From the IMG/VR virus record IMGVR_UViG_3300028888_000054: a DNA stretch of 64,000 bases; one strand, written 5' to 3'. Source of the DNA: a virus. Its lineage: Duplodnaviria > Caudoviricetes. Shown piece after piece: positions 1 to 64,000 of this stretch; the stretch's first letter is position 1, and the number at the start of each line of letters is the position of its first letter. The notes beneath the pieces were generated by a model. That model was not told the origin of the DNA, made no database searches, and saw nothing but the letters and a program-made list of their open reading frames with translations. Made by a program: the position numbers and the translations under genes.

Positions 1-189
1 TAGTCTTTTTATCAACTGCTCTTTTGTTGCTTTTTTTTCATCAATTTCCATTTCTTCCGCAAAACTTGTTATTTTTAATGGATTTAAACACTCAAACTGA
101 TAAGCTTCTGTTTTTGGTGTAGAACAAAACACCCCCGAAGAAAACTCATCTTTATATATTGCGTTTGGTAAATCAACAAAATTTTTCAT
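1..189 (-). CDS. Hypothetical protein, runs off window edge (MKNFVDLPNAIYKDEFSSG...)
   Basis: ATG at 189 with an open frame to position 1; sigma70-like TTGACT-17-TAAAAT at 199-227 just upstream. Confidence 0.6.
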   Translation of the reverse strand, partial: MKNFVDLPNAIYKDEFSSGVFCSTPKTEAYQFECLNPLKITSFAEEMEIDEKKATKEQLIKRL

Positions 190-215
190 CTTAGATAAAT
201 TTTACAACATAAAAT

Positions 216-250
216 AAAAAAAGTCAACACTGTAAGATGTTGACTTTTTT
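216..250 (-). terminator. Intrinsic terminator overlapping the -35 of the next promoter
   Basis: AAGTCAACA / TGTTGACTT inverted repeat flanked by A/T tracts. Confidence 0.7.
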
Positions 251-305
251 AAGGAGGCCGAGAATGAGTGAAAATTTAAAATCTTCTCATCCATTCTTGA
301 TTAAC

Positions 306-755
306 TTATGTTATTACCTCATCTATACTTTGGAAAATTGGGCAATTCTTTATACCGCCAGAATCATAATGCTTTTTCTTTTCTACGCAATATAAAAAAT
401 CACCTTCTTTTTTACATTTGTTGCAATATACACAACCCTTAAATGGTGGTAAATAAAATTCACAATTGATAATTATTGAAGAGCTATCAAATTGTCCAAA
501 ATTATTTGTATAAATCATTACGATTTTGTCTTCATATTCTACTCTTTTTTGGAAAGAACTGCTGCTCAAAAGCTCTTTATCTATAAGTTTTTCTAGTTTT
601 CGTTTTAAACAAAATCTTTGATCATAAGCATATTTTAAATACTTTTTATTTGTTGTTTTAAATGAAAAAACTTGCTCAACTATATCTTCTTTTAGGTTAT
701 ATGTTATACTTACAAAAAATGGTATTTTCTTTGCTATTTTTAATTTTGTTGCCAT
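306..755 (-). CDS. Hypothetical protein with C-terminal Cys cluster; probable leaderless start at 755 (MATK)
   Basis: ORF track 306..770; CxxCxxC...C...C motif; TTGACT-16-TATAAT at 762-789 ends 6 nt before ATG 755. Confidence 0.65.
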   Translation of the reverse strand: MATKLKIAKKIPFFVSITYNLKEDIVEQVFSFKTTNKKYLKYAYDQRFCLKRKLEKLIDKELLSSSSFQKRVEYEDKIVMIYTNNFGQFDSSSIIINCEFYLPPFKGCVYCNKCKKEGDFLYCVEKKKHYDSGGIKNCPIFQSIDEVIT

Positions 756-790
756 AACTCTATTATACACATATTTAAAAAAAAGTCAAT

Positions 791-816
791 AAAAAAGGCT
801 ACCATTTCTGGTAGCC
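791..816 (-). terminator. Intrinsic terminator
   Basis: GGCTACCA-GAAA-TGGTAGCC followed by T6 on the minus strand. Confidence 0.8.
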
Positions 817-838
817 CAAGAGGTAAAATATGACAATC

Positions 839-994
839 TTAAAGATAGTCTGGGCGATGCTCACCCACAACTTCTTTTCCAAATGTTTCATTTTGATACT
901 GCTGATCGTAATTTCTAAATATATTTAAAAGACTTTCAAGCAGTTCGTTTGTCTTTTTTTGTTCTTGTATTAGAACTTTTAATAACTCTTCCAT
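839..994 (-). CDS. Small hypothetical protein, 51 aa (MEELLKVLIQEQKKTNELL...)
   Basis: Read manually; ATG overlaps the upstream stop (TAATG). Confidence 0.6.
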   Translation of the reverse strand: MEELLKVLIQEQKKTNELLESLLNIFRNYDQQYQNETFGKEVVGEHRPDYL

Positions 995-1293
995 TAAGAA
1001 TCCTCTTCTACGTCTACTTCCTCTTCGGAATCCTCTTCAGCGTCACCACTTCTAATGTTTTCCATTGCTGCCCAAATGTCTTCTTCCTCTTCAGCAGCTC
1101 CATTATAGTATTTTTGCATAAGTTTGAAAAGTTTTCCAACTTGACCAATTTTACAATCAAGAATGTCTTTTACGGATTCTTTGGCTGCTTTCTCAGCTTC
1201 TGCAAGTTCTTTCTTTTCGTCTTGAAGCTCCAACCAAGCACTAAACTGTGCCTTTACTTTTTTCTTATCTTCTGCGCTTAAATTATAATTCAT
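994..1293 (-). CDS. Putative dsDNA-binding protein (T4 DsbA/GapR-like) with acidic tail
   Basis: Size and helical pattern resemble DsbA; close to RNase H and gp59-like genes as in T4. Confidence 0.45.
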   Translation of the reverse strand: MNYNLSAEDKKKVKAQFSAWLELQDEKKELAEAEKAAKESVKDILDCKIGQVGKLFKLMQKYYNGAAEEEEDIWAAMENIRSGDAEEDSEEEVDVEEDS

Positions 1294-1568
1294 TATTTAC
1301 CCTCTTTTGTTTTATTTTCTTTACACTTATCCATCTGCTGACGCATATAAGCAGCATACTGCTGAATTGCTTGCTGCATCATTACAGAGCCAGTTTCATC
1401 CTGATAAAGGCGATTTTGAGCAAGTTTTTTTACAGGATTAAAAAGCTGTAAGTGTCCATCGCTACAAGCAACTAATCCAGTTTCAGACTCTCTTCTCATT
1501 TTCTTTAGCATTTTTCCGCTAATTTCATCTCTTCTTCTTTCTCTCTTTTCTCTACTTTTTCTTCCCAT
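1293..1568 (-). CDS. Hypothetical basic protein
   Basis: ORF with AGGAG RBS, coupled to the next gene. Confidence 0.6.
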   Translation of the reverse strand: MGRKSREKRERRRDEISGKMLKKMRRESETGLVACSDGHLQLFNPVKKLAQNRLYQDETGSVMMQQAIQQYAAYMRQQMDKCKENKTKEGK

Positions 1569-1599
1569 ATTTTTATTTTACTCCTATTTGTATTTTTTG

Positions 1600-2547
1600 T
1601 CAATCATTAAGTAAAGCCATAATTTCATCTTCAGCAGAAATTTCGTTGTCGCCATTAAGCATCATACTTATTTCACCCGAAACTGAAGCCCATTCATCCA
1701 AACATTTTCTAAGCGCGTGTTCAAAGAAAAAAGCTTCAACACCCTGCGAATTAAATTCGTGATAATCTTCCTTTTCAAATTCTTCTATTATTTTATCGTG
1801 ATATTCTTTTGGGTATCTACGCAAATCAACAATGTCAAGAATTGTTTCATAAAGTGTTGCATTATCACCCTTTCCCATAATTTTAGCCCATTCTGTTTTA
1901 TCTGTCAACATCTTTTCGAATGTTTTTCCGCCAACTCTTGGCAAACCTTTAATGTTATCAGAGGTATCGCCAACAATAGCTTTTTCAACAATAATGTTTT
2001 TATTATAATTTTCAGCAGTTGTAACTGCCACACATTTTGAGTTAGTTTGGCTCATTGGATTATAAACAGAAACACCGTCAAAGAAACCACAAATCTGCGT
2101 AAGGTCTTTATCTGACGAAACAATATTAACCTGCTCATCTTTAGAAGTAAAATACTCAGTGAGTTTATAGATTACATCATCACCTTCGCAATTTTCTACT
2201 TCCATTACTTTACAATGAAAGTTTTTAAGTAAATCTTTATAATCATTTATAAGCGGCCCAACTAAAGCATAGTTAGGATCTTCTTTTGAAGCCGCTCTGT
2301 TCTCCTTATAAAGCGGATACTTTTGTTTTCTCCAAGCAGTAGAATGCTTACCTTCAAAACAAAAAATCAAATCTTTATAGGCGGTTAAATAATCTTTTGA
2401 TTTCTTAAATAACATATGATAGAAAAGCCCCAAATCTTCTTTTTTTATTACATAATTAAGATCGTGGTTTTTTTCCTGCATCATTCTTTTAAACGCGCCC
2501 CAAGTTATAAAAAATAGGTTACTACCATCAACTAAACATACTTGCAT
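1600..2547 (-). CDS. rnh: T4 RNase H-like 5'-3' exonuclease (FEN family)
   Basis: LVDGSN, WRKQKYPLYKENR, EGDDVI, SSDKDL, GDTSDNIKG motifs. Confidence 0.92.
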   Translation of the reverse strand: MQVCLVDGSNLFFITWGAFKRMMQEKNHDLNYVIKKEDLGLFYHMLFKKSKDYLTAYKDLIFCFEGKHSTAWRKQKYPLYKENRAASKEDPNYALVGPLINDYKDLLKNFHCKVMEVENCEGDDVIYKLTEYFTSKDEQVNIVSSDKDLTQICGFFDGVSVYNPMSQTNSKCVAVTTAENYNKNIIVEKAIVGDTSDNIKGLPRVGGKTFEKMLTDKTEWAKIMGKGDNATLYETILDIVDLRRYPKEYHDKIIEEFEKEDYHEFNSQGVEAFFFEHALRKCLDEWASVSGEISMMLNGDNEISAEDEIMALLND

Positions 2548-3176
2548 TATACCTCCATAAAATCATCTTCTAGTTTTTCTTTTATTTTATCTAAAAGTTT
2601 TTCATATTTTTTTATTATAGATTGTTCTTTATTAAAGTCAATAAGCATACCGTTCTTTTTTGCAAACTCCATAAAAGATTTAGAAAAACAATACACGCAT
2701 AAATCAATACTGTCTTCCGCATAAGAATTTACAACTCTATTGCTTAAAATTGGATTATTTAACACATCGGCGATTTTTCTTCCGTTAAGAAAAACAAAAA
2801 AAAGTTTAACTCTCTCAATCAAATCTTTATAAAACGTATCTTTTATTTTAATACTTTCAACTTTATTTCTTTCATAAGCTTTCCAAGCTGCGCTAGAAAC
2901 AATTTGCGGCGGATACGGAAAATCTACATTATAGTCAATACTATATTTTACACTTAGATCTATAAATTTTTTATAATTAAAGCTCTCATCTAGTTTATGC
3001 TCTTCTATAAGTTTTTTAAAATACTTTAAATTTTTTGGTAAAAATTTATTTTCATATTGCCAGCCGAATAATTTTTTTATTTCATCTTCGTGAAGCACGA
3101 CATCTGGGTCTATATGCCTTTTGATATAATAATTAAAAAAATAATAACTACTTATCTTGTAAGCTAAGTCTTCCAT
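2547..3176 (-). CDS. Putative helicase loader (T4 gp59-like)
   Basis: 209 aa; YYIKRH and KYFKKLIEEHKL resemble gp59 YLMIKQH and KYFFQKLSEKYKL; same gene neighbourhood as in T4. Confidence 0.5.
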   Translation of the reverse strand: MEDLAYKISSYYFFNYYIKRHIDPDVVLHEDEIKKLFGWQYENKFLPKNLKYFKKLIEEHKLDESFNYKKFIDLSVKYSIDYNVDFPYPPQIVSSAAWKAYERNKVESIKIKDTFYKDLIERVKLFFVFLNGRKIADVLNNPILSNRVVNSYAEDSIDLCVYCFSKSFMEFAKKNGMLIDFNKEQSIIKKYEKLLDKIKEKLEDDFMEV

Positions 3177-3417
3177 TTTTCACATCCTCTTCTATAAGCT
3201 TTTTATGCGCATTATATATTTTTTCGATTTCTTTCCAATTTACTGTTTTGGCAAAATGTTTTGTAAAGCACAAAATGTTAGGATTTTCATTCCCATTCAT
3301 TGGCCCAACCCCGCACTGTTCAAACTGACGAAAATTGGCGGCCCAATCGTATGTTTTTCTTAATTTTTCGTCAATACCCATAACTGGGCAAGTTTCACAA
3401 TTATCACATTTACTCAT
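3148..3417 (-). CDS. Small Cys-rich hypothetical protein, leaderless
   Basis: N-terminal CxxCxxC; TTGACA-16-TATAAT at 3425-3452. Confidence 0.65.
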   Translation of the reverse strand: MSKCDNCETCPVMGIDEKLRKTYDWAANFRQFEQCGVGPMNGNENPNILCFTKHFAKTVNWKEIEKIYNAHKKLIEEDVKNGRLSLQDK

Positions 3418-3453
3418 ATAATAAATTATATAATTATATAATTTATTGTCAAT

Positions 3454-3480
3454 AAAAAAAGCGGTGCATTTCTACACCGC
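3454..3480 (-). terminator. Intrinsic terminator
   Basis: GCGGTG(T)A-GAAA-TGCACCGC plus T7. Confidence 0.75.
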
Positions 3481-3555
3481 CAAGGATATATATAAACAAA
3501 ATGGTGTTATAAGGTAAACGAATTAGCTACCGTTCATTTACCGCCATTAAGAGCT

Positions 3556-3879
3556 CTACTGGTTTGCTGTTTGTCCAACGCCAGGCTGGCTTGCCATCTG
3601 ACCAGTTGCCATTTGTTGCTGAGGCTGTTGAACTTGCTGAGGCTGCTGAGCCTGTTGAATTTGCTGAGCCTGTTGAGCCTGCATTGCTTCTGTTTGTTTT
3701 TGTTTTAATTGCTGAGCAACTAATTGCTGAAATGACTGAAATGGCTTCAATAAATCTGGGTTATTTTTTAAGCTCATTGCAGTTTGCTCGTTTTGCTTGT
3801 TTAATTTGTCTAAGTTTTGAATTTCTTTTGCTATAAGTGTTGGATCCAAAGCTTCATTTACCAATTGTTTCAATGTCAT
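3556..3879 (-). CDS. Gln-rich hypothetical protein, possible internal head protein; start probably 3879 (MTLKQLVNEAL)
   Basis: GGAG RBS, ATGA overlap with the upstream gene, Q-rich C-terminus. Confidence 0.6.
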   Translation of the reverse strand: MTLKQLVNEALDPTLIAKEIQNLDKLNKQNEQTAMSLKNNPDLLKPFQSFQQLVAQQLKQKQTEAMQAQQAQQIQQAQQPQQVQQPQQQMATGQMASQPGVGQTANQ

Positions 3880-4253
3880 ATTATATCTCTCCATATCCTA
3901 GCTGGACCCGTAAGTCCAAAAGCATTTAGTATATTTTTTGCTTCCGCAGAAGTTAAAAATCTTTCATCTTCAATTATCTTTTCTTCGTTGTTTTCATCGT
4001 TTTCAATTACATCTTTGTCGGTTCCGTCATATTCTGAATCATCCTTTTCTAACTCTGGGCTTGGTTCTGACTCAACAATTGGTTCTTCAATAATTCTGTC
4101 TTCTGGAAGTTTGTCAAAGTCAAAATCATCAAACTCGTAAAAACACTCGTTCCCCTCGCTATCTATACAGCGAATCAAACCGTCATCTGTTTTAGATAAC
4201 GGTGTTACAAGAGAACCATTTAATAAATCTGACAATTCGTTATATTTAAACAT
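3876..4253 (-). CDS. Acidic hypothetical protein
   Basis: ORF track; overlaps both neighbours. Confidence 0.6.
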   Translation of the reverse strand: MFKYNELSDLLNGSLVTPLSKTDDGLIRCIDSEGNECFYEFDDFDFDKLPEDRIIEEPIVESEPSPELEKDDSEYDGTDKDVIENDENNEEKIIEDERFLTSAEAKNILNAFGLTGPARIWRDII

Positions 4254-5406
4254 TGTTTTTTCTATAAATACTTGCTAAAATTTGCATACAGCGTGCCCAC
4301 TCACCCTCTGTCATTATCTTTGGAAACTTATATGTCTTTCCATTAATCTTTATATTAACAGGGCCATAGTTTACACCTTTATAGCTGATCCAGCCGCTAT
4401 TATTTTGAGCTTTTCTATTTTGCTCAGCTTCCCAGCCCGCAGCATCTTTGTAATCTTCTGGGCAAGGTCTTTTTATATATGGAGCAATCAAACCTTTAAT
4501 ATGATCACCTCTAATAACAGCGATATATCTTGTTTCATCTGGTCTATCTTTATAATTAGATTTAAATTTTCTAGAAGTATTTTGAACATCTGTGATTTGA
4601 TGTAATTGTGTTCCTCCATTTCTTTCTACGGATTTAAAAGTAACAAAAGTTTTAGCACCATTGTCTGTTACAAACCAGAAGTCATTACTTTTTGAAAGCT
4701 CGTTAAGGTTAAACCTTCTAGCATCTGAACGATTTACAATTTTGTTTGCTCCGTCGCTTTTTTCTTGATAAACTTCTGGCATATTTTTTACCAAAATATT
4801 GTAATCTTTGGCAGAAACAGTAACGTAATTACCTTGAGCACCATATGTGTTTCTTTCGCCCGTCATTTTTTCAGCTTCTTTGTAGCCTAATTTATTAAGG
4901 TATTCTTTTGTTCTTTTTTCCGTTAATCTCTCTTCTGTATTTTGCTGCCAAGGTTTAATAGCCAAAGACTTAATCATTACTTTCTTCCATCTTTCTGGAA
5001 TTTCTGGTCCTTTTCCATGTATAGCCGCACTAAAATTTCTTAGATCGGCATTTGTAGGATTAAAATCTTTTGAAATGTTTTTGTGTAAAAAATTTTCAAC
5101 ACTCTTTTTAAAGTTTTCGTCGGTACTTGTAATTTTTTCTATATTATCATCTTCTGTCTTTTTTCTCTCAGATTCTAGTTCTTCTTCTGTTTTTTGATGT
5201 ATTAAATCTGATTTTGTGTTATAACGATACAAATCTTTTTTTAAAATTTTAGCCTTTTGAACATCTTCTGGCTTTGCGCCTGCCCTTTCACCTTTTTTTA
5301 TGGCTTTTAAATCTCTTCTATAATTAGCCTCCCTTTCAGGGTCTCTCTTGAGCATTGTTGCTAAATTTACTTCTGATAATATATATTCTACTTCATTAAA
5401 GTCCAT
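4246..5406 (-). CDS. Putative PD-(D/E)XK restriction-type endonuclease with long N-terminal extension
   Basis: KSNDF...FKSVERNGGTQLHQITDV...YIAVIRGD pattern; directly downstream of a DNA methyltransferase. Confidence 0.5.
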   Translation of the reverse strand: MDFNEVEYILSEVNLATMLKRDPEREANYRRDLKAIKKGERAGAKPEDVQKAKILKKDLYRYNTKSDLIHQKTEEELESERKKTEDDNIEKITSTDENFKKSVENFLHKNISKDFNPTNADLRNFSAAIHGKGPEIPERWKKVMIKSLAIKPWQQNTEERLTEKRTKEYLNKLGYKEAEKMTGERNTYGAQGNYVTVSAKDYNILVKNMPEVYQEKSDGANKIVNRSDARRFNLNELSKSNDFWFVTDNGAKTFVTFKSVERNGGTQLHQITDVQNTSRKFKSNYKDRPDETRYIAVIRGDHIKGLIAPYIKRPCPEDYKDAAGWEAEQNRKAQNNSGWISYKGVNYGPVNIKINGKTYKFPKIMTEGEWARCMQILASIYRKNNV

Positions 5407-5415
5407 GTAATTAAC

Positions 5416-6390
5416 TTATGAGATTTTTAATAACATTGTGCATATTTTATAAACATCATCTAAAGAAATTCGTTTTCTACCATGATCTCTATAATTAGTA
5501 AAAATCAAATCTCCATAAAAGTATCTGTTTCCATCTACAAAAGCATTAAACTCATTTACTAATTTTATTTGTTGTTCTGGGGTTAAATCCTTTTCGCATT
5601 TTAAAGTAGCAAAAATTCTGTCATTCTTTTGCCCCTTATAAACATATCCTGGTTTATATTCTAGGCCAAAATGTTTGGTTCGAGTATCTAAACATCTAAC
5701 GTAAATATTAGTATTTGCTGGCTCGTCACCAATCACGCGCGAAAATATAGATTTAGTTCTTTTAAAGAAATCAAAAATTTCCCCACCAATCCTATAGCCA
5801 TATTTTCCATTTAAGCTGATTGGTATTTTATTACCGTTTCCCCCATTATTAAAAACAACTATACTGTTATCTTCCTGCTTGCCTTTTTTAAAATGAAAAG
5901 AACAAACATTGTAAGTAGTGTTTTTAAATACTTGATATGTAAAATAGTTTACATAATCCACATGATACTGAGAAAAGAATTTTTCTCTTACTTCTCTTGT
6001 TGCTTCGTCTGTAAAAAAATTAAGTGGGATAATTAAAATTCCTTCTTCACAGCCCATTATGCTTAATATAGAAGCTTTATACAAATCATCGGTTTGATAC
6101 TTATCAAAAATTTCTTTAAATTGATCTGTTTTATTTTTTGCCAAATAAGGTGGATTTGTAATTACAACTTTACCTGTATAATCAATTGGATTTAATAAAC
6201 TATCTCTATACTTTACTCTTGGGTCTTTTACATCTATATCGTAAAGTTCCCAATTTGTGTTTGGGGAGTATTCAAAAAGATCGCAAGCGCCCGCAAAAGG
6301 GTCTACTGCCTCTTGCGGGTAAAAATCTATCCCTTGTAAAATTTCTTTATAGTTTTCTGTAAAATGCTGCGTTTTTTTTAAATCACTCAT
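5416..6390 (-). CDS. N6-adenine DNA methyltransferase
   Basis: Motif I VDPFAGxxDL precedes motif IV ITNPPY. Confidence 0.88.
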   Translation of the reverse strand: MSDLKKTQHFTENYKEILQGIDFYPQEAVDPFAGACDLFEYSPNTNWELYDIDVKDPRVKYRDSLLNPIDYTGKVVITNPPYLAKNKTDQFKEIFDKYQTDDLYKASILSIMGCEEGILIIPLNFFTDEATREVREKFFSQYHVDYVNYFTYQVFKNTTYNVCSFHFKKGKQEDNSIVVFNNGGNGNKIPISLNGKYGYRIGGEIFDFFKRTKSIFSRVIGDEPANTNIYVRCLDTRTKHFGLEYKPGYVYKGQKNDRIFATLKCEKDLTPEQQIKLVNEFNAFVDGNRYFYGDLIFTNYRDHGRKRISLDDVYKICTMLLKIS

Positions 6391-6694
6391 TGCTAAACTT
6401 CCTATTTAGAAATGCCTGAACAGCGTTCCAAGAAGTTTCGGCTGGAAAGTGAAGAATTTCTACAATAGAGCATCTTTCGGTAATAATAATTGTTAACCCT
6501 TTTGTTCCTTTTTCATAACCGAAAACGTCAAACTCTGGTGTCATTGTAAATTCTATATAATTGTCTTCATTATTTATTTCTGAGTATGAAACTGTTTCCG
6601 TATTGTAGGCCACATCTTCATCCAATTTATATCCCTGAATTTTAAACTGAGATAAATCAGCAAAACCAATTGTTTCAACATCTACTCCTACCAT
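6383..6694 (-). CDS. Hypothetical protein
   Basis: ORF with AGGAG RBS inside an operon. Confidence 0.6.
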   Translation of the reverse strand: MVGVDVETIGFADLSQFKIQGYKLDEDVAYNTETVSYSEINNEDNYIEFTMTPEFDVFGYEKGTKGLTIIITERCSIVEILHFPAETSWNAVQAFLNRKFSNE

Positions 6695-6703
6695 AATTAT
6701 CTC

Positions 6704-6880
6704 CTAAAAATGATCTACAAATTCTTGATTTATTTTTTCAAGAAACTCTTCTAAAATCTTATAATCATAAAACTGCAATCTTAGTTCTACTTGTCCAGCG
6801 CCTTCTTCCACTGCAGACAGTATATCAACTTTATCGTCACATTCTTCACTTGTCAGGAAATTTAACGCATCTTTTGTCAT
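6704..6880 (-). CDS. Small hypothetical protein, 58 aa (MTKDALNFLTSEEC...)
   Basis: Read manually; ATGA overlap with the upstream gene; fills the operon gap. Confidence 0.6.
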   Translation of the reverse strand: MTKDALNFLTSEECDDKVDILSAVEEGAGQVELRLQFYDYKILEEFLEKINQEFVDHF

Positions 6881-7347
6881 GGGTGTTCCGCCTCTCCAAA
6901 CACTGGTTTTATGTAATAAATATGATCACTTGGCGCAGCCATAGGTTGCTCACTGATTAAGGGTGGAAGCTTAATTATAGGAATAGTATATTTCTTTAAA
7001 GATTTTTCTTGTTCCTTTTTCTCTTGTTTAAAAACTTCTACATTTCGTTCTTCTTCGAAATCTTCAGCATAACCTTCTTCAAAGTCTTCTACATAGTGCC
7101 CATCATATTCTCTTATAATTTCTTGAACTTCTTGTTCTTGTTGTTCTTCTTTCAAAAAACTATCAGCAACATCTCCAAAAAGAGGGCCCTTTTTTACCAT
7201 TTCTTGATAAGAGTTTTCAAGCATTTGTGCAGTGTTAAATCTTTCTATGTCATTATCAATGTCTTTTGTGAGCCAAGACCATCTTGCCTTTATTTTATCT
7301 ACTTGAGATTGCTGTGCTGTATCTACCTCTCTTTTAGTCATCTCCAA
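6877..7347 (-). CDS. Truncated paralog of the major capsid protein N-terminus
   Basis: RWSWLTKDIDNDIERFNTAQMLENSY vs MCP RWSWITEDIEDAETRLNTQLVLENSY; LISEQPMAAPSDHIYYI vs LVSVQPIQQPTGVIYYI. Confidence 0.8.
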   Translation of the reverse strand: MEMTKREVDTAQQSQVDKIKARWSWLTKDIDNDIERFNTAQMLENSYQEMVKKGPLFGDVADSFLKEEQQEQEVQEIIREYDGHYVEDFEEGYAEDFEEERNVEVFKQEKKEQEKSLKKYTIPIIKLPPLISEQPMAAPSDHIYYIKPVFGEAEHP

Positions 7348-7774
7348 AATCCTTTACATAGTGCTGCCCTGGATCGAGCTCTTTATCTTCTGGTTCTAGT
7401 GCTTGCGACATAACTGGAGAAGAAGTATAATATACTGGATTTACCCCATACATCCCCGTCTGGGCAGAATTACGGCATGCCCACATAAATGAAGACGCAA
7501 CTTGCGGATCAAAAAAGCGTATTCGAACTTCAGCTGCTTGCATATTAGGGTCGTATCCTGCAGCCTCTATGTTACAACTTTCAAGCATCCATGAGTTTGG
7601 ATTATTTAATAAAACTTCTGCAATATTTTGACTACTGAGCGTCATTGCTTGCTGCTGCACTTGTGCCCTAAGATTAGACATATCTGCTAAATAATCTTGA
7701 TAAACACCGATACTTGACGTAAGTTCTATATTATTTCTTTTTAAAGCTTCTATAACTTTTTGCGAAATCCCCAC
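7334..7774 (-). CDS. Hypothetical protein with weak KTSC-like segment
   Basis: GTG start overlaps the upstream TAG; SCNIEAAGYDP...EVRIRF weakly resembles a KTSC N-terminus. Confidence 0.5.
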   Translation of the reverse strand: MGISQKVIEALKRNNIELTSSIGVYQDYLADMSNLRAQVQQQAMTLSSQNIAEVLLNNPNSWMLESCNIEAAGYDPNMQAAEVRIRFFDPQVASSFMWACRNSAQTGMYGVNPVYYTSSPVMSQALEPEDKELDPGQHYVKDFGDD

Positions 7775-9300
7775 TAATTACTCCTTGGCTGGTATCTAAC
7801 AAGCATCGCCCTAATAGTATCTGGATTTGTAACCCAGTTTCTACTTCCAAACAAAATACCACCATTATCATCTGGATAAACTTTCATAAGATAAAAACCC
7901 GTCAAAAGTTTTTCCTTTATATGTTCATAGTATGACGCAAAGCAAGGAATTGTCAACTCCTCTCCGTTGCAATCTTCAGCAGTTATAAAAACCATCATCT
8001 TTCCATTCTTCTGCTGATGACATCTTAAATCTTTTACATGAACAAATACATAAGCAGATGCCTTATCTTCTTCACGAATTTCATTAAAATCTCTTAAACA
8101 CTTATTAAGAGATTTTAATTTTTCAATTTTTGCAACCATATCATCTGAGAATACTCCGTGAAAGAAACTACCACTAAGATAATTCTTTTCCATTTCCATA
8201 TATTCTTCATTTGAGGTCTTACCATCTAAATAATGATCTTCTACACATTTTTCCCAAACTTCTCTAAGTTTGTCTGGATTTTTGCTTGTCTTTTTATCAA
8301 CATAAAATTGCTCTGTGATTTTAAGATACTTTTTTCTTTCACCTTCAGGTATTAAATCATCAAAAGCACCACCACCAATTAAAGCAAGAGTGATTCTCTT
8401 ATTAACCTTAGTTCCAAGAGTTTTAATTATAAAATCAATAATACTCTTATAACCACCTTCTCTATGTTCTATAATGTTCTTTGCTGGTTCTTCACCAACA
8501 CCTTTAATTTCATTAAGCCCAAATCTTATTTCTTTTTCAGAAATTGGAGTAAAGTGAAGATTAGAACTATTTACATCAGGTGGCAAAATTTTAAAACCAT
8601 TTTTTTGAGCAGATTTAATAGAATCTTTTATAACATCATTTTTTGTTGCGTCATATGTTAAAGATGCAGCCCAAAAATATGGTTTAAAATAACGAGACAT
8701 ATAAAGAGTCTCACAAGCAACATAAGTATATGCGGCGGCGTGAGATTTATTAAAAGAATAAGCTGACAAAGTAATAAGATCTGCAGTAAACTCATCAATT
8801 TCCGCAGTTGTTAATTTACTCTTCGCTTCTTCTTTAATTGTATTAACCAATTTATCCCAAGCGTCCAAATCTTCTTGCTTTTTATTTGCCTTACCGAGTT
8901 TCTTCAAAAGTCCACGCGCGTAATTACCCTTTATTTTTCCATTTGAGAGATCTTCTACGAGTTTCATAATCTCCTCTTGGAAGAGGATACAGCCATGAGA
9001 ATCTTTCAAGAATTTAGATATAGGCTCTGGATACTTTGATCCTTCCGTTCCGTTTGCCACGAAGTCGTCAAACGAGAACGAAGAACCTGGTCTCGACAAA
9101 GCATTTAAACAAGTGAGTTCGTCAAAGTTTTGAGGAATTGCTCTCTGAATCATACCAGATGCAGTATTACCTGAAAACTGAAATATATTCGCTTGACTCT
9201 CATTTACTTGTTGGTATAACTGTTTATCTTCATAAGACATTCCATAATATAAAAATTCTTTTAATTCTTGCTTACTGACATTTTCTTGTAAAATTTTCAT
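7774..9300 (-). CDS. dnaE: DNA polymerase III alpha, C-terminal fragment (fingers, HhH, OB); start probably 9300
   Basis: IFQF, ALSRPG, SHGCILFQEE, YSFNKSHAAAY, ILPPDVNSS, IRFGLNEIKGVGE motifs. Confidence 0.9.
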   Translation of the reverse strand: MKILQENVSKQELKEFLYYGMSYEDKQLYQQVNESQANIFQFSGNTASGMIQRAIPQNFDELTCLNALSRPGSSFSFDDFVANGTEGSKYPEPISKFLKDSHGCILFQEEIMKLVEDLSNGKIKGNYARGLLKKLGKANKKQEDLDAWDKLVNTIKEEAKSKLTTAEIDEFTADLITLSAYSFNKSHAAAYTYVACETLYMSRYFKPYFWAASLTYDATKNDVIKDSIKSAQKNGFKILPPDVNSSNLHFTPISEKEIRFGLNEIKGVGEEPAKNIIEHREGGYKSIIDFIIKTLGTKVNKRITLALIGGGAFDDLIPEGERKKYLKITEQFYVDKKTSKNPDKLREVWEKCVEDHYLDGKTSNEEYMEMEKNYLSGSFFHGVFSDDMVAKIEKLKSLNKCLRDFNEIREEDKASAYVFVHVKDLRCHQQKNGKMMVFITAEDCNGEELTIPCFASYYEHIKEKLLTGFYLMKVYPDDNGGILFGSRNWVTNPDTIRAMLVRYQPRSN

Positions 9301-9306
9301 GATTAA

Positions 9307-9335
9307 ATTATACCCCTGAAGCTTTATTTTGTAAA
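9307..9335 (-). promoter_or_regulatory. sigma70-type promoter giving a leaderless mRNA for the DnaE C-terminal fragment
   Basis: TTTACA-17-TATAAT, then 6 nt to ATG 9300. Confidence 0.65.
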
Positions 9336-10180
9336 TATGATTTTGATACAATTTTTACAATCCCATCGTCGTCTTCAATCTTTACAAGCTCTTCATCTAC
9401 AGATTCTACAGCATTTGAAATTACTTCCAAAACTGTAATTGCCAAAAAGTCATACTTAATTACTCCAAGTTCATCCAACTCTGTGTTTCCACCATTTTCT
9501 ACAAACGCAGATGCTACTCCATCCTTTGTATGAACAACTGGAATATATTCCCAAACTGGTTTATCCATAATAAGACATCCACCTGCGTGCTGACCAACCT
9601 GACGCACCTGTCCTATAATTTTTGGAGTAAAGTCCAAATATGCTTTATTTCTCTCGTAAGTTTCATAAAGAACTGGATGATTTTCTGCATACATTTTCAT
9701 ATTTTCTTCAAAGCTCAACTCTTCATCAAGTTCCTTACAGAAATCATTACTCTCTTTAAATGGCACTTCACACTTTCTGAGAATATCCTTAATTGCAGAA
9801 GCTAAACCAACTGTTCCATAAGCCGCTACGCCCATTACTCTTTCGGGGCCATACTTTTCAATAAGCATTTGCTTTGCAGCTTCTTTTGCTTTTGGCTCGA
9901 AGTCTGTATCAATATCCAAACCACCAGAACCGCCACGTTTAATCTGAACAATTTCAAGAGGCTTTGATAAATCTACTTTGTCTGTTTTACCCAAAAAGAA
10001 CGGAAGAACATATCTATCATCGCATCTTTTTTTTGAATTTAAAATTTCATCAGCTATATTTATTTTTTCATCTTCTAATAACCACTTTGCTCTTCTTAGC
10101 TCTTTAAGAGCACGATCTTTATATTCTGGATACTCTTTTATTTTTTGAGCAACTAATTTCTTTAAATCTTCAAAAGTCAT
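9308..10180 (-). CDS. dnaE: DNA polymerase III alpha, middle catalytic (palm/thumb) fragment
   Basis: LDIDTDF, RQVGQHAGG and GVIKYDFL motifs carry the three catalytic Asp residues. Confidence 0.9.
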   Translation of the reverse strand: MTFEDLKKLVAQKIKEYPEYKDRALKELRRAKWLLEDEKINIADEILNSKKRCDDRYVLPFFLGKTDKVDLSKPLEIVQIKRGGSGGLDIDTDFEPKAKEAAKQMLIEKYGPERVMGVAAYGTVGLASAIKDILRKCEVPFKESNDFCKELDEELSFEENMKMYAENHPVLYETYERNKAYLDFTPKIIGQVRQVGQHAGGCLIMDKPVWEYIPVVHTKDGVASAFVENGGNTELDELGVIKYDFLAITVLEVISNAVESVDEELVKIEDDDGIVKIVSKSYLQNKASGV

Positions 10181-11124
10181 AAATTTTCCTCTAAAATTTC
10201 TTCTATAATTTTATAATCCCAATAAGGAATTGTCAATAATTTTATTTTTTTATTTTTTGCAAAACACTTTTTTATATCATCTCTTTCTTTTTGCTCTAAC
10301 AGATTTTTATTACCGCCAAAATAATCTATCGGTTTATAATGTTGCACACCTTGATACTCAATTAAAAGATTTTTGGAAGGAATGTAAAAGTCAAATGGTA
10401 ATGGTTTTTGGGCTTTTCCGCAACAATCTTTGAAAATAAATTCTTGATTATAACTTATTCTTTTTGCTTCTAAGTAGACTCTAATTTTTCTTTCACCTTT
10501 ACTTTCTCTGCATTTTGGGCAACTGTTATTCTGGTTTTCAGAAATATGATGCATTGGTGTTTGAAAAAAACTTCCGTGTTTTGGGCAAATAATTTCTATT
10601 TTTGTATGATTATTTATATAATTTACTTTTGAGTAATCATATCTATCACCATGAATTTCTTTTGCTTTTTTAACAAACTCTTCTGTTGTTAATCTTCTTT
10701 TTAAGGATCTATCATCTTGAGCGCATTTTGGACACTTATCTCCGCTTAAATGATTTGTTGGTGTTTGAAAAAAACTTCCATGTTTTGGACAAATAATTTC
10801 TATTTTTGTTTTTGCATTTATATAATTTACTTTTGAATAATCATATTTATCTCCATGAACTTCTTTTGCTTTTTTAACAAACTCTTCTGTTGTTAATCTT
10901 TGCTTTTCCCCTTTTTCTTTAAGTTTTTGTTTTCCACAGTCTGGGCACCCTTGTCCTCTAAAATGCTGTCCAGGAGTCTGTTTAAAAGAACCATGTTTTG
11001 GACAAATAATTTCTATTTTTGTTTGATAATTAACATAATTAACCATTGAATAATCATATTTATCACCATGAACTTCTTTTGCTTTTTTAATAAATTCTTC
11101 TGTTGTTAATTTTTTAGTAGTCAT
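10177..11124 (-). mobile_element. Free-standing homing endonuclease: three Zn-ribbon repeats plus a Vsr/DUF559-like nuclease
   Basis: 3x HGDKYDYS...ICPKHGxFxQxP..H....CPxC; PFDFYIP...IEYQGVQHY; lies between dnaE fragments. Confidence 0.82.
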
Positions 11125-11162
11125 ATATTTATCTTGTTACCGATCGAACTTTTATAACAAAT

Positions 11163-12410
11163 TTATCTCTCGTTAAAATAATCATATTTTACACTCACTA
11201 ATCTTTCAGAAGATACAAACCTTTCAAACAATAATCCAAGTTTAATTGGATCAATTACCCAAGAAGTAATTCCAAGACAAGCACAAGTCAAACTTCCACC
11301 TGCAGAACCGCGCCCACTTCCAAGCATATACTCCTGCTGTTTTGCCCAATTAATTACAGAAGACAAATTCAACAAATAACGATAAGCACCCTTCTTTAAA
11401 AGAGTCTCAAGTTCTAGTTCAAGTCTGTCCTTATATTCTTGTGGACAATCATCATAATCACAACCAAAATGCTTTGCCAGTCCTTCTTTTGCAAGTTTTA
11501 CAAAATCTTCTTCCTCATCAAAAGAGAATCTTGGCAACTTCATACCTGTCCCCAAAGGAATAACAAAATTGCACTTTTCTGCAATCTTATCTGAATTTGC
11601 ACACCATTCTTCTATTTGTTCATCTGTGTATCCATAATTCCAACCCTTGTTAAACTGCTTGAAATCATCTACGCTCTGATAGAACAATGATTTACACTTG
11701 TATGTATCATCTCCTTCTGAATCTTCATCTTTTCTAAGATTGAAAATAAATCTCTGAGTTTGCGCACCTTCTCTTGTTGCATAATGCACGTCGCCCGTAA
11801 TTACAACGGGAACGTTATATTTTTCTGCAATTTTTATAATCCAATCATTATATTTCTTTTGGTCTTCTACAAGTTCGTTTAACTGAATTTCGGCATAAAA
11901 GTTTTCGCCAAACTCATCAACAAATCTTTTAAAATAAGCTTCTGCTTTTTCTTCATTGCCTGCAAGAACGCATTGAGAGAATATAGATGCCAAACAAGCC
12001 GAGCCTACAATTATCCCTTCTTTGTATTGAAACAATTCTTCAAATGTATTTCTTGGTTTATAATAAAAGTGATCTTCATCAATGTTTGAGATATAATTCA
12101 AATGACAAAGATTTTTCCAACCAGTTTCATTAGAAGCCAAAAGAATAATATGATTATAATGAGTTCTCTTTCTTTTCTTACCTTCCATTGTTACCAATTC
12201 TTCTACAAGATATCCTTCCATTCCGAGAATTGGTTTTACACCTTTTGAAATTGCATACTGTTGAAATTTAAAAAGTCCAGACATCATTCCGTGGTCTGTT
12301 AAGGCAAGCGCTTTATGCCCATTATTTACTGCCTGATCTACTAATTCTGTTACTGAAGATACAGCGTCATAAAATGACCCCTCTTTACTATGAACATGTA
12401 AATGAACCAT
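11163..12410 (-). CDS. dnaE: DNA polymerase III alpha, N-terminal fragment (PHP domain and start of palm); start 12410
   Basis: HLHVHS, ALTDHG, GDVHY, GRGSAGGSL, LLFERF motifs; GAGGTG RBS. Confidence 0.92.
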   Translation of the reverse strand: MVHLHVHSKEGSFYDAVSSVTELVDQAVNNGHKALALTDHGMMSGLFKFQQYAISKGVKPILGMEGYLVEELVTMEGKKRKRTHYNHIILLASNETGWKNLCHLNYISNIDEDHFYYKPRNTFEELFQYKEGIIVGSACLASIFSQCVLAGNEEKAEAYFKRFVDEFGENFYAEIQLNELVEDQKKYNDWIIKIAEKYNVPVVITGDVHYATREGAQTQRFIFNLRKDEDSEGDDTYKCKSLFYQSVDDFKQFNKGWNYGYTDEQIEEWCANSDKIAEKCNFVIPLGTGMKLPRFSFDEEEDFVKLAKEGLAKHFGCDYDDCPQEYKDRLELELETLLKKGAYRYLLNLSSVINWAKQQEYMLGSGRGSAGGSLTCACLGITSWVIDPIKLGLLFERFVSSERLVSVKYDYFNER

Positions 12411-12432
12411 CTTTTCACCTCTTTTTCTTTTA

Positions 12433-12461
12433 ATTATACCACAAATAAAAAAAGCAGTCAA
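12433..12461 (-). promoter_or_regulatory. sigma70 promoter with extended -10, embedded in a terminator (12447-12476)
   Basis: TTGACT-17-TATAAT with TG-n; GCAGTCA / TGACTGC hairpin. Confidence 0.7.
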
Positions 12462-12495
12462 GACTGACTGCTTTTTGAGTTCTTATGTTACGGCG

Positions 12496-12906
12496 TTATT
12501 CGTCAAGGAACGGTTTTCGCCATTTTGCTGCTGGTTTTACAGTAAACCAAGTTGGCTTTACAATTTCTATTGTTGCCTCATTAGTGCTACCAAGATTTCC
12601 TGCTATAGCAGGACATAAATAAAGATCTATTCCATTACTCTTAAACTTTTTTAAAGTTTCCACAAACTCATCAAGAACAGTAACATCCGCATAAAGCGAA
12701 TCGCCTTCAACATGGAAATTTGTAATTGTGCCAACCAAATGTTCAATATCGGCATCATCTTTAAAACCATCATCTGGCACATTATCAACTAATGGAACAA
12801 TATAATCTCTATTTTCTTTTTCAAACTCTTTTAAAGTTTTTAAAGAATAATAATATCCATTTGCATTTACAATATCAGCTCTTAAAAATTCAACTGTCTT
12901 TTTCAT
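12496..12906 (-). CDS. Degenerate paralog of the prohead protease (gp21 fold), catalytic motifs missing
   Basis: FLRADIVNANGYYYSLKTLKE vs FSEADKMNRNHRIYPKHILKE in the 52754 protease; GELEH, STRCSG and IDVV motifs not retained. Confidence 0.6.
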   Translation of the reverse strand: MKKTVEFLRADIVNANGYYYSLKTLKEFEKENRDYIVPLVDNVPDDGFKDDADIEHLVGTITNFHVEGDSLYADVTVLDEFVETLKKFKSNGIDLYLCPAIAGNLGSTNEATIEIVKPTWFTVKPAAKWRKPFLDE

Positions 12907-13055
12907 TCTATTTCTCCTTTTTCTTTAAGTCTATCTATTTCTTTTTTAAAAGAAGGTGAGTTGTTATAGAAGTAATCAAACACCTCATCTTCTGGTATAG
13001 CCTCTAATTGTTTTAAACAATTATCAAGAATTTGTAAACTTTCTTCTTTTGTCAT
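12903..13055 (-). CDS. Small hypothetical protein, 50 aa (MTKEESLQILDNC...)
   Basis: Read manually; ATGA overlaps at both ends. Confidence 0.6.
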   Translation of the reverse strand: MTKEESLQILDNCLKQLEAIPEDEVFDYFYNNSPSFKKEIDRLKEKGEIE

Positions 13056-13399
13056 TTTTCAACCTCGTCAAACGATTCTACATATTTAAACATTTTCTTT
13101 GGTATAAGTTTTTCAAGTGAAAAAAATGTCCAAGCTTCGGGTTCACTACATTCAGTTCCTGAAACTTGCTTCCAACCTGATAAATCTGGCTCTTTTTCCA
13201 TAATAAAATCATTTTCATTTTCCCAAGCGTCAGTTTCTCGGTAAAATACCTCTGTATGCCCAATATAAGTAAAACCAATCTCGCCTCTGTCATTTCTTAC
13301 AGTAAGCTCTATAATATATTGCCTATAAACACCTTTATTTTCGTTTCCTATGCTGTCATAAGGAACTTCGTGCTTTGGAACAAAGTATTTTGCTTCCAT
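13052..13399 (-). CDS. Hypothetical protein
   Basis: ORF track; operon context. Confidence 0.6.
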   Translation of the reverse strand: MEAKYFVPKHEVPYDSIGNENKGVYRQYIIELTVRNDRGEIGFTYIGHTEVFYRETDAWENENDFIMEKEPDLSGWKQVSGTECSEPEAWTFFSLEKLIPKKMFKYVESFDEVEK

Positions 13400-13401
13400 T
13401 T

Positions 13402-13713
13402 TTAATCCTTAAATTTTGCAATGTCTTCTTTTGTTACTCCAAGATTTACAAGCAACAAATTAAGATATCCCATAGCATCAACTATATCATTAACGCGCGG
13501 TTGCTTATCAGGACAATTCTTAATTCTTGAAAGTTTATCATCAAGTCTTTGATAAATTCCATTAAGAGCTGGTGTATCTGGCCCCATAAATCTTGCAAAT
13601 AAACCAAGTGGCTGAGAACCAATATTACCATACTGAGCGTTTTTATATAACAAAAGATCTTGAACTCCCTCTGTTATTTCTACTATTTTATCCTGCACTT
13701 TTTCAAACTCCAT
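13402..13713 (-). CDS. DUF1599-like (nucleotide-modification-associated) helical protein
   Basis: KNAQYG...RLDDKLSRI...DIVDAMGY pattern. Confidence 0.6.
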   Translation of the reverse strand: MEFEKVQDKIVEITEGVQDLLLYKNAQYGNIGSQPLGLFARFMGPDTPALNGIYQRLDDKLSRIKNCPDKQPRVNDIVDAMGYLNLLLVNLGVTKEDIAKFKD

Positions 13714-13740
13714 TTAATTCCTCCATTAACTGTTTCTAAG

Positions 13741-14112
13741 TTATTTTCGCTCATTCACAACTCCTATCAATGGGTATGAAACATCGTCTGAGCAGTCGCA
13801 TTCCCAGTCTATTAAATAAACTCTTTCAAATTTTTCATTAAGTTTTTCAAAGACTGTCTGAATGTCTTTAAAATAATTAAGCCATTCTCCGCTACCATTT
13901 CTTCCCATATGACACTCAATAACCCAATACTTATTCTGATACTCATTTGGTATTTCTTCACCAAACCCGTTTGCTACTACTTCGGCAATTGTGTCAACCC
14001 AAAATCTGTCTTCTTTATCTATTTCATTAAAGCAATCTTTAATCTTTTTGATAAAATCCTCATCTTCAACTTTTAACCAAGTTTCATTATATTTGTTTTC
14101 TATCTTTTCCAT
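13741..14112 (-). CDS. Hypothetical protein, leaderless start 14112
   Basis: TTGACA-17-TATAAT at 14119-14147, 6 nt before ATG. Confidence 0.65.
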   Translation of the reverse strand: MEKIENKYNETWLKVEDEDFIKKIKDCFNEIDKEDRFWVDTIAEVVANGFGEEIPNEYQNKYWVIECHMGRNGSGEWLNYFKDIQTVFEKLNEKFERVYLIDWECDCSDDVSYPLIGVVNERK

Positions 14113-14217
14113 AAGCAAATTATATATAAATATATAAAATTTGTCAAGAACAAATTTTGCTTAAATCTATTTTTTTCGCATGTATTCAAGATAAAATTAA
14201 ACGGAGGTTTTAGTTTA

Positions 14218-15042
14218 ATGGCAGCAGATAAAAGCAAAAAACTTTCGCTTCTTAATGAAGAACTTGACGAAGAATCAGCAACATACATTCAAGAGTCAAT
14301 TGAAAACTGGAAAGAGGGTGTTATGGCCCAGCTTCAAGAAGAAGTAGAAAGAGCAAAAGCAGACAAACTAGAAGAACTGGAAGAGCTTAATCTTAGATAC
14401 CGTGAGCAGTTGGCAGAAGAATATTCTGACAAACTTACAACAGCTCTTGCAGAACTTAAAGAAAGTGTTAAAGCTGATGCTACCGCTAGCGTATTGAAAA
14501 ACAACCCAGAATTAAAAATTCTTGAACAAATTAAAGATTTGGTAGCCCCACTTCTTGATGAAAACTTCAGAGAAAATTCTTATTCTGATACAATCGCTCA
14601 ATTAGCGGAAGAAAACGCAGCTTTAAGAAGAGAACAGGAAATTACAGAGGGCGCACAAGTACTTGCTGAACTTCTTGCACCATATGCAGACACAACTCAA
14701 AAGTTGGTTCTCTCTATGATTAAAGAAGGTAGCCCAGAAGAGGTAACTGAACAATTCTATAGTATTATGGAATCGCTACAAGACGTTTTTGGTGAAGCTG
14801 AAGACGGCGACGATAACGGAGATGACGGCGACGACGATGACGACGCTAAGAAATCAAAGAAAAACGGCGACGACGATGACGATGACGAAAACGGTGACGA
14901 TGATGACGACGAAGACGGAGAAGATGATGACCTTGGTGAGTCTTTCTTAGACGAAGGATTCTATGGTGATGACGATGACGATGTAGAGAATGACAAAGAT
15001 TTCTCTAAAATCAAAAACATTATGAAGTCTTATATAAAATAA
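14218..15042 (+). CDS. Prohead core/scaffold protein (gp22-like) with Asp-rich tract
   Basis: Acidic coiled coil immediately upstream of the MCP; many L/I-x-E sites. Confidence 0.75.
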   Translation: MAADKSKKLSLLNEELDEESATYIQESIENWKEGVMAQLQEEVERAKADKLEELEELNLRYREQLAEEYSDKLTTALAELKESVKADATASVLKNNPELKILEQIKDLVAPLLDENFRENSYSDTIAQLAEENAALRREQEITEGAQVLAELLAPYADTTQKLVLSMIKEGSPEEVTEQFYSIMESLQDVFGEAEDGDDNGDDGDDDDDAKKSKKNGDDDDDDENGDDDDDEDGEDDDLGESFLDEGFYGDDDDDVENDKDFSKIKNIMKSYIK

Positions 15043-15061
15043 TTAGGAGGAAGATATATAA

Positions 15062-16555
15062 ATGCTTACAAATAATTTAGTTGATAAAGCGCGTTTTGAA
15101 GAGCAGCTTAACGACCGTTGGTCTTGGATCACAGAAGACATCGAAGATGCCGAAACAAGACTTAATACTCAATTGGTTCTTGAAAACTCATATAGATATA
15201 TGATTCAAGAAGGTTCTATTGCACGCAACTGGCTTGAAAATAACATTCTTTCAGAAGAAGTTATCGAAGAAGCGCCACAGATGAGAGGAGCAGTTGGTGA
15301 TTATGTAATCCCTAAAGTAATGTTCCCAATCATCAGACGTGTTATGCCAGAACTTATTGCTAACAAATTGGTTTCAGTTCAGCCAATTCAGCAGCCAACT
15401 GGTGTAATTTACTACATCAATTACGACTACTCAAATGACAAGGGAACTATCAAAGCAGGCAACGAATTCTCTGGTGCACCACAGCAGACAACTCCAGCTT
15501 TCGCTACATGGTACTCTTCAGAAAAAATTGGACCTTTTGTTGCAAAAACAGATAAATCTACTGGTGTAGTTGACTTCGGTGCACAAACTGGTATCACAAA
15601 CTTCTTGGGAACAAACCCAGCTGAATATAAAATTAAACGTTTCGAAGTTTACAACAGAACAACAGGTAAAGCAATCGCTACTGTTTATGGTGGAAGCAAA
15701 GATAACGTAACATTTGACCCTGCAACTGGTGCTATTACAGTAACAGTTCCAGCATCAGCATTCTTCGGCGACGAAGATAATGAATTTGAAGCATTCTTGG
15801 TATACGATCAGGAAGGAACTTCAAAGATTCCAGAGATGGAATTCCACATCGACCACATGAACGTTGAGACAACTGAACGTAAATTGAAGGTTAGATGGAC
15901 TAAAGAAGCTGAACAGGATATGATGGCTTATCACAAGATCGACGTAGAACAGGAGCTTGTAAAAGTTGCTTCTATTCAGACAAACTACGAAGTAGACCGT
16001 GAAGTTATCAGATTCATTGATGATCATATCATCTCTGACCTTTCTCAGATTCACAACTGGACAGACGACGCAGCAACTACAGGTAATAATACACAGGGTA
16101 ACTACCTTGATAGACACCGCTGCTTGGCACAGAAACTTTATGCTGCTTGTACAAAAGTAGCTACATTCAACCACCTTGGACCATGTGATTGGGCAGTTGT
16201 ATCTCCAAAGATTGCAGCAGTTCTTCAGATGCTCCCAGACTGGAAAGCAGGTGAAATCGCTAGTGGTAAATCAACTTACTACAATGCTGGTACACTCGGA
16301 AACGGTTCTTTGGCAATCTACGTTGATCCAAACAGATGCGGTGCTCAAGAAGACGAAATCACTCTTGGATACAAATCTAAGGATTCAACATACGGTGCTG
16401 GTGTAGTTTACTCACCATACGCTAACTGGATGTCAGGAACAGTTGTTAACCCAGACAACTTCAACAACGTAAGAGGATTCTTCAACAGATATGCTATTTC
16501 TATGGCACCTCGTGGAGAATACAACTACGCAAGAGTTAGAATTAACAACTTGTAA
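15062..16555 (+). CDS. gp23: Major capsid protein (T4 gp23 family)
   Basis: IRRVMPELIA, VQPIQQPTGVIYY, RKLKVRWTKEAEQDM, GVVYSPY, RYA motifs; AGGAGG RBS. Confidence 0.95.
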   Translation: MLTNNLVDKARFEEQLNDRWSWITEDIEDAETRLNTQLVLENSYRYMIQEGSIARNWLENNILSEEVIEEAPQMRGAVGDYVIPKVMFPIIRRVMPELIANKLVSVQPIQQPTGVIYYINYDYSNDKGTIKAGNEFSGAPQQTTPAFATWYSSEKIGPFVAKTDKSTGVVDFGAQTGITNFLGTNPAEYKIKRFEVYNRTTGKAIATVYGGSKDNVTFDPATGAITVTVPASAFFGDEDNEFEAFLVYDQEGTSKIPEMEFHIDHMNVETTERKLKVRWTKEAEQDMMAYHKIDVEQELVKVASIQTNYEVDREVIRFIDDHIISDLSQIHNWTDDAATTGNNTQGNYLDRHRCLAQKLYAACTKVATFNHLGPCDWAVVSPKIAAVLQMLPDWKAGEIASGKSTYYNAGTLGNGSLAIYVDPNRCGAQEDEITLGYKSKDSTYGAGVVYSPYANWMSGTVVNPDNFNNVRGFFNRYAISMAPRGEYNYARVRINNL

Positions 16556-16580
16556 TAGATTAGCCGTCTAAGCGGCTTCA

Positions 16581-16612
16581 AACCCCGTTCTTTTTGAACG
16601 GGGTATTTTTTT
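16581..16612 (+). terminator. Terminator of the capsid operon
   Basis: ACCCCGTTC / GAACGGGGT stem plus T7. Confidence 0.8.
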
Positions 16613-16619
16613 GTCAAAT

Positions 16620-16649
16620 AAAAAAGGCTACCAATTTGGTAGCCTTTTT
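16620..16649 (-). terminator. Terminator of the flagellin gene
   Basis: GGCTACCA / TGGTAGCC stem, the same stem as the terminator at 791-816. Confidence 0.8.
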
Positions 16650-16694
16650 GCTTTTCTCCTTTCTATGGCGAGAACCCCTCCGAAGTCGCCGTTT

Positions 16695-17543
16695 CTATTT
16701 TAACAACGCTAATACATTTTGTGATTGAGAATTTGCTTGTGACAACATAGCCACAGATGACTGTGAAAGAATCTGCTGCTTTGTATACTCTACCATTTCA
16801 GTAGCCATATCTGCATCTCTCACTCTTGATTCTGCAGCTTGTGTGTTTTCTGCTGCTATGTTAATACCTTTCTGAGCCATCTCCATTCTGTTCTGATAAG
16901 CGCCAAGATCTGCTCTCTGCTTATTTACATTCTTTAAAGCTTCGTCAAGAGTTGTAATTGTTACATTTGCCTCGTCAGGTGATGAAATAGAAATCTGATT
17001 ATCTTCACCCTGGACACCTTTCAACCCAAGAGCTGAAGCTGTCATTGTTCCAATATAAGCACGAATGTTTTGGTCAACATTTGCACCAACCTGGAATTGC
17101 ATTATACCATCAGACTCTCTTGAAAATCTACCAGTCAAAAGGTTCATTCCGTTAAACTGAGCAGAAGAAGCAATTCTATCTACTTCAGCAACAAGCTGAG
17201 AAACTTCTACCTGAATCTGCATTCTGTCTTCATCTGAGTATACACCATTTGAAGCCTGAACTGCAAGTTCGCGAATTCTCTGAAGAACATCAGTTGTTTC
17301 TGCAAGATAACCTTCTGCTACCTGAACAAAAGAAACTGCATCGCCAATGTTTCTTGAAGCTTGACTAAGACCTCTAATTTGAGATCTCATTTTTTCAGAT
17401 ACAGCTAAGCCAGAAGCATCATCTCCTGCTTTGTTAATTCTTTCACCGCTTGAAAGTTTTGCCATTGAGTTCTGTAAGTTTGCTGCATTAATTCCTTCTT
17501 GGCGACTAGCAAACAAACTTGCCATATTGTTATTTATTACCAT
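16695..17543 (-). CDS. flaB: Flagellin, spirochete FlaB type
   Basis: [65 protein letters not shown]; 282 aa with a short variable region as in Treponema FlaB. Confidence 0.95.
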
Positions 17544-17547
17544 AGAC

Positions 17548-17597
17548 TACCCCTCCTTGGGTATAAAAAATATCGACAGATTTCTCTGCCGACTTTA
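17548..17597 (-). promoter_or_regulatory. sigma28-like promoter overlapping an upstream terminator hairpin, plus a CsrA-like SD hairpin
   Basis: TAAA-16-GTCGATAT (17597-17570); TACCC-AAGGAG-GGGTA stem-loop (17563-17548). Confidence 0.55.
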
Positions 17598-17604
17598 ATT
17601 TAAC

Positions 17605-18141
17605 TTAGATTAAATCTTCTCTTCCAATGAACGTCAAAGCCTTTGCACGGTTCTTGTGAATCTTATCATAATTAGGATATGACAATTTGCTTGTTCCACG
17701 AGTGTGAGAATAAATCTCTGGGAAGAAATAGCATCTTGATCTGATGTAGAAGAAGTTCCACAAATCCAAATCTTTATTTTTTATGGCTCTTCCGTCCTTT
17801 CCTTCCTTGCGGGCGATAGCATCTTTCAATGCCTCTGCAACACCAACGATTGGCACATCGTCATCTTTGTTTGACTTGTAAACAGAGCCGATAAACACTT
17901 CTCCGTCTTCGCCCTTAATCGCTACCAATGTTCCGCGTGGCTTTGTTCTTTCAAGCTGGAGTCTTCCGTTTCCAACTTCCTTTCCAATGAACCCGTCACG
18001 AATTCTCAAAGAAATGAAACCGTTGTTTCCATGCTCCTTTCTAAATTCATCAACGAACTTCTGTGCTTCATCTCGTGCCTTATTACGAGCTTCTCTTTTC
18101 TCTGCTGCTCTCTTCTTAGCAGCTTCTTCAAATTTATTCAT
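17605..18141 (-). CDS. Hypothetical phage protein
   Basis: AAGGAG RBS; intact ORF. Confidence 0.65.
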   Translation of the reverse strand: MNKFEEAAKKRAAEKREARNKARDEAQKFVDEFRKEHGNNGFISLRIRDGFIGKEVGNGRLQLERTKPRGTLVAIKGEDGEVFIGSVYKSNKDDDVPIVGVAEALKDAIARKEGKDGRAIKNKDLDLWNFFYIRSRCYFFPEIYSHTRGTSKLSYPNYDKIHKNRAKALTFIGREDLI

Positions 18142-18155
18142 CTTTTTCTCCTTTC

Positions 18156-19454
18156 TTAAAAATTATAAGACATTATCGCGTTTTTGTCAATCTTACTAAC
18201 AACTTCTAAAAAATCTTCTTCTCGCTTTCGCTCCTCTGCAGACTTTCCAGAATATACTACCCTTGGACACCATTTATACTCACATTTATCAGCTTGCTTA
18301 AAATGGTCAAACTGTTCAATACCATAATTTGCCGCCTTACATAAGTTTTGTAAAGTTAACATAGCTCCAACTGGCGGATTTTTACCATTAAATAAATCCT
18401 CGTAAAACTTTATAACATTTCTTGCACTTTCCCAAAAGTTCCAATCCTTGTGTTTGTGAATAGTTGGTGGCGCATCAAAACCTACAAACTCTTCATAAAA
18501 TAATAAATCAGGGCCTATTATAGAATAGGCTGCTTTATCACCATTTTTATATGTTCCCATACCAAATGTAGAATATCCCTGCTCATGCTCCCAAGGCATA
18601 TCACTCAAAGAATTTATATAAACTTCAAAATCTTCTCTGATTGAAGATCCAGGTTTATAAATTCTTGTTGCAGCAACATTAAAATGATCCTCTAATGTGT
18701 GCTCTGGATTCTCCCAAAGTGTATAAAAATCATTTACAGCTTTATAAATTTTTCTATAAACGGGATAGCCGTTAAAATCATCTCTATTGTATTTATTTTG
18801 ATACAATACAGAAATTGTAATTTCGTCGGGGTCTTCCCCTAAAATCTCAAAATCTTTCCTTAAAACATTTTCCCAGCCATCTTCTGTTGACCAGTATGTT
18901 ATTAGATCTGCAGCAACATTTATTCCTAATGTTTTTGCTAAACTCATACATTTGAAAGCGTTTTCATAATCTGGAATCAGTCTTCCATTTGCTTTTAAAA
19001 TACTTTCATCAAATGTTTGAAAACAAAATATAGCAGTTGTAAAATTATATTTTGCTAAAACTCTAATAAAATCTTCTGTTATTAAAGCTGGGTGAAGTTC
19101 TATAAGCTTTCTTGCTTTAAGAATATAATCAGGCATACTTTTCAAGTATTTTTCAAATTTTTCTGCAGAAAGATAGTTTGGCGTTCCACCACCAAAAGAA
19201 ACGAGTTTTATGTCTTGTTTACTTAAAATACTATCATACCGTTTAAAAAGTTTTGGCATATATTTAAAATAAAAATCTTCAACTTCTTCTTCTGTATGGT
19301 TTTTCTTTGGGCAACCCTTATGACAGCAAAAAAGGCAATTATCATAAGTTTTGCAAAACGGATTATGTAAATAAACAACAACTGGTCTATCATTCTTTTC
19401 CCATAATTGTTTATAACTAAACAAATCTACTATATTATCACTAAACTCTAACAT
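18156..19454 (-). CDS. HemN-like (class C) radical SAM protein with CX5CX2C motif
   Basis: VYLHNPFCKTYDNCLFC, FGGGTP, QTFD motifs. Confidence 0.8.
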   Translation of the reverse strand: MLEFSDNIVDLFSYKQLWEKNDRPVVVYLHNPFCKTYDNCLFCCHKGCPKKNHTEEEVEDFYFKYMPKLFKRYDSILSKQDIKLVSFGGGTPNYLSAEKFEKYLKSMPDYILKARKLIELHPALITEDFIRVLAKYNFTTAIFCFQTFDESILKANGRLIPDYENAFKCMSLAKTLGINVAADLITYWSTEDGWENVLRKDFEILGEDPDEITISVLYQNKYNRDDFNGYPVYRKIYKAVNDFYTLWENPEHTLEDHFNVAATRIYKPGSSIREDFEVYINSLSDMPWEHEQGYSTFGMGTYKNGDKAAYSIIGPDLLFYEEFVGFDAPPTIHKHKDWNFWESARNVIKFYEDLFNGKNPPVGAMLTLQNLCKAANYGIEQFDHFKQADKCEYKWCPRVVYSGKSAEERKREEDFLEVVSKIDKNAIMSYNF

Positions 19455-20350
19455 TAATATCTATCTCTATCATCTAATTCAAAAAGTGCACTTGGAAAGA
19501 ACATCCAAAGGTGTTCTGGCTTAGCATTTTCCCCAAATTCTATATCCACATTAACAATAATACCTTTAACTTCAACATCTTCAACCGTTAATCCTTCAAC
19601 ACTATCAGACATTTTTATATTTTCACCTTTCACATCGAAGTTTACTAAATTTGATAGTATATCGTTCATCTTACCAAGCATAACAGAACCAAATATTTGC
19701 TTTTGCAAGATATTAAATCTTTTAACCTCTGTTGGTGTTTTATCTTGAAAAAGCAACTGATATCCACCTGATGACATTGCAATACAAATTGTTTTGTTGT
19801 TCTCTTTAATCCCTCTATACTTTGCCGAACCACATAAGCAAATATTAGGAAGTTTAGAACCCCACTCTATAAAATTTCCAAGTTCTATTCCACTCATTCT
19901 AAATTTTACATCTTGAATGCCGAATGCTGTAAAAATGTCTGTTAAGGCATAACAAATATGCTGTACTTCCTGCACTGCTTGCTTTGTTATTTTCATTTCT
20001 TCTACTTCTTCTTCCATATCTATTTCACCTCTTCTTTTTAATTCCTTCCAATCATCATAATCTATTGGCTTTTCTTTAATATAGTCATATTGGCAATTAC
20101 AAATAATTTCTGCCATCACTTTTTTAAAATTTGGTAAATCTTTAGGTTTAAGAGTTTTTTCAACATGCCCAATTTCTTTGGTTTTTCCTTCGATTATAAA
20201 ATCAATTGTTCCATCTTGATCAATTCCAAAAAGTCTATCTTGATAATTATGTCTTACCGCTGGATCAACATCTTTTACACTTTCTTGATTTATTAAGCAT
20301 AAAGCATACCAACTATGTAAACCTTTGTCTGTTGTAAATAACGTAACCAT
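19454..20350 (-). CDS. Hypothetical protein, leaderless start 20350
   Basis: TTGACA-17-TATAAT at 20357-20385, 6 nt before ATG; TAATG coupling to the radical SAM gene. Confidence 0.65.
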   Translation of the reverse strand: MVTLFTTDKGLHSWYALCLINQESVKDVDPAVRHNYQDRLFGIDQDGTIDFIIEGKTKEIGHVEKTLKPKDLPNFKKVMAEIICNCQYDYIKEKPIDYDDWKELKRRGEIDMEEEVEEMKITKQAVQEVQHICYALTDIFTAFGIQDVKFRMSGIELGNFIEWGSKLPNICLCGSAKYRGIKENNKTICIAMSSGGYQLLFQDKTPTEVKRFNILQKQIFGSVMLGKMNDILSNLVNFDVKGENIKMSDSVEGLTVEDVEVKGIIVNVDIEFGENAKPEHLWMFFPSALFELDDRDRY

Positions 20351-20389
20351 AATTAAATTATAAACAGAAATCGTAATTTTGTCAATCAA

Positions 20390-20418
20390 ATAAAAAAGCC
20401 GCTTCTGCGAAGCGGCTT
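20390..20418 (-). terminator. Intrinsic terminator
   Basis: AAGCCGCTTC / GAAGCGGCTT stem plus T tract. Confidence 0.8.
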
Positions 20419-20422
20419 GAAA

Positions 20423-20590
20423 CTATTGCCATAGCCCTGGAGGATCTTCTATATCAATTTCGTTTTGTTTTGAAATAATATATACTCCGTCTTCTCTAAC
20501 TAATATATCTTCAACATTTTTTATTTCTTTCTGGGCATCGCCAGAATGTGCGATGTTTTGCAATTTGTCACATAACTCTGCTACCGTCAT
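20423..20590 (-). CDS. Small hypothetical protein, 55 aa (MTVAELCDKLQN...)
   Basis: Read manually; GGAG RBS and ATGA overlap with dut. Confidence 0.6.
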   Translation of the reverse strand: MTVAELCDKLQNIAHSGDAQKEIKNVEDILVREDGVYIISKQNEIDIEDPPGLWQ

Positions 20591-21090
20591 TTAGTCTCCG
20601 TTGCTGTTCCTGTTGAAGCCCCGTAACCTTTATCACCGCGCTCTGTTTCTCTATCTTCCCAAGTTACTTCTTCAGTAAACGGAATAAGAGTAGGAATAAG
20701 CTGCGCGATTTTTGCACCTTTCTTGATAACAATTTTCTTAAACATATTATTATTTCTAATTACAACTCCAACATTTCCAGTATATTCTATATCTACAACT
20801 CCCGCCTTTGTAGACAACTTCAATTTATAAGCATTTCCGCTTGTGTCTTTTACAAGAGCATAAGCGTTCCAACCTGCTGGTGGTGTCATCTGAATAGCTA
20901 AACCAGTCTTAATAAGCACTGTTTGATGTGCTCTAATTACTAAATCTTCATCAGAAAACAAGTCAAAGCCCGCGTCTGTTTCATGAGCTTTTTTTGGTAT
21001 AATAGCGGTTGGTGAAAGCTTCTTCCACGCTACTTTTACTACTGTCTTTTTAGGTGTTTTTGGTTTCCTTGAATTACTTGTTTCTGCCAT
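20587..21090 (-). CDS. dut: Trimeric dUTPase
   Basis: AGFDL, TSG (variant motif II), GVVDIEYTG, IAQL, RGDKGYGASTG. Confidence 0.88.
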   Translation of the reverse strand: MAETSNSRKPKTPKKTVVKVAWKKLSPTAIIPKKAHETDAGFDLFSDEDLVIRAHQTVLIKTGLAIQMTPPAGWNAYALVKDTSGNAYKLKLSTKAGVVDIEYTGNVGVVIRNNNMFKKIVIKKGAKIAQLIPTLIPFTEEVTWEDRETERGDKGYGASTGTATETK

Positions 21091-21281
21091 TACTCTTTTG
21101 CCTCTTTAATTCCTTTTTCATTAAAAATCTTTCTAAGAGAGTCAATTGCTTCCCCCATCATTTTAGAAGCCTCTTCTACTGTTGGGGCTTCTGTTGTAAC
21201 ATCCATTTGACCTGCGCCCTTAGCAGTCTGTTTAAAATTAAGTCTAGCCCTTGTATTAGGAACATTTACATTTTCTTCCAT
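21090..21281 (-). CDS. Small hypothetical protein
   Basis: AAGGAG RBS; TTGACA-17-TATAAT at 21305-21333. Confidence 0.65.
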   Translation of the reverse strand: MEENVNVPNTRARLNFKQTAKGAGQMDVTTEAPTVEEASKMMGEAIDSLRKIFNEKGIKEAKE

Positions 21282-21355
21282 AACTTTTCTCCTTTCTTGA
21301 TTAAATTATACATATGCCAATAAATTATGTCAAGTTAATTATATTGGAGACTTAA

Positions 21356-24214
21356 ATGAAAAGTTTTAAAGATTTTTGTAAAGAACAAGTGATTGAAGAA
21401 GCAACCCTTGCAGCTGCAGTTGAACAAGCAAAAGAAGAGGGAGATTTAGAGCCAATTAATAAAAAAATAAAAGAAATAGAAAAAATACAAAACAGCTGTG
21501 AAGATCCAGACAAGAAACAAAGCCTAGAGAATGCTTTAAAAAAATTCAAAGAAATACTTAGCAAATTTCAAAAAAAATTTTCTATTGTTACAGAAGCTGA
21601 ACCAGCCCAGGAGCAAGACGATGATGATCAAGAAGATGACTATAAAGAACTTTGGGCCAATGCAGAAGAAAGAGCAAAAGAAGTTGATGATGCAGTAAAA
21701 AGCATAAACATAATTATTAGTAAAGATAATGACAATATAACAAACGACAATGCTCGCTATGCTACTAATAAATTACTTAAAGACCTTTTAGGCATTTTAA
21801 ATGGGGACACTAGCACTTTGTCAAAAGCTGCTAATTTTATTAATATCGCTGCAAAATCAAAAGGCGAACCTAAGGCTCTAACCCTAAAAGAACTTGTAAG
21901 TTGTTTTAACACAGCAAAAAAAGAAGGGGTAAGTTCAGCCTCTTTAACAAGTAAAGATATAGCATCTCCAAAATTTAAAACTGGTTTAATAGTTGGCCTT
22001 GGTATTTTACTTCTAAAAAAACACGCGGGCTCACCAGATTTTACAATTCAAGGAATGGCAAAAGATTCTGAATATGCTGGAGATAAAGTGCTTGGGGAAG
22101 TTTCTAATTCTTTTTCTAATATAAACATAGATAATAGCCTAAAAGAAAAAATTGGCTTACAAGACATTAGCAAAAGTGATACTTTTATTAAAGCTGTTGA
22201 AACTTTTGTTGATAAGCTTTTTGAAGGAAAGCTTGTTAATAGCAAACTAGCGAATACTGAAAACATTAGTAAAACTAACCCAAAAGTGGAACCAGACGAA
22301 ACTAGCCAAAGTAAAACTAATCCCGAAAACATTAGTAAAGCTGATCCTGAAGAAAAATCTAGTGAAATTAGTAAAGCTGATCCTGAAGAAAAATCTAGTG
22401 AAATTAGTAAAGCTGATCCTGAAGAAAAATCTAGTGAAACTAGTTCAAACGAAAACAAAAATTATAAACTTTTTTCATTAAACTCAAAATCTTCACCAGA
22501 AGAAATAAACAATGCAGTTAAAGAATTTTTTGGAGACGGAGATAAAAGTAAACTGGAGCATTTCTTAACAAAAGTAGAAATGCAAAAATCTGAAAACGTT
22601 GCAGTTGGACAAGAAAGAAAAGATTACAACCTGGAAAACTTAGCAAAATACAAAAGAGACCACGAAGATGTTGAAGATAATGGCAATAATGTTTCTGAAA
22701 ATTATGTGCTAAATACATTATATAACAATCCACTTATTTATGAAGGATTTAAAAATTTTGTAAGAAACGTTCATAGCAACCTGCCAACTGTTGGTAGATT
22801 TAAAGTCGGCAATTATAAATCATCTGAAAAGTCTTGGGAAGCTTGTATTTCAAGAATGAAAGAGGCTCAAGCTGAATACGAAAAAAAAGCAGTTGCTATT
22901 TCTGGAAAAGCAACAAGCCCTAATTGTTCTATACCTCAAAAACATTCTCTTTTAACAAAATTAAAATCACTTGCGGGCGAATACAATATTCATTTAAATG
23001 GTATTTTTGAGCAATGCAAGAAAAGAAATGGCTACAATGCAATCGGCTCAGCAATTCATGATGCAAAAAGTGGTTGGTATAAACAACAAATTGATAAGTT
23101 TGAAAAATCAAAAGATACAAACGCTTACAGAGAAAAGCTAATCTCAAAAGAAAACATCAAGAAAGCAATTTCTAATTTATCTACCGAAGAACTTGACAAA
23201 ATAACAAGTATGGGTGGTATAAAAAACAAATATTTATTTGCCTATGGAATTTTAAGTGTTGCCAAAAACAACAGAAAAGGTTTATTTGAAAGAGATATTG
23301 TAAACGGCAAAGGTAATGTAGAAAAAGGTTTAAAAAATATATTGGATAATAACACCGAGGCTTTTGGTGTAGATGCAGACACAAACCTTTATGATTTTGC
23401 TGATATGCTTTTCAACAGCAATAAAGATATTCAAAAGTGGGTTGAGGAAAACAGTAAACAATATGAAACAAGATTAAGAATAGATCCACTTTCTGATGAA
23501 CTAAGACTTCTGCAATCACAAGGAAAAGCTTGGCTAGAAAAAACCTCACAGCAACAACGCTCTGGTGCAGACTTTAAAAAAGAGTTTGGAATTAATGAAT
23601 CAGTATCAAGCATTTCTTTTAAAGAATTTTGTGTTCTTTACGAAGCTGAACAAACAGAACAGCCAACGCAAAGTCAAGGACAAGGTCAACCTACTCCAGA
23701 ACCACTGTGCAAAAATGATAAAGATAAAAGCATATTAGCAACTTTATTTTTGATTAATAACAACTCAAGTGATACAGCCAGAGAAGCTGCAGCTAAATAC
23801 TTAGCAAGCAAAAATGAAGACAAAAAGGGATATACTGTAAACGATTACTTAACAGCAGCAAAAACTTATAGAGAAGATAATGCTAGCGATAATACATACG
23901 TAGACCTTTGTAATTTCTTTAACAAACTTTTAACTTCTCCTGGAAATAATGGTCAGCCACAACAGCCAGTTCAAGCAACACAGGGCCAACAACCACAACA
24001 ACCACAACAAACTGGGGCTAGTCAACCTAATATAAATGATATATCAACACAAAATGACGATAGTGAAACTGGTGCAGGTGTTGAACCTGCCGATAACAAT
24101 TATTCTGTTGCAACTCCGCAAGCAACAGTAACAACTGGTGCAGTTGGGGATTGCAAAATACCAGATAGGTTATATAGAAAAATAATAAGAAGAAAAATTA
24201 ATTCATTTGTATAA
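21356..24214 (+). CDS. Large putative internal head (ejection) protein
   Basis: N-terminus MKSFKDFCKEQVIEEATL resembles the T4 internal-protein targeting sequence; several hydrophobic-x-E-A/G sites; AAGTTAA upstream. Confidence 0.6.
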   Translation: MKSFKDFCKEQVIEEATLAAAVEQAKEEGDLEPINKKIKEIEKIQNSCEDPDKKQSLENALKKFKEILSKFQKKFSIVTEAEPAQEQDDDDQEDDYKELWANAEERAKEVDDAVKSINIIISKDNDNITNDNARYATNKLLKDLLGILNGDTSTLSKAANFINIAAKSKGEPKALTLKELVSCFNTAKKEGVSSASLTSKDIASPKFKTGLIVGLGILLLKKHAGSPDFTIQGMAKDSEYAGDKVLGEVSNSFSNINIDNSLKEKIGLQDISKSDTFIKAVETFVDKLFEGKLVNSKLANTENISKTNPKVEPDETSQSKTNPENISKADPEEKSSEISKADPEEKSSEISKADPEEKSSETSSNENKNYKLFSLNSKSSPEEINNAVKEFFGDGDKSKLEHFLTKVEMQKSENVAVGQERKDYNLENLAKYKRDHEDVEDNGNNVSENYVLNTLYNNPLIYEGFKNFVRNVHSNLPTVGRFKVGNYKSSEKSWEACISRMKEAQAEYEKKAVAISGKATSPNCSIPQKHSLLTKLKSLAGEYNIHLNGIFEQCKKRNGYNAIGSAIHDAKSGWYKQQIDKFEKSKDTNAYREKLISKENIKKAISNLSTEELDKITSMGGIKNKYLFAYGILSVAKNNRKGLFERDIVNGKGNVEKGLKNILDNNTEAFGVDADTNLYDFADMLFNSNKDIQKWVEENSKQYETRLRIDPLSDELRLLQSQGKAWLEKTSQQQRSGADFKKEFGINESVSSISFKEFCVLYEAEQTEQPTQSQGQGQPTPEPLCKNDKDKSILATLFLINNNSSDTAREAAAKYLASKNEDKKGYTVNDYLTAAKTYREDNASDNTYVDLCNFFNKLLTSPGNNGQPQQPVQATQGQQPQQPQQTGASQPNINDISTQNDDSETGAGVEPADNNYSVATPQATVTTGAVGDCKIPDRLYRKIIRRKINSFV
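22331..22438 (+). repeat. 3 x 36-bp perfect tandem repeat encoding ISKADPEEKSSE
   Basis: ATTAGTAAAGCTGATCCTGAAGAAAAATCTAGTGAA x3. Confidence 0.95.
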
Positions 24215-24246
24215 AAAATAAGCCACCCGATCGGGTGGCTTTTATT
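24214..24246. terminator. Bidirectional terminator
   Basis: AGCCACCCG / CGGGTGGCT between convergent genes. Confidence 0.8.
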
Positions 24247-24270
24247 ATGCGCGGGTGAAATTATTACATC

Positions 24271-26436
24271 TTATTTCATCACCGTAAATCCATTTTCATC
24301 TGTTTTTATTTCTATAACTTCCTGAATGCTTTCCTTAACTGTTGGGTTATGGCTAACTACATAAACTCTAGCGTCCTCCGCAACATCTTCAAGAATTGAT
24401 ATCGCTGCTTTTATACCAAACTCATCCAAACCATTATCAAGCAACTCATCTACTATTAATAATCCAGACTGATTAGAGAAGAATACTCTACTCAAGCCAA
24501 ATAAAGCAAAAGCTGCTGCTATTTCCATTCTTGTTTTCTGTCCGCGACTAAATGAAGCAAATGTTATTTTCTCTCCGTCGCACTTTATTGTCTCTACCAA
24601 GTCTTTATCAAACTCTACTTCAATTTTTCTATCGTTAAAGAAGAAAGGAAGATATTGGTTAATCTTTTCATTGAAAACTGGAATCATTTCACCAATAAAG
24701 AACTTTTTAAAGCCATTCGATTTGTTAGAACAACATTCCTTGAGATACTCATAATGTCTCTTTTCATACTCGATTTCTTCCAAAGATTTTTTTGTTTCTT
24801 CTGTCTTTGTTTTAAGCACCTCAATATCTGCTTTAAGTTTTTCAACATAATCTTTATTGTAAACAGACTTAACACTTCCATTTACCGCAGTAATAATTAA
24901 GTTATTGTCTGTTTTAATCTTTGCAAGTTCTGCCAACTTATCACCGATAGAATCAATATACTCTTCTGTATATTTAGGAAGATCAAGTTTGGCTTTCTTT
25001 TCTTTAAGCTCTGTAATTTCAACAAGAAGCTCTTCCTGCTTTTTGCGGTTTTCTTCGTATGTTTTATCAAACTCAGTCTTATGTTTCAAAGCATTCAAAT
25101 ACTTCTCATGAACAACATCGGAATTAGAAACAAAGTTCTTGTCGAGATTTTCTCTAATCATATTTACGTCAGCAAGAAGAGTGTCATAAGTGTCTTTAAA
25201 CTCTGTAAGATTTACCTTTTCTTCTTCGAGCTGCTTATCAAAATCTTTAATATCTTCTTCAAGTTCTTTGATTTTCTTTTCGATAATCTCTCTCTTTCTA
25301 GCAGTTTCCTCAGCATCCATTTCGTGTCCACAATATGGACAAATTGCTTCTTTTACTTTTGCCATATCTTCATTCTGCTTTTTAAGTTCCTTTTCAGAAG
25401 TTTCCTTTTGAGATTTTAAACTTCTTACTTTTTCCATTGAGCCATCAAGCTGAACTTTTGATTTTTCAATTCCACCCTCTCTTGTTTTAATTGTTTCAAG
25501 ATCTATTTTATATTTCTCTTCTTTCTTTTTATTTTCGTCAAAATCAAAATCGCCATATTTAACCAATAATTCTGACTCTTCTTTTGGGAAAGTGTTCATA
25601 GAGTTCAGTTCATCGTGAAGTCTTTTCTTTTCCTTGATTTGTTTTTCATACTCTTCATTTAAAGTAGTATTAGAAAGTTTTGCTTTTTCAGCGGCAACAT
25701 CTATAAACTCAAGTTCTTTTTCTTCAGCTTCAGCTTCTTCTATTTTTTTCTGAGCTTCTTCTTTTTGTTGTTTTAATTCGAGTAATTTTTCTTTTGCTTG
25801 CTTGCTATAATTATCAAGGTTTTCTTGAGCAGATTCTTCTTTTGTTTTACTTTCTGTATATCTAACTCTAGCTTCTTCTTCGCTCTTTTCTAATTCTTTT
25901 ATAATCTTTCTTGTTTCTTCATAAAAGAAAGATATTTCTTTCAGGCTTAAAATATTTTCAAATATGCTAAGCCTGTCTGCATTATTCGCCTTAAAGAAAT
26001 CCGCATAAAATTCTGAAGAAAATACCGTAGAGTTTACAAAAGCCACATAAGGCATTCCGAAATAATCTATTATTAATTCGTTTGTGTCAGAAATGTTTTT
26101 GCAAGAAATATCTTTATCACCTTTAAATAAATAAACTTTATTTTCATGAGTTGTATGTTCACGATACCTCAAAACCTTATAAACTTCATCATCATCGCCA
26201 ACAAACTCTACAGAAACTTTACAATCTTTTCCAATTTTTCTGTTAACAACGTCGGCTACTTTTTCCTGTCTTGTTTTACCATAAAGAGCAAACAGCATTG
26301 CTTCTATAATTGTGGATTTACCAACACCGTTTTTTCCAGAAATGTTTGTAATTCCATTTCCAGATAAATCAATTACTGTTTCTTGAGGACCATAACTAAA
26401 AAAGTTTTTAATACTTACAGATTTTATATACTTCAT
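24271..26436 (-). CDS. gp46: Rad50/SbcC-like ATPase (T4 gp46)
   Basis: GKNGVGKST, CPYC zinc hook, FSRGQ signature, LIVDE, VSH. Confidence 0.93.
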   Translation of the reverse strand: MKYIKSVSIKNFFSYGPQETVIDLSGNGITNISGKNGVGKSTIIEAMLFALYGKTRQEKVADVVNRKIGKDCKVSVEFVGDDDEVYKVLRYREHTTHENKVYLFKGDKDISCKNISDTNELIIDYFGMPYVAFVNSTVFSSEFYADFFKANNADRLSIFENILSLKEISFFYEETRKIIKELEKSEEEARVRYTESKTKEESAQENLDNYSKQAKEKLLELKQQKEEAQKKIEEAEAEEKELEFIDVAAEKAKLSNTTLNEEYEKQIKEKKRLHDELNSMNTFPKEESELLVKYGDFDFDENKKKEEKYKIDLETIKTREGGIEKSKVQLDGSMEKVRSLKSQKETSEKELKKQNEDMAKVKEAICPYCGHEMDAEETARKREIIEKKIKELEEDIKDFDKQLEEEKVNLTEFKDTYDTLLADVNMIRENLDKNFVSNSDVVHEKYLNALKHKTEFDKTYEENRKKQEELLVEITELKEKKAKLDLPKYTEEYIDSIGDKLAELAKIKTDNNLIITAVNGSVKSVYNKDYVEKLKADIEVLKTKTEETKKSLEEIEYEKRHYEYLKECCSNKSNGFKKFFIGEMIPVFNEKINQYLPFFFNDRKIEVEFDKDLVETIKCDGEKITFASFSRGQKTRMEIAAAFALFGLSRVFFSNQSGLLIVDELLDNGLDEFGIKAAISILEDVAEDARVYVVSHNPTVKESIQEVIEIKTDENGFTVMK

Positions 26437-26439
26437 TTA

Positions 26440-27429
26440 TTACCCCTTCTTTACTCTCTTTAAAACTTCCTTAAAACATTCAAGAAGTTTTTCATTATTT
26501 ATATCAGACTTTTTAGTTTCTTTCAAGTATTTTACCATACTTACTGCAACACCTTCGTTTGCATCAATCTTTGAACGAATGGAAGTATCTGCTGTTTCAT
26601 TTTTTACAAACTTTGCGTTAACTTCTACCGCTCCTTTTGCTATCATTATATCACGAAGTTTTACAAAGTTTTCAATTTTAGAATCAATAATAACATCTAC
26701 TATATTATTTTTATATTCTATTGAACTATCAGTTAATGCGTCAGATAGCGACACTTCCAAATAATCTGGAGCATCTTTATATTCAACTAACTCATAATCT
26801 GTTCCGTCAATAACGCAGAAATAATGTTCATGATTTGAAGCTTCATCTCTTCTAGTTGCATACTGAGAGCCTGGAAAAACAAATTTTCCTTTTTCTTGCT
26901 TTTTATGCAAATGGCCGCTAACAACTAAATCATAATGTTCAAAACTGTCTTCTATAAATGTTTTATCTTCGCATTTTTTATATGGATTAAAATAAAACCC
27001 TTCTACTTCTAGGTGAGTAAATAAAACTTGTCCTTTGTTTGGTAAATCTGATAGGTTCTGAGTATACGATAAGAAATCATAATCCACACCACCGATATTA
27101 ATTGTTTCTGATTTTTTTACAAAATGAGCAAAAGCCTTAAAAGACTCTAGCAGAGTATCACCATCATCGTTCATTTTGTCGTGATTGCCGCTAAAAACAA
27201 TAAGTTCTATACCCGCCTCTTTAATTTCATAAAGTTTATTAAAAAACGGCATAAACATTTGGTTTCTTATGTTGTTAGATGTATCAAATAAGTCACCACC
27301 CAAAACAACATATTTAATGTTATACTCTTTACAATACTTTTCAATATAATCTAAAAAATTAAGACATTCCGTTAGTCTTATTAAATCTTTGTTAAGGTGT
27401 AAATCACTAATAAAAATTATTTTTTCCAT
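26440..27429 (-). CDS. gp47: Mre11/SbcD-like nuclease (T4 gp47)
   Basis: SDLH, GGDLFD, GNHD, GHLH motifs. Confidence 0.92.
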   Translation of the reverse strand: MEKIIFISDLHLNKDLIRLTECLNFLDYIEKYCKEYNIKYVVLGGDLFDTSNNIRNQMFMPFFNKLYEIKEAGIELIVFSGNHDKMNDDGDTLLESFKAFAHFVKKSETINIGGVDYDFLSYTQNLSDLPNKGQVLFTHLEVEGFYFNPYKKCEDKTFIEDSFEHYDLVVSGHLHKKQEKGKFVFPGSQYATRRDEASNHEHYFCVIDGTDYELVEYKDAPDYLEVSLSDALTDSSIEYKNNIVDVIIDSKIENFVKLRDIMIAKGAVEVNAKFVKNETADTSIRSKIDANEGVAVSMVKYLKETKKSDINNEKLLECFKEVLKRVKKG

Positions 27430-28147
27430 ATATCTCCTTCAAAAGTATTTTTTCTATATCTTTATTTTCTTTAAAATTAATCCTTACAAGCCTTATTTTA
27501 TTTTCTTCGCAAAATCTATTTTTAATTTTATCGTTAAACTGTATTTTTGTCAAGTTTTCTTCTTTAAACTTTGGATAAAAATGCTGAGATCCATCATATT
27601 CTATTAATAAATTTTTTTCTGGCAAATAAAAGTCAAACGGCAACTCTCTTTTATTTTTACATTTTTTAAACTTTTGTTCTCTCTTATATTTTATATTATT
27701 TTTCACTAAAAAGGCTTCTATTTCTCTAACCCCTTTACTATCTTTTTGTTCCGCTATGCATTTTGGGCAATCTTGACCCCTTAAATGATTATTAGCTTCT
27801 TGAAAAAAATCTCCATGCAAAGGACAAACTATATTTATAACCTCGTGAAGGTTATTGAAGCTTACTTTTGAGTAGTCATATTTAATTTTATGATTATTTT
27901 TACTTCTTTCTATAAAATTTTCTAACGAAAGTTTTTTCTTTATACCATTTTTTGTTTTCCCGCATTCTGGACATCCTTGTCCTGTTAAATGCGCTCTTGG
28001 CTGTTGTTCAAATACCCCATGAATTGGGCAAATAATTTTTACTTTTGTAGAAGCATTTTTATATTCTGTTGAACCGTAGTCATATTTATCATCGTGAACA
28101 ACTCTTGCTTTTTCGATAAAAATTTCTGTGGTTACTTTTTTAGGCAT
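27407..28147 (-). mobile_element. Free-standing homing endonuclease: two Zn-ribbon repeats plus a Vsr-like nuclease
   Basis: ICPIHG...GQGCPEC repeats; PFDFYLP...IEYDGSQH; overlaps the gp47 start. Confidence 0.82.
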
Positions 28148-28155
28148 AATGTGTT

Positions 28156-28236
28156 CTCCTTGTTAGCCCCATTGTGACGTCGGCCAACAAGGAGCCGATT
28201 CGAGAGCTAATCGAATCGTTTTAACATATTTAACTT
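28156..28236 (-). promoter_or_regulatory. Structured leader: AAGTTAA motif, an 8-bp hairpin and a 13-bp SD-sequestering hairpin
   Basis: CGATTCGA / TCGAATCG; CTCCTTGTTGGCC / GGCTAACAAGGAG. Confidence 0.75.
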
Positions 28237-28260
28237 ATGTAAAAGGATAACTCCGACTTG

Positions 28261-28770
28261 TTATTCTGTCAAGAATGCCAAACTTCCATCCGGAACGATG
28301 TCCCATAATGAGTATTGTTCTATTTCACTTTTTGATACTTTTGCTTTTTGTCTTTTACAGTTTATTATAAAATCTGGTTTTAAATTTTTCAATGTCCAAC
28401 ACTTTTTAAATTCGTTGTCCCAATACTTATAAAATGTATAACAACGACGTGGTATGTGAAAAGTAACTCCCCATAAATCCCCATAATTTTCAAACGTCAT
28501 GCCATCTTTAAATTCTGACTGTAAGTGGTTTTTTAATTCTTCTTTAGAATAGCCAAGGATTTCAGACCACCTAAATGGCCCATTGTGTTTTAGACAATAG
28601 CGTATATTTTGCTTTATGTTTTTATCTATATTTGAGACTTTTTGCTTTTTTTTCTTTCTGGATAGACAAGATTTGCAAACAGATTTGTGACCATCTTTTT
28701 TGCTTTTGTCTTTATGAAACTCACTTAAAAACTTTTCTTGCCCGCATCTTTTACATCTTTTCTTTTCCAT
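28261..28770 (-). CDS. Zn finger plus degenerate HNH-like endonuclease (GMTxENYG family)
   Basis: CxxC...CxxC; GYSKEELKNHL, GMTFENYG, CWTLKNLKP; expected WHIDH replaced by WGVTFH. Confidence 0.65.
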   Translation of the reverse strand: MEKKRCKRCGQEKFLSEFHKDKSKKDGHKSVCKSCLSRKKKKQKVSNIDKNIKQNIRYCLKHNGPFRWSEILGYSKEELKNHLQSEFKDGMTFENYGDLWGVTFHIPRRCYTFYKYWDNEFKKCWTLKNLKPDFIINCKRQKAKVSKSEIEQYSLWDIVPDGSLAFLTE

Positions 28771-28771
28771 T

Positions 28772-29584
28772 TTAGCTGTTATAGTAGCTAACCATTAAAT
28801 CAACCATTTCACCTTTAAGGTTCGGAAATTTAATTTTAAGCTCTGCTCTAAATTTTTCTTCTTTTTCTTCTATTATGCTTTCTATTTCTTTTTTAAGATT
28901 TTTATATTTTTGGGCTGTTAATTCTATTACTTCGTCCGCTATTTTTTTTACCCTCAAACAACACTCTTCTTCTATTTCTTCGATTATATCTTTTCTTAAA
29001 TGCTGTATGTGTTTTTCTAAAATTGATTTTGAAGAACTATAACAATCCTCACCGATTGTTTTAATTTCTATTTCTGTTTTGTTTTCAAAGTTATCTGCTC
29101 TAATTGCCGAACAGATTATATCTTTTGTTTTTTCTTTTATTTGCTCTGTTAAAAAACCATAAATTATTATTTGATAATTGTCTTCTTGGGTTAGTTCTTT
29201 TTTTGTTTCCTTAAGAAGGCTTCCATATTTTATTTGGTATTCGTTTACGCTATTATCTATTCTTGTGGAAGCATATCTGATACACTCTATAATCACTTCT
29301 TGAGTTAATTTATCTATTTCTTTCGAAACACCAGTCTTCCAGCTTATTATAGAATTACTCAAAAAAACCGCATTTGCTAATATATCTCTTTCTAACTCTT
29401 CTTTATTTATTTTTTCTTTTTTTCCTGCGTTAAATTTAAAACCATCTTTCCCAACTTCTGCTTCAACTCCGTTTCCACTTTTTGTTGCTTTTACTATCAA
29501 CACTACTATCGAGATAGCCATTACAATAAAAACACTTATAACTATTATTGCTATAGTGGGATGGTTATCGAAAAAATTCCACAT
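28772..29584 (-). CDS. Single-pass membrane protein, possibly holin-like
   Basis: N-terminal hydrophobic helix IAIIVISVFIVMAISIVVLIV; late-type motif upstream. Confidence 0.5.
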   Translation of the reverse strand: MWNFFDNHPTIAIIVISVFIVMAISIVVLIVKATKSGNGVEAEVGKDGFKFNAGKKEKINKEELERDILANAVFLSNSIISWKTGVSKEIDKLTQEVIIECIRYASTRIDNSVNEYQIKYGSLLKETKKELTQEDNYQIIIYGFLTEQIKEKTKDIICSAIRADNFENKTEIEIKTIGEDCYSSSKSILEKHIQHLRKDIIEEIEEECCLRVKKIADEVIELTAQKYKNLKKEIESIIEEKEEKFRAELKIKFPNLKGEMVDLMVSYYNS

Positions 29585-29622
29585 GATAATTTACCTCTAC
29601 TAAATTAACTTATTTTAAATAC

Positions 29623-29647
29623 AAAAAAGCCAGCTATTAGCTGGCTT
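29623..29647 (-). terminator. Intrinsic terminator
   Basis: AGCCAGCT / AGCTGGCT stem plus T tract. Confidence 0.75.
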
Positions 29648-29686
29648 AAACTTTTTTTAATAGACTTTCTTAACTTTTTATTTACT

Positions 29687-30148
29687 TTATTTAATTTCTA
29701 CTTTTTTTATTTTATTTTCTACTTTTTTATCTTTTGCAGGGATGATTATTGTAAGGACTCCTTCTTTAAACTCAGCAGTAGTCTTATCGAAATCAAAAAT
29801 ATCTTCTGGCACAAAATACTTATAAGAAAACTCTGATCTTTTAAATGTATCAACCAAAATTTTTGCAGTTGATCTTTTCTTTTCATCATAAGAATTTAAA
29901 TAGTCGTCGAATTCTTTTCTTAATTTTTTACCATATTGATCTGTAGTAGAAAGAATTAAACAATCTTTACCAAAAGAAATGTCTAAATCTTCTTTTGAAT
30001 AACCAGCAAGGGCAAACTTAAATGTTACTTTGTTTTCTCTTTTTACTACTCTTACTGGTGGGAAAGAAGGAACTGAATACTTGTCGATACCAGTAAACAG
30101 TTTCTCATCAAACAGTTTTGTCATTTCATCAAACAAATCATTAATCAT
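29687..30148 (-). CDS. Small heat-shock protein (Hsp20/alpha-crystallin)
   Basis: SFPP, FALAGYSKEDL, AEFKEGVLTI motifs. Confidence 0.85.
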   Translation of the reverse strand: MINDLFDEMTKLFDEKLFTGIDKYSVPSFPPVRVVKRENKVTFKFALAGYSKEDLDISFGKDCLILSTTDQYGKKLRKEFDDYLNSYDEKKRSTAKILVDTFKRSEFSYKYFVPEDIFDFDKTTAEFKEGVLTIIIPAKDKKVENKIKKVEIK

Positions 30149-30185
30149 TTATATCTCCTTGCCTAACCCCTGACTTTACAGGCAA

Positions 30186-30910
30186 TTAGGACTTAAATTT
30201 CAGAAACATTCCTACTGTTTTATCAAAGTTAACTTTCTTTTTCCAAGATTCGTCTTTTGCCATTGTAGTCGCTGCTGCTGTTAAAGAGGCAACATATATT
30301 GGTTTTACAGAAACAACTACAGAGTTTGAAACTTTATCATATCTATAATCAAAAAGATTTAAAGAATCAAGATTTAAATGTTTTTTTGAAATTTCTTCTA
30401 TAATTCCAAAGACGTTGCTTCTTAATTGGCTGCTTTGTTTTAACATTTTTTTAAAATGTTCAGCGATATATTTTCCATATACCATCTCCATACCATAAAG
30501 TAATACCATTTGTGGTAATTGTCTTCCAAATCTGTAAGATCTAGACATACTCAAAAAATTATCATAAGGTTTACAGTTTTTCAAGCCATCTTTTAGCCAA
30601 TCATCTATGCAAAAAGAAAATCTTGATTTGGTATTATCAAAACTCTCCAATTTGATATATGCTCTATCACTTGGTTTTACCCAGGTTTGTAATTTTGATT
30701 TTAATACACTCTGTTCAACTCTTAAAACCCCTCTTCTTGGAGAATTGTCAAAACACATGTTATTAAATATAAAATAATAGTCATCTCCATTTATGCCGCT
30801 ACTTATAAGCATTGGGTTTATAGCAAAATTAACCGAAGGCTTTGCAGAAATTTCTGTATCTACCCTTCCGCTCAAACCTTTTAATGGATAGCTAAACATA
30901 GTATTACTCA
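30186..30910 (-). CDS. Hypothetical protein (start uncertain; ORF track extends to 30929)
   Basis: ORF track 30186..30929; AAGGA upstream of the MSNT start. Confidence 0.55.
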
Positions 30911-32763
30911 TTGTTTCTTTCCTTATCATTTATAATTTTTAAAAGTTTTGATTTTGCTTTATCTATATCATAATTAAACTTACTTAATTCTGATACACCA
31001 TACATTTTTGTAAAATCATCTATTACATCTTCTAGCTCGCCGTAATCAGAGGAAGCTTGTGTTTTTCCTGTATACTCCGTATTTTCAATTTTGTCAATAA
31101 TAGCATTTACTTTATTAATGCTAACCTTTGTAGCCGAAGAACCGTTCTTAGGATCTATTTTTTTCATTAATTTTTTATATTTTTCTTCAATCCTTCCGCT
31201 TATTTTTTTGCCAGCGATAGCATTTTTTACTTTTTCTTTTTGGGCTTCCAACTCTTTCATTGAAACATATTCTTTTTCTAATGAAGAATCTATTAGGTTT
31301 TCTATATCTTCTAGGTTTTCTTCACTTTTTTTGATACCTACAGTTTCTTTTTTCTGATGATTGTCTTTTACATCTTTAAATATATTTTCAGAATTTTTAA
31401 ACTCTTTTACTGTTAAGAAATTATTAAACAATCTATATTTTTTACACAAAGCAACATCTTCTTCTGACATTAGTTTTTTTAGCTTTGATTCAAACCGTTT
31501 TAATAGTTTATCTATTTCTTTTTCGGCTTCTATAATTTTGTCAGTTTTTTTATAATACTTTGTTTCTATAAAATCTTCTGGTTTAATTTTTAAATACCAA
31601 TCATTAATGTCTCCAGAATACATTACGCCAGTTGATTTTAATCCCCATATTTTACTTTCATATTGGTTAAGTTCAACTGTTCCTTTTATAGAAATATAAT
31701 TATCAAACTTTTCTTCATAGATTTTTTTAGCAGCTGCTACGGCATCTTTTAAAACCTTTTCGTAGTATTGTCTAAACTCAGACTTTAAAACGTTTGATTT
31801 CATTTTGTTTATTTCTTCTCTTCTTAATTGATATAAAGCAAAAGCATTTTTAAAAGATCCGTGATGGTCTCCAGTATCGCCATTTTTTATTCCTTTTACT
31901 GCAGATATACCCTGCTCTCTAAGCTTATCGATTCTAAATCTTATTTGTTCTCTACTTTCATACCTTGCAGTTCTTCCAGCACCACCAACTTTTATATCTT
32001 CACCATCTCTTAAATTAGCATTGTTTAATCTATCCATTAATCTTTTTATTTCAGTTGCAGTTTTTTCAAGCTCGCTATCTGACCAGCCATTAAGATTTTT
32101 TCTACCAATACCTGCTTCATCTAAGATTTTTTCAATGTTTGTTGCACTTAAATCTATCACTTTTCCAGACTTAAAATCTTCATATGTTTTTTCTGCTTTT
32201 TTTAAAGCTTCTCTTGCCTCACTCTGTTTTAAATTTAAATCTTTTGAGTCTTTAACATATGTGTTTCTTTTTTCTATCTTTTTTCTTCCAGACTCTCTAT
32301 ATCTATAATAATCCTCTTTTGTCATTCCAAAAATTTCTTTATTAGTTAAAGTTCTGTTTCTCGACAAATTTCTTTTAATTATTTGATATGGTGGCATTAC
32401 ATTTTTTCTAAAATCATTAATTTCTTTTACGACTGCTGCGTCATATTTATTATAAAGATAAGCCATTACTTTTTTTTGTTCTTTTGTTAGTGTGTAAACA
32501 GTATCGTCGTCTTTATTTCCTGATTTTCCAGTTGTGTGTGCTTTAATTTTTTCAGCTCCAATTGCTACATTAGCGGCTAAGGTTTTGACTGGCTTAGCAA
32601 CTTTTTTACCAGCAGATTTTATTGCGCTAACTGCGTTATCTTTCAATGCAAAAGCAGCCATCAAAGGAGAAATAGAAAATAATCCTTCTTCAAAAACATA
32701 AACATCGTCATTATTTAATTCTTCACTAGCCAATTCACTGTTAATAATTTCTTTTAAATTCAT
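30904..32763 (-). CDS. Large Lys-rich hypothetical protein, candidate internal head protein; leaderless start 32763
   Basis: AAGTTAA-4nt-ATG; acidic N-terminus MNLKEII...VFEEG followed by a basic body. Confidence 0.6.
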   Translation of the reverse strand: MNLKEIINSELASEELNNDDVYVFEEGLFSISPLMAAFALKDNAVSAIKSAGKKVAKPVKTLAANVAIGAEKIKAHTTGKSGNKDDDTVYTLTKEQKKVMAYLYNKYDAAVVKEINDFRKNVMPPYQIIKRNLSRNRTLTNKEIFGMTKEDYYRYRESGRKKIEKRNTYVKDSKDLNLKQSEAREALKKAEKTYEDFKSGKVIDLSATNIEKILDEAGIGRKNLNGWSDSELEKTATEIKRLMDRLNNANLRDGEDIKVGGAGRTARYESREQIRFRIDKLREQGISAVKGIKNGDTGDHHGSFKNAFALYQLRREEINKMKSNVLKSEFRQYYEKVLKDAVAAAKKIYEEKFDNYISIKGTVELNQYESKIWGLKSTGVMYSGDINDWYLKIKPEDFIETKYYKKTDKIIEAEKEIDKLLKRFESKLKKLMSEEDVALCKKYRLFNNFLTVKEFKNSENIFKDVKDNHQKKETVGIKKSEENLEDIENLIDSSLEKEYVSMKELEAQKEKVKNAIAGKKISGRIEEKYKKLMKKIDPKNGSSATKVSINKVNAIIDKIENTEYTGKTQASSDYGELEDVIDDFTKMYGVSELSKFNYDIDKAKSKLLKIINDKERNNE

Positions 32764-32842
32764 ACATTTAACTTTCGCTAGACCTCTTGACAAAAAAACT
32801 AAAAAGAGTATTATCAATATACTTTTATAAAAGGAGAAAAAA

Positions 32843-33169
32843 ATGGATAAAATTACATCAGTTAAAGCTACTGGAGAATGGGTAGTATGTCTTGGCGTTC
32901 CAGTTGTAGAAAAACAAACAAAAACAACTTCTGGTTTAATAACAGGAAAGAAGTCAAACGGACAGAGTATGGGAGTTAACGGTGGTCAAAAGACAGTTTA
33001 TGACTTTAAAATTTTTGACATTGGTCCAGAAGTTCCAAAAGACAAAATCAGCTACAAGAAAGACGATTTCGTAATTCTTGATGGATATGATATGCAGGGT
33101 TTTGGCGATGACGATACAATGTATGTTGTATGTCACTATACAAAAATCAAAGCTATTGTTAAGTTTTAA
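32843..33169 (+). CDS. gp31: GroES-like co-chaperonin (T4 gp31)
   Basis: KATGEWVV, TTSGLITGK, IGPEVP, VCHY match the gp31 pattern. Confidence 0.82.
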   Translation: MDKITSVKATGEWVVCLGVPVVEKQTKTTSGLITGKKSNGQSMGVNGGQKTVYDFKIFDIGPEVPKDKISYKKDDFVILDGYDMQGFGDDDTMYVVCHYTKIKAIVKF

Positions 33170-33175
33170 TAGAAT

Positions 33176-33202
33176 AAAAAACCGCTTAGTTTCCTAAGCG
33201 GC
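33176..33202 (-). terminator. Intrinsic terminator
   Basis: CCGCTTAG-GAAA-CTAAGCGG plus T5. Confidence 0.75.
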
Positions 33203-33263
33203 CAGAAAGAAAGAAAAGATGAAAAGTTGTGCTTGTCGCACATAATTATCTTCTTGTTGTTAA

Positions 33264-33292
33264 CAAACCTCCCTTTTTAAGGGAGGTTTTTT
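33264..33292. terminator. Terminator hairpin
   Basis: AAACCTCCCTT / AAGGGAGGTTT. Confidence 0.75.
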
Positions 33293-33296
33293 GTCA

Positions 33297-35189
33297 TTAT
33301 TTACTATTATGATTAAAATCTTCATCAGAAGTTTGAAGTGCTTTTAAGTCTTCTGGTGATACTGGATAAAGTTTGTTTGTCCAATAAACTGCAGAATTCA
33401 TTGCTTTCTTCATTGCCCCTTGTCTAATTTGAGCATATTTCTCAATTTCTGGTGCTTTACTATCTAACACCTTATTAACAATTTCAGAATTAGATCCTTT
33501 TTTCTCTTTAAGTTTTTTTGCTAACCAATACTTATCATCAGTTACTTTACTTGGCGGCGTAATTTTATTAAATCCTTGGAATGACCAAATACCACCACTG
33601 TGCCCACCATTTTTCTCTTTCATCTCATCCATAACAATTTTAATTTTCATATCGTTAACACCCTGAGATTTAAGATATGTAGCAACATCCTGCAAAACAT
33701 GCTCGTTAACTTCTGCAAAATTAACCTTACCTTTATAAAGTGTAGATTTAGCAATCTGGAAGAAGCTATCCCAGTATCTCATAGAGAATGGCATTCTTTG
33801 TCCATTTTCAGAGAATAAAGTTGTGGCATATCTAGTATACTGAGTTTTCTTATCTTTACCGTTAAAAATAGCAAAATTATTATGAGCAACTACTTTGCCT
33901 TTTTTATTTTTTATTTCATCTCTAATAGCCTTAGCTTCTGCAGAACGCTTACCTTTAATTTCTTCAAGTTTCTTTTCGTCTGCTTCTGACTTGTAGCCAG
34001 TTTTCATATTTTCAATATCTTTGGCATTCTTCTTTCTCCAATCATCCAAACTCATAATTGGCGAAGTTGGGTTTCCGCGTCTATCATATCTCTTATTAAG
34101 CTCACCAGGAATTTCAGAAAGCAATTGTTTTGCTTTTTCTACTTCACCATTCTTTAAAGCGGTTACATACTGCAATCTTTTGCCATTATAATTTGCTGCT
34201 TTTAAAGTGTTTGTGTAAAGAGATACCAAACTTGGTTGCGAATTCTTGATAATCCAAGCGGCTGCGTTTCTATCTTTTTTGCAAAGATTATCGTAGATAC
34301 AAGCAATAATAGTGGCAAGATTTTTTTGTCTATCTGGCCCCGTAAAATGTTTCTCAAGGAAGACCGTATTCTTTAACTGAGCTTCTGTATAACCAGCAGA
34401 GTCAACCATAGAAATTGCTTTAAGGTCTGCTTGTGACCAAAGTCCAGGAGTATATTTATTTGCAAAGAATTCTGCCTCAGATTTTGCACCTGTTGCAATT
34501 TCTCCTGTTTTTCCACCAGACAAAGCGCCTTGTTCATTTGAGTGGTGATCTGATAAGAACTGTGGATTTACAATCGGAAAAGAAAGTTCTTGTATGTTCT
34601 GCATTGTTGCTGGGGTAAAACCAGTAAATTTCTTATTTTTTGCAGCATATGCTTTTAGTTCGTTGTAAGCCTTAAAAGCTTCTAATAATTTCTTCAAACT
34701 TCCACTTGTAAATTTTCCAACTGGAACCTTGTAAGTATCTACAATTTCTTTATCAAACTTTTCCTGAGAGTATGCTGTCCAATCACGCTGTAATAAATTT
34801 AACAACGCACGCGAATCACCTTTAAAATTAAACAAGGTGTTCCAAATCTTGAATGGTTTTACTTTTGGCAACTTAGCAAAATCAGTAACACCTACATACT
34901 GTCCTGGTTTGCTCTGTCTAAATTTCTCAGTATGTAGATCTTTCTCTTTATCATCATCTCCATACTGTGCGAATTCAACTGTAATTCTTTCTTTTGGTAT
35001 ACCCTGCTTAATAAGCTGCTGAACCATTGAAATACCTGAAGTTACGCCATCTAGATCAAGCTAGTCAACATGACATACTACTTTTGCAGATTTTGTTCCA
35101 TGTGGTAAATGGAGTTCTTCTGACAAAAGACTGTCATGTTGTTTGGCTACCTCCTTGAAAAATATATTTAATGTTTTTTCTGTTAACAT
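33297..35189 (-). CDS. DHH-family phosphoesterase; true start 35189, in-frame TAG at 35061-35063
   Basis: AGGAG RBS plus ATG in frame with ORF 33297..35027; motifs CHVD*LDLDGVTSG, TDFA, SDHH, MVDSA, GGH. Confidence 0.75.
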
Positions 35190-35231
35190 TCTGTTCTCCT
35201 ATTTTTAACTTATTCTATATTTTTATTCTCG

Positions 35232-35376
35232 CCGTCCAGACAAAATTGTCCACTCGGCCAAAACAAAGAAAAATAAATGTATATTTATGTAAAATAACTA
35301 TCTAAAAGTTGCATAAATATGCAAAAAAATGCATACCGTCCAGACAAAATTGTCGCGTGCTGCGACAAAATTGTCC
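35232..35376. repeat. Iteron-like repeats around an AT-rich spacer; candidate replication origin
   Basis: CCGTCCAGACAAAATTGTC at 35232 and 35336; GACAAAATTGTC again at 35364. Confidence 0.6.
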
Positions 35377-35415
35377 GCTCTACATAATACTATTAGTAGT
35401 TACAGTCGTTAAAAA

Positions 35416-35742
35416 TTATTCATAGAAATGTTTATCAATTAGATCTAGAACTTCTTCGATGTCTGTGGTTATTGTAGTTTTGGCATTAATTAAAATGTAG
35501 TAATTATTGTCAAAACAATAAATTAATGGCCACGAGTAAGAATATGTGGAAGGATATTTAACTAAAATTATTGGCGTGTCTAATTTACTAAGTTTGTTAC
35601 AAACTGCTAGTTTATACCTTTCATCAATCGCATCTATAAAATTATTATATGTTTCCAAAGTATCATTATTTTTTAACACCTTAGAGACCTTTCCTTTTTT
35701 TAAATTTACTTCTACAATCTTCCTAACTGTTAGTTTATCCAT
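35416..35742 (-). CDS. Hypothetical protein
   Basis: ORF track; AAGATAA 5 nt upstream of ATG. Confidence 0.55.
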   Translation of the reverse strand: MDKLTVRKIVEVNLKKGKVSKVLKNNDTLETYNNFIDAIDERYKLAVCNKLSKLDTPIILVKYPSTYSYSWPLIYCFDNNYYILINAKTTITTDIEEVLDLIDKHFYE

Positions 35743-35801
35743 ATAATTTATCTTATCTACGACTTTTTAGTTATTGACAAGAAAATAAAAGATGGTAATA
35801 T

Positions 35802-35859
35802 ACACCATATATAGTGTTTTGTTTTACTTTATAAGTTAATAATCCACTAGATAGAGGTT
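35802..35859 (+). promoter_or_regulatory. Tandem NrdR-box-like operators upstream of nrdD
   Basis: ACACCATATATAGTGT (35802) and CCACTAGATAGAGGTT (35844), 42 bp apart. Confidence 0.6.
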
Positions 35860-35861
35860 AT

Positions 35862-38396
35862 ATGAAAGTAATTAAAAGAGATGACAGAAGAGAGGAATTC
35901 GATGAATCAACAATCTTCAAAGCAATCAAAAAAGCAAACAACAGTAAAGAATACCCAGTAGAAAAAGACAAAAAAATTACAGACGACCAGATAATGGAAG
36001 TCGTAAAATGGGTAGTAAAAAAGATGCCAAAAGCCGTTGATGAAATTTCTGTAGAAGAAATTCAAGACTTAGTAGAAGACGGTTTGGTTCACAAAAATCA
36101 CACAGAAGTGGTTCGTTCATTTATTAAATATCGCGAAGAAAGAGCAAAGAAAAGATTCAAGAAATTTGCGATAATCCAGGCAATGGAAGATAAATATTCT
36201 GGAAAGACTTGGGATAAACAGAACGCAAATATTGATGGTTTAAGTTATGACGGTAAGGCTGGTGAAGCACATGGCTTACTTGATAAGGAGCTTGCACTTG
36301 ACTATATGATTACTGAAAAATTTGCAAAGAATCATAGAGATATGCTTGTTTATATTCATGACCTAGATAATTACAAAAAAGGAAAACCAAATTGTTTAAG
36401 TTTCCCAGCCGATGATTATCGAGACCACGGAATGACAATCAAGATTCCGAAAGATATTCGTAGAGCAGGTTCTGTTTCAACCGAATCTCAGCTATCGTTG
36501 GTTGAACTTCAGTCGCAGTCAATGCCACAGTTCGGCGGTGTATCTTTGACACACTGGGACTTCACACTCGCTCCACTTGCAAACAAAGACTATTATAAAT
36601 TCTACAAAAAGAATTATGAAAGACTCACAGAAAAAGAATTGGATTATTCTTTCCAACCTTATTTGTCTATAGATGATCCAGACTATGCAGCTTGCAATGC
36701 AAAAGCAGCTAAGTATGCAATGGAAGATTTGGAACAAGAAGTGCATCAAGCAATGGAAGGATTCTTGCACAATGCAAATACACTTCAGTCTAGAAGTGGA
36801 AATCAGCTTCCGTTTACTTCTGTAAACTATGGAACTGATACTTCTGCAGCAGGAAGACTTGTAACAACACAGTTGTTAAAAGCTTGGGAAGAAGGAATTG
36901 GAGAACTTGGTTTGTCTCCTATTTTCCCTTGTGGTATTTTCCAATACAAGAAAGGAATTAATGATAAGCCTGGAACACCAAACTACGATCTTAAACAGAA
37001 AGCAATCTCTGTTCTTCCAAAAAGAGATTATCCAAACTTTGCAAACTGTGATTGGTCAGTTCAGAGAAAAGCATTTGAAAAATCTCAGGCAATCAAAGAG
37101 AAAGTTCTTTTAAGCCTTGATGAAAAAGATTTATACGAATTGACAGGACTTGGTTCTGCAGTAACAAAGCAGCTCGGTTTCATCGTTGATTTTGACGAAG
37201 GTGATACTTACAAAATAACAATGAATGATACAGAACAGCCTTATGAAATGATGTCAACTATGGGCTGTAGAACTTATAATGGTTTTGATATAAACTTCAC
37301 AGAAGACTACTTTAGAGAAGTAATCGGAAGAACTATTAACGACAAAACACCTCCAAGAGATATGCTTTGGTCAGGAATTCAGAAAGATGGACGTGGAAAC
37401 ATTGCTCCAGCTACTGTAATTCTTCCAATGATTGCAATGAAAGCAAAACAGAAGTCTAAAGATAAACCAGAGTATATAGTAGATTGCTTCTTAAATTTAC
37501 TTGAAAAATACATTGGCGATGCAAAAGATGAATTAATAGAAAGATTTAACTGGATCGCAGCTCAAGGCCCTGAGTCTTCGACATTTGTATATAGAAACTA
37601 CACAATGAAAGGTTATGTTCCAGAAGAAGGAATTGTTTCTGCTTTGAAACATGGGACACTTGCTATTGGACAGCTTGGCTTGGCTGAAACTCTTGAGATA
37701 CTTGTTGGATGTGATCAGTGTGATCCTAAAGGAATGGAAGTAGCAAAGAGAATCGAACAGAAGTTCGTTGATAAATGTAATGAGTATAAAGAGCATTATA
37801 AGTTGAACTTTGGTGTTTATTATACACCTGCAGAGAATCTTTGTTTTACTGCTTTCAAAGCTTTCAAAAAGAAGTATGGTGATGTTGAAAATGTTACTTA
37901 CTTTATAAACGATAATAATGAAAGAGTAGAAAAATTGTTCTTTACAAACTCTATTCATGTTCCAGTATACAAGAAGATTTCACCTTTTGATAAGATTGAT
38001 ATTGAAAGTCAATTAACTGGCTATTCTTCTGCAGGCTGTATTACTTATGTTGAAATTGGAGATGATGTAAAATATAATCTTAAAGCAATCGAACAAATTA
38101 TCGACTATGCTATGAGTAAGGATATCCCTTACTTCGCTTTGAACTTCCAGATTAATGAATGCACAAACTGTGGTAACACAGACAATCTTTCAGAAGATGT
38201 TGGTGTATGTCCAATCTGTGGAAGCCGCGACATAAACTGGCTTAGAAGAATCACTGGATATCTAAATGGAAACTATCATACAAGTTTCAATGAAGGTAAA
38301 CAGAGAGAGGTTGAGCTTAGACAAACACATACTAAGTTTAAGAATATTAAGTTTAGTTGCAACTCTAACGTTGAATTAGAGAAGTACGGAGTATAA
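35862..38396 (+). CDS. nrdD: Anaerobic (class III) ribonucleotide reductase with ATP cone
   Basis: VIKRD ATP cone, IHDLD, TMGCRT, TPAE, CxxC...CxxC, RRITGYL glycyl-radical motif. Confidence 0.96.
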   Translation: MKVIKRDDRREEFDESTIFKAIKKANNSKEYPVEKDKKITDDQIMEVVKWVVKKMPKAVDEISVEEIQDLVEDGLVHKNHTEVVRSFIKYREERAKKRFKKFAIIQAMEDKYSGKTWDKQNANIDGLSYDGKAGEAHGLLDKELALDYMITEKFAKNHRDMLVYIHDLDNYKKGKPNCLSFPADDYRDHGMTIKIPKDIRRAGSVSTESQLSLVELQSQSMPQFGGVSLTHWDFTLAPLANKDYYKFYKKNYERLTEKELDYSFQPYLSIDDPDYAACNAKAAKYAMEDLEQEVHQAMEGFLHNANTLQSRSGNQLPFTSVNYGTDTSAAGRLVTTQLLKAWEEGIGELGLSPIFPCGIFQYKKGINDKPGTPNYDLKQKAISVLPKRDYPNFANCDWSVQRKAFEKSQAIKEKVLLSLDEKDLYELTGLGSAVTKQLGFIVDFDEGDTYKITMNDTEQPYEMMSTMGCRTYNGFDINFTEDYFREVIGRTINDKTPPRDMLWSGIQKDGRGNIAPATVILPMIAMKAKQKSKDKPEYIVDCFLNLLEKYIGDAKDELIERFNWIAAQGPESSTFVYRNYTMKGYVPEEGIVSALKHGTLAIGQLGLAETLEILVGCDQCDPKGMEVAKRIEQKFVDKCNEYKEHYKLNFGVYYTPAENLCFTAFKAFKKKYGDVENVTYFINDNNERVEKLFFTNSIHVPVYKKISPFDKIDIESQLTGYSSAGCITYVEIGDDVKYNLKAIEQIIDYAMSKDIPYFALNFQINECTNCGNTDNLSEDVGVCPICGSRDINWLRRITGYLNGNYHTSFNEGKQREVELRQTHTKFKNIKFSCNSNVELEKYGV

Positions 38397-38397
38397 A

Positions 38398-38916
38398 ATG
38401 AGAATTGCTGGAATTATAGATGATGATATAGTAGACAGCGATGACGGCGTAGCAGTGAGCTTGTGGACGGTTGGGTGTCCACACCACTGTAAAGGCTGCC
38501 ATAATCAGAACCTTTGGGATTATGATGCTGGACAAGATATACCAATCAAAATGGTTATAGATGAATTAAAAGAAAAAATAAACAAGAATGGGGTTATGAG
38601 AAACTTTTCCGTTCTTGGTGGTGAACCTTTAGATCCACAAAATATAAAAGATGTATTAACTGTTCTTAAAGAAATAAGAGCAGCTTACCCAAATATAAAA
38701 ATATATCTTTGGACTGGTTATACACTTGAAGAACTCCAAGAAAGAAAAGAATTCAATGAAGTTTTAAAGTATGTTGATATTTTAATAGAAGGAAGGTTCG
38801 TAGAAAATTTAAAACAAAACTTGCCACTTAGAGGTTCTTCAAATCAAAGAGTGTTTAAAGTTATTAGAGGGAATTACTCACAAGAGTTAGTAACTTTATA
38901 TAAAACAGAGGGATAA
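38398..38916 (+). CDS. nrdG: Anaerobic RNR activating enzyme
   Basis: GCPHHCKGCHN, LGGEP, LRGSSNQ. Confidence 0.95.
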   Translation: MRIAGIIDDDIVDSDDGVAVSLWTVGCPHHCKGCHNQNLWDYDAGQDIPIKMVIDELKEKINKNGVMRNFSVLGGEPLDPQNIKDVLTVLKEIRAAYPNIKIYLWTGYTLEELQERKEFNEVLKYVDILIEGRFVENLKQNLPLRGSSNQRVFKVIRGNYSQELVTLYKTEG

Positions 38917-38925
38917 GTTAACATT

Positions 38926-39252
38926 ATGAATAATTTTACACCACAATCATTTTTTAATTGTTTAACACAAGTTTTTGGAAAAAAATTAATTTTAAACCTA
39001 ACAAAAACTAACGATGGAGGATATGACATAACTGTAAATTCAGACGATGCTTACGTTATTGGAAAAATAAAAGATTTCATACAGGGCCAAGGTTGGGCAG
39101 CTAGTTCAACTACTTCCGCTTCCAAAACTGATATCTATTTTAGTCCGAATGGATTTTCAAAGCAATTGCAGTTAGCAACAATAAGAAGAGACAAATATAA
39201 AAATTTCGAACATTCTCAGCACATGCTTAAAGAGAATTATTTTCCTTACTAA
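38926..39252 (+). CDS. Hypothetical protein, leaderless
   Basis: AAGTTAA-4nt-ATG. Confidence 0.6.
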   Translation: MNNFTPQSFFNCLTQVFGKKLILNLTKTNDGGYDITVNSDDAYVIGKIKDFIQGQGWAASSTTSASKTDIYFSPNGFSKQLQLATIRRDKYKNFEHSQHMLKENYFPY

Positions 39253-39338
39253 AATTATTTGGGCTAAAAAACCTCGGTTAAAATGCTTTCTTGGTAATTA
39301 TACGAAAGATAATTTAGTATAACTATTAGGAGGAAAAT

Positions 39339-39899
39339 ATGGGATTAAAAATATCAGATAGCAAATCCTTCAAGCTTGAGCCAATGAGAAAGAACCGTTT
39401 CTTGTTCCAATTCTCTGCGCTCCCAGGTAACGCAGGAGGAGCAGAAGGTCTTGCTTTTGTTGCTAAATCTGCAAGTGTTCCAGTTATCAGTTTTGAAAAA
39501 ACTACAACTAAACGTATACATGAAGGTTTCAATACAGCTGGTATGGTTTCTTGGAATGATCTTAATGTAACATTTAATGACTTTATTAGAAATACTTCTG
39601 CAACTGGCGAGATATCAGCTGGTGACGCAATGTATAACTGGTGCTCTATGATTTATAATCCTTTGACAGGACAAATGGGTTATAAAACACAGTATGCTAC
39701 TTCTGCAACAGAAGCTCAGTTTGACCCAGCAGGAAACATTATTCGTGCTTGGAACATTTTTGGTATCTTCCCTACTTCAGTAGATTTTGGTGGAACTCTT
39801 TCTTATGAAGATGCTGGTGTAACAGAAATTGCTTGTACTTACGCCTACGACATCGCTGTTAAAGTAGAAGACGCTAAAACTGCATCTGAATCTGCTTAA
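39339..39899 (+). CDS. gp19: Tail tube protein (gp19-like)
   Basis: EPMRKNRF, GMVSWNDLNVTF, WNIFGIFPTSVDFG; strong RBS. Confidence 0.85.
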   Translation: MGLKISDSKSFKLEPMRKNRFLFQFSALPGNAGGAEGLAFVAKSASVPVISFEKTTTKRIHEGFNTAGMVSWNDLNVTFNDFIRNTSATGEISAGDAMYNWCSMIYNPLTGQMGYKTQYATSATEAQFDPAGNIIRAWNIFGIFPTSVDFGGTLSYEDAGVTEIACTYAYDIAVKVEDAKTASESA

Positions 39900-39913
39900 T
39901 TGTTTTTTGGCTT

Positions 39914-39948
39914 TAAAAAAGCTGTCCGTAATGGACAGCTTTTTTTTA
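39914..39948 (+). terminator. Intrinsic terminator
   Basis: AGCTGTCC / GGACAGCT stem plus T tract. Confidence 0.8.
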
Positions 39949-39974
39949 TTTAAGTTAATTAAAAGAAGGAAAAA

Positions 39975-42836
39975 ATGTCAGAGAACAACAAGATTGAAGA
40001 AATTATAAACGAATACACAATCACACCAGAAAACATTGGTAGTAAAATTACTAATAAAAATATCTTAGACCGCTGGAGAGCATTTAGCGAAAGAGAAGAA
40101 CCAAACCCAAAACAGTTAGATATGGATAATTATTTTGATGTTGAGGGTGTAATGACACCATATGTTAGAGTTTGGTTTCGTGGCTTAGGTAATGGTGATA
40201 ATGAGTGGATAGAGGTTGGTGGAGAAGAAGGTGAAAACTATTCACAAAATAATTTTTTTGAATCTATGACAATTGAAGACAATGGCTTTTTAGCTCTTAC
40301 ACTTAATCTTATAGATAGAACAAATTATAGAATCCAAAGATTATTAGAGCTAGCAAGTTATAGCCAATCAAAAAAGGCCGCAGAAGCAAAAAAAAATTCA
40401 GAAGAAACAAAAGGCTTTTTAACAGCGACAGCAAAAGAAGAAGGTGAGGAAGACTTATCTCTTAGTTTATTTAAAGAAAATAATATATCAACTAACAACC
40501 TAAAAATCCGTTTCGGATATTCAGACGTAACAAACATTAATGACGTTAATTCAACTAAGGAATTTTTTAAAGCAGTTGGTAGAGAAGCTGAAGCAAATAG
40601 CAGATGGGTAAGTAATAAAACTCAATACGCTTCAACAGAAGTAGGCGATAAAACAGTAGCAATAGGCTCTGTAAATTTTACCAATAATACTCAAACACAA
40701 CCAAAATCTTACGAAGAAGAATTTTACATAATTGGTTTCTCTACACAAATTTCAACTGCAGGAATAAAATACTCAATAAAGGCAATAAGTGCAGCAAATT
40801 TATTTTTAAATAGTTATAAACTTGTTCAAAACTACTCAAAATTAGTTGGAACACCAAGAGAAGTAATGGCTTACTTCATGAAAACATTTAATGAAAAAGA
40901 TGTAGGTTTAAAAGTTTATTGGAGTGGTGGTAAAGAAAATGCACGAGTAGAAAATTTTACCAGAAAAAAAGTTGCTAATGGTATAATAATAGAAAAAGAA
41001 ATGGAAGACCAAACAGGGGAAGAAGGAGCTAAAAAAGAAGACAATGAAGAGCTTAAAAAAAGCACAGAGAGTTTAACCTTTTTGGAAAAAGTTTTTCAAC
41101 GTCTTGGTTTTTTACAGGATCTTTTTTCAAAAAACATAGATAGCTCTATTTCGCAAGAAAACCTAATAGGAAGTAACAACTTCTATACAGAGCTTCGCCA
41201 AGATGGACTAACATTGGATGTTAAAAATGAAAACAGCGAAACAGATGCTGCTGATGTAGATAGAATTTACGATATGCTAACTAAAGCTGACATTGACGAA
41301 ATCTTAGTTGATGATGCAACAGCCGAAGCTCAAAAACTAACTTCTAATTTAGTTTCTCAATCAGAAAAAGCCGTAGATTCAAACGGCAACACCAAAGACA
41401 TAACAGCCAAAAAGGTGATACAGTTTACAACTAACGTCCCAAAAGTGTTAGTTCCAAAAAATTTTCAAACAACTGGAAATAATACAAATACATATAACAG
41501 CTTAATCTCTTATGCAGAAAAAGGTGACACAAAAAGTTTTATCAATGTAATAAAAAATAATAACGAAAAAAATTATATCAAAGGTGCTGACGAAGTTACG
41601 TATAACGCTATCCAAAAAGATTATGGTGGTTCCTTATTGTTTAGTAATGAATTTAAAAGTAGCGACAAAGACAACATAGACTGGCGTAAGAAAAACTATA
41701 ATTTTATAAGTTTATGGCTCTTTGAACTTTGTGTAAAATGTCAAGAAGATTTAGATAGCTACAAACAAGACAACAAAAACGACAAAGACAAATGGGAAGG
41801 AGTAATCAAATTAATTATTAAAACAATAGCATGTATAAATAAAGCAAAGTCCGACAATGCTGACAGTAAGAAAGAATTATTTAAAGAACTGCAAGAAATA
41901 GAAGAAGAAACTGCAAAAACTGTAGAAAACTTAAATAAAGCAATAACTAATCTAAAAAGTTCCATAAATGCACAAAAGCAACTTTTAGAGCAGGAAACAA
42001 AACAAATAGAAATAGTTCTTGGTAGCGAAAGAACGTCACAGGGAGATGGAAACGACTCAAAGCAACTCTACAAATCCATTTCTTCAATTTTTTCAAGCTA
42101 TACGAGCCAAGCCCCTTGTCATTATGAGATTAAAAACAGCTCTAAGGAAGTAACGGTTAAAGATGCAGACGGAAATGACAGAGTTTTAACAAAAGAAGAA
42201 TCTGCTGTCCCAAGAAAAATGTCATGGGCATGCTTAACCGATGAAAAAGGCGGAGCAAATGGAGCAGTAGTTATATTTTATTACAATTCGCCGCTTAAAT
42301 TTAAAAAAATAAGAAAATACTGTTGGGGAACTGGAAATCCAAACCAACATTGTATAAAAGACTTATCTGTTTCTTCAAGCACCGAATTTGCAAACGTTCT
42401 ATCAAAAACCGCTTATGCAACTAGTGATAACGTTGCCGTAAAAGAACAAGACGGTAATAAGATTACTGCCGAAGTTACAGATACAAATGGAATATACAGA
42501 ACAGTTATTTTAAACGAAAATGATTTGATTGAAAGAGCAAAAGAAAACATATATAAAGGTTCAATGACTATACTTGGTGATCCTTCATTTAAGTTTTGCG
42601 AAAGAGTGCAGCCATATACACTTCCGATATATATAGAAGTTAAGCTTCAAACAGAACAATCATGGTTTACAGTTGATGAAAAAAAAGCAGATGAAAAAAA
42701 TAGAGACAGTATAAATCAAGAAAGTGTTATAACTGGTTATTATTTAGTATCAAAAATTACGCACCAAATAGATAAATCTGGTTTTTATACGACACTTGAA
42801 ATAATGAAATATCCAGGCTTAGAGAAAGAAGTCTAA
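39975..42836 (+). CDS. Baseplate hub protein (gp27/gpD-like)
   Basis: IRFGYS; C-terminal SMTILGDP...GYYLVSKITHQI...FYTTLE. Confidence 0.6.
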   Translation: MSENNKIEEIINEYTITPENIGSKITNKNILDRWRAFSEREEPNPKQLDMDNYFDVEGVMTPYVRVWFRGLGNGDNEWIEVGGEEGENYSQNNFFESMTIEDNGFLALTLNLIDRTNYRIQRLLELASYSQSKKAAEAKKNSEETKGFLTATAKEEGEEDLSLSLFKENNISTNNLKIRFGYSDVTNINDVNSTKEFFKAVGREAEANSRWVSNKTQYASTEVGDKTVAIGSVNFTNNTQTQPKSYEEEFYIIGFSTQISTAGIKYSIKAISAANLFLNSYKLVQNYSKLVGTPREVMAYFMKTFNEKDVGLKVYWSGGKENARVENFTRKKVANGIIIEKEMEDQTGEEGAKKEDNEELKKSTESLTFLEKVFQRLGFLQDLFSKNIDSSISQENLIGSNNFYTELRQDGLTLDVKNENSETDAADVDRIYDMLTKADIDEILVDDATAEAQKLTSNLVSQSEKAVDSNGNTKDITAKKVIQFTTNVPKVLVPKNFQTTGNNTNTYNSLISYAEKGDTKSFINVIKNNNEKNYIKGADEVTYNAIQKDYGGSLLFSNEFKSSDKDNIDWRKKNYNFISLWLFELCVKCQEDLDSYKQDNKNDKDKWEGVIKLIIKTIACINKAKSDNADSKKELFKELQEIEEETAKTVENLNKAITNLKSSINAQKQLLEQETKQIEIVLGSERTSQGDGNDSKQLYKSISSIFSSYTSQAPCHYEIKNSSKEVTVKDADGNDRVLTKEESAVPRKMSWACLTDEKGGANGAVVIFYYNSPLKFKKIRKYCWGTGNPNQHCIKDLSVSSSTEFANVLSKTAYATSDNVAVKEQDGNKITAEVTDTNGIYRTVILNENDLIERAKENIYKGSMTILGDPSFKFCERVQPYTLPIYIEVKLQTEQSWFTVDEKKADEKNRDSINQESVITGYYLVSKITHQIDKSGFYTTLEIMKYPGLEKEV

Positions 42837-42854
42837 GTTAATTTTAGGTGAAAT

Positions 42855-45800
42855 ATGGATGAAGAAATAAAAGTAGAGCAGATTACACAAGCAACCAAAG
42901 CTCTAAAAGAATACAACAAACAATTAAAAAATGCTCAAGCCTCATTTGTTAATCAAAACAAAGCCTTAAAAGAGGCTTTTAAGGTGCTGGAAAAAATAAC
43001 AGACAAAAAGAAATCAAAAGAAACCACTGCTCTATTAGAAACCATTCAGGAAAGTATTAAAAATTCATCCGAAGCGCTTGGAGAGTTTAAAGAACTATCT
43101 GACGAAATAACTATAATAAGCGACGATAGTCTAAAATCGATCGATAGCGCTAAAATAAAAGTATCAGAATTAGGCACTTCTATGGAAAGTTTAAACATAA
43201 ACAGCGCCTCGAAAGAATTTACAGAAGTTGCTAATAATATAAAAAATGCTAAACAAAATAATGAAAGCTTAAATAACTCATTAAAAGACTCAAATAAAGC
43301 TCTATTGGAAAATAATAATGCTTCTTGGATGGTAGCAAATGCTAATAATGCTGCTGCTAACAACATGGGCACTTTAAATACTAACACTGTCGAAACCACA
43401 AAAAGTATGTCTTTACTTTCAGAAATAGCAGCAGAACTAGTTTCAACTCTCGGAAGAATGACAACTATTTTTGCTGGTGGTGTAGGTTTCTTATCATTTG
43501 CACAAGCATTAAAAGATTCTATTTCTCTTAATAACGAAATGACAGCCCTATCTATAAGAATGGGTAAAGGTGTAGAGGGCATAAAAGAACTCGAAGGGGC
43601 AGTAACAAACTTACAAAAGAAATACGGAGCAGCTTTTGAGAATGCAAAACAATATGTTGGAGAACTTAGTAAACTTCATTATACTGGCGATATAGAGGAA
43701 GCTGCTGCTGGTATCGACTTATTTACAAGAGCAACTGGTGCTTCTTCAGCAGCAACAATGGAATTAGTAGACGAACTTAATAAGGTTGGAAAAATAGGAG
43801 CAGATGGAGCAAATAAAATGCTTGCCTCTATGACTTCTATACAACAGTCTATGGGACTTTCCGCAAAAGGAATGGAAGCAACAATAGACGCTACTAAAAA
43901 AATAACTACAAACATGCTCGCTTTTGGTAAAACTTCTCAAGAGATAGTAAACGTAACTGCTAAAACAACAGCTTTAACAGCGGCACTTGAGAAAGTGGGT
44001 GTGGCTGCAACAGAAACAACACAGCTTATTAATAATTTATTAGATCCAGAAAAAATAGAAGACAATATACTGCTTTATAGTCAGCTTGGAATCTCTATGC
44101 AAGACGCAATGAACATGGATGCCGATACGATGATGTCAAGTGTTGGCAGTCAATTACAAGATGTTGCGCAAAAAATAGTTGATATGGGGCCAATTGCTGG
44201 TAAAGAATTTGGAAAGCAAATGGGTATTTCTTTCACAACTGCTAAAAAAATGATTAATGCAGATTTTGGAGAATTCTCTCAACAAGCAGAAGAAGCAGCG
44301 AAAACAACAGAAGAAAAAACATTAGACGTTTTAAACGAAATGATGTCAAAAACTGAAGGGCTCGGTAAAAAAATCGAAAAAGGACTTAATAGATTTCAAG
44401 GAATTTTGAGAACACTTCCACTGGGAATACTTGTTGGTTTGACATTCATAACACCAGCAATTACAAAAATTATATCTAATTTATTTACAAAAATAAAAAA
44501 AGGTTTCAGTGTAGTTGCCGACGAAACACAAAAGCAATTTTCTGTAACTACTGATGCCATATCTGATACTTTCTCGATGGGGCTAAAAAAAGCACTTGAT
44601 ACTACAAGTGCTGGTATTGTTAAAATAAAGAATGCCGCAGTTGGTTGGGCTGGAACATTATTTGATTCTACTCCAGTTGGTGAATTTTTTAACGGAACAG
44701 AGCGCAGAATAGACGCACTTCAAAAAAGAATTCAAAAAAAGAACCCAATTGATATATTCTATACTAAAAGCAAGGAAAGTTTTATAAGTTCTCTGGAAGC
44801 AGATCTTGAAAAATTTGAATCAAAATCAACAGAAGTTTTTCATAATCTTGAGGCTACACTTGGTAATATACCAGAAGCAAATTTCTTAAAAGATGTAGAT
44901 TTAACTAAAACTTCTTCTAAGGAACTGATTGAAATAATTCAGCAGGGAGTAGCAAACCTTGAAAACGTTCCAACAAAACAAGCAAAACTTATACAACTCT
45001 TAGCAAAAGAATATGAGCTTTCTATAGATAAAGAAAAGAAGTATGAAGAAAAACTTTTAAAAGCAAAAAGTATAACTCAAGAAGAGCTAAATCTTCAAAA
45101 GAGTTTAAAAGATATAGCAGAAACAAAAGAAAAATTCCAAGATGATCAAACTGTTGCACAGGAAAAATATAACAAAGCTCTTGAAGAAATGGTTTCAAAA
45201 AACAGCCAAATTAAATCTATTCAGGAATCTATAAAAGATATAGACAGAAACACGGCCGAAGGTATAGAAGAAGCAGCAAGGCAGCAGCAAATACTTAATG
45301 ATTTAATAGAGGCAAGAAATAAAGCAGAACAACAAACAATAAGCTCAAAAGAAGAATTAGATAGTATTACTACTAAAATAAATGCAAAAAACGAAGAGCA
45401 GAAAAATTTAGAGCAGCAAATAAGTGAAATACAGAATAAGAAAAAAAATGCTCAAGCAGAACTTATTAAAGCAGAAGAAAAAAAAGCTGGTGTTATAAAA
45501 ACTCAAAAAAAACTTCAAGAAGAAATAGAAAAAACAAAAATAAAAGAAAAGGGAATTGATAAAGAGTTACAAAAAGCCCAGGCTGATTATCAAAAAAAAT
45601 TCAAAGACACTGGAAAATGGAGAAGCGCTGAAGCTAAAGCTGCCAGAGAACAAATAAAGGCTCTCTTGGAGCAAAAAGACATTATGGCAAATGGTATTTT
45701 AAAGGCGCAGAATGATTTAAATAAAGCAAAAGAAGAAGAAAAAGAGATACAAGAAAAAATAAATAATCTTCAAAAAGATGCAAAAAAAGACCCAGGTGCA

Positions 45801-46874
45801 ATAAAAAAAATGTTTTCTGGTATTGGTAATAGACTCAAAGAAAGCAAAGCTGGGCAAACCGTAACTGCAGTAAGAGATGCATTTAAAGAAAGACAAGAAA
45901 GTTTTGGAGGCGGCTTCAAAGGTGGCTTGAAAGCAACTGGCTCTTTTGCAGCTCAAGGAGTAAAAGCTGGAGGTAAGGTTGCTGTTAAAGGTTTAGGTGC
46001 GCTATTAAAGAAAATAGGACCTTTACTGGCAATTCTTGGTATTTTTCAGGTAATTATCGAAAAAGCAAAAGCAAAATTTGAAGGCTTTTTAGACATTATT
46101 AAAAAAGAAATACAGCCAATGCTTGAAGATTTATGGGAAGGGCTTGGACCGCTTATAAATGACATTTTGAATCTTTTTATGCAAATTTTTAAAGACCTTA
46201 AACCAGTTTTGGGTGCTCTAATGGATTCGTTCATTTTATTGTTTAAACTTCTTGTTGAAAACATATTAATGCCATTGGTTAAATTATTATTACCTCCTCT
46301 TTTAAAAATACTTGCAGCGCTTGTTACTTCTATTGGCTGGGTTACTAAAGCTATAGGTGTAGTTATACAAAAACTTACCAAAAAAAATGGCGAAGACAGT
46401 ATAGGAAAAAGACTCGAAAATGTTGGTAGCTCTATGCTCACAGTTGCTGATACAATGAGAGAGGCAGCAGATTCATTTAAGAGTAATAAAAATAAATCAG
46501 ATGTAGATTTCAACAAAAAAGCTGACACTGGCGAAGAAGACGGTGACAAAATGACTATTATCGGCGTTGACGGTAATGGTAGAGGAAAAATAGTAGAACA
46601 AGGTAGCCAGGCTTCTTCAAAACCAGACTCAGAAACAACAGATAGCGTAACATATACAAAAGAAAAGAAAACAGATGAAGAAATAAACAAAGAAAGGGAG
46701 CAAGAAAAAAGAGAAAAAGAAAATAATGTAACCTTATTAAAATTATTAGATTCTATTCAAAACATAGATTCTAAAAAAATCAATAATTTCTTGGATGGAG
46801 CTATCGCTTATTTTGATAAAATGTTTAACCAAACAACAATTAAGCCACCTGAGCAGCACATTACATTACCTTAA
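42855..46874 (+). CDS. Tape measure protein
   Basis: 1339 aa, Ala-rich helical/coiled coil with amphipathic C-terminal repeats, inside the tail module. Confidence 0.8.
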   Translation: MDEEIKVEQITQATKALKEYNKQLKNAQASFVNQNKALKEAFKVLEKITDKKKSKETTALLETIQESIKNSSEALGEFKELSDEITIISDDSLKSIDSAKIKVSELGTSMESLNINSASKEFTEVANNIKNAKQNNESLNNSLKDSNKALLENNNASWMVANANNAAANNMGTLNTNTVETTKSMSLLSEIAAELVSTLGRMTTIFAGGVGFLSFAQALKDSISLNNEMTALSIRMGKGVEGIKELEGAVTNLQKKYGAAFENAKQYVGELSKLHYTGDIEEAAAGIDLFTRATGASSAATMELVDELNKVGKIGADGANKMLASMTSIQQSMGLSAKGMEATIDATKKITTNMLAFGKTSQEIVNVTAKTTALTAALEKVGVAATETTQLINNLLDPEKIEDNILLYSQLGISMQDAMNMDADTMMSSVGSQLQDVAQKIVDMGPIAGKEFGKQMGISFTTAKKMINADFGEFSQQAEEAAKTTEEKTLDVLNEMMSKTEGLGKKIEKGLNRFQGILRTLPLGILVGLTFITPAITKIISNLFTKIKKGFSVVADETQKQFSVTTDAISDTFSMGLKKALDTTSAGIVKIKNAAVGWAGTLFDSTPVGEFFNGTERRIDALQKRIQKKNPIDIFYTKSKESFISSLEADLEKFESKSTEVFHNLEATLGNIPEANFLKDVDLTKTSSKELIEIIQQGVANLENVPTKQAKLIQLLAKEYELSIDKEKKYEEKLLKAKSITQEELNLQKSLKDIAETKEKFQDDQTVAQEKYNKALEEMVSKNSQIKSIQESIKDIDRNTAEGIEEAARQQQILNDLIEARNKAEQQTISSKEELDSITTKINAKNEEQKNLEQQISEIQNKKKNAQAELIKAEEKKAGVIKTQKKLQEEIEKTKIKEKGIDKELQKAQADYQKKFKDTGKWRSAEAKAAREQIKALLEQKDIMANGILKAQNDLNKAKEEEKEIQEKINNLQKDAKKDPGAIKKMFSGIGNRLKESKAGQTVTAVRDAFKERQESFGGGFKGGLKATGSFAAQGVKAGGKVAVKGLGALLKKIGPLLAILGIFQVIIEKAKAKFEGFLDIIKKEIQPMLEDLWEGLGPLINDILNLFMQIFKDLKPVLGALMDSFILLFKLLVENILMPLVKLLLPPLLKILAALVTSIGWVTKAIGVVIQKLTKKNGEDSIGKRLENVGSSMLTVADTMREAADSFKSNKNKSDVDFNKKADTGEEDGDKMTIIGVDGNGRGKIVEQGSQASSKPDSETTDSVTYTKEKKTDEEINKEREQEKREKENNVTLLKLLDSIQNIDSKKINNFLDGAIAYFDKMFNQTTIKPPEQHITLP

Positions 46875-46892
46875 TTCTAAAAAGTTAATTTT

Positions 46893-49800
46893 ATGAAAAT
46901 TAAAGCAATAGATGGTAGCAAACAAATTTATGAAGAAAACGGAGCCCTAAGCAAAGAAATAACAAGTTTCGAAGAAATAAACTTCGAAACAGAAAGAGGT
47001 GTCTCTGCAAAAGCATATAACTCAAATGCTGTAAAAACAGTAAAACCAACAGAAACAACTATTTTTTTTGAAGAAAAGGAATATAATAAGGATAATAAGC
47101 AAAAATACTTAATTGATGATGTTATAAGTAAAAATAAAAAAATGACTTACGCAGCAGTAAAAAACATTGAGGGAAATTTAACTGCTGCAGGAAAGGAAGA
47201 TGTAATTCAAAATAACTACACAAAAGCCGACAGCGGAGTTTTTGTATATAATGGCTTGTCTTCAGAACTACATCAAAAAGATGTTATTGACGGTGCCACT
47301 AAAAGCACAGAAGGTGAAATTGTTATAAAAAAGGCTTCTGGTAGCAGACCAAAAGAATTAAAAAGAGACGAGTATTCTATATTTTCAGACAATAAAGAAA
47401 AGACAGAGTCAGATAATAGTTATTACAATAGAGGTATTAGTGCTAATTTGTTTTCTGGCATTTTAGAAGAAGAAGGCGGAAAATATTGGAATCAAGTTGG
47501 ACAGCAAATAACAAATTCTTTTAAAAATTCTATCTTGAATTATGTTAAGCCTTGGGAAGAATACAACTTTTTTAGCGAAGATTTTTGGAAGGGAACTGCT
47601 AAATCAGAAACAACAAGAACTGCAAATGCTTTTGGTAAAATAAGAAGCCTTAGGGAACTAGAAGAATATAATCTTCAATATAATTGGGACGATAAAAATA
47701 CTGACGATGATAGATTTAAATTACAGTATATACCATTAAACGAACAACTATCAGGCTTTACAACAAGAACTCTAAACCCAAGCATAAATGTTGTTGGTTC
47801 AATGAATGCAGATCATAGGGGGCCACTGGCTTCTCCGTCATATATTAGTTCAATAGATGTCAACAATGCAGATTCCCAGTGGGGAAGATATGGTATCATG
47901 TCCGCTAACGCTGGTATCGGTATTGCTAACCAATTTATAAATAATTTGGGATTATCAAGTACAGCAGAGCTGATAAGTGGTGTAGTTAGAGGGGCTAATT
48001 CAGAAGATTTTCTTGAAGGTTTTGGCGATGTTGTTACATCCGTTTCAATGACAGCGGCAGAGGTACTACAGTTAAATGCAGCAACGGCACAAAACTTTTA
48101 TACCTCTAAGCCAGGAACTTATATAAAATATGGTAAAGCATCTCATAATGAAATAGCAAATATTCACATGTTCCCAAATGCGCCAAATAGAGGCGATTAT
48201 GAATCAAGCTATAAAAAACTTAATATTGGTTCAGTAAGACTTGCGCAAATGACAAGGCTCGGAACTTATGGTTTTTTAAGAAACCTAATGGCAGATTACG
48301 ACGGTATTCCGTTTTATGCAAATGATGAAAACTTTAGGTTTAATTCAACAACAAACTCTTGGGGTACAGAAAGCGTTAGCACTAATCAAACACTTTTTGG
48401 TGTTTCTTCCAATAGTTCAAGCGCAGAAGTGGCAGAAATGATTGCCAGCTTAATGAATAAAAACAACACTTATAAAGAGCTTGGAAGAATTTATATAAAA
48501 ATAAACCCAACTTTAAAAATAAGCAGCCCACAGGAAATTCCTTTTGAGTTTACACCAATAATAAATGAAAATGCAAACGTTGCTAAATATCAAAGCGAAT
48601 CTCTTCTTGGAAGAATTGGTGCTTGGCATATGTATACAGGAACAGATTTGGGAGGAATCACTCTTACAACAACCTATATGCCATTAGCTCCAGATTCATT
48701 AGATGAAAGAGAAAACGCTAATAAAAATAAACAGTTTGGTTTAGATAACTGGCAGTATTATTGGACACAGAATAGAATAAACCAAATAGAACTTTTGTAT
48801 AGAAGTTTGGTTTTGCCAACATATGGAAAAGATTTAATAAAGCCACCAATAATAGAAATAGAACTTGGTGAAAAAAATAGCAATTCATTGGATAATTTTT
48901 TTAAACACCCTATCGGCGGTTTAGAAGAAGTACAAAACAATAACCAAGAAGAAGGAGCTGTCAACAGTTTAACATATAGTGAAGAATCTAAAAAATATTT
49001 AAAATACACAAAATATTTTAACAAAAGCGAAGAAGGATATAAAAGAATAAGAAAATCTTATATTGTAACCTCTTGTCAATTTTTACCAATTAGTGAAGAG
49101 GGTTATTATAATATGTATGGTGCTTATAGATCTAATTATAACAAAAGCTTAAGTACTACACTTGAACAAAAAAATAGATCTTTTCATACAGTAGAAAGCA
49201 ACGACGGAAAGGGTTGGCTATATGGAGTAACATCCAGAGGATTCAAAGTAACTATACAATGTTTAGAAATAAAAGAAAACATAATGGATCTATATCCAGA
49301 TTTTAAATACTACTATGATTCTGTAAATAGCTTGGAAAAAAACTTTACTGCAGTTGGGCCAGCAACAGATAAACTAACTAATGAACAAATAGAAGCTATA
49401 TCAAATATGGGAATTGAGTATTTAGGAAGTAACTCTCAAGCCCAATTAAAAATGCTTTTGGATAATGTATTAAAGCGCTTCAAGGCAAAAAGTGTAGCGG
49501 GAAATATAAAAAACAAGGTTTGGAAAATTAGTAGATTCTTTTACAATAATACACCTTCTTTTTATAAAAATTTTGGTACATCAGAAAATACAAACGAGAC
49601 GGGAACAGGTGGAAGCAACTATGAATATAATGATTCTGGAAAGATAGGTGGACGTGATGTTTTAGACTTTAAAAATGACAATCATTTCCGTTCATTTAAT
49701 GAATTTGCAAGCCAAAACACAAATGGTAAAAAAACCCTAAAGGAAATAATGAAGGCCGCAAATTCAAAAATGCTTGACAGTGAATATAAAAACTTTTTTC

Positions 49801-51266
49801 AGTATGAGCCTGATGTAGAACTTATACCAAGTAGCGATAGTAAATACTTTTCAACTGAATCGGAAAGCAATATAAAAGCCATGTTTGCTGTAAAAGGTGT
49901 CGGCTCAAAAGTAAGAGGTGGCAATGGAGAAGGATGTATTGTTTATGAATTGGATAAAAAAGTAAAAGAAGAGGGTGACCTTAAAGATTTTTTTGAAAAT
50001 GCAAATGGTGAACTAAACAATATAAAAAATAATATAGAAACAGCGTTTCCAGATTTTGTAGATTCTTATAGCGATCCAGGTTCTTTTATGACTGTTTTGA
50101 AAAAAAGAGTTGCATCAAGTGAAGTAAGTGAAATACAAATTTCAACAAAAGCAATAAACGAATACACACCAGAAAAGCCAGCTGAAGGAGAAGAGGCAAA
50201 AGAAGATGATATACAAAAACAAATAAAAGACTATGAACAAGATTTGCATATAACACGAACCAAGGTATCATTAGATGAATTAGGAAATTTATTAGATAAA
50301 GAGAAACAAGGTGGAGATTTTAGAATAGAAGGTGTTTTGGGACACTTTAAAAATACAAACAGAAAATCCTCAGCTCTACAGGTTGTAAACACTGCTTTAA
50401 AAACCGTTGATAACAATATAGATGTTTTAAACGGTAAAGGTAGAAAAGCTTTTCAGGCTATATCTATTAGTGGCGAAACAGCTCTCTTTACTAATATGCT
50501 AAAACCAATAACGGTAAGTTTTCAAAAAACATTTATAAGCGGGGAAGATAATAGTAAAAAATTTACAAAAAAATACGCAATGACCTTAAAAATAAAAATT
50601 AAGGAAACAAATATATATAAGGCAGAAGTTATAAATATAAGTGATGTAATTTCTTCAACATATCAATCATTAATAGCATCTTCTAAACTAGCTGTTATTA
50701 AATACCTGCAGGAAGACGTGTGTGGTAATAATAAACAACTGAAAGAAGTTGGGGAAAATGTAGTGACTATAGTAAATAAACTTAATAACAATAGCACAAT
50801 TGAAGAAATTGATGGAGCCATCCAAACACTACAAAGTTTCTGCAATCCAGATCAGGCAAACAAAGAAATAGTTAACAATCTCGGTGGAAAATGCGGTAAC
50901 GAATTGTTTAACAACTATCCAGGAGCGCAGCCAGAATGGAAAGAAAGCAATATAAGTAAAGATGTAAGTATATTAAAATCTTATACACTAAAAGGAGAAG
51001 GACAAACTGGAGGAACAGCCGCTCTTAGTAATATAGAATATAACGAAGCAACTGAAACATTTCAATCAAGCCCGAGCAAAAGCATGGGAAATAATGACGC
51101 TGCTTCTGATATTAAAGCGAGTGAATGGGAAAATCTTAAATCGGCAATAGAAAGCGGAAATGGAACTGGTAATAAGCCAACTATTTATAGCGTAGTAGAA
51201 AAAATATATAATGAGCAACTTGAAATAGAAAAAATAGGAAGGTTGCAAGGACTTAATTTAAAATGA
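46893..51266 (+). CDS. Large baseplate/tail protein with a central tube-initiator-like domain
   Basis: IPFEFTP...LLGR...YTGT...RSLVLPTY...PPII segment; lies between the TMP and gp53-like genes. Confidence 0.5.
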   Translation: MKIKAIDGSKQIYEENGALSKEITSFEEINFETERGVSAKAYNSNAVKTVKPTETTIFFEEKEYNKDNKQKYLIDDVISKNKKMTYAAVKNIEGNLTAAGKEDVIQNNYTKADSGVFVYNGLSSELHQKDVIDGATKSTEGEIVIKKASGSRPKELKRDEYSIFSDNKEKTESDNSYYNRGISANLFSGILEEEGGKYWNQVGQQITNSFKNSILNYVKPWEEYNFFSEDFWKGTAKSETTRTANAFGKIRSLRELEEYNLQYNWDDKNTDDDRFKLQYIPLNEQLSGFTTRTLNPSINVVGSMNADHRGPLASPSYISSIDVNNADSQWGRYGIMSANAGIGIANQFINNLGLSSTAELISGVVRGANSEDFLEGFGDVVTSVSMTAAEVLQLNAATAQNFYTSKPGTYIKYGKASHNEIANIHMFPNAPNRGDYESSYKKLNIGSVRLAQMTRLGTYGFLRNLMADYDGIPFYANDENFRFNSTTNSWGTESVSTNQTLFGVSSNSSSAEVAEMIASLMNKNNTYKELGRIYIKINPTLKISSPQEIPFEFTPIINENANVAKYQSESLLGRIGAWHMYTGTDLGGITLTTTYMPLAPDSLDERENANKNKQFGLDNWQYYWTQNRINQIELLYRSLVLPTYGKDLIKPPIIEIELGEKNSNSLDNFFKHPIGGLEEVQNNNQEEGAVNSLTYSEESKKYLKYTKYFNKSEEGYKRIRKSYIVTSCQFLPISEEGYYNMYGAYRSNYNKSLSTTLEQKNRSFHTVESNDGKGWLYGVTSRGFKVTIQCLEIKENIMDLYPDFKYYYDSVNSLEKNFTAVGPATDKLTNEQIEAISNMGIEYLGSNSQAQLKMLLDNVLKRFKAKSVAGNIKNKVWKISRFFYNNTPSFYKNFGTSENTNETGTGGSNYEYNDSGKIGGRDVLDFKNDNHFRSFNEFASQNTNGKKTLKEIMKAANSKMLDSEYKNFFQYEPDVELIPSSDSKYFSTESESNIKAMFAVKGVGSKVRGGNGEGCIVYELDKKVKEEGDLKDFFENANGELNNIKNNIETAFPDFVDSYSDPGSFMTVLKKRVASSEVSEIQISTKAINEYTPEKPAEGEEAKEDDIQKQIKDYEQDLHITRTKVSLDELGNLLDKEKQGGDFRIEGVLGHFKNTNRKSSALQVVNTALKTVDNNIDVLNGKGRKAFQAISISGETALFTNMLKPITVSFQKTFISGEDNSKKFTKKYAMTLKIKIKETNIYKAEVINISDVISSTYQSLIASSKLAVIKYLQEDVCGNNKQLKEVGENVVTIVNKLNNNSTIEEIDGAIQTLQSFCNPDQANKEIVNNLGGKCGNELFNNYPGAQPEWKESNISKDVSILKSYTLKGEGQTGGTAALSNIEYNEATETFQSSPSKSMGNNDAASDIKASEWENLKSAIESGNGTGNKPTIYSVVEKIYNEQLEIEKIGRLQGLNLK

Positions 51267-51559
51267 AAACTGACTATTTAGAAACAATTTTTTGTAAAGA
51301 CTTAAATACAAACATTAAAGCCTTTGTTGGTAAAAAAAATATAGACATTCTCCAAGAAGATACCACTACATTTACTATACCATCTGGTATGGAGTTTAGA
51401 CCAGATAAAATAGCAGCTTACTTATACGGGGACGACACTATTAGCTGGGTTTTAGACTTGACAAATAATTTTACAGATGGTATAAAAGAATATTATTTAT
51501 ATAGGCAAATTCTCGTGCCTAGTATAAAAAGTATAGAAAATTTATCATTGGAGGAATAA
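51263..51559 (+). CDS. Baseplate wedge protein (gp53/LysM-like)
   Basis: RPDKIAAYLYGD...WVL..N motif. Confidence 0.75.
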   Translation: MKTDYLETIFCKDLNTNIKAFVGKKNIDILQEDTTTFTIPSGMEFRPDKIAAYLYGDDTISWVLDLTNNFTDGIKEYYLYRQILVPSIKSIENLSLEE

Positions 51560-52722
51560 TGATTTATAGATGTTTGGTTGTTGACAACTCAGACTTTTTT
51601 AAAATTGGAAAAATAAGAGTAAGATTGTTTAGTGAAACAATGCCAGTTGAAAAACTAAAAGATTTAAGTTCAGATCCTAAAAAAAGAGTAGATGAATATT
51701 CAAACACTTTTGAAGATGCGGAACTTGCCACTTATAACACTACTATTGGAAAAGTAGATGTTTATGCTACACTAACAACGCCAATAGGTGGTGCAAATGA
51801 TTATGGCTTATGGTATCTTCCTCAACCTAACACCTGGGGCATCGTCTCAGACCTTTGTGGTTATGCAGATGGAGAGTATGTTTGGCTTGGAGCAACATAT
51901 CCTGTTGAACCGTTATCTGATAGGCTTAATGAAGTAATAAATTATGTTGGCGCTCCATCTGACACAGACGAGGAAAATAAATCAAACCTAATGAAAGATG
52001 GAACTATCAACTTAGAAGATAAAAACTCTATAGTCTTAAAAACAAAAAGCGCAGAGGTTGTAAGAGATGGCGAAGGAAATATTGACCAAGAAGAAAGCTC
52101 TAAAAAATTAAGCTGGTCTGTAAAACCAATGGAAAATATGATTATAATAAACGGAAATGAAATTGTTATTAAACATATAACCAACGAAGAAACAGACGAT
52201 GGCTCAAAAAGAACAAACGATGCCACAATAAAACTAAAAGACTCAAACTTATACCTTGAAGTAAAAGATACAGAGGGGAAAAACAATTTATCAACTTCTT
52301 TTGATTTACAAAATCTATCTATAAAGAACACAGTGTTTACCACAGACGATTCTAATAATACAATTTTAAACGAAATAATTTGCGATTCTAATAAAACAGA
52401 AATAAGCTACGTTGAAGCTTCTGAATCTTCCGAAAAAAGCAACTGTAATGTGTTAATAGGAAAGCGACAAAGCGGTTATGGCGACACTACTGATTCTGTT
52501 ATAAGTATGACGCAAGCGGCTGGTAATGGTAAATATAATGAAATAACAATGAATAAAAAAACTATAAATATAATTGCCGCGGAAGACGTTGTTCTGCAGC
52601 CTGGAAACGGCGGAAAGGTTTGTATAGGTGATACCGATTCACCAGTTTTAATTTCCCCAACTGGAGGGGATGTAAAAGTAGGAACTATAACAATTCCTAC
52701 TTCTAAATTTCTTAAAGCATAA
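51559..52722 (+). CDS. Baseplate central spike (gp5/gpV OB fold plus beta-helix)
   Basis: VVDNSD...GKIRVRL, GLWYLPQ, VWLG; beta-strand-rich C-terminus. Confidence 0.7.
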   Translation: MIYRCLVVDNSDFFKIGKIRVRLFSETMPVEKLKDLSSDPKKRVDEYSNTFEDAELATYNTTIGKVDVYATLTTPIGGANDYGLWYLPQPNTWGIVSDLCGYADGEYVWLGATYPVEPLSDRLNEVINYVGAPSDTDEENKSNLMKDGTINLEDKNSIVLKTKSAEVVRDGEGNIDQEESSKKLSWSVKPMENMIIINGNEIVIKHITNEETDDGSKRTNDATIKLKDSNLYLEVKDTEGKNNLSTSFDLQNLSIKNTVFTTDDSNNTILNEIICDSNKTEISYVEASESSEKSNCNVLIGKRQSGYGDTTDSVISMTQAAGNGKYNEITMNKKTINIIAAEDVVLQPGNGGKVCIGDTDSPVLISPTGGDVKVGTITIPTSKFLKA

Positions 52723-52723
52723 T

Positions 52724-52751
52724 AAAAAGGCTGGTTTAAACCAGCCTTTTG
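52724..52751. terminator. Bidirectional terminator
   Basis: AAAAGGCTGGTTTAAACCAGCCTTTT. Confidence 0.8.
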
Positions 52752-52753
52752 TT

Positions 52754-53392
52754 TTAAAACTCTGCATCAAAAATTTCTTTAAATGTCCTACCTTTTTTTA
52801 CTGGTTCCTCAAAACCTTCATAAACTGTATTAGTAACTGCTTTCTGACAAGAAGGAGTTCCTACTACATCAATAGAAATAATTTTTAAACCAGGCTGAAC
52901 TTCAACGGCGTTGCTAACACCTTCAGCAAGTGGGCCGTGATAAGGTTTAACCTTTCCAGAACATCTTGTAGAGAAACAAATTTTAAACCCAGATTTTGCC
53001 AACTTTTCAACTGTCTGACCAGCTTCTGTAAGAGTAGGAATAGCCTTTCCTACAATTTGACCCTTTTCTTCATTCCAAGAAAGCTCTGGGAATGTAACAG
53101 CGATTCTTTCAAGGTGGCACTTAGCATCTGAAGCGTGTTCAAGCTCTCCATAAATAGGCTGACCACTAGCAATAGATTCGTTCCAAGCATTTTCGAATGC
53201 TTCTTTAAGAATATGTTTAGGATAGATTCTATGGTTTCTGTTCATTTTATCTGCTTCAGAAAATACGCCTCTAAAACAAATAGATTTTTTACCATCTCTA
53301 ATCTCTTCTTCTGCTAAAATAGCTCCATCTATACTAAAATCTTCGCTAATAAGGTTTTCATCAGTTGACTGTTCATTAATCATGTTTTCCAT
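52754..53392 (-). CDS. gp21: Prohead core protease (T4 gp21 family)
   Basis: NRNHRIYP, GELEH, FSTRCSG, IDVVGTPS. Confidence 0.9.
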   Translation of the reverse strand: MENMINEQSTDENLISEDFSIDGAILAEEEIRDGKKSICFRGVFSEADKMNRNHRIYPKHILKEAFENAWNESIASGQPIYGELEHASDAKCHLERIAVTFPELSWNEEKGQIVGKAIPTLTEAGQTVEKLAKSGFKICFSTRCSGKVKPYHGPLAEGVSNAVEVQPGLKIISIDVVGTPSCQKAVTNTVYEGFEEPVKKGRTFKEIFDAEF

Positions 53393-53511
53393 AAACACCT
53401 CTTATTATATTAACTTTGCAAAAAAATAAAAAAATTTGATTATTTTTTAAAAGGAGGATCTTCGATTAAAAAATAATAATTGCTATTATAAGTTAATTAA
53501 TATAATGGAGA

Positions 53512-54009
53512 ATGCAAATGGCAACATTACAGGATATTTTTAATAAAGTTCAGTATGGTGAAGAATACTGCAAATTTAAGCAGATTAAAGAATCTATTGA
53601 AAATAATTATGATAGAGATACAGACATCTTTCATGCATCAGGAAGGATTAAAGATCTTTGTAAAGGCGTGACTCTCGAAGAAGAATTTGAAAAAATCGTA
53701 GATCACATCTGCAACAAAATAGAACTTGTTGAGAACAGACTTTACAATGAAGATGTTATGAGTCCACAATATAAAAAAATTCAAGCAACTTCTATCTTGG
53801 AAGACTGCAATAAAATTATAGCAAAGTCTAATAAAAGAGGAACTTATGAGACACTTCCATCTAAGCTTGAATTTGGAAAAATTGTGGCAACAGCAAAATA
53901 CTTTGTAGAAACATATCTTGACACAGAAACAGTTCTTAAAGAATCTACAAACGCTGAATTTAATAAGTTTATAAACGAAGAAAGATATAACATAGAACAG
54001 GTGTTGTAA
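53512..54009 (+). CDS. Hypothetical protein, possible prohead core component
   Basis: Late motif plus GGAG RBS; L-x-E sites. Confidence 0.55.
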   Translation: MQMATLQDIFNKVQYGEEYCKFKQIKESIENNYDRDTDIFHASGRIKDLCKGVTLEEEFEKIVDHICNKIELVENRLYNEDVMSPQYKKIQATSILEDCNKIIAKSNKRGTYETLPSKLEFGKIVATAKYFVETYLDTETVLKESTNAEFNKFINEERYNIEQVL

Positions 54010-54761
54010 TGGCAAAAGTAATTCTTGAAGATAACGAAAAAGAAGTTATAGGCGCCGCTTATAAACACTTCAAGAAAGAATATAAACATAAGCGCATTAA
54101 CCATTCGGTTATAACAGAAGAAAAAAATAACGAAGTAATAACCGAAGGGTTAAAGTATTTTAAAACTTCTGAACGTTTATATAAACTAGCTTTAAAACTA
54201 GAAAGAAGAGCAAAACAAAATCAAAACATACTCGAAACAGCAAAAAAGGTAAATGCATTAGGAAACAAATTTGAGTATATAGAAGACCTATACGCTGTAG
54301 GTAAAAAAGAAGAAGCTAAAACACAATATAAAGATTTGTGTAATAAATACCTAGAGCTGCTAAAGCTTTTAAAAAAAGAAGAAGTAAAAGCCGCTTTAAG
54401 AACAGCTGGTAGCTTAGCTTTAACAGTTGCAAGTATGACAATTCCATTTATGGCAATGAATAAATTTTTCCCGCAATTATCACTTAAAGCCATAGAAAAT
54501 AATACCGTTAGTAATGGATTATCTGCTGTAGAACAAGCACATGTTAAAACTTTAGGCAGGGCAAAATTATATCTAGAAAGAGCAGGGGCTTTTACATTAT
54601 GTGGTTTACCAGTAAAAGCAGCTTCGAAAGCTCTTAAGGTTGGTTTTGACGCTGACGAGCTTAAAGTATTAAAATCAGTAGATAGAATGTTAAAAGATAC
54701 AGAAAGAGAACACTCTATTTATGATAATAATGCTGGTGAGCCAGATATGCAGTTATCATAA
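54009..54761 (+). CDS. Hypothetical protein, possible internal head protein
   Basis: VILED / VITEE / VITEG sites near the N-terminus; hydrophobic segment. Confidence 0.55.
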   Translation: MAKVILEDNEKEVIGAAYKHFKKEYKHKRINHSVITEEKNNEVITEGLKYFKTSERLYKLALKLERRAKQNQNILETAKKVNALGNKFEYIEDLYAVGKKEEAKTQYKDLCNKYLELLKLLKKEEVKAALRTAGSLALTVASMTIPFMAMNKFFPQLSLKAIENNTVSNGLSAVEQAHVKTLGRAKLYLERAGAFTLCGLPVKAASKALKVGFDADELKVLKSVDRMLKDTEREHSIYDNNAGEPDMQLS

Positions 54762-54789
54762 AACAAGTTAAAGAAAGAAAGGAGAAACG

Positions 54790-54954
54790 ATGGAAGAGTT
54801 AGAAAAGAAAGAACCCGACCAACAGGAAGTTAAAGAATTCTACAAACAGATCTGCCTTAGAAAAATGGACTATTTGGTAAATTATGATGAATATCAAATA
54901 GAAGATTTTAAGAAAAAAGCCTTAAATTTAGCAAAACAATTATTAGAAATATAA
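54790..54954 (+). CDS. Small hypothetical protein, 54 aa (MEELEKKEPDQQ...)
   Basis: Read manually; AAGGAG RBS context identical to that of the next gene. Confidence 0.6.
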   Translation: MEELEKKEPDQQEVKEFYKQICLRKMDYLVNYDEYQIEDFKKKALNLAKQLLEI

Positions 54955-54967
54955 CAAAGGAGAAACG

Positions 54968-55858
54968 ATGGAAAACTTAGAAGATGCAAAAAAAATGCCA
55001 GAAATTGATCTTACAAAGGTTGCAAACGCAGAAGCTTTAAAAGCAACAGGAGACCAGTTTTCAAGAACAATACAAGAAAGTGGCTCTGTAGAAAACGCAA
55101 GAGCAAAAGCAAAAAAGAAGTTCTGCTTTGATGAAGCAGTATCATTTATGCTACCTTCTGGTGGAAGATTTTATCAGGATTCACCAGATAAAGATTTGAG
55201 AGAAGGAATTATCAAACTAAGACCAATGTCTTTGGCAGATGAGGAAATCCTTACAAACAAAGCTTACAGCAAAAATGGCTCTACATTTAGAGTTCTTTTT
55301 GATACTTGTATGGCTTCTAACTATGAAGCTAAAAAATTGCTAGCTTTTGATTCCGTATATATAATGTATATCCTTAGAAAAATTTCTTATGGAGATGACT
55401 ATACATTTGAAATCACTTGTGGAGACTGTGATAACAAATTTGAACATACATTAAATATTTCAGATATAGAATGGGAAGAGTTTAGCGATGACGTTGTAGA
55501 CGTAAGAGAAATCAAACTTCCAAGATCTCAGTTTACAGTAACAATGAGACTCCCAAGACTCGAAACAGAAGAAGCAGCAGAAAAATTTAAGCAGCAGCAC
55601 TCAAAAAACAAACTTGTTTCAGATACAGTTGCCGCTTTTATTTCAAGAACTCTTTCTATAAAAGACGAAAATGATGAAGAAATTGATCCAAAAGATTGGA
55701 TAGACTTCTTTGCTTCACTTCCAGCAATTGATAAAACAGAAATAAATAAGTCTTTCAAAGGAACTTCAAACTCTCCTACATTTACAGCAATATGCCCAGA
55801 ATGTGGAAACGAAATGACAATGAGTGTTCCTATCCAAGAAGACTTTTTTCGTGCATGA
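54968..55858 (+). CDS. Baseplate hub/tail assembly chaperone (T4 gp26-like)
   Basis: LPSGG, RPM..ADEEIL, LRKISYG, CxxC twice, C-terminal FF. Confidence 0.8.
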   Translation: MENLEDAKKMPEIDLTKVANAEALKATGDQFSRTIQESGSVENARAKAKKKFCFDEAVSFMLPSGGRFYQDSPDKDLREGIIKLRPMSLADEEILTNKAYSKNGSTFRVLFDTCMASNYEAKKLLAFDSVYIMYILRKISYGDDYTFEITCGDCDNKFEHTLNISDIEWEEFSDDVVDVREIKLPRSQFTVTMRLPRLETEEAAEKFKQQHSKNKLVSDTVAAFISRTLSIKDENDEEIDPKDWIDFFASLPAIDKTEINKSFKGTSNSPTFTAICPECGNEMTMSVPIQEDFFRA

Positions 55859-56084
55859 TGCTAGAAGTCTTTTAGATATAAGACTTACAATTATGGCCCT
55901 GGTGAAATATGGTTTTACCAGAGAAGAAGTTTATTGGATGCCAATAACAGAATGCAATGATTATATTAAAATAATTAATCAGCAAAGAGAAGACGAACAA
56001 ATGGCTACAATGGAACAACAACAGCCAGCAGAAAAAGATGAACCAAAAACATTCAGAGATGTTTTTAGGGGTGGAATACAATAA
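55824..56084 (+). CDS. gp51-like / chaperone extension, possibly reached by frameshift
   Basis: GFTREEVYWMP motif; +1 frame overlap across TTTTTTC; no clear RBS. Confidence 0.6.
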   Translation: MFLSKKTFFVHDARSLLDIRLTIMALVKYGFTREEVYWMPITECNDYIKIINQQREDEQMATMEQQQPAEKDEPKTFRDVFRGGIQ

Positions 56085-56121
56085 TAAATAAAGCCGTCAA
56101 TTAAGACGGCTTTATTTATTT
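56085..56121 (+). terminator. Terminator hairpin
   Basis: AATAAAGCCGTC / GACGGCTTTATT. Confidence 0.75.
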
Positions 56122-56134
56122 AAGAGTTAAAAGT

Positions 56135-57994
56135 ATGAGATGGAAAATAAAATCAATTACCGCTGTAGAAAAAAATGATGAATTAATAACTACAACAAAT
56201 AAAGTATTTACAATAACAGTGGGAGATATAGCAGGTGTAGCAAGAACAGCCTCTGGAGCACTAAAAGCACTCGGAGCAAATATTGGAAACTTTATAAAAA
56301 CAATAAATGATCCAAATAACCCTGCAAGTCTAATGTCAGCAGCACAAGTAGCAACAGTTAATGCCCTTAACTCTTTAATACAGCCAATGGCTGTTGTAGC
56401 ACAGGGGATGGAAATATATAAAAAAGTAATGAAGACTGCCAGCGTAGTATCCCCTATTCTTCAAATGGTTGCTAGAGCTTCTGGTGTTTGGTGCTCTCCA
56501 GGTAATGCTGTCGATATAGCAGATATAATTGGTGGAACAATTATAGAAGTTCTTTCAAGTTTAGCAATGTCTGCCTTCTTAATGCTTAAAGAATGGATTT
56601 GGAATTATGAATTTGAATTGTGGTCAACCAATGTTGTTAACATATCTAAAATCACAAAAGCCATAAAGAAACTATCAGACCACCTTAATAAAGAAACTAC
56701 TAGTTGGTTAGAAGAAACTGGTAGCAAAGCCGACCCAGAAGAAGTAAATAGAATAATGTCTGACGACAAATATAAAGAAACAACTGTAGTCTATCCATTA
56801 GAAAACGCTGATTATAGCTTTAATAGCTTTGGTGAGTTGTCAACTTGGGATAAATCATCTTATTATAAAACAATTAAAAAGATAGAAGATAAAAATTACC
56901 CAAGAATGTTAAGAGGTAGTAATAATGACTGCGGAATTCAGTATTCAGACGATGATGGAATAACTTGGAAAAACACTCAACAACTAACTGGTTCATTTTG
57001 CTGCTTTGCTAAATTAGTAACAGAGGAAGAAGATAGTTATAAAATAACATACTTTGCGGCTTCTGCTCCTTATATAAAATCTGTTGTTAAAACATCAGAT
57101 GAAAAGTTTAGCACAATGGAATCAAGCATACAGAATATAAGCAAATACAATAAGCCTTATTATGATGAGCAAAAAAGACAGCTAACAAAAAGACAGAAAG
57201 ATGTTAAAAGCATTGCAGAGGCTTATGAACCAGATATAGAAACCACTATAAAAGCAGCTGGATTATATAAGTCTGAAGATGACGGAATAACCTGGACACA
57301 AGTGGAAAATATGAAAGAAGGCTATTATGGAAAACTAATAGAGTTTTACAAAAAGAAAGATTATGGTTTTACACTTGTAGCTGCTTCTTATGGTGAAGAT
57401 GAGTATAAAGGAATTTACTGGACAAGAAATGGGGACGATTGGACAAGATCGAAAGTAAATGTTATTAATGAAGACGACTCTAGTTCTTTAGAGGATTCCG
57501 AGGTTAAGTGGCCAAACATATCAATAGTTGATGATAATTTTATTGTAAGAGCCTACCCAAATCCAATGCAGGCTGCCGCAATAGAAAAAGCTGTTCCATT
57601 TATAAGAAGAGAAGATAGAGAGCCAGAAAGCTTTGAACAAAGTTTTACTATGGATGTAAAAATTACTAATGTTATTATACCAGAGTGGATAGCAATGTTT
57701 AAAGAGATTTCAGATGTGGTTCATAGAGTTACAGAAAGCAATATATCACATCTGCTTAACGAAGAGGAAACAGCAGTAAAGGCTGCCAATATGTTAATAC
57801 TTTGTTCTGAAAAGCTTTGGGGAAGAATAACTCATTCTTTAAATGAAGAAGTTTTAATAGGTGATGTAAGCTGGTTCTCAATAGCACAAATAACAACTAT
57901 TGGACCAAAACCTACAATAGGAGACAACATAGGAAGAAGATTACCAATTGGTAAAACAAACATAAGCAATATGAGTGTAGAGATTAGGAGTTAA
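56135..57994 (+). CDS. Virion-associated protein with Asp-box (BNR) repeats
   Basis: SDDDGITW, SEDDGITW, TRNGDDW. Confidence 0.6.
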   Translation: MRWKIKSITAVEKNDELITTTNKVFTITVGDIAGVARTASGALKALGANIGNFIKTINDPNNPASLMSAAQVATVNALNSLIQPMAVVAQGMEIYKKVMKTASVVSPILQMVARASGVWCSPGNAVDIADIIGGTIIEVLSSLAMSAFLMLKEWIWNYEFELWSTNVVNISKITKAIKKLSDHLNKETTSWLEETGSKADPEEVNRIMSDDKYKETTVVYPLENADYSFNSFGELSTWDKSSYYKTIKKIEDKNYPRMLRGSNNDCGIQYSDDDGITWKNTQQLTGSFCCFAKLVTEEEDSYKITYFAASAPYIKSVVKTSDEKFSTMESSIQNISKYNKPYYDEQKRQLTKRQKDVKSIAEAYEPDIETTIKAAGLYKSEDDGITWTQVENMKEGYYGKLIEFYKKKDYGFTLVAASYGEDEYKGIYWTRNGDDWTRSKVNVINEDDSSSLEDSEVKWPNISIVDDNFIVRAYPNPMQAAAIEKAVPFIRREDREPESFEQSFTMDVKITNVIIPEWIAMFKEISDVVHRVTESNISHLLNEEETAVKAANMLILCSEKLWGRITHSLNEEVLIGDVSWFSIAQITTIGPKPTIGDNIGRRLPIGKTNISNMSVEIRS

Positions 57995-57995
57995 A

Positions 57996-60278
57996 ATGTC
58001 TGTTTTAAGTAAACTAGAAGTAAAAGAAGATTTAGCCAATAATAAAAAAAGTATTTATAGCTGCCTGTTAGAAAGAGGAGCTAAATATCAAGGGATTGGA
58101 AATGATGAATATAAATCATATTCAACTCTTGATAATGGTGAAACTTGGGATATAATTCCTGAGTCTAATAATAATTTAATTAATGTTGCAAACTACCCAA
58201 TACTAATAACACAACCAGGAGGAACTCCTAATATGATAAGTGGAGATGTTACAACTTATCCACCATATACTTCTATTCCTCCAGAGCCAATAACAAATAT
58301 AACAGATGTAATTATTGAAACAGATGGTGATGGAAATACAACTGGAATACGCATAACAACTAACGGCGATGAATCAATCTACGAAAAACCACGCTATGGA
58401 GACTTTGTTATAAGCACAACTGGTGATGATGACCAGGGATATAATATAACAATAACAGCAACAGATAACGATAGCGGCGCAACAGAAGAGCTGTTTAATG
58501 GAGATGGCTTTAGTAAAGGAGACGGTAATAAGTATACTAAATCATCTGTTCAATCCTCTGGCGGCAGTGGTTTAGGAGAAGGAAACATAAACGACAATTT
58601 TGGTAAAGCACCTTATAATAATTATTCTGGTATTTTAAAAGACGATAGTAAAAATATAATAGTTTTATATTCTGATGGTTCTTCTGGTGACTCTTCTGGT
58701 GATGGAGACGGTTCTCAACTCGTATACTCAAATGACGGTGGTTTATCTTGGTATGATGTTAATGGCTTAAAGGGAGTAAAGGGACCATTCTCTAGCGTAT
58801 CAGAAGACGACAACGGCTGGAATCTATTTGGGGATAATGGAAATGTATATGTTGATAAAAACGGTAACGGCAAAGTAACTTCTATGGAGGGAATAGATAT
58901 AGCTTTCGAAGATCTTAATTTGCTATATGTTATAAATAAAGTTATAGTTCCAGAGCTATCATTTAAACTAACTGGAAATAATAACATTCAAGCCTTTTCA
59001 GAAACAAACTTAAACGACGTAATAAAAACATATAACTCTCAAACATTAAAAGGAATTTATACAAACTTAAATTCTTTTGATACAATGGATGTAAACAATA
59101 GTGATATGTTTATAGACTGGGAAGGTGATTTTGATATGAGGCCATTAGATCCAGAAGAGGTTTTTACTTTCTCTAATGAGGTTTTAAATTCGGTTCCTTT
59201 ATACTATAATAGCGAAACGAGTGATTTAAAAGACCATGAGGTTTTAAGTAAAACAATAGAAGATATAAATAAATACCTAGAAGCTAGAAAAAAAAGAATT
59301 AAGCAAATTATTATAAATAAATATAATGAAGCAGATGTAGATTCAGAAGAACTACTGGAGGGTAAAGAAGAATCTTCCGAAGAGGACTTCGTAAATGCTT
59401 GTAAGCTATTAAGCTTATACAGAAGCGTAACAATACGTTCTATAACAACAGTTATATCTACACTTCTAGATGCAGTTTTTTATCTTGATAATAATAAGAT
59501 GAAGAACCTTATAATAGCTGCTATATATGAAACAGTATTGGCGAGCGCAAGCACAATTAATTTTACTATAAATACACTTAAAGATAAGGCAATGGCAGCT
59601 AAGGAAGAACCTGAAAAATATAAAGATATACAAATTATAACAAACGAAGACGGTAAAGAATTTGTAAGGGTTAAACAAGGAGCTTGTAGCTTTAAGTACG
59701 ATTTTAACAAGGGGCTTATGAATGCTGTAAGCAACTACTTGGATTACTCGTTTAAGAGTATCATAAAGCTTACAACAAATAACGATGAAGACCTTGTTGC
59801 TGTTGCTTCTACACAGTATAAATATAAACACAATTCTATTATTAAAGATATAGAGGATTGTATTATTAAAGTCTCAATAGTAGAAAATATAAATACTGGA
59901 GGATATGATAGCGACAAAAGCTACGAAAATATTAAAACAATTTTTGATAGCGCTTGGAATAATTATAAGGATTCTGTTAGAAGCGCTTTGGATAATTTAG
60001 ACCTAAGTAAGTATAAGCCAGATAAGTTGTTAAATGAAGACCAAGCAAAAAACGCAAGAATTCTTGATATACTTAATAAGGCATTTATAAGAGTAAAAGA
60101 AAGAGCTGTTCAATTATTAGACCTTATAAGAAACAATGATTCTGGAGAGGTTAAATACTCTGAGTTTATTCATGGACTTGAAAGCAAAGAACTAGAAGAA
60201 AAAGAGTTAAAAAAAGAAATAGAACAATATATAAATAATATATTTAGTATTTGGAAATCAAATAAGGGTAAATTATAA
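57996..60278 (+). CDS. Virion-associated protein with Asp-box repeats and Gly/Asp-rich region
   Basis: STLDNGETW, SNDGGLSW. Confidence 0.6.
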   Translation: MSVLSKLEVKEDLANNKKSIYSCLLERGAKYQGIGNDEYKSYSTLDNGETWDIIPESNNNLINVANYPILITQPGGTPNMISGDVTTYPPYTSIPPEPITNITDVIIETDGDGNTTGIRITTNGDESIYEKPRYGDFVISTTGDDDQGYNITITATDNDSGATEELFNGDGFSKGDGNKYTKSSVQSSGGSGLGEGNINDNFGKAPYNNYSGILKDDSKNIIVLYSDGSSGDSSGDGDGSQLVYSNDGGLSWYDVNGLKGVKGPFSSVSEDDNGWNLFGDNGNVYVDKNGNGKVTSMEGIDIAFEDLNLLYVINKVIVPELSFKLTGNNNIQAFSETNLNDVIKTYNSQTLKGIYTNLNSFDTMDVNNSDMFIDWEGDFDMRPLDPEEVFTFSNEVLNSVPLYYNSETSDLKDHEVLSKTIEDINKYLEARKKRIKQIIINKYNEADVDSEELLEGKEESSEEDFVNACKLLSLYRSVTIRSITTVISTLLDAVFYLDNNKMKNLIIAAIYETVLASASTINFTINTLKDKAMAAKEEPEKYKDIQIITNEDGKEFVRVKQGACSFKYDFNKGLMNAVSNYLDYSFKSIIKLTTNNDEDLVAVASTQYKYKHNSIIKDIEDCIIKVSIVENINTGGYDSDKSYENIKTIFDSAWNNYKDSVRSALDNLDLSKYKPDKLLNEDQAKNARILDILNKAFIRVKERAVQLLDLIRNNDSGEVKYSEFIHGLESKELEEKELKKEIEQYINNIFSIWKSNKGKL

Positions 60279-62473
60279 TGGGCACAATAAAATATAACGA
60301 ATCACTTAGAAAGAAAATAAGCTTATCTATCTTAAACGAATTAGATAACTTAGACGATGATTGGAATAATATAAACGAAGCCAATAAAGCCAATATGAAA
60401 CTCTTTATGAGTGATTTGGAAAATGGTGGTAGCGATGATTATGAAAACAGAAATAAGATGTTGTATATAATGCATAGGTTTAGAGATAACGCTTATGAGT
60501 TATGCGCCTTAAAAGATTACGAAATGGATTCTAGCACAAAGGCTTATAAATGGCTCATAAACACTTCAAGAATTAATCTTGCAAATTATGTAACTAACTG
60601 GAAAGCATTCGGCGGTGAAAGTAGCTTTACTACTGCTGATGGGGTTAAGTTTTCTACAAGTATAGAAGACAATGATTACATATGGAAAATCTTTTATAAA
60701 TATGGAGATAAAATTCCAGATGATTTTAGTAGTGCCCCTAACAGCGGCGCTGGAAAATACTTTCCAAATACTTATATCTCTTCAGATAAAACAGAATATG
60801 CTAGAACTAACGAGTATTTAAAAAATGGCAAATACAGAATAGTCCAAAATAGTGACCACACAATTAATAGTGATTACATAGTTGACGGCGAAGCTTTTTA
60901 TGATGACGGTAGAATTTTTACCGCAAGTAAAATAGATGTTTGGAACCAAGTAACTAATGTAGTTACCAGAACTTATAATACCTATAGTCCATTCTGGCCA
61001 TTTCATAAAAAAACAGTTACAGAATCTTCTGTTGACGTTCCACTAGAAAACAATACACGCACTACAAACCCAGATCCATGCGTTGATGATATAGATTTTG
61101 ATAAATTATTAAAACTCGGAAATGAAGACACTGCTTACAACTGGGGAAAGAAATGCGTTTCACTTTTAAACCTTGTAGAAAATAAATTAAACATTAGTAG
61201 TTTTGACGAGCACATAACAAGAGATATGGCAACAGCACCAGTTGAAGAAAGTACAACAAAAACTTTTATAGTAAAAAATTTAGACTATACAGAAGAATAT
61301 GCAGATGAAATTATAAGACTCTATAAACCAATTAAAAAAACAGAAAGCTATGTAAGAAAAAATAAACTTTATTCTTATGATTATTATATTTATTATAATA
61401 TGTTTTTTGTTGCAAACGATAGTAGAAATTATGCCGTTGGTTCCATACTAAGCACAAAGAAAAAGAAAATTAGAAAAAATATAAGACCACAGTATAGAGA
61501 AAAATACGAAGAAATAATAAACAATCCAACATCAGAAAATTTAGCAATAAAACAATTTGTATACGACGCTCATGATTTATACTGGGAAATGGGCTGGGGA
61601 GTAGAAATGGAAGTTCTATTCACTGGAGTTCATACAGAAAATAATAATAAACTAGCACCAACTCCTTATATAACAGATGATGTATTTATAGAACTTGCTA
61701 ATAGTTATATTGAAAAAGTTTATTATAAAATACTTGAAGCAAAAAGCCACTACGAAGAAAGTAAAAACTGGTTTGAAACAGTAGACGAAGAGCCAGAAAA
61801 AAATTATGAGAACTTTTTAAAATATTTCATAGGAGCTTCACAAACAAAGCAAGATTGTATCTTGGCTTTAAGAAATATAGTAGAAAATATTCTACCTTGG
61901 ATTCCTAAACGCACCGCCGCTTTGAAAACTACGATAGATTACAAAGAAGATTTAAAAATTTTCCCAGAAGTATTAAAGACAAGGCTTAATAAGTCCAGTG
62001 GCTCACTCATACAAAATTATAATCTTCTAGTTAATCAAGATAGTGAAATGAAGAAATACTATAAAAAAGAAAAGATAACCGAAGCCAGTTTAGACAAATT
62101 ATTAGTCGCAAGAGCCGCAGATATAGAAGACGAACAGGCCTTTAATAAAACAAATTACCCACGATATATAGACATAGAAGCGATAAATACCCACTATAAA
62201 GGCAAAAAATTTAACGTTGGTGATATAATATACATAATGAATGATATATATCCAGAGCAACAGAATAGAATAACTTATATAAAGACTTGGGTAAGTAAAA
62301 AAACTGATTATTCAAAGTTTAATGGAGAGACTGGAACTGGGGCAATAGTAAATGATGTAACTATTACAAGGCTTGGTTTAGAGAAACCATTAAGCAACTA
62401 TTTATATATATCAGATGAACAAGAGAATTTAATAACTAATGGCAACTTGAGAGTTGTTAAGGTATTACAATAA
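60278..62473 (+). CDS. Hypothetical structural-module protein
   Basis: TAATG-coupled; upstream of gp25. Confidence 0.55.
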   Translation: MGTIKYNESLRKKISLSILNELDNLDDDWNNINEANKANMKLFMSDLENGGSDDYENRNKMLYIMHRFRDNAYELCALKDYEMDSSTKAYKWLINTSRINLANYVTNWKAFGGESSFTTADGVKFSTSIEDNDYIWKIFYKYGDKIPDDFSSAPNSGAGKYFPNTYISSDKTEYARTNEYLKNGKYRIVQNSDHTINSDYIVDGEAFYDDGRIFTASKIDVWNQVTNVVTRTYNTYSPFWPFHKKTVTESSVDVPLENNTRTTNPDPCVDDIDFDKLLKLGNEDTAYNWGKKCVSLLNLVENKLNISSFDEHITRDMATAPVEESTTKTFIVKNLDYTEEYADEIIRLYKPIKKTESYVRKNKLYSYDYYIYYNMFFVANDSRNYAVGSILSTKKKKIRKNIRPQYREKYEEIINNPTSENLAIKQFVYDAHDLYWEMGWGVEMEVLFTGVHTENNNKLAPTPYITDDVFIELANSYIEKVYYKILEAKSHYEESKNWFETVDEEPEKNYENFLKYFIGASQTKQDCILALRNIVENILPWIPKRTAALKTTIDYKEDLKIFPEVLKTRLNKSSGSLIQNYNLLVNQDSEMKKYYKKEKITEASLDKLLVARAADIEDEQAFNKTNYPRYIDIEAINTHYKGKKFNVGDIIYIMNDIYPEQQNRITYIKTWVSKKTDYSKFNGETGTGAIVNDVTITRLGLEKPLSNYLYISDEQENLITNGNLRVVKVLQ

Positions 62474-62485
62474 TAAGATAATTAT

Positions 62486-62836
62486 ATGAGTTACAATAAA
62501 GGTTTAGGTTTTTATGATGAAAACGGAATAGTTTTTCAAGAAAGTGAAGAGAAACATATAACAGAAAATATAAAAAGAATTTTGACTACAAGGCGTGGAA
62601 CTAGAGTGGGGGATCTTGCTTTCGGCTCAGACGTTATGAGATTTATATTTATGCCAGAAATGCATATTGATGATTTACTAGAAGAAGTAAAGAACTCTAT
62701 AGCAAGATGTGAGCCACGCGTAACTGTTATAGAGGCATCTTTAATAAAATACGAAGAAGATACAGTTGAAATAAATCTTGTTGTAAGAATTAATTCATCG
62801 GACAAAGTTATAGAAACAAATATACAGGTGGTGTAA
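62486..62836 (+). CDS. gp25: Baseplate wedge/sheath initiator (gp25-like)
   Basis: ILTTRRGTRV...FGS...EPRV. Confidence 0.88.
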   Translation: MSYNKGLGFYDENGIVFQESEEKHITENIKRILTTRRGTRVGDLAFGSDVMRFIFMPEMHIDDLLEEVKNSIARCEPRVTVIEASLIKYEEDTVEINLVVRINSSDKVIETNIQVV

Positions 62837-62839
62837 AGA

Positions 62840-64000
62840 ATGTCTAATCAAATACTAACAGAATTACCTAATATACAATATACTGGTATGGATTATCAGT
62901 CTGTTATGACTGAATTGCAAAACATAATTAAAGATAATCCAAACTGGTCAGAAAACTGGTCAGAGTTTTATAGCTCAGAAGCTGGAACAATGTTTTTACA
63001 GCTTATGTCTTGGATTACAGATAATATGTCTACAAGGCAAGATGTTTTATATAATGAAATGTTTTTGACTACTGCCCAGAAAGATGAAAACAAAATAAAA
63101 CTTTTAAAACAAATTGGATATAATCCTATTATGGCTCATGCTGCCAAAGCTCCAGTAGTTATAGAATTTAATACTGTTCCAGTATCAGATGTATATGTAA
63201 CTCCTGAGAGAAGTTCGCCTTTGCATAACAGAATAAATGACATAATGAAAGTTTCTGGTAAAGACATTAACGGACAAAGTTGTCAGTGGGAAATTTTAAA
63301 ACTATCAGATGGCAAACCAGATTATTTAAAATCTGTTATCTTACCTTCTGGGGTTATAGAATCAAAATATGACAAAGAAAACAATAATATATATGCTATA
63401 CAAGGGGAAACAAAATACCTTGAACTAACTGCGGAAAGTTCTGACGGTGCTTATATAAATATTCCAGATTTAAATGTAGCTGCAGATTCTATAAGAGTAT
63501 TTATAAAATCAACAATTAAAGAATGTAAGCTTGTGTCTTCATTTATAAGTAAAGAGGCTTTAAGTGAAGAATATGGTATTCCATACATAATTGAATATAA
63601 TACAGATAAAACCTATAATGTTAGGTTTCCAAAAAAAGACATGATTAAAGAATCAAGACTTTTGCCAGCTGGTGCTACTGTAAGTATTTTTTATAGAGTA
63701 ACCAATGGAAACCTTGGAAACATTCCTTTAAACTTTATAAACGCTGAAGCTACATTAAAAGACAAGGCTGGAAATAATTATAGCGTTAAAATAAGAAACT
63801 ATAATCTTGGAACAGATGGAACTGCTGCGGAAAGTTTGGATTCAGCAGTTATGAATGGTCCACTTTCTATAAGAACTATGGAAAGAGCTGTAACTCCAGA
63901 AGATTATAACATTATTCTAAATAGAAACCCTAACATTTTTAAATCTAAAACATATACTTCTTCTAACCAGCCAGACAACTGGAAAAACTATTATGGTAGA
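62840..64000 (+). CDS. gp6: Baseplate wedge protein (gp6/J-like), truncated by the window edge
   Basis: Read manually: YTGMDY, NEMFLTTAQ, IGYNP, YRVTNG..GN, RAVTPEDY. Confidence 0.85.
   Translation, partial: MSNQILTELPNIQYTGMDYQSVMTELQNIIKDNPNWSENWSEFYSSEAGTMFLQLMSWITDNMSTRQDVLYNEMFLTTAQKDENKIKLLKQIGYNPIMAHAAKAPVVIEFNTVPVSDVYVTPERSSPLHNRINDIMKVSGKDINGQSCQWEILKLSDGKPDYLKSVILPSGVIESKYDKENNNIYAIQGETKYLELTAESSDGAYINIPDLNVAADSIRVFIKSTIKECKLVSSFISKEALSEEYGIPYIIEYNTDKTYNVRFPKKDMIKESRLLPAGATVSIFYRVTNGNLGNIPLNFINAEATLKDKAGNNYSVKIRNYNLGTDGTAAESLDSAVMNGPLSIRTMERAVTPEDYNIILNRNPNIFKSKTYTSSNQPDNWKNYYGR

Follow-up and report, generated by a model that had tools for sequence, protein, structure and literature searches.

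ORF156, a small gene of a huge, T4-like phage, is well supported by sequence comparison as a real paralogue of the gp23-type capsid N-terminus, apparently built from the first ~120 codons of the phage's own capsid gene. It was analysed in a stretch of 64,000 nucleotides, referred to here as the window, together with a second small gene, ORF136. The reading that we prefer, tentatively and with considerable doubt, is that a partial duplication of the capsid gene gave rise to an ORF156 protein that would be loaded into the prohead and processed there, and that ORF136 would be a separate, diverged core gene with a protease fold. The relatives of ORF156 are all from metagenomes, and searches of GenBank phages gave zero DNA or protein matches to the region, ORF156 or ORF136. 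The features discussed are listed in Table 1.

Table 1. Positions of the genes, protein modules and control signals considered in this study, numbered from the first nucleotide of the window.
Feature	Position	Strand	Remarks
ORF58 and ORF103, downstream cassette members	6383..6880	-	ORF58 6704-6880, ORF103 6383-6694; synteny; identity 79-91%
ORF156/154, capsid-N-terminus paralogue ('mini-capsid')	6877..7341	-	Likely ATG 7341; alternative TTG start 7347
ORF156 C module, residues 111-154	6880..7011	-	Shortened capsid N-arm and first strand: QP..P..YY 6913-6948, then VFGEAE 6886-6903
ORF156 acidic linker, residues 55-110	7012..7179	-	FLKE and IIRE sites, then tandem YVEDFEE (7075-7095) and YAEDFEE (7051-7071)
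ORF156 N module, residues 1-54	7180..7341	-	Predicted helical hairpin homologous to capsid propeptide: RWSW, LNT, LENSY
ORF146, upstream cassette partner	7334..7774	-	Fast-evolving body; invariant C-terminal tail GQHYVKDFGDD (7340-7360)
Terminator-like hairpin overlapping sigma70-type promoter match	12433..12476	-	Hairpin 12449-12476, promoter match 12433-12461; 11/12 with TG; heads DnaE operon with ORF156
ORF136, truncated protein weakly like prohead protease	12496..12906	-	Last gene of first sigma70-type operon
Sigma70-type promoter match	14119..14147	-	TTGACA-17-TATAAT, 12/12; heads leftward operon ending with ORF136
Scaffold protein	14218..15042	+	Acidic C-terminal region; VFGEAE at 14785-14802
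gp23-family major capsid protein	15062..16555	+	Pfam Gp23 8.8e-56; propeptide ~residues 1-71 (15062-15274); twin sites ILSE and VIEE before AP
S77 (T4 gp21-type) prohead protease, intact	52754..53398	-	Pfam PF03420 7e-16; phrog_207 5e-35; PDB 5JBL match 1e-6

ORF156 aligns with residues 2-120 of the major capsid protein (BLASTP E=4e-12, 29% identity), the alignment being interrupted by a 32-residue acidic insert on the ORF156 side. The N-terminal block scored 108, compared with 25+/-5 in shuffled sequences (0 of 2000 reached 108), and the C-terminal block 49, compared with 22+/-4 (1 of 2000 reached 49). These results bear out an earlier note on this DNA, which had described the ORF at 6877-7347 as matching the capsid propeptide and first mature segment and as a copy of the phage's own capsid N-terminus. 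Within the 64-kb window the motifs RWxW, LENSY and QP..P..YY are confined to ORF156 and the capsid protein, while VFGEAE is restricted to ORF156 and the scaffold protein, which agrees with the sharing already remarked upon. An FGE[AG]x tail is seen again in part of the ORF156 family, and QDVFGE is invariant in all six scaffold orthologues compared. Both the N-terminal propeptide and the conserved N-arm segment of the gp23 family (PF07068) are present in ORF156, which has no Pfam or PHROG match and ends at residue 154, before the HK97-fold body. The early stop had been noticed correctly; the length is probably 154 aa and not 156, as given by the likely ATG at 7341 in agreement with the database gene call. 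This ATG is preceded at 9 nt by a ribosome-binding site, AAGGA, within the end of ORF146. NCBIfam returned nothing for ORF156, the protein atlas gave no usable match and IMG/VR no relative. No signal of concerted evolution with the capsid gene of the same phage was seen in ORF156, the N module being no closer to any one capsid protein of the clade than to the rest.

Only the hairpin is confidently folded in the AF2 model of ORF156, the rest being predicted as disorder. The N module has a pLDDT of 72-93, with helices at residues 3-20, 22-25 and 31-51; the linker falls below 50 and contains 21 D+E against 6 K+R. At the sequence level, FLKE and IIRE are placed in ORF156 as ILSE and VIEE are in the capsid protein, all four conforming to L/I-x-E. 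Twin sites of this type precede AP in all capsid proteins of the clade, and alignments of the major capsid protein with T-even capsid proteins begin exactly there, at residue 71. An L/I-x-E site occurs within 30 residues before the acidic motif in 14 of the 15 ORF156 family members listed, and the FLxE column is conserved even in members without the capsid-like head. The YVEDFEE-type tandem motifs are invariant in ORF156 and missing from the capsid protein; the acidic motif is the only stretch invariant across the whole family. Farther on, the C module can be aligned with T-even gp23 over the N-terminal stretch that is best conserved there, of which the RR..P.LIA half has been lost from the ORF156 of the window. 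A Foldseek search of the model against viral models gave nothing at E<=0.001; a 523-aa protein matched over 42 hairpin columns (rmsd 1.1), which at E=2.8 is not significant. The acidic motif also recalls L.E.F..E.F.GDD at the scaffold C-terminus, with the spacing off by one residue, and no claim is made from it.

In ~15 metagenomic relatives ORF156 belongs to a fixed four-gene cassette, which always follows DnaE-C. Its upstream partner ORF146 has a dN/dS of 0.30-0.57 and a C-terminal tail that resembles the acidic motif of ORF156; constraint at the DNA level was ruled out as the cause of this tail, because synonymous sites vary while the residues are fixed. A methyltransferase is encoded in the same operon. 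ORF156 itself evolves faster than its neighbours (dN/dS 0.30-0.46, at dS 0.4-0.9, compared with 0.04-0.20), with 17 invariant columns in the family alignment. It is absent from one close relative, L005; the commonest ORF156 clade has lost its capsid-like head, and in L006 and L007 the head has been replaced. Even in P0132 and P0154, which have diverged furthest, the hairpin has kept a clear likeness to the capsid protein. It also turns up, joined to a different body, in another small early protein, P0136 (locus L016), and so behaves as a portable module.

Judged by their promoter sequences, ORF156 and ORF136 both lie in early-type replication operons, as the earlier note had it in calling them sigma70-driven: consensus-type matches are present for both, and the late-type motif is not nearby. 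The -35 box of the match at 14119-14147 is kept in seven relatives. Upstream of ORF156 on its strand, the late-type motif TAAGTTAAT was found neither exactly nor with one mismatch (absent from 5418-9302), and it was not found upstream of ORF136 either. The heptamer AAGATAA at 7389 was considered as an embedded late promoter and rejected; there are 69 copies of it in the window, and some relatives do not conserve it. That both genes lie away from the head genes is half true, as the operon of ORF136 starts from the same 100-bp spacer from which the scaffold and capsid genes diverge.

The likeness of ORF136 to the S77 prohead protease is weak, but four checks agree in suggesting that it is not due to chance. 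BLASTP against the intact protease gave E=0.066 over 21 residues. Profile-profile comparison (hhalign) gave E=0.004 at a probability of 8%, colinear over ~100 columns, a score matched by 1 of 300 shuffles; ORF136 is aligned with residues 46-152 of the 214 in the protease and stops shortly afterwards, so that the C-terminal third and the IDVV strand are missing. Below threshold, positions 50-125 of the S77 profile match residues 7-80, and DUF2213 matches 16 of 25 family members. S77/S80 clusters make up 8 of the 30 nearest protein-atlas matches. We consider it rather unlikely that ORF136 is unrelated to prohead proteases and similar by chance, the four signals being colinear and pointing the same way. 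In favour of chance, besides the low BLASTP and hhalign values, all Pfam matches stay under the gathering score (ORF136 itself has no match at E<=0.1, and its best relative reaches 14.8 bits against a PF03420 cut-off of 27), and the unrelated family PSMA-like_N scores just as well. The PDB profile search with ORF136 did not find 5JBL, and the AF2 model has a pLDDT of 38.6. In the low-confidence hhalign alignment, the site of the catalytic His (GELEH) corresponds to position 45, which varies (D, N or G), and that of the Ser in STR to position 98, where 22 of 25 relatives have Ser and the other 3 have Cys. The gp21 layout without GELEH, STRCSG and IDVV that had been described for ORF136 can thus be upheld for the loss of His and of IDVV; the likeness itself is weak, and the Ser position retains S or C. 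Most likely, on these alignments, ORF136 belongs to the prohead-protease fold, strongly diverged, shortened and without the canonical His. Two short contigs in IMG/VR carry relatives of it; a further candidate, L010, was spurious, being contained in a gene of 4417 aa on the opposite strand. Few genes of the region are as well conserved among relatives as ORF136 (82-94% identity, dN/dS 0.2-0.3), and this argues for a core function and against the proposal that it is an arms-race decoy; by these measures it looks like a core gene of the phage clade.

For ORF156, the scheme that we tentatively prefer begins with the duplication of a 5' portion of the capsid gene, which would have supplied the propeptide hairpin, two L/I-x-E sites and an N-arm stub, without the HK97 body. 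The hairpin may dock on the partner of the capsid propeptide, namely the scaffold core of the assembling prohead, and by this docking ORF156 would, we propose, be taken into the prohead. There the S77 protease would cut it at the conserved L/I-x-E sites and free an acidic fragment, disordered and carrying two YVEDFEE motifs, that could be a transient component of the core or an internal protein ejected with the DNA. In T4, gp21 cleaves L/I-x-E sites behind the Glu, and cargo reaches the core by means of N-terminal propeptides (PMC9026906). Prohead loading and processing appears to fit ORF156 no worse than a cytoplasmic decoy does: the twin sites stand at the position that they have in the capsid protein, which fits both steps, and the hairpin is the one part predicted to fold with confidence. 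By analogy, the dN/dS values, the loss in L005 and the head replacement in L006 and L007 resemble the evolution of T4 internal proteins. L/I-x-E is frequent in Glu-rich sequence, so that conservation of the sites is weak evidence. Against loading stand the sigma70-type operon shared with DnaE, with the late-type motif absent upstream, and the fact that the invariant core of the family is the acidic motif and not the targeting hairpin, which the commonest clade does without. Neither the N-arm stub nor the VFGEAE tail has a role in the model.

The early-type promoter and the lack of a late motif would suit a cytoplasmic mimic, made before the capsid protein, that occupies the binders of the nascent capsid N-terminus, an explanation that we regard as unlikely. 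Its targets might be a host sensor, EF-Tu, a chaperonin, the scaffold or the protease, and its effect a blunted capsid-triggered defence, altered assembly timing or poisoned assembly of related phages; each of these is likewise unlikely. Capsid proteins and prohead proteases do trigger several bacterial defence systems (PMC13728456), and the Gol region, which binds EF-Tu, is the most conserved part of gp23 (PMC3014915), a description that recalls the stretch with which the C module aligns. ORF156 moreover evolves fast and varies in presence, as is common among anti-defence genes, shares its operon with a methyltransferase and combines three separate head-protein look-alikes (propeptide, N-arm and the scaffold VFGEAE). 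However, capsid-fragment decoys are absent from the November 2026 counter-defence survey (PMC13728456), and a sensor bound in this way (Lit/EF-Tu, CapRel) should, as we infer from PMC3014915 and PMC13728456, be switched on early and not blunted, unless the fragment is non-activating. The RR..P.LIA half of the conserved stretch is lost, and the commonest clade can do without the capsid-like head. What is most conserved in ORF156 is an acidic tandem motif foreign to the capsid protein, so that mimicry cannot explain everything. We hold it to be quite unlikely that this early, stripped-down N-terminus (propeptide and Gol-type stretch) antagonises host recognition of the capsid, through immunity or EF-Tu.

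The acidic tandem motif could instead be the working part and the capsid likeness mere history, with ORF156 and ORF146 as adaptors for one partner in replication or the early programme (DnaE, ORF58, ORF103 or a host protein), to which, partners included, we assign a low probability. The motif is the sole stretch invariant family-wide, the tail of ORF146 is invariant as protein though its synonymous sites vary, the cassette is constantly behind DnaE-C, and members without the capsid-like head persist. Yet the hairpin is predicted to be well folded and is still capsid-like in P0132 and P0154, its recurrence in a second protein suggests retention for a reason, and we know of no replication motif that matches YVEDFEE. 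A functionless, decaying remnant of a failed duplication is disfavoured and, in our estimate, highly improbable. Lesions do occur in the family, namely one +1 frameshift in an A-run (L002) and one in-frame deletion (P0007), and to these may be added the absence from L005 and a dN/dS of 0.95 between L006 and L007, which rests on very few changes. Nevertheless the frame is open in ~15 diverged relatives, position and translational coupling are fixed, 17 columns are invariant, and the check for neutral decay suggested in the earlier note gave the dN/dS of 0.30-0.46 reported above, so that ORF156 is not decaying neutrally.

ORF156 copies exactly the part of the capsid protein that is made first and later discarded. 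If prohead loading is true, it would represent a new loading route into T4-type heads, with the capsid propeptide as targeting signal; if antagonism is true, it would be the first capsid-derived decoy, and the hairpin a portable module put to use in further early proteins, for example P0136. Either way there is a short, defined and testable module, consisting of a 50-residue hairpin and a 7-residue acidic motif, with the practical limit that phages of this clade are known from metagenomes only.

Among known systems, peptidase S77 (T4 gp21, 5JBL) and DUF2213 are colinear with ORF136 over their first two thirds, including the AD..N.N...Y....L block and the Ser strand; ORF136 differs by having no catalytic His and no C-terminal third, by its replication-side operon and by scores below curated cut-offs. 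For ORF156, the T4 internal proteins IPI, IPII and IPIII and Alt offer a comparison: they enter the scaffold core by means of an N-terminal peptide, which the gp21-type protease cuts off after L/I-x-E, and what is left stays in the head and passes into the next host (PMC9026906). Like ORF156 they are small, variable and encoded outside the head gene cluster. Their targeting peptide, however, has 10-19 residues and is unrelated to the gp23 propeptide, whereas the candidate in ORF156 is a 50-residue, propeptide-homologous hairpin with an N-arm stub; and they are packaged proteins, whereas ORF156 is a candidate cargo. Relative to T4 gp23, ORF156 repeats the propeptide with its maturation sites, and part of the conserved N-terminal stretch, the likeness to Gol being one of description; the HK97 body is missing from it, half of that stretch has been lost, and T4 has no free-standing copy. 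The vertex protein gp24 is, like ORF156, the product of a capsid gene duplication in a T4-type phage, but gp24 is a full-length structural protein with the HK97 fold and ORF156 corresponds to only the first ~120 capsid residues. SaPI CpmB and P4 Sid are small proteins that copy an assembly interface to redirect capsid assembly; these are scaffold mimics encoded by parasites, whereas ORF156 is the phage's own copy of its own capsid N-terminus.

ORF156 is a paralogue of the N-terminus of the phage's own capsid protein, as an earlier note on this DNA had claimed. BLASTP aligned it with capsid residues 2-120 at 29% identity (E=4e-12), ORF156 carrying an acidic insert of 32 residues that the capsid protein lacks, and its N and C blocks each beat shuffled sequences when scored alone (108 against 25+/-5, equalled by 0/2000 shuffles, and 49 against 22+/-4, equalled by 1/2000). 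The motifs RWxW, LENSY and QP..P..YY are confined to these two proteins within the 64 kb, and a string search of the same 64 kb confirmed VFGEAE as common to ORF156 and the scaffold protein only. QDVFGE is invariant across six scaffold orthologues, at the point where the helical part meets the acidic tail. To our knowledge, a free-standing, conserved copy of a gp23-type propeptide with maturation sites and N-arm is undescribed in the libraries searched. The window is a portion of a 191-kb metagenomic phage contig, and no relative of it, of ORF156 or of ORF136 was found among the GenBank phages searched. An intact flagellin gene adjoins the capsid gene and is kept in related loci L001, L005, L006 and L007.

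Features of the window, with identity to the related locus L001 and dN/dS where calculated
Feature	Coordinates (strand)	Remarks	Identity, window vs L001	dN/dS
ORF103	6383-6694 (-)		91%	0.12-0.30
ORF58	6704-6880 (-)		86%	0.05-0.19
ORF156	6877-7347 (-)	probable start ATG at 7341, giving 154 aa	72%	0.30-0.46 (four pairs, dS 0.4-0.9)
ORF146	7334-7774 (-)	extreme C-terminus GQHYVKDFGDD at 7340-7360	71%	0.30-0.57
DnaE-C			98%	0.04-0.20
DnaE, three genes	within 7774-12461	432, 290 and 525 aa
DUF723-type homing endonuclease gene	10177-11124	between the first two DnaE genes
Sigma70-type match	12461-12433	11/12 with TG; preceded by hairpin; start of DnaE operon with ORF156
Hairpin	12449-12476	12-bp stem, between ORF136 and DnaE
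ORF136	12496-12906 (-)
Sigma70-type match	14147-14119	12/12; start of leftward operon ending in ORF136
Acidic scaffold protein	14218-15042
gp23-family capsid protein	15062-16555	Pfam Gp23, 8.8e-56	75%
Flagellin gene	16695-17543	intact
T4 gp21-type S77 prohead protease	52754-53398	PF03420, 7e-16; PDB 5JBL, 1e-6
TAAGTTAAT, 7 exact copies	300-308, 5410-5418, 29604-29612, 35832-35840, 39951-39959, 42834-42842, 53489-53497

An AF2 model of ORF156, built from a 14-sequence family alignment, has a confident helical hairpin at residues 1-54 (pLDDT 72-93), and pLDDT below 50 over residues 55-154 suggests that this remainder is disordered. The linker (residues 55-110) contains 21 acidic versus 6 basic residues, including the tandem YVEDFEE and YAEDFEE. 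All 17 invariant columns of the family alignment fall within Y85-K107, the sole invariant part, and this acidic stretch has no counterpart in the capsid protein. The C module aligns with the T-even gp23 stretch best conserved among T4-type capsid proteins, of which the RR..P.LIA half is lost from the window's copy. The EF-Tu-binding Gol region has been described as the most conserved part of T4 gp23 (PMC3014915), a description that the stretch aligned with the C module would fit.

Cleavage by T4 gp21 occurs after the Glu of L/I-x-E and takes 65 residues off gp23 (PMC9026906). All capsid proteins of the clade carry two L/I-x-E sites directly before AP; in the window these are ILSE and VIEE, where homology to T-even gp23 starts (about 25% identity, in alignments starting at capsid residue 71). 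In ORF156 the matching position is taken by FLKE and IIRE, directly ahead of GHYV, where the capsid protein reads GDYV. Such a site lies within 30 residues ahead of the acidic motif in 14 of the 15 family members listed, and the FLxE column is kept even where the head is not capsid-like; since L/I-x-E is frequent in Glu-rich sequence, this conservation is suggestive at most.

A word-indexed search returned ten ORF156 relatives (52-68% identity), and P0132, P0133, P0134, P0148 and P0154 came in addition from a full HMM search across 1.8 billion representatives. Downstream of the DnaE C-terminal gene lies a cassette of ORF146-like, ORF156-like, ORF58-like, ORF103-like and N6-methyltransferase genes, in the same order in all contigs long enough to judge. 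L005, the closest relative judged by ORF136, lacks ORF156 and ORF58. In an abundant 227-kb clade (L006, which is LR756505.1, and L007) the relative has 109 aa, a head that is not capsid-like and a degenerate C module, with the acidic motif and FGE..H tail intact, and in P0007 an in-frame deletion removed the second half of the hairpin. P0132, the most capsid-like member, and P0154 are the most divergent of the family, yet both retain the two capsid-like modules, so the ancestor probably had both. The L002 orthologue (L002:9814-10258) is cut into 59 and 85 aa by one additional A in an A-run, a +1 frameshift that may be genuine or an artefact of assembly. P0136 (also P0145), a 94-aa early protein of a related phage, encoded in the interval from the scaffold gene to the position of ORF136 (L016:3733-4017), bears a capsid-propeptide-like hairpin, as ORF156 does, on an unrelated C-terminal body.

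The sigma70-type operons that the earlier note assigned to both genes were recovered, with 12/12 and 11/12 matches; with the motif results given below, they place ORF156 and ORF136, by reasonable inference, in the early or middle period. Its placing of them away from the head genes holds only in part, as the scaffold and capsid genes diverge from a 100-bp spacer common to the ORF136 operon. The hairpin between ORF136 and DnaE is terminator-like on either strand, and it overlaps the promoter match ahead of DnaE at the -35 box. TAAGTTAAT is probably a late (or middle) promoter element of the phage: six of its seven copies lie 3-21 nt ahead of long ORF starts in the correct orientation, mostly of tail and head genes, and 3 nt separate the end of the copy at 5410 from the ATG of a 386-aa gene. 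At the scaffold gene the motif takes the variant form AAGATAA; on the minus strand over 5418-9302, no exact or one-mismatch copy of TAAGTTAAT was found. The homing endonuclease is at other breakpoints or absent in relatives (L001, L002, L006) and is therefore mobile. An MspI-like endonuclease gene stands beside the scaffold/early divergent promoter in some relatives, at L001 (3872-4549) and L016 (2724-3377), and is lacking in the window. The identities to L001 of DnaE-C and the capsid protein (98% versus 75%) indicate mosaic genomes.

ORF136 lies upstream of DnaE in all loci fetched and has 133 matches, the 120 listed being of 134-136 aa and 70-94% identity. Its likeness to the prohead protease is weak and probably real, and we judge true homology to be quite probable. 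BLASTP against the window's protease gave E=0.066 across 21 residues, and the family profile matched a profile of 27 protease relatives at E=0.004 and 8% probability, with ORF136 residues 7-107 colinear with protease residues 46-152. Pfam S77 was sub-threshold in 5 of 25 members (best E=0.02, residues 7-80 versus profile 50-125), DUF2213, presumably a family of the S77 protease clan, matched 16 of 25, likewise below threshold, and the 30 nearest protein atlas neighbours included S77 (6) and S80 (2) clusters at 0.94. Mere chance would accord with the equal Pfam score that an unrelated family gives to ORF136, with the missing of 5JBL by a PDB profile search and with an AF2 pLDDT of 38.6; it fits poorly with four colinear weak signals and with column or block shuffles, of which 1/300 equalled the profile score. 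The gp21 layout without catalytic motifs stands in part: the catalytic His aligns, at low confidence, to a variable D/N/G position and the IDVV third has no counterpart, but the protease Ser aligns to Ser in 22/25 relatives and to Cys in 3/25. His56, Asp69 and Ser70 of ORF136 are invariant. The conservation of ORF136 (82-94% identity, dN/dS 0.2-0.3) equals that of the capsid protein, a profile expected of a core gene rather than a decoy in an arms race, and nothing in this analysis ties its function to that of ORF156.

The capsid likeness of ORF156 is real; the evidence neither supports nor excludes a decoy function of either protein. Within ORF156, the acidic part has a dN/dS of about 0.26, the head 0.46 and the tail 0.57, and with the whole-gene values these describe a constrained yet fast-evolving accessory gene and no neutral relic, so that the neutral decay considered in the earlier note is very improbable. 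The body of ORF146 varies (28-71% identity), and its extreme C-terminus has invariant residues and varying synonymous sites in relatives including L013, L014 and L006; because this tail resembles the acidic motif of ORF156, ORF146 and ORF156 may have a partner in common. That the acidic motif is the sole working part of ORF156 and the capsid likeness historical seems unlikely to us. A cytoplasmic mimic, as first proposed, would explain the early operon and the three look-alike pieces, but a late-2026 survey of counter-defences (PMC13728456) offers no precedent for it, and a protein that binds a capsid sensor would be expected to set it off unless binding is silent, which leaves this reading doubtful. 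We tentatively favour, from sequence, a protein that enters the prohead and is processed there by the protease. ORF156 would be taken in like the capsid protein, via the propeptide hairpin, the S77 protease would cut it at the conserved sites, and the freed acidic fragment would either be part of the core for a time or be ejected as an internal protein. The internal proteins of T4, with their capsid targeting sequence, follow the same logic (PMC9026906), whereas here the address would be the capsid's own propeptide.

Follow-up and report, generated by a model that had tools for sequence, protein, structure and literature searches.

A spirochete-type flagellin gene resident in a large T4-like phage

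The flagellin gene and its genomic setting

The window, by which is meant the whole 64-kb stretch of phage DNA that was analyzed, carries on its minus strand at 16695..17543 (-) a flagellin gene of the spirochete FlaB type, which was assigned to the FlaB3 lineage from its open reading frame, Pfam domains, phylogeny, and dN/dS. The initial annotation, made from the letters of the sequence, had described a full-length FlaB-type gene, and this was borne out by the translation, which gave 282 codons with zero internal stops and a predicted protein built of the D0 and D1 domains only. Both flagellin families were matched far over their Pfam cut-offs, with Flagellin_N (PF00669, 4.8e-43) covering residues 3-139 and Flagellin_C (PF00700, 2.5e-25) covering residues 197-281. 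Among solved structures, the protein aligned end to end with Treponema-type chains of 284-286 aa at 363-383 bits, the top match being a Treponema flagellin chain of 285 aa, 9pil (382.8 bits, E 5.9e-114). Chains of 265-282 aa, among them 6pwb (named flagellin B1), formed another set with scores of 287-308 bits, and flagellins from outside the spirochetes scored about 210 bits. For comparison, FlaB3 of T. denticola (TDE1475) has 285 aa, and FlaB1 and FlaB2 have 286 aa (PMC9481697).

Several segments of the protein were located individually. The conserved D1 segment that had been named in the initial annotation was found in the translation at residues 87-96, encoded at 17256..17285 (-); we take this segment to be the region recognized by TLR5. 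The QNR region, which is C-terminal in flagellins, is also kept. The O-glycosylated Ser/Thr residues in the D1 domain of T. denticola FlaB3 are S115, S126, T137, and T167 (PMC13439194), and at least 126 of the 132 aligned sequences of the phage clade described below retain S115, S126, T137, and T166, a statement about positions, glycosylation itself being predicted. Ten positions are fixed differently between the phage clade and the host group (F11, E16, S26, D68, A69, V73, A76, V101, A162, and M220), and the behavior of the phage protein in a filament may differ as a result. Variation in the C-terminal D0 segment is greater within the phage clade than among the FlaB3-like proteins of the hosts.

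The gene had been described as convergent with the capsid gene and flanked by phage genes, and both points agree with the domain assignments. A gp23-type major capsid gene lies at 15062..16555 (+) (PF07068 at 8.8e-56; phrog_138), and the genes around the flagellin include those for a prohead protease, a T4 baseplate protein, gp25, a DnaE-type polymerase, SbcC, the anaerobic ribonucleotide reductase NrdD, and dUTPase. The families of the T4-like module present in the window are PF07068, PF03420, PF04965, and PF12322, and the capsid protein is about 25% identical to those of known T4-like phages; by this gene content the window is part of a large T4-like phage with a gp23 capsid. Four recorded contigs encode exactly this flagellin, the longest of them measuring 191,495 bp. 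No tRNA genes were found within the 64-kb window, and the Pfam scan of its 46 ORFs found no other flagellar genes and no integrase or family of the TnpB/TldR type. A tblastn search of the window with phage FlaA-like proteins returned no FlaA homolog (best E 0.37).

Upstream of the flagellin gene lies a gene for a viral protein of 178 aa at 17605..18141 (-), which adjoins the flagellin gene in five related phage loci. The protein is 98% identical in the related contigs L097, L098, and L133 and 53-54% identical in L132 and L134, it falls in viral hypothetical clusters (Atlas), and it gave zero matches in Pfam, PHROG, and NCBIfam. Its structural model, a confident one (pLDDT 89.9), gave weak fold matches, namely Foldseek to RAD52 (E 0.1) and VIA to an anti-CBASS protein and dsRBD-like folds (Z 4.8). 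A FliS- or FliW-like flagellin chaperone was considered for this protein and is not recognizable in it, there being no family match and weak fold matches only. The gene is preceded by a perfect sigma70 consensus promoter, TTGACA-17-TATAAT, at 18162..18190 (-), and by a gene for a HemN-like radical SAM protein at 18156..19454 (-) (PF04055 and TIGR00538, below cut-off), which is a member of the same accessory block.

Residence in the phage, exchange of alleles, and descent

The same gene order was recovered in other assemblies. Metagenome contig L133 carries the 178-aa gene (98% identity), the flagellin (94%), and the capsid gene (91%) in the order seen in the window, and two IMG/VR contigs from two samples, L097 and L098, carry a flagellin in the same slot together with the capsid protein (96%), the 178-aa protein (98%), and dUTPase (97%). 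A chimera at the junctions, which the initial annotation had listed as a hazard, is thus ruled out by three contigs that independently show the same slot, and the flagellin gene is phage-borne. In four distant relatives, whose capsid module is 57-60% identical (L103, L105, L114, and L117), the capsid gene is followed directly by dUTPase and there is no flagellin; the block at approximately 16.6-20.5 kb is therefore read as an accessory insertion. The GC content of the flagellin gene is 0.39, that of the capsid gene 0.405, and the window mean 0.32. The GC3 of the flagellin gene, 0.25, is typical of a phage of 32% GC and lies below that of most host flaB genes (0.26-0.43).

Comparison with the close relatives L097 and L098 showed that the slot can hold different contents, since these contigs carry, in place of the window gene, a flagellin allele of 63.5% identity and a homing endonuclease. 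DNA identity between the window and L097 stands at 0.93-1.0 for the greater part of the capsid gene and dips to 0.70 in the 16560 bin, which is intergenic. It is 0.98 over the final 45 nt of the flagellin gene, drops to 0.5-0.7 in the remainder of that gene, and returns to 0.98 at 17580. L097 contains some 880 bases more than the window at the start of its flagellin gene (the 5' end), and these encode the homing endonuclease (phrog_655, 1.1e-39); the promoter-terminator element of L097, TAAAGTCGGCAGAGAAATCTGCCGATAA, is placed before the endonuclease gene. The L097 allele forms a long branch within the phage clade, and its dN/dS against the window gene is 0.27. Because the promoter and the terminator are both kept in L097 and the body of the gene is diverged, the two elements belong to the slot, and the body of the flagellin is what has been exchanged, probably by co-conversion with the endonuclease gene. 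On these comparisons the flagellin is an accessory, mobile gene of the phage slot.

The nearest cellular flagellins, among the matches listed in the genome scan, are those of gut and rumen Treponema, at 71-77% identity. Three flaB paralogs were found in four of the five Treponema genomes searched and two were seen in the fifth, arranged as a tandem pair and an isolated gene. The paralog closest to the phage flagellin was always the downstream member of the tandem pair, with 72-77% identity versus 64-68% to the other paralogs. A phylogeny against the Treponema FlaB paralogs had been proposed as a check, and a maximum-likelihood tree of 83 rows was built from flagellins in phage context, unplaced metagenome rows, a sample of database proteins with 84-94% identity, and bacterial rows. 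All of the phage-context flagellins except a distant row, L011, fell into one clade (SH-aLRT 97) with the unplaced metagenome rows and the sampled 84-94% identical proteins, the last of which were placed by sequence, genomic context having been read for a minority of them. In the tree the sister of this separate phage clade is the FlaB3-like group of bacteria (support 93), and among the matches listed no bacterial row from a tandem locus falls inside the phage clade. By this phylogeny the phage flagellin is a phage branch of the FlaB3 lineage, sister to the host group and not nested in it, rather than an ortholog. In pairwise comparisons with the window gene dN/dS was 0.07-0.14 at dS from 0.44 to above 1, and the flagellin gene is under strong purifying selection.

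The phage clade spans the T4-like lineage of the window, the related phage L140, and unrelated jumbo phages. In L140 the flagellin sits between homologs of the window ORFs at 3876-4253 and 1600-2547, and in the L132 and L134 loci there is no capsid gene near it. The unrelated jumbo phages with flagellins of the clade range from 188 to 386 kb, one having terminal repeats, and show a different gene context. The window capsid protein matched none of the five other flagellin-bearing jumbo phages and the Gp23 family matched one of the five, weakly; these phages are of different lineages. Of the five other Treponema jumbo phage records, three encode a homolog of the FlaA sheath protein. Each of the five Treponema genomes that were tested encodes FliA, FliW, and CsrA, fliW-csrA lying within a few kb of the flaB pair, and neither CsrA nor FliW was found in the four jumbo phage records searched.

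Promoter-like element, leader hairpin, and terminators

The 61-nt interval between the 178-aa gene and the flagellin gene holds, in minus-strand order, the stop codon of the former, a promoter-like element, a hairpin containing the Shine-Dalgarno (SD) sequence, and, five bases on, the ATG. The candidate promoter is of the sigma28 (FliA) type, TAAAGTCG-N12-GTCGATAT, and was placed at 17570..17597 (-) by pattern search and comparison; the sigma28-like element that had been reported, with its 16-base spacing from TAAA and its position within the terminator hairpin of the previous gene, was recovered there. TAAA-N16-GTCGATAT was the sole match in the 64-kb window, where 0.13 were expected, for a pattern composed after the site had been seen, and the comparative evidence for the promoter therefore weighs more. 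Against TAAA(GTTT)-N11-12-GCCGATA[AT], the window element has one mismatch in the -10, in GTCGATAT.

Among host flaB1-like genes the element TAAAGTnn-N12-(G/T)CCGATA(A/T) was found in 29 of 70 loci, at constant spacing and 178-191 nt before the start codon, and the N16 geometry of the window element is identical to that of these promoters. Isolated host flaB2-like genes have similar elements at about -110, and a sigma28 promoter has been mapped for flaB2 of T. denticola (PMC9481697). On the phage side a sigma28-like element lies upstream of 7 of 17 distinct flagellin genes, 54-78 nt before the start, and in five of these seven loci the spacer contains no hairpin; L133 has GCCGATAA as its -10, and L140 has the full TAAAGTTT-N11-GCCGATAA. 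The host FlaB3-like gene shows no sigma28-type element within 300 nt, and the phage promoter was thus not merely inherited from the nearest host relative. We infer from these comparisons that sigma28 would be used at the phage flagellin gene.

The leader hairpin, TACCC-AAGGAG-GGGTA, lies at 17548..17563 (-) and was defined by sequence, fold, and covariation. The sigma28 transcript is predicted to begin at about 17562-17564, which would put the hairpin at its very 5' end; the SD sequence and a GGA lie in the loop. The placement of the SD in this loop had been pointed out in the initial annotation, and it proved correct; moreover, the pairing is kept by compensatory changes, with 93% of cells paired, four of the five pairs changed on both sides, and none of 500 shuffles reaching the covariation score. 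The stems differ in L132 (CGTGC/GCACG), L134 (TGCGC/GCGCA), L006, and L007, and the AGGAG loop is constant.

CsrA-controlled flagellin leaders usually have two GGA sites. Between the predicted transcript start and the ATG no second GGA site was found in the window, and a second, upstream hairpin with a GGA loop is present in L006, L007, L135, L141, and L097. The suggestion that the gene is wired to host flagellar regulation therefore stood in part: the flaB promoter geometry, the recurrence of the element, the covariation of the hairpin, and the presence of FliA, FliW, and CsrA in candidate hosts speak for it, and the single GGA of the window leader does not. We infer that CsrA may control the phage flagellin, and a hairpin at the 5' end could also act in mRNA stability or ribosome access alone.

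A hairpin resembling an intrinsic terminator (9 bp capped by a GAAA loop, with a T run after it) lies after the upstream gene at 17572..17593 (-), overlapping the promoter spacer and -10, in a 93-nt region with a fold z of -3.1. As the -10 overlaps an arm of this hairpin, part of the promoter match in this lineage is common to the two elements. The hairpin probably insulates the flagellin from early read-through of the sigma70 promoter, leaving the gene to sigma28. On the other side of the gene, the capsid gene has a terminator of its own at 16582..16604 (+), found by terminator search, and between the two convergent genes a terminator hairpin flanked by an A run and, on the opposite side, by a T run was recognized by fold and sequence at 16621..16649 (unstranded). 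The latter has the stem GGCTACCA...TGGTAGCC, which the window contains in two places only, 797-816 and 16626-16644, the chance expectation being none; this agrees with the earlier remark that the terminator stem of the flagellin gene is the same as that of the phage terminator at 791-816. L097, L098, and L133 retain the GGCTACCA-stem terminator irrespective of which flagellin allele they carry, and the other loci do not have it. Sharing of the stem with 797-816 was considered as a sign of a moved flagellin cassette and was rejected, the terminator staying with the slot in these three contigs.

Proposed role and comparison with known systems

The reading that is considered probable is that the gene is accessory and under selection in a large T4-like phage infecting Treponema of the gut or rumen, and that it encodes a core flagellin that would be exported by the host apparatus and built into the periplasmic filament. 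Read-through from the early gene upstream would be blocked by the terminator hairpin that follows it. Host RNA polymerase with FliA would transcribe the flagellin gene from the overlapping sigma28-type promoter, and the gene would be on only in cells with a complete flagellar export apparatus. The loop of the leader hairpin, with its SD and GGA, would place the mRNA under the flagellin control of host CsrA and FliW, or would at least stabilize it. The host flagellar type III apparatus would then export the phage flagellin, which would be added at the tips of existing filaments. Such addition is possible because FlaB3 is a late and distal filament subunit in T. denticola (PMC13439194). In this manner the phage might maintain or alter how the infected cell moves and is shaped during the takeover of host gene expression. 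A working filament subunit is favored because conservation extends over the entire protein and takes in its assembly helices and glycosylation sites; because the FlaA sheath co-occurs in other Treponema phages; because a sigma28 promoter would confine expression to export-ready cells; because the leader resembles the type that serves flagellin homeostasis; and because FlaB3 is itself late and distal. Of the three consequences that the initial annotation had foreseen, altered periplasmic flagella is the best supported, and titration of FliW is possible and fits less well.

That titration would amount to a regulatory decoy, in which phage flagellin in the cytoplasm binds host FliW (and FliS) and the CsrA thereby freed stops translation of host flagellin, perhaps with that of other targets, saving resources. 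In favor of such a decoy, every one of the five candidate host genomes has fliW and csrA within a few kb of the flaB pair, the phage records tested have neither gene, and the C-terminal QNR region is retained. The decoy is nevertheless unlikely, since a decoy needs only a binding surface and constraint is strong over the whole protein, polymerization helices and glycosylation sites included; the phage mRNA, bearing a CsrA-type hairpin, would repress itself; the FlaA sheath carried by other Treponema phages lies outside the FliW-CsrA circuit; and the sigma28 promoter would couple expression to export-competent cells.

Recruitment of the flagellin to the virion, whether for structure or for decoration, could be suspected from its position, convergent with the major capsid gene at a distance of 140 bp and with a terminator in common, but it is quite improbable, given that the gene lies elsewhere in L140, has no capsid gene nearby in L132 and L134, and is in a different context again in the unrelated jumbo phages, that distant relatives with the same capsid module have no flagellin, and that a host-type promoter and every feature of a flagellin have been kept. 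An effect on the animal, whereby lysis would free monomeric phage flagellin and its action on TLR5 in the gut would be the selected function, is very improbable. The D1 motif is present at residues 87-96, and binding of Treponema pallidum flagellin to TLR5 through the D1 domain is reported in PMC6815820; against this, most flagellins share the motif, which filament assembly also requires, lysis would free host flagellin too, a lytic phage has no obvious gain, and the locus holds no pointer to an animal, and release of a TLR5 agonist would be a side effect at most. The weakest alternative, an assembly chimera or a recent functionless passenger gene, might be read from a GC content above the window mean but is scarcely credible and was rejected in both forms, since independent contigs from different samples show the same junctions, the capsid gene is equally GC-rich and the GC3 is phage-like, the clade is phage-only, and dN/dS is about 0.1 across dS up to 0.9.

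If the reading as a working filament subunit is extended beyond the window, a broader proposal follows, which is put forward tentatively and at somewhat less than even chances: that a phage-only clade of FlaB proteins, accompanied in some phages by FlaA, lets lytic Treponema phages take control of both the supply and the make-up of periplasmic flagella through the host sigma28 checkpoint and a CsrA-type leader, the genes being swapped as cassettes with homing endonucleases. If true, this would be remodeling of an organelle by a lytic virus, not lysogenic conversion. The periplasmic flagellum drives motility and can also shape the cell, as in Borrelia. Were the phage subunit assembled, infected Treponema would swim, or take their shape, by a partly viral filament, and a new kind of host takeover would be present in an abundant rumen and gut genus with few described phages. 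The locus would also offer a compact natural test case, combining a terminator-fused sigma28 promoter, a 20-nt leader with a covarying SD hairpin, and allele swaps in a single slot.

Compared with Treponema FlaB3, the phage protein has the same length class, the same D0-D1-only build, and the same glycosylated Ser/Thr positions, and its clade is sister to the downstream tandem paralog; it differs in being virus-encoded, in forming a separate clade with ten fixed differences, and in that its gene has a sigma28-type promoter of its own, predicted 27 nt upstream of the start codon. Relative to the host flaB1-like promoter, the predicted phage leader is about 20 nt long versus about 150 nt in the host. 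Host FlaB3-like leaders, unlike that of the phage, have an upstream hairpin with a CA(U/C/A)GA loop and the SD region ACAUGGAGGGCAC. The CsrA-FliW-flagellin partner switch, as summarized in PMC9481697 for Bacillus, Campylobacter, and Borrelia, is resembled in the GGA placed in a hairpin loop over the flagellin SD and in candidate hosts that have fliW and csrA, whereas the window leader has one GGA site, a candidate for CsrA by its sequence.

Lytic phages are known to carry host-derived auxiliary genes, as with cyanophage psbA, which replaces a limiting host protein. The window gene is like the genes of this type in being a host gene under purifying selection, with a phage-specific clade and a phage-like composition, and it is unlike them in that its product is a secreted, self-assembling subunit of an organelle and not a metabolic protein, the benefit to the phage being an interpretation in this case.

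No paper on a phage-encoded spirochete flagellin was found in full-text literature searches, in which jumbo-phage surveys mentioned neither flagella nor Treponema. The nearest parallel in print is FRphi, a temperate phage found as a prophage of Enterobacter, which expresses the flagellin FliC-P and silences host fliC with TldR, an RNA-guided repressor that is a nuclease-dead TnpB (PMC13418256; bioRxiv 10.1101/2023.11.30.569447). Both phages carry a flagellin isoform of their own, and that of FRphi enters the flagella of the host and changes their properties. FRphi is a siphovirus acting in lysogens, whereas the window phage is T4-like, with no integrase or TnpB/TldR-type family among its 46 ORFs; in the 64-kb window no TldR was found next to the flagellin, whose neighbors are the capsid gene and the gene for the 178-aa protein. 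The flagella concerned are external and have large outer domains in FRphi, and the window flagellin is of the periplasmic type, without outer domains. Control is exerted by TldR in FRphi and apparently by host sigma28, perhaps with CsrA, at the window gene, and the timing probably differs. Phage flagellin has thus far been studied in one setting, that of a temperate Enterobacter phage swapping the external flagellin of its lysogen (PMC13418256); here, a spirochete phage of lytic, T4-like type keeps the core subunit of an internal, periplasmic flagellum.

Flagellin slot and accessory block

A homing endonuclease gene (phrog_655, 1.1e-39) was found in L097 and L098, two IMG/VR contigs closely related to the window, between the conserved promoter-terminator element and the flagellin allele. 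This allele shares 63.5% identity with the window flagellin; the flanks of the slot are 93-100% identical to those of the window. The coordinates concerned are L097:4733-5575 (-) and window 16740-17570, and the arrangement looks like a cassette swap within a single slot.

A gene for a 178-aa protein (window 17605-18141, minus strand), which has a consensus sigma70 promoter of its own, adjoins the flagellin gene in five related loci (53-98% identity). The structure model of this protein was confident (pLDDT 89.9), and comparison of the model gave no convincing fold match (best Z 4.8), with weak dsRBD- and RAD52-like hits. Two more members of the accessory block (window 18156-20389, minus strand) are a HemN-like protein of the radical SAM type, which shares 63% identity with its L097 counterpart, and a 311-aa ORF that is missing in L097.

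Polymerase region and candidate promoters

The DnaE-type polymerase gene of the window (7774-12461, minus strand) appears to be split, as judged from a scan of 46 window ORFs in which families were reported without assignment to individual ORFs: the PHP and first polymerase domains lie at 11163-12461, and the finger and HHH polymerase domains match a different ORF. Zinc-finger and DUF723 families matched further ORFs, and these families may mark mobile genes.

The motif TAAGTTAA is present in 11 copies, the number expected by chance, on the minus strand at 301, 5411, 17600, 28230, 29605, and 35205 and on the plus strand at 35832, 38914, 39951, 42834, and 53489. At least eight copies, with those at 301, 28230, and 35205 placed by coordinates alone, sit 4-57 nt upstream of a gene's start codon and in the same orientation as the gene, and one start-proximal copy precedes the flagellin promoter; the motif may serve the phage as a promoter or as a processing signal. 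Four minus-strand promoters that match the sigma70 consensus perfectly (TTGACA-17-TATAAT; 21305-21333, 20357-20385, 18162-18190, and 14119-14147) are probably early phage promoters.

Flagellins of other phages and host leaders

Among five other jumbo phage records with a flagellin gene, three (188, 239, and 300 kb) also encode a homolog of the FlaA sheath protein (PF04620, 2.7e-11 to 3.7e-8), in two of the three no more than about 2 kb from the flagellin gene; the observation concerns L012:10705-11538, L014, L015, and L016. No FlaA homolog was found within the 64-kb window.

The flagellin of L011 (8001-8807), a phage record of 142 kb that has terminal repeats, shows only 47% identity, falls outside the Treponema clade, and lies near distant homologs of the window polymerase and dUTPase. 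Its leader contains a GGA hairpin. This flagellin may have been captured a second time, independently, by a phage that infects a different host.

Host FlaB3-like leaders (L017-L096) have in common a hairpin about 75 nt 5' of the gene, whose loop is CA(U/C/A)GA(U/G)G, and a Shine-Dalgarno region reading ACAUGGAGGGCAC, and this conserved host leader differs from the leaders of the phage flagellins.
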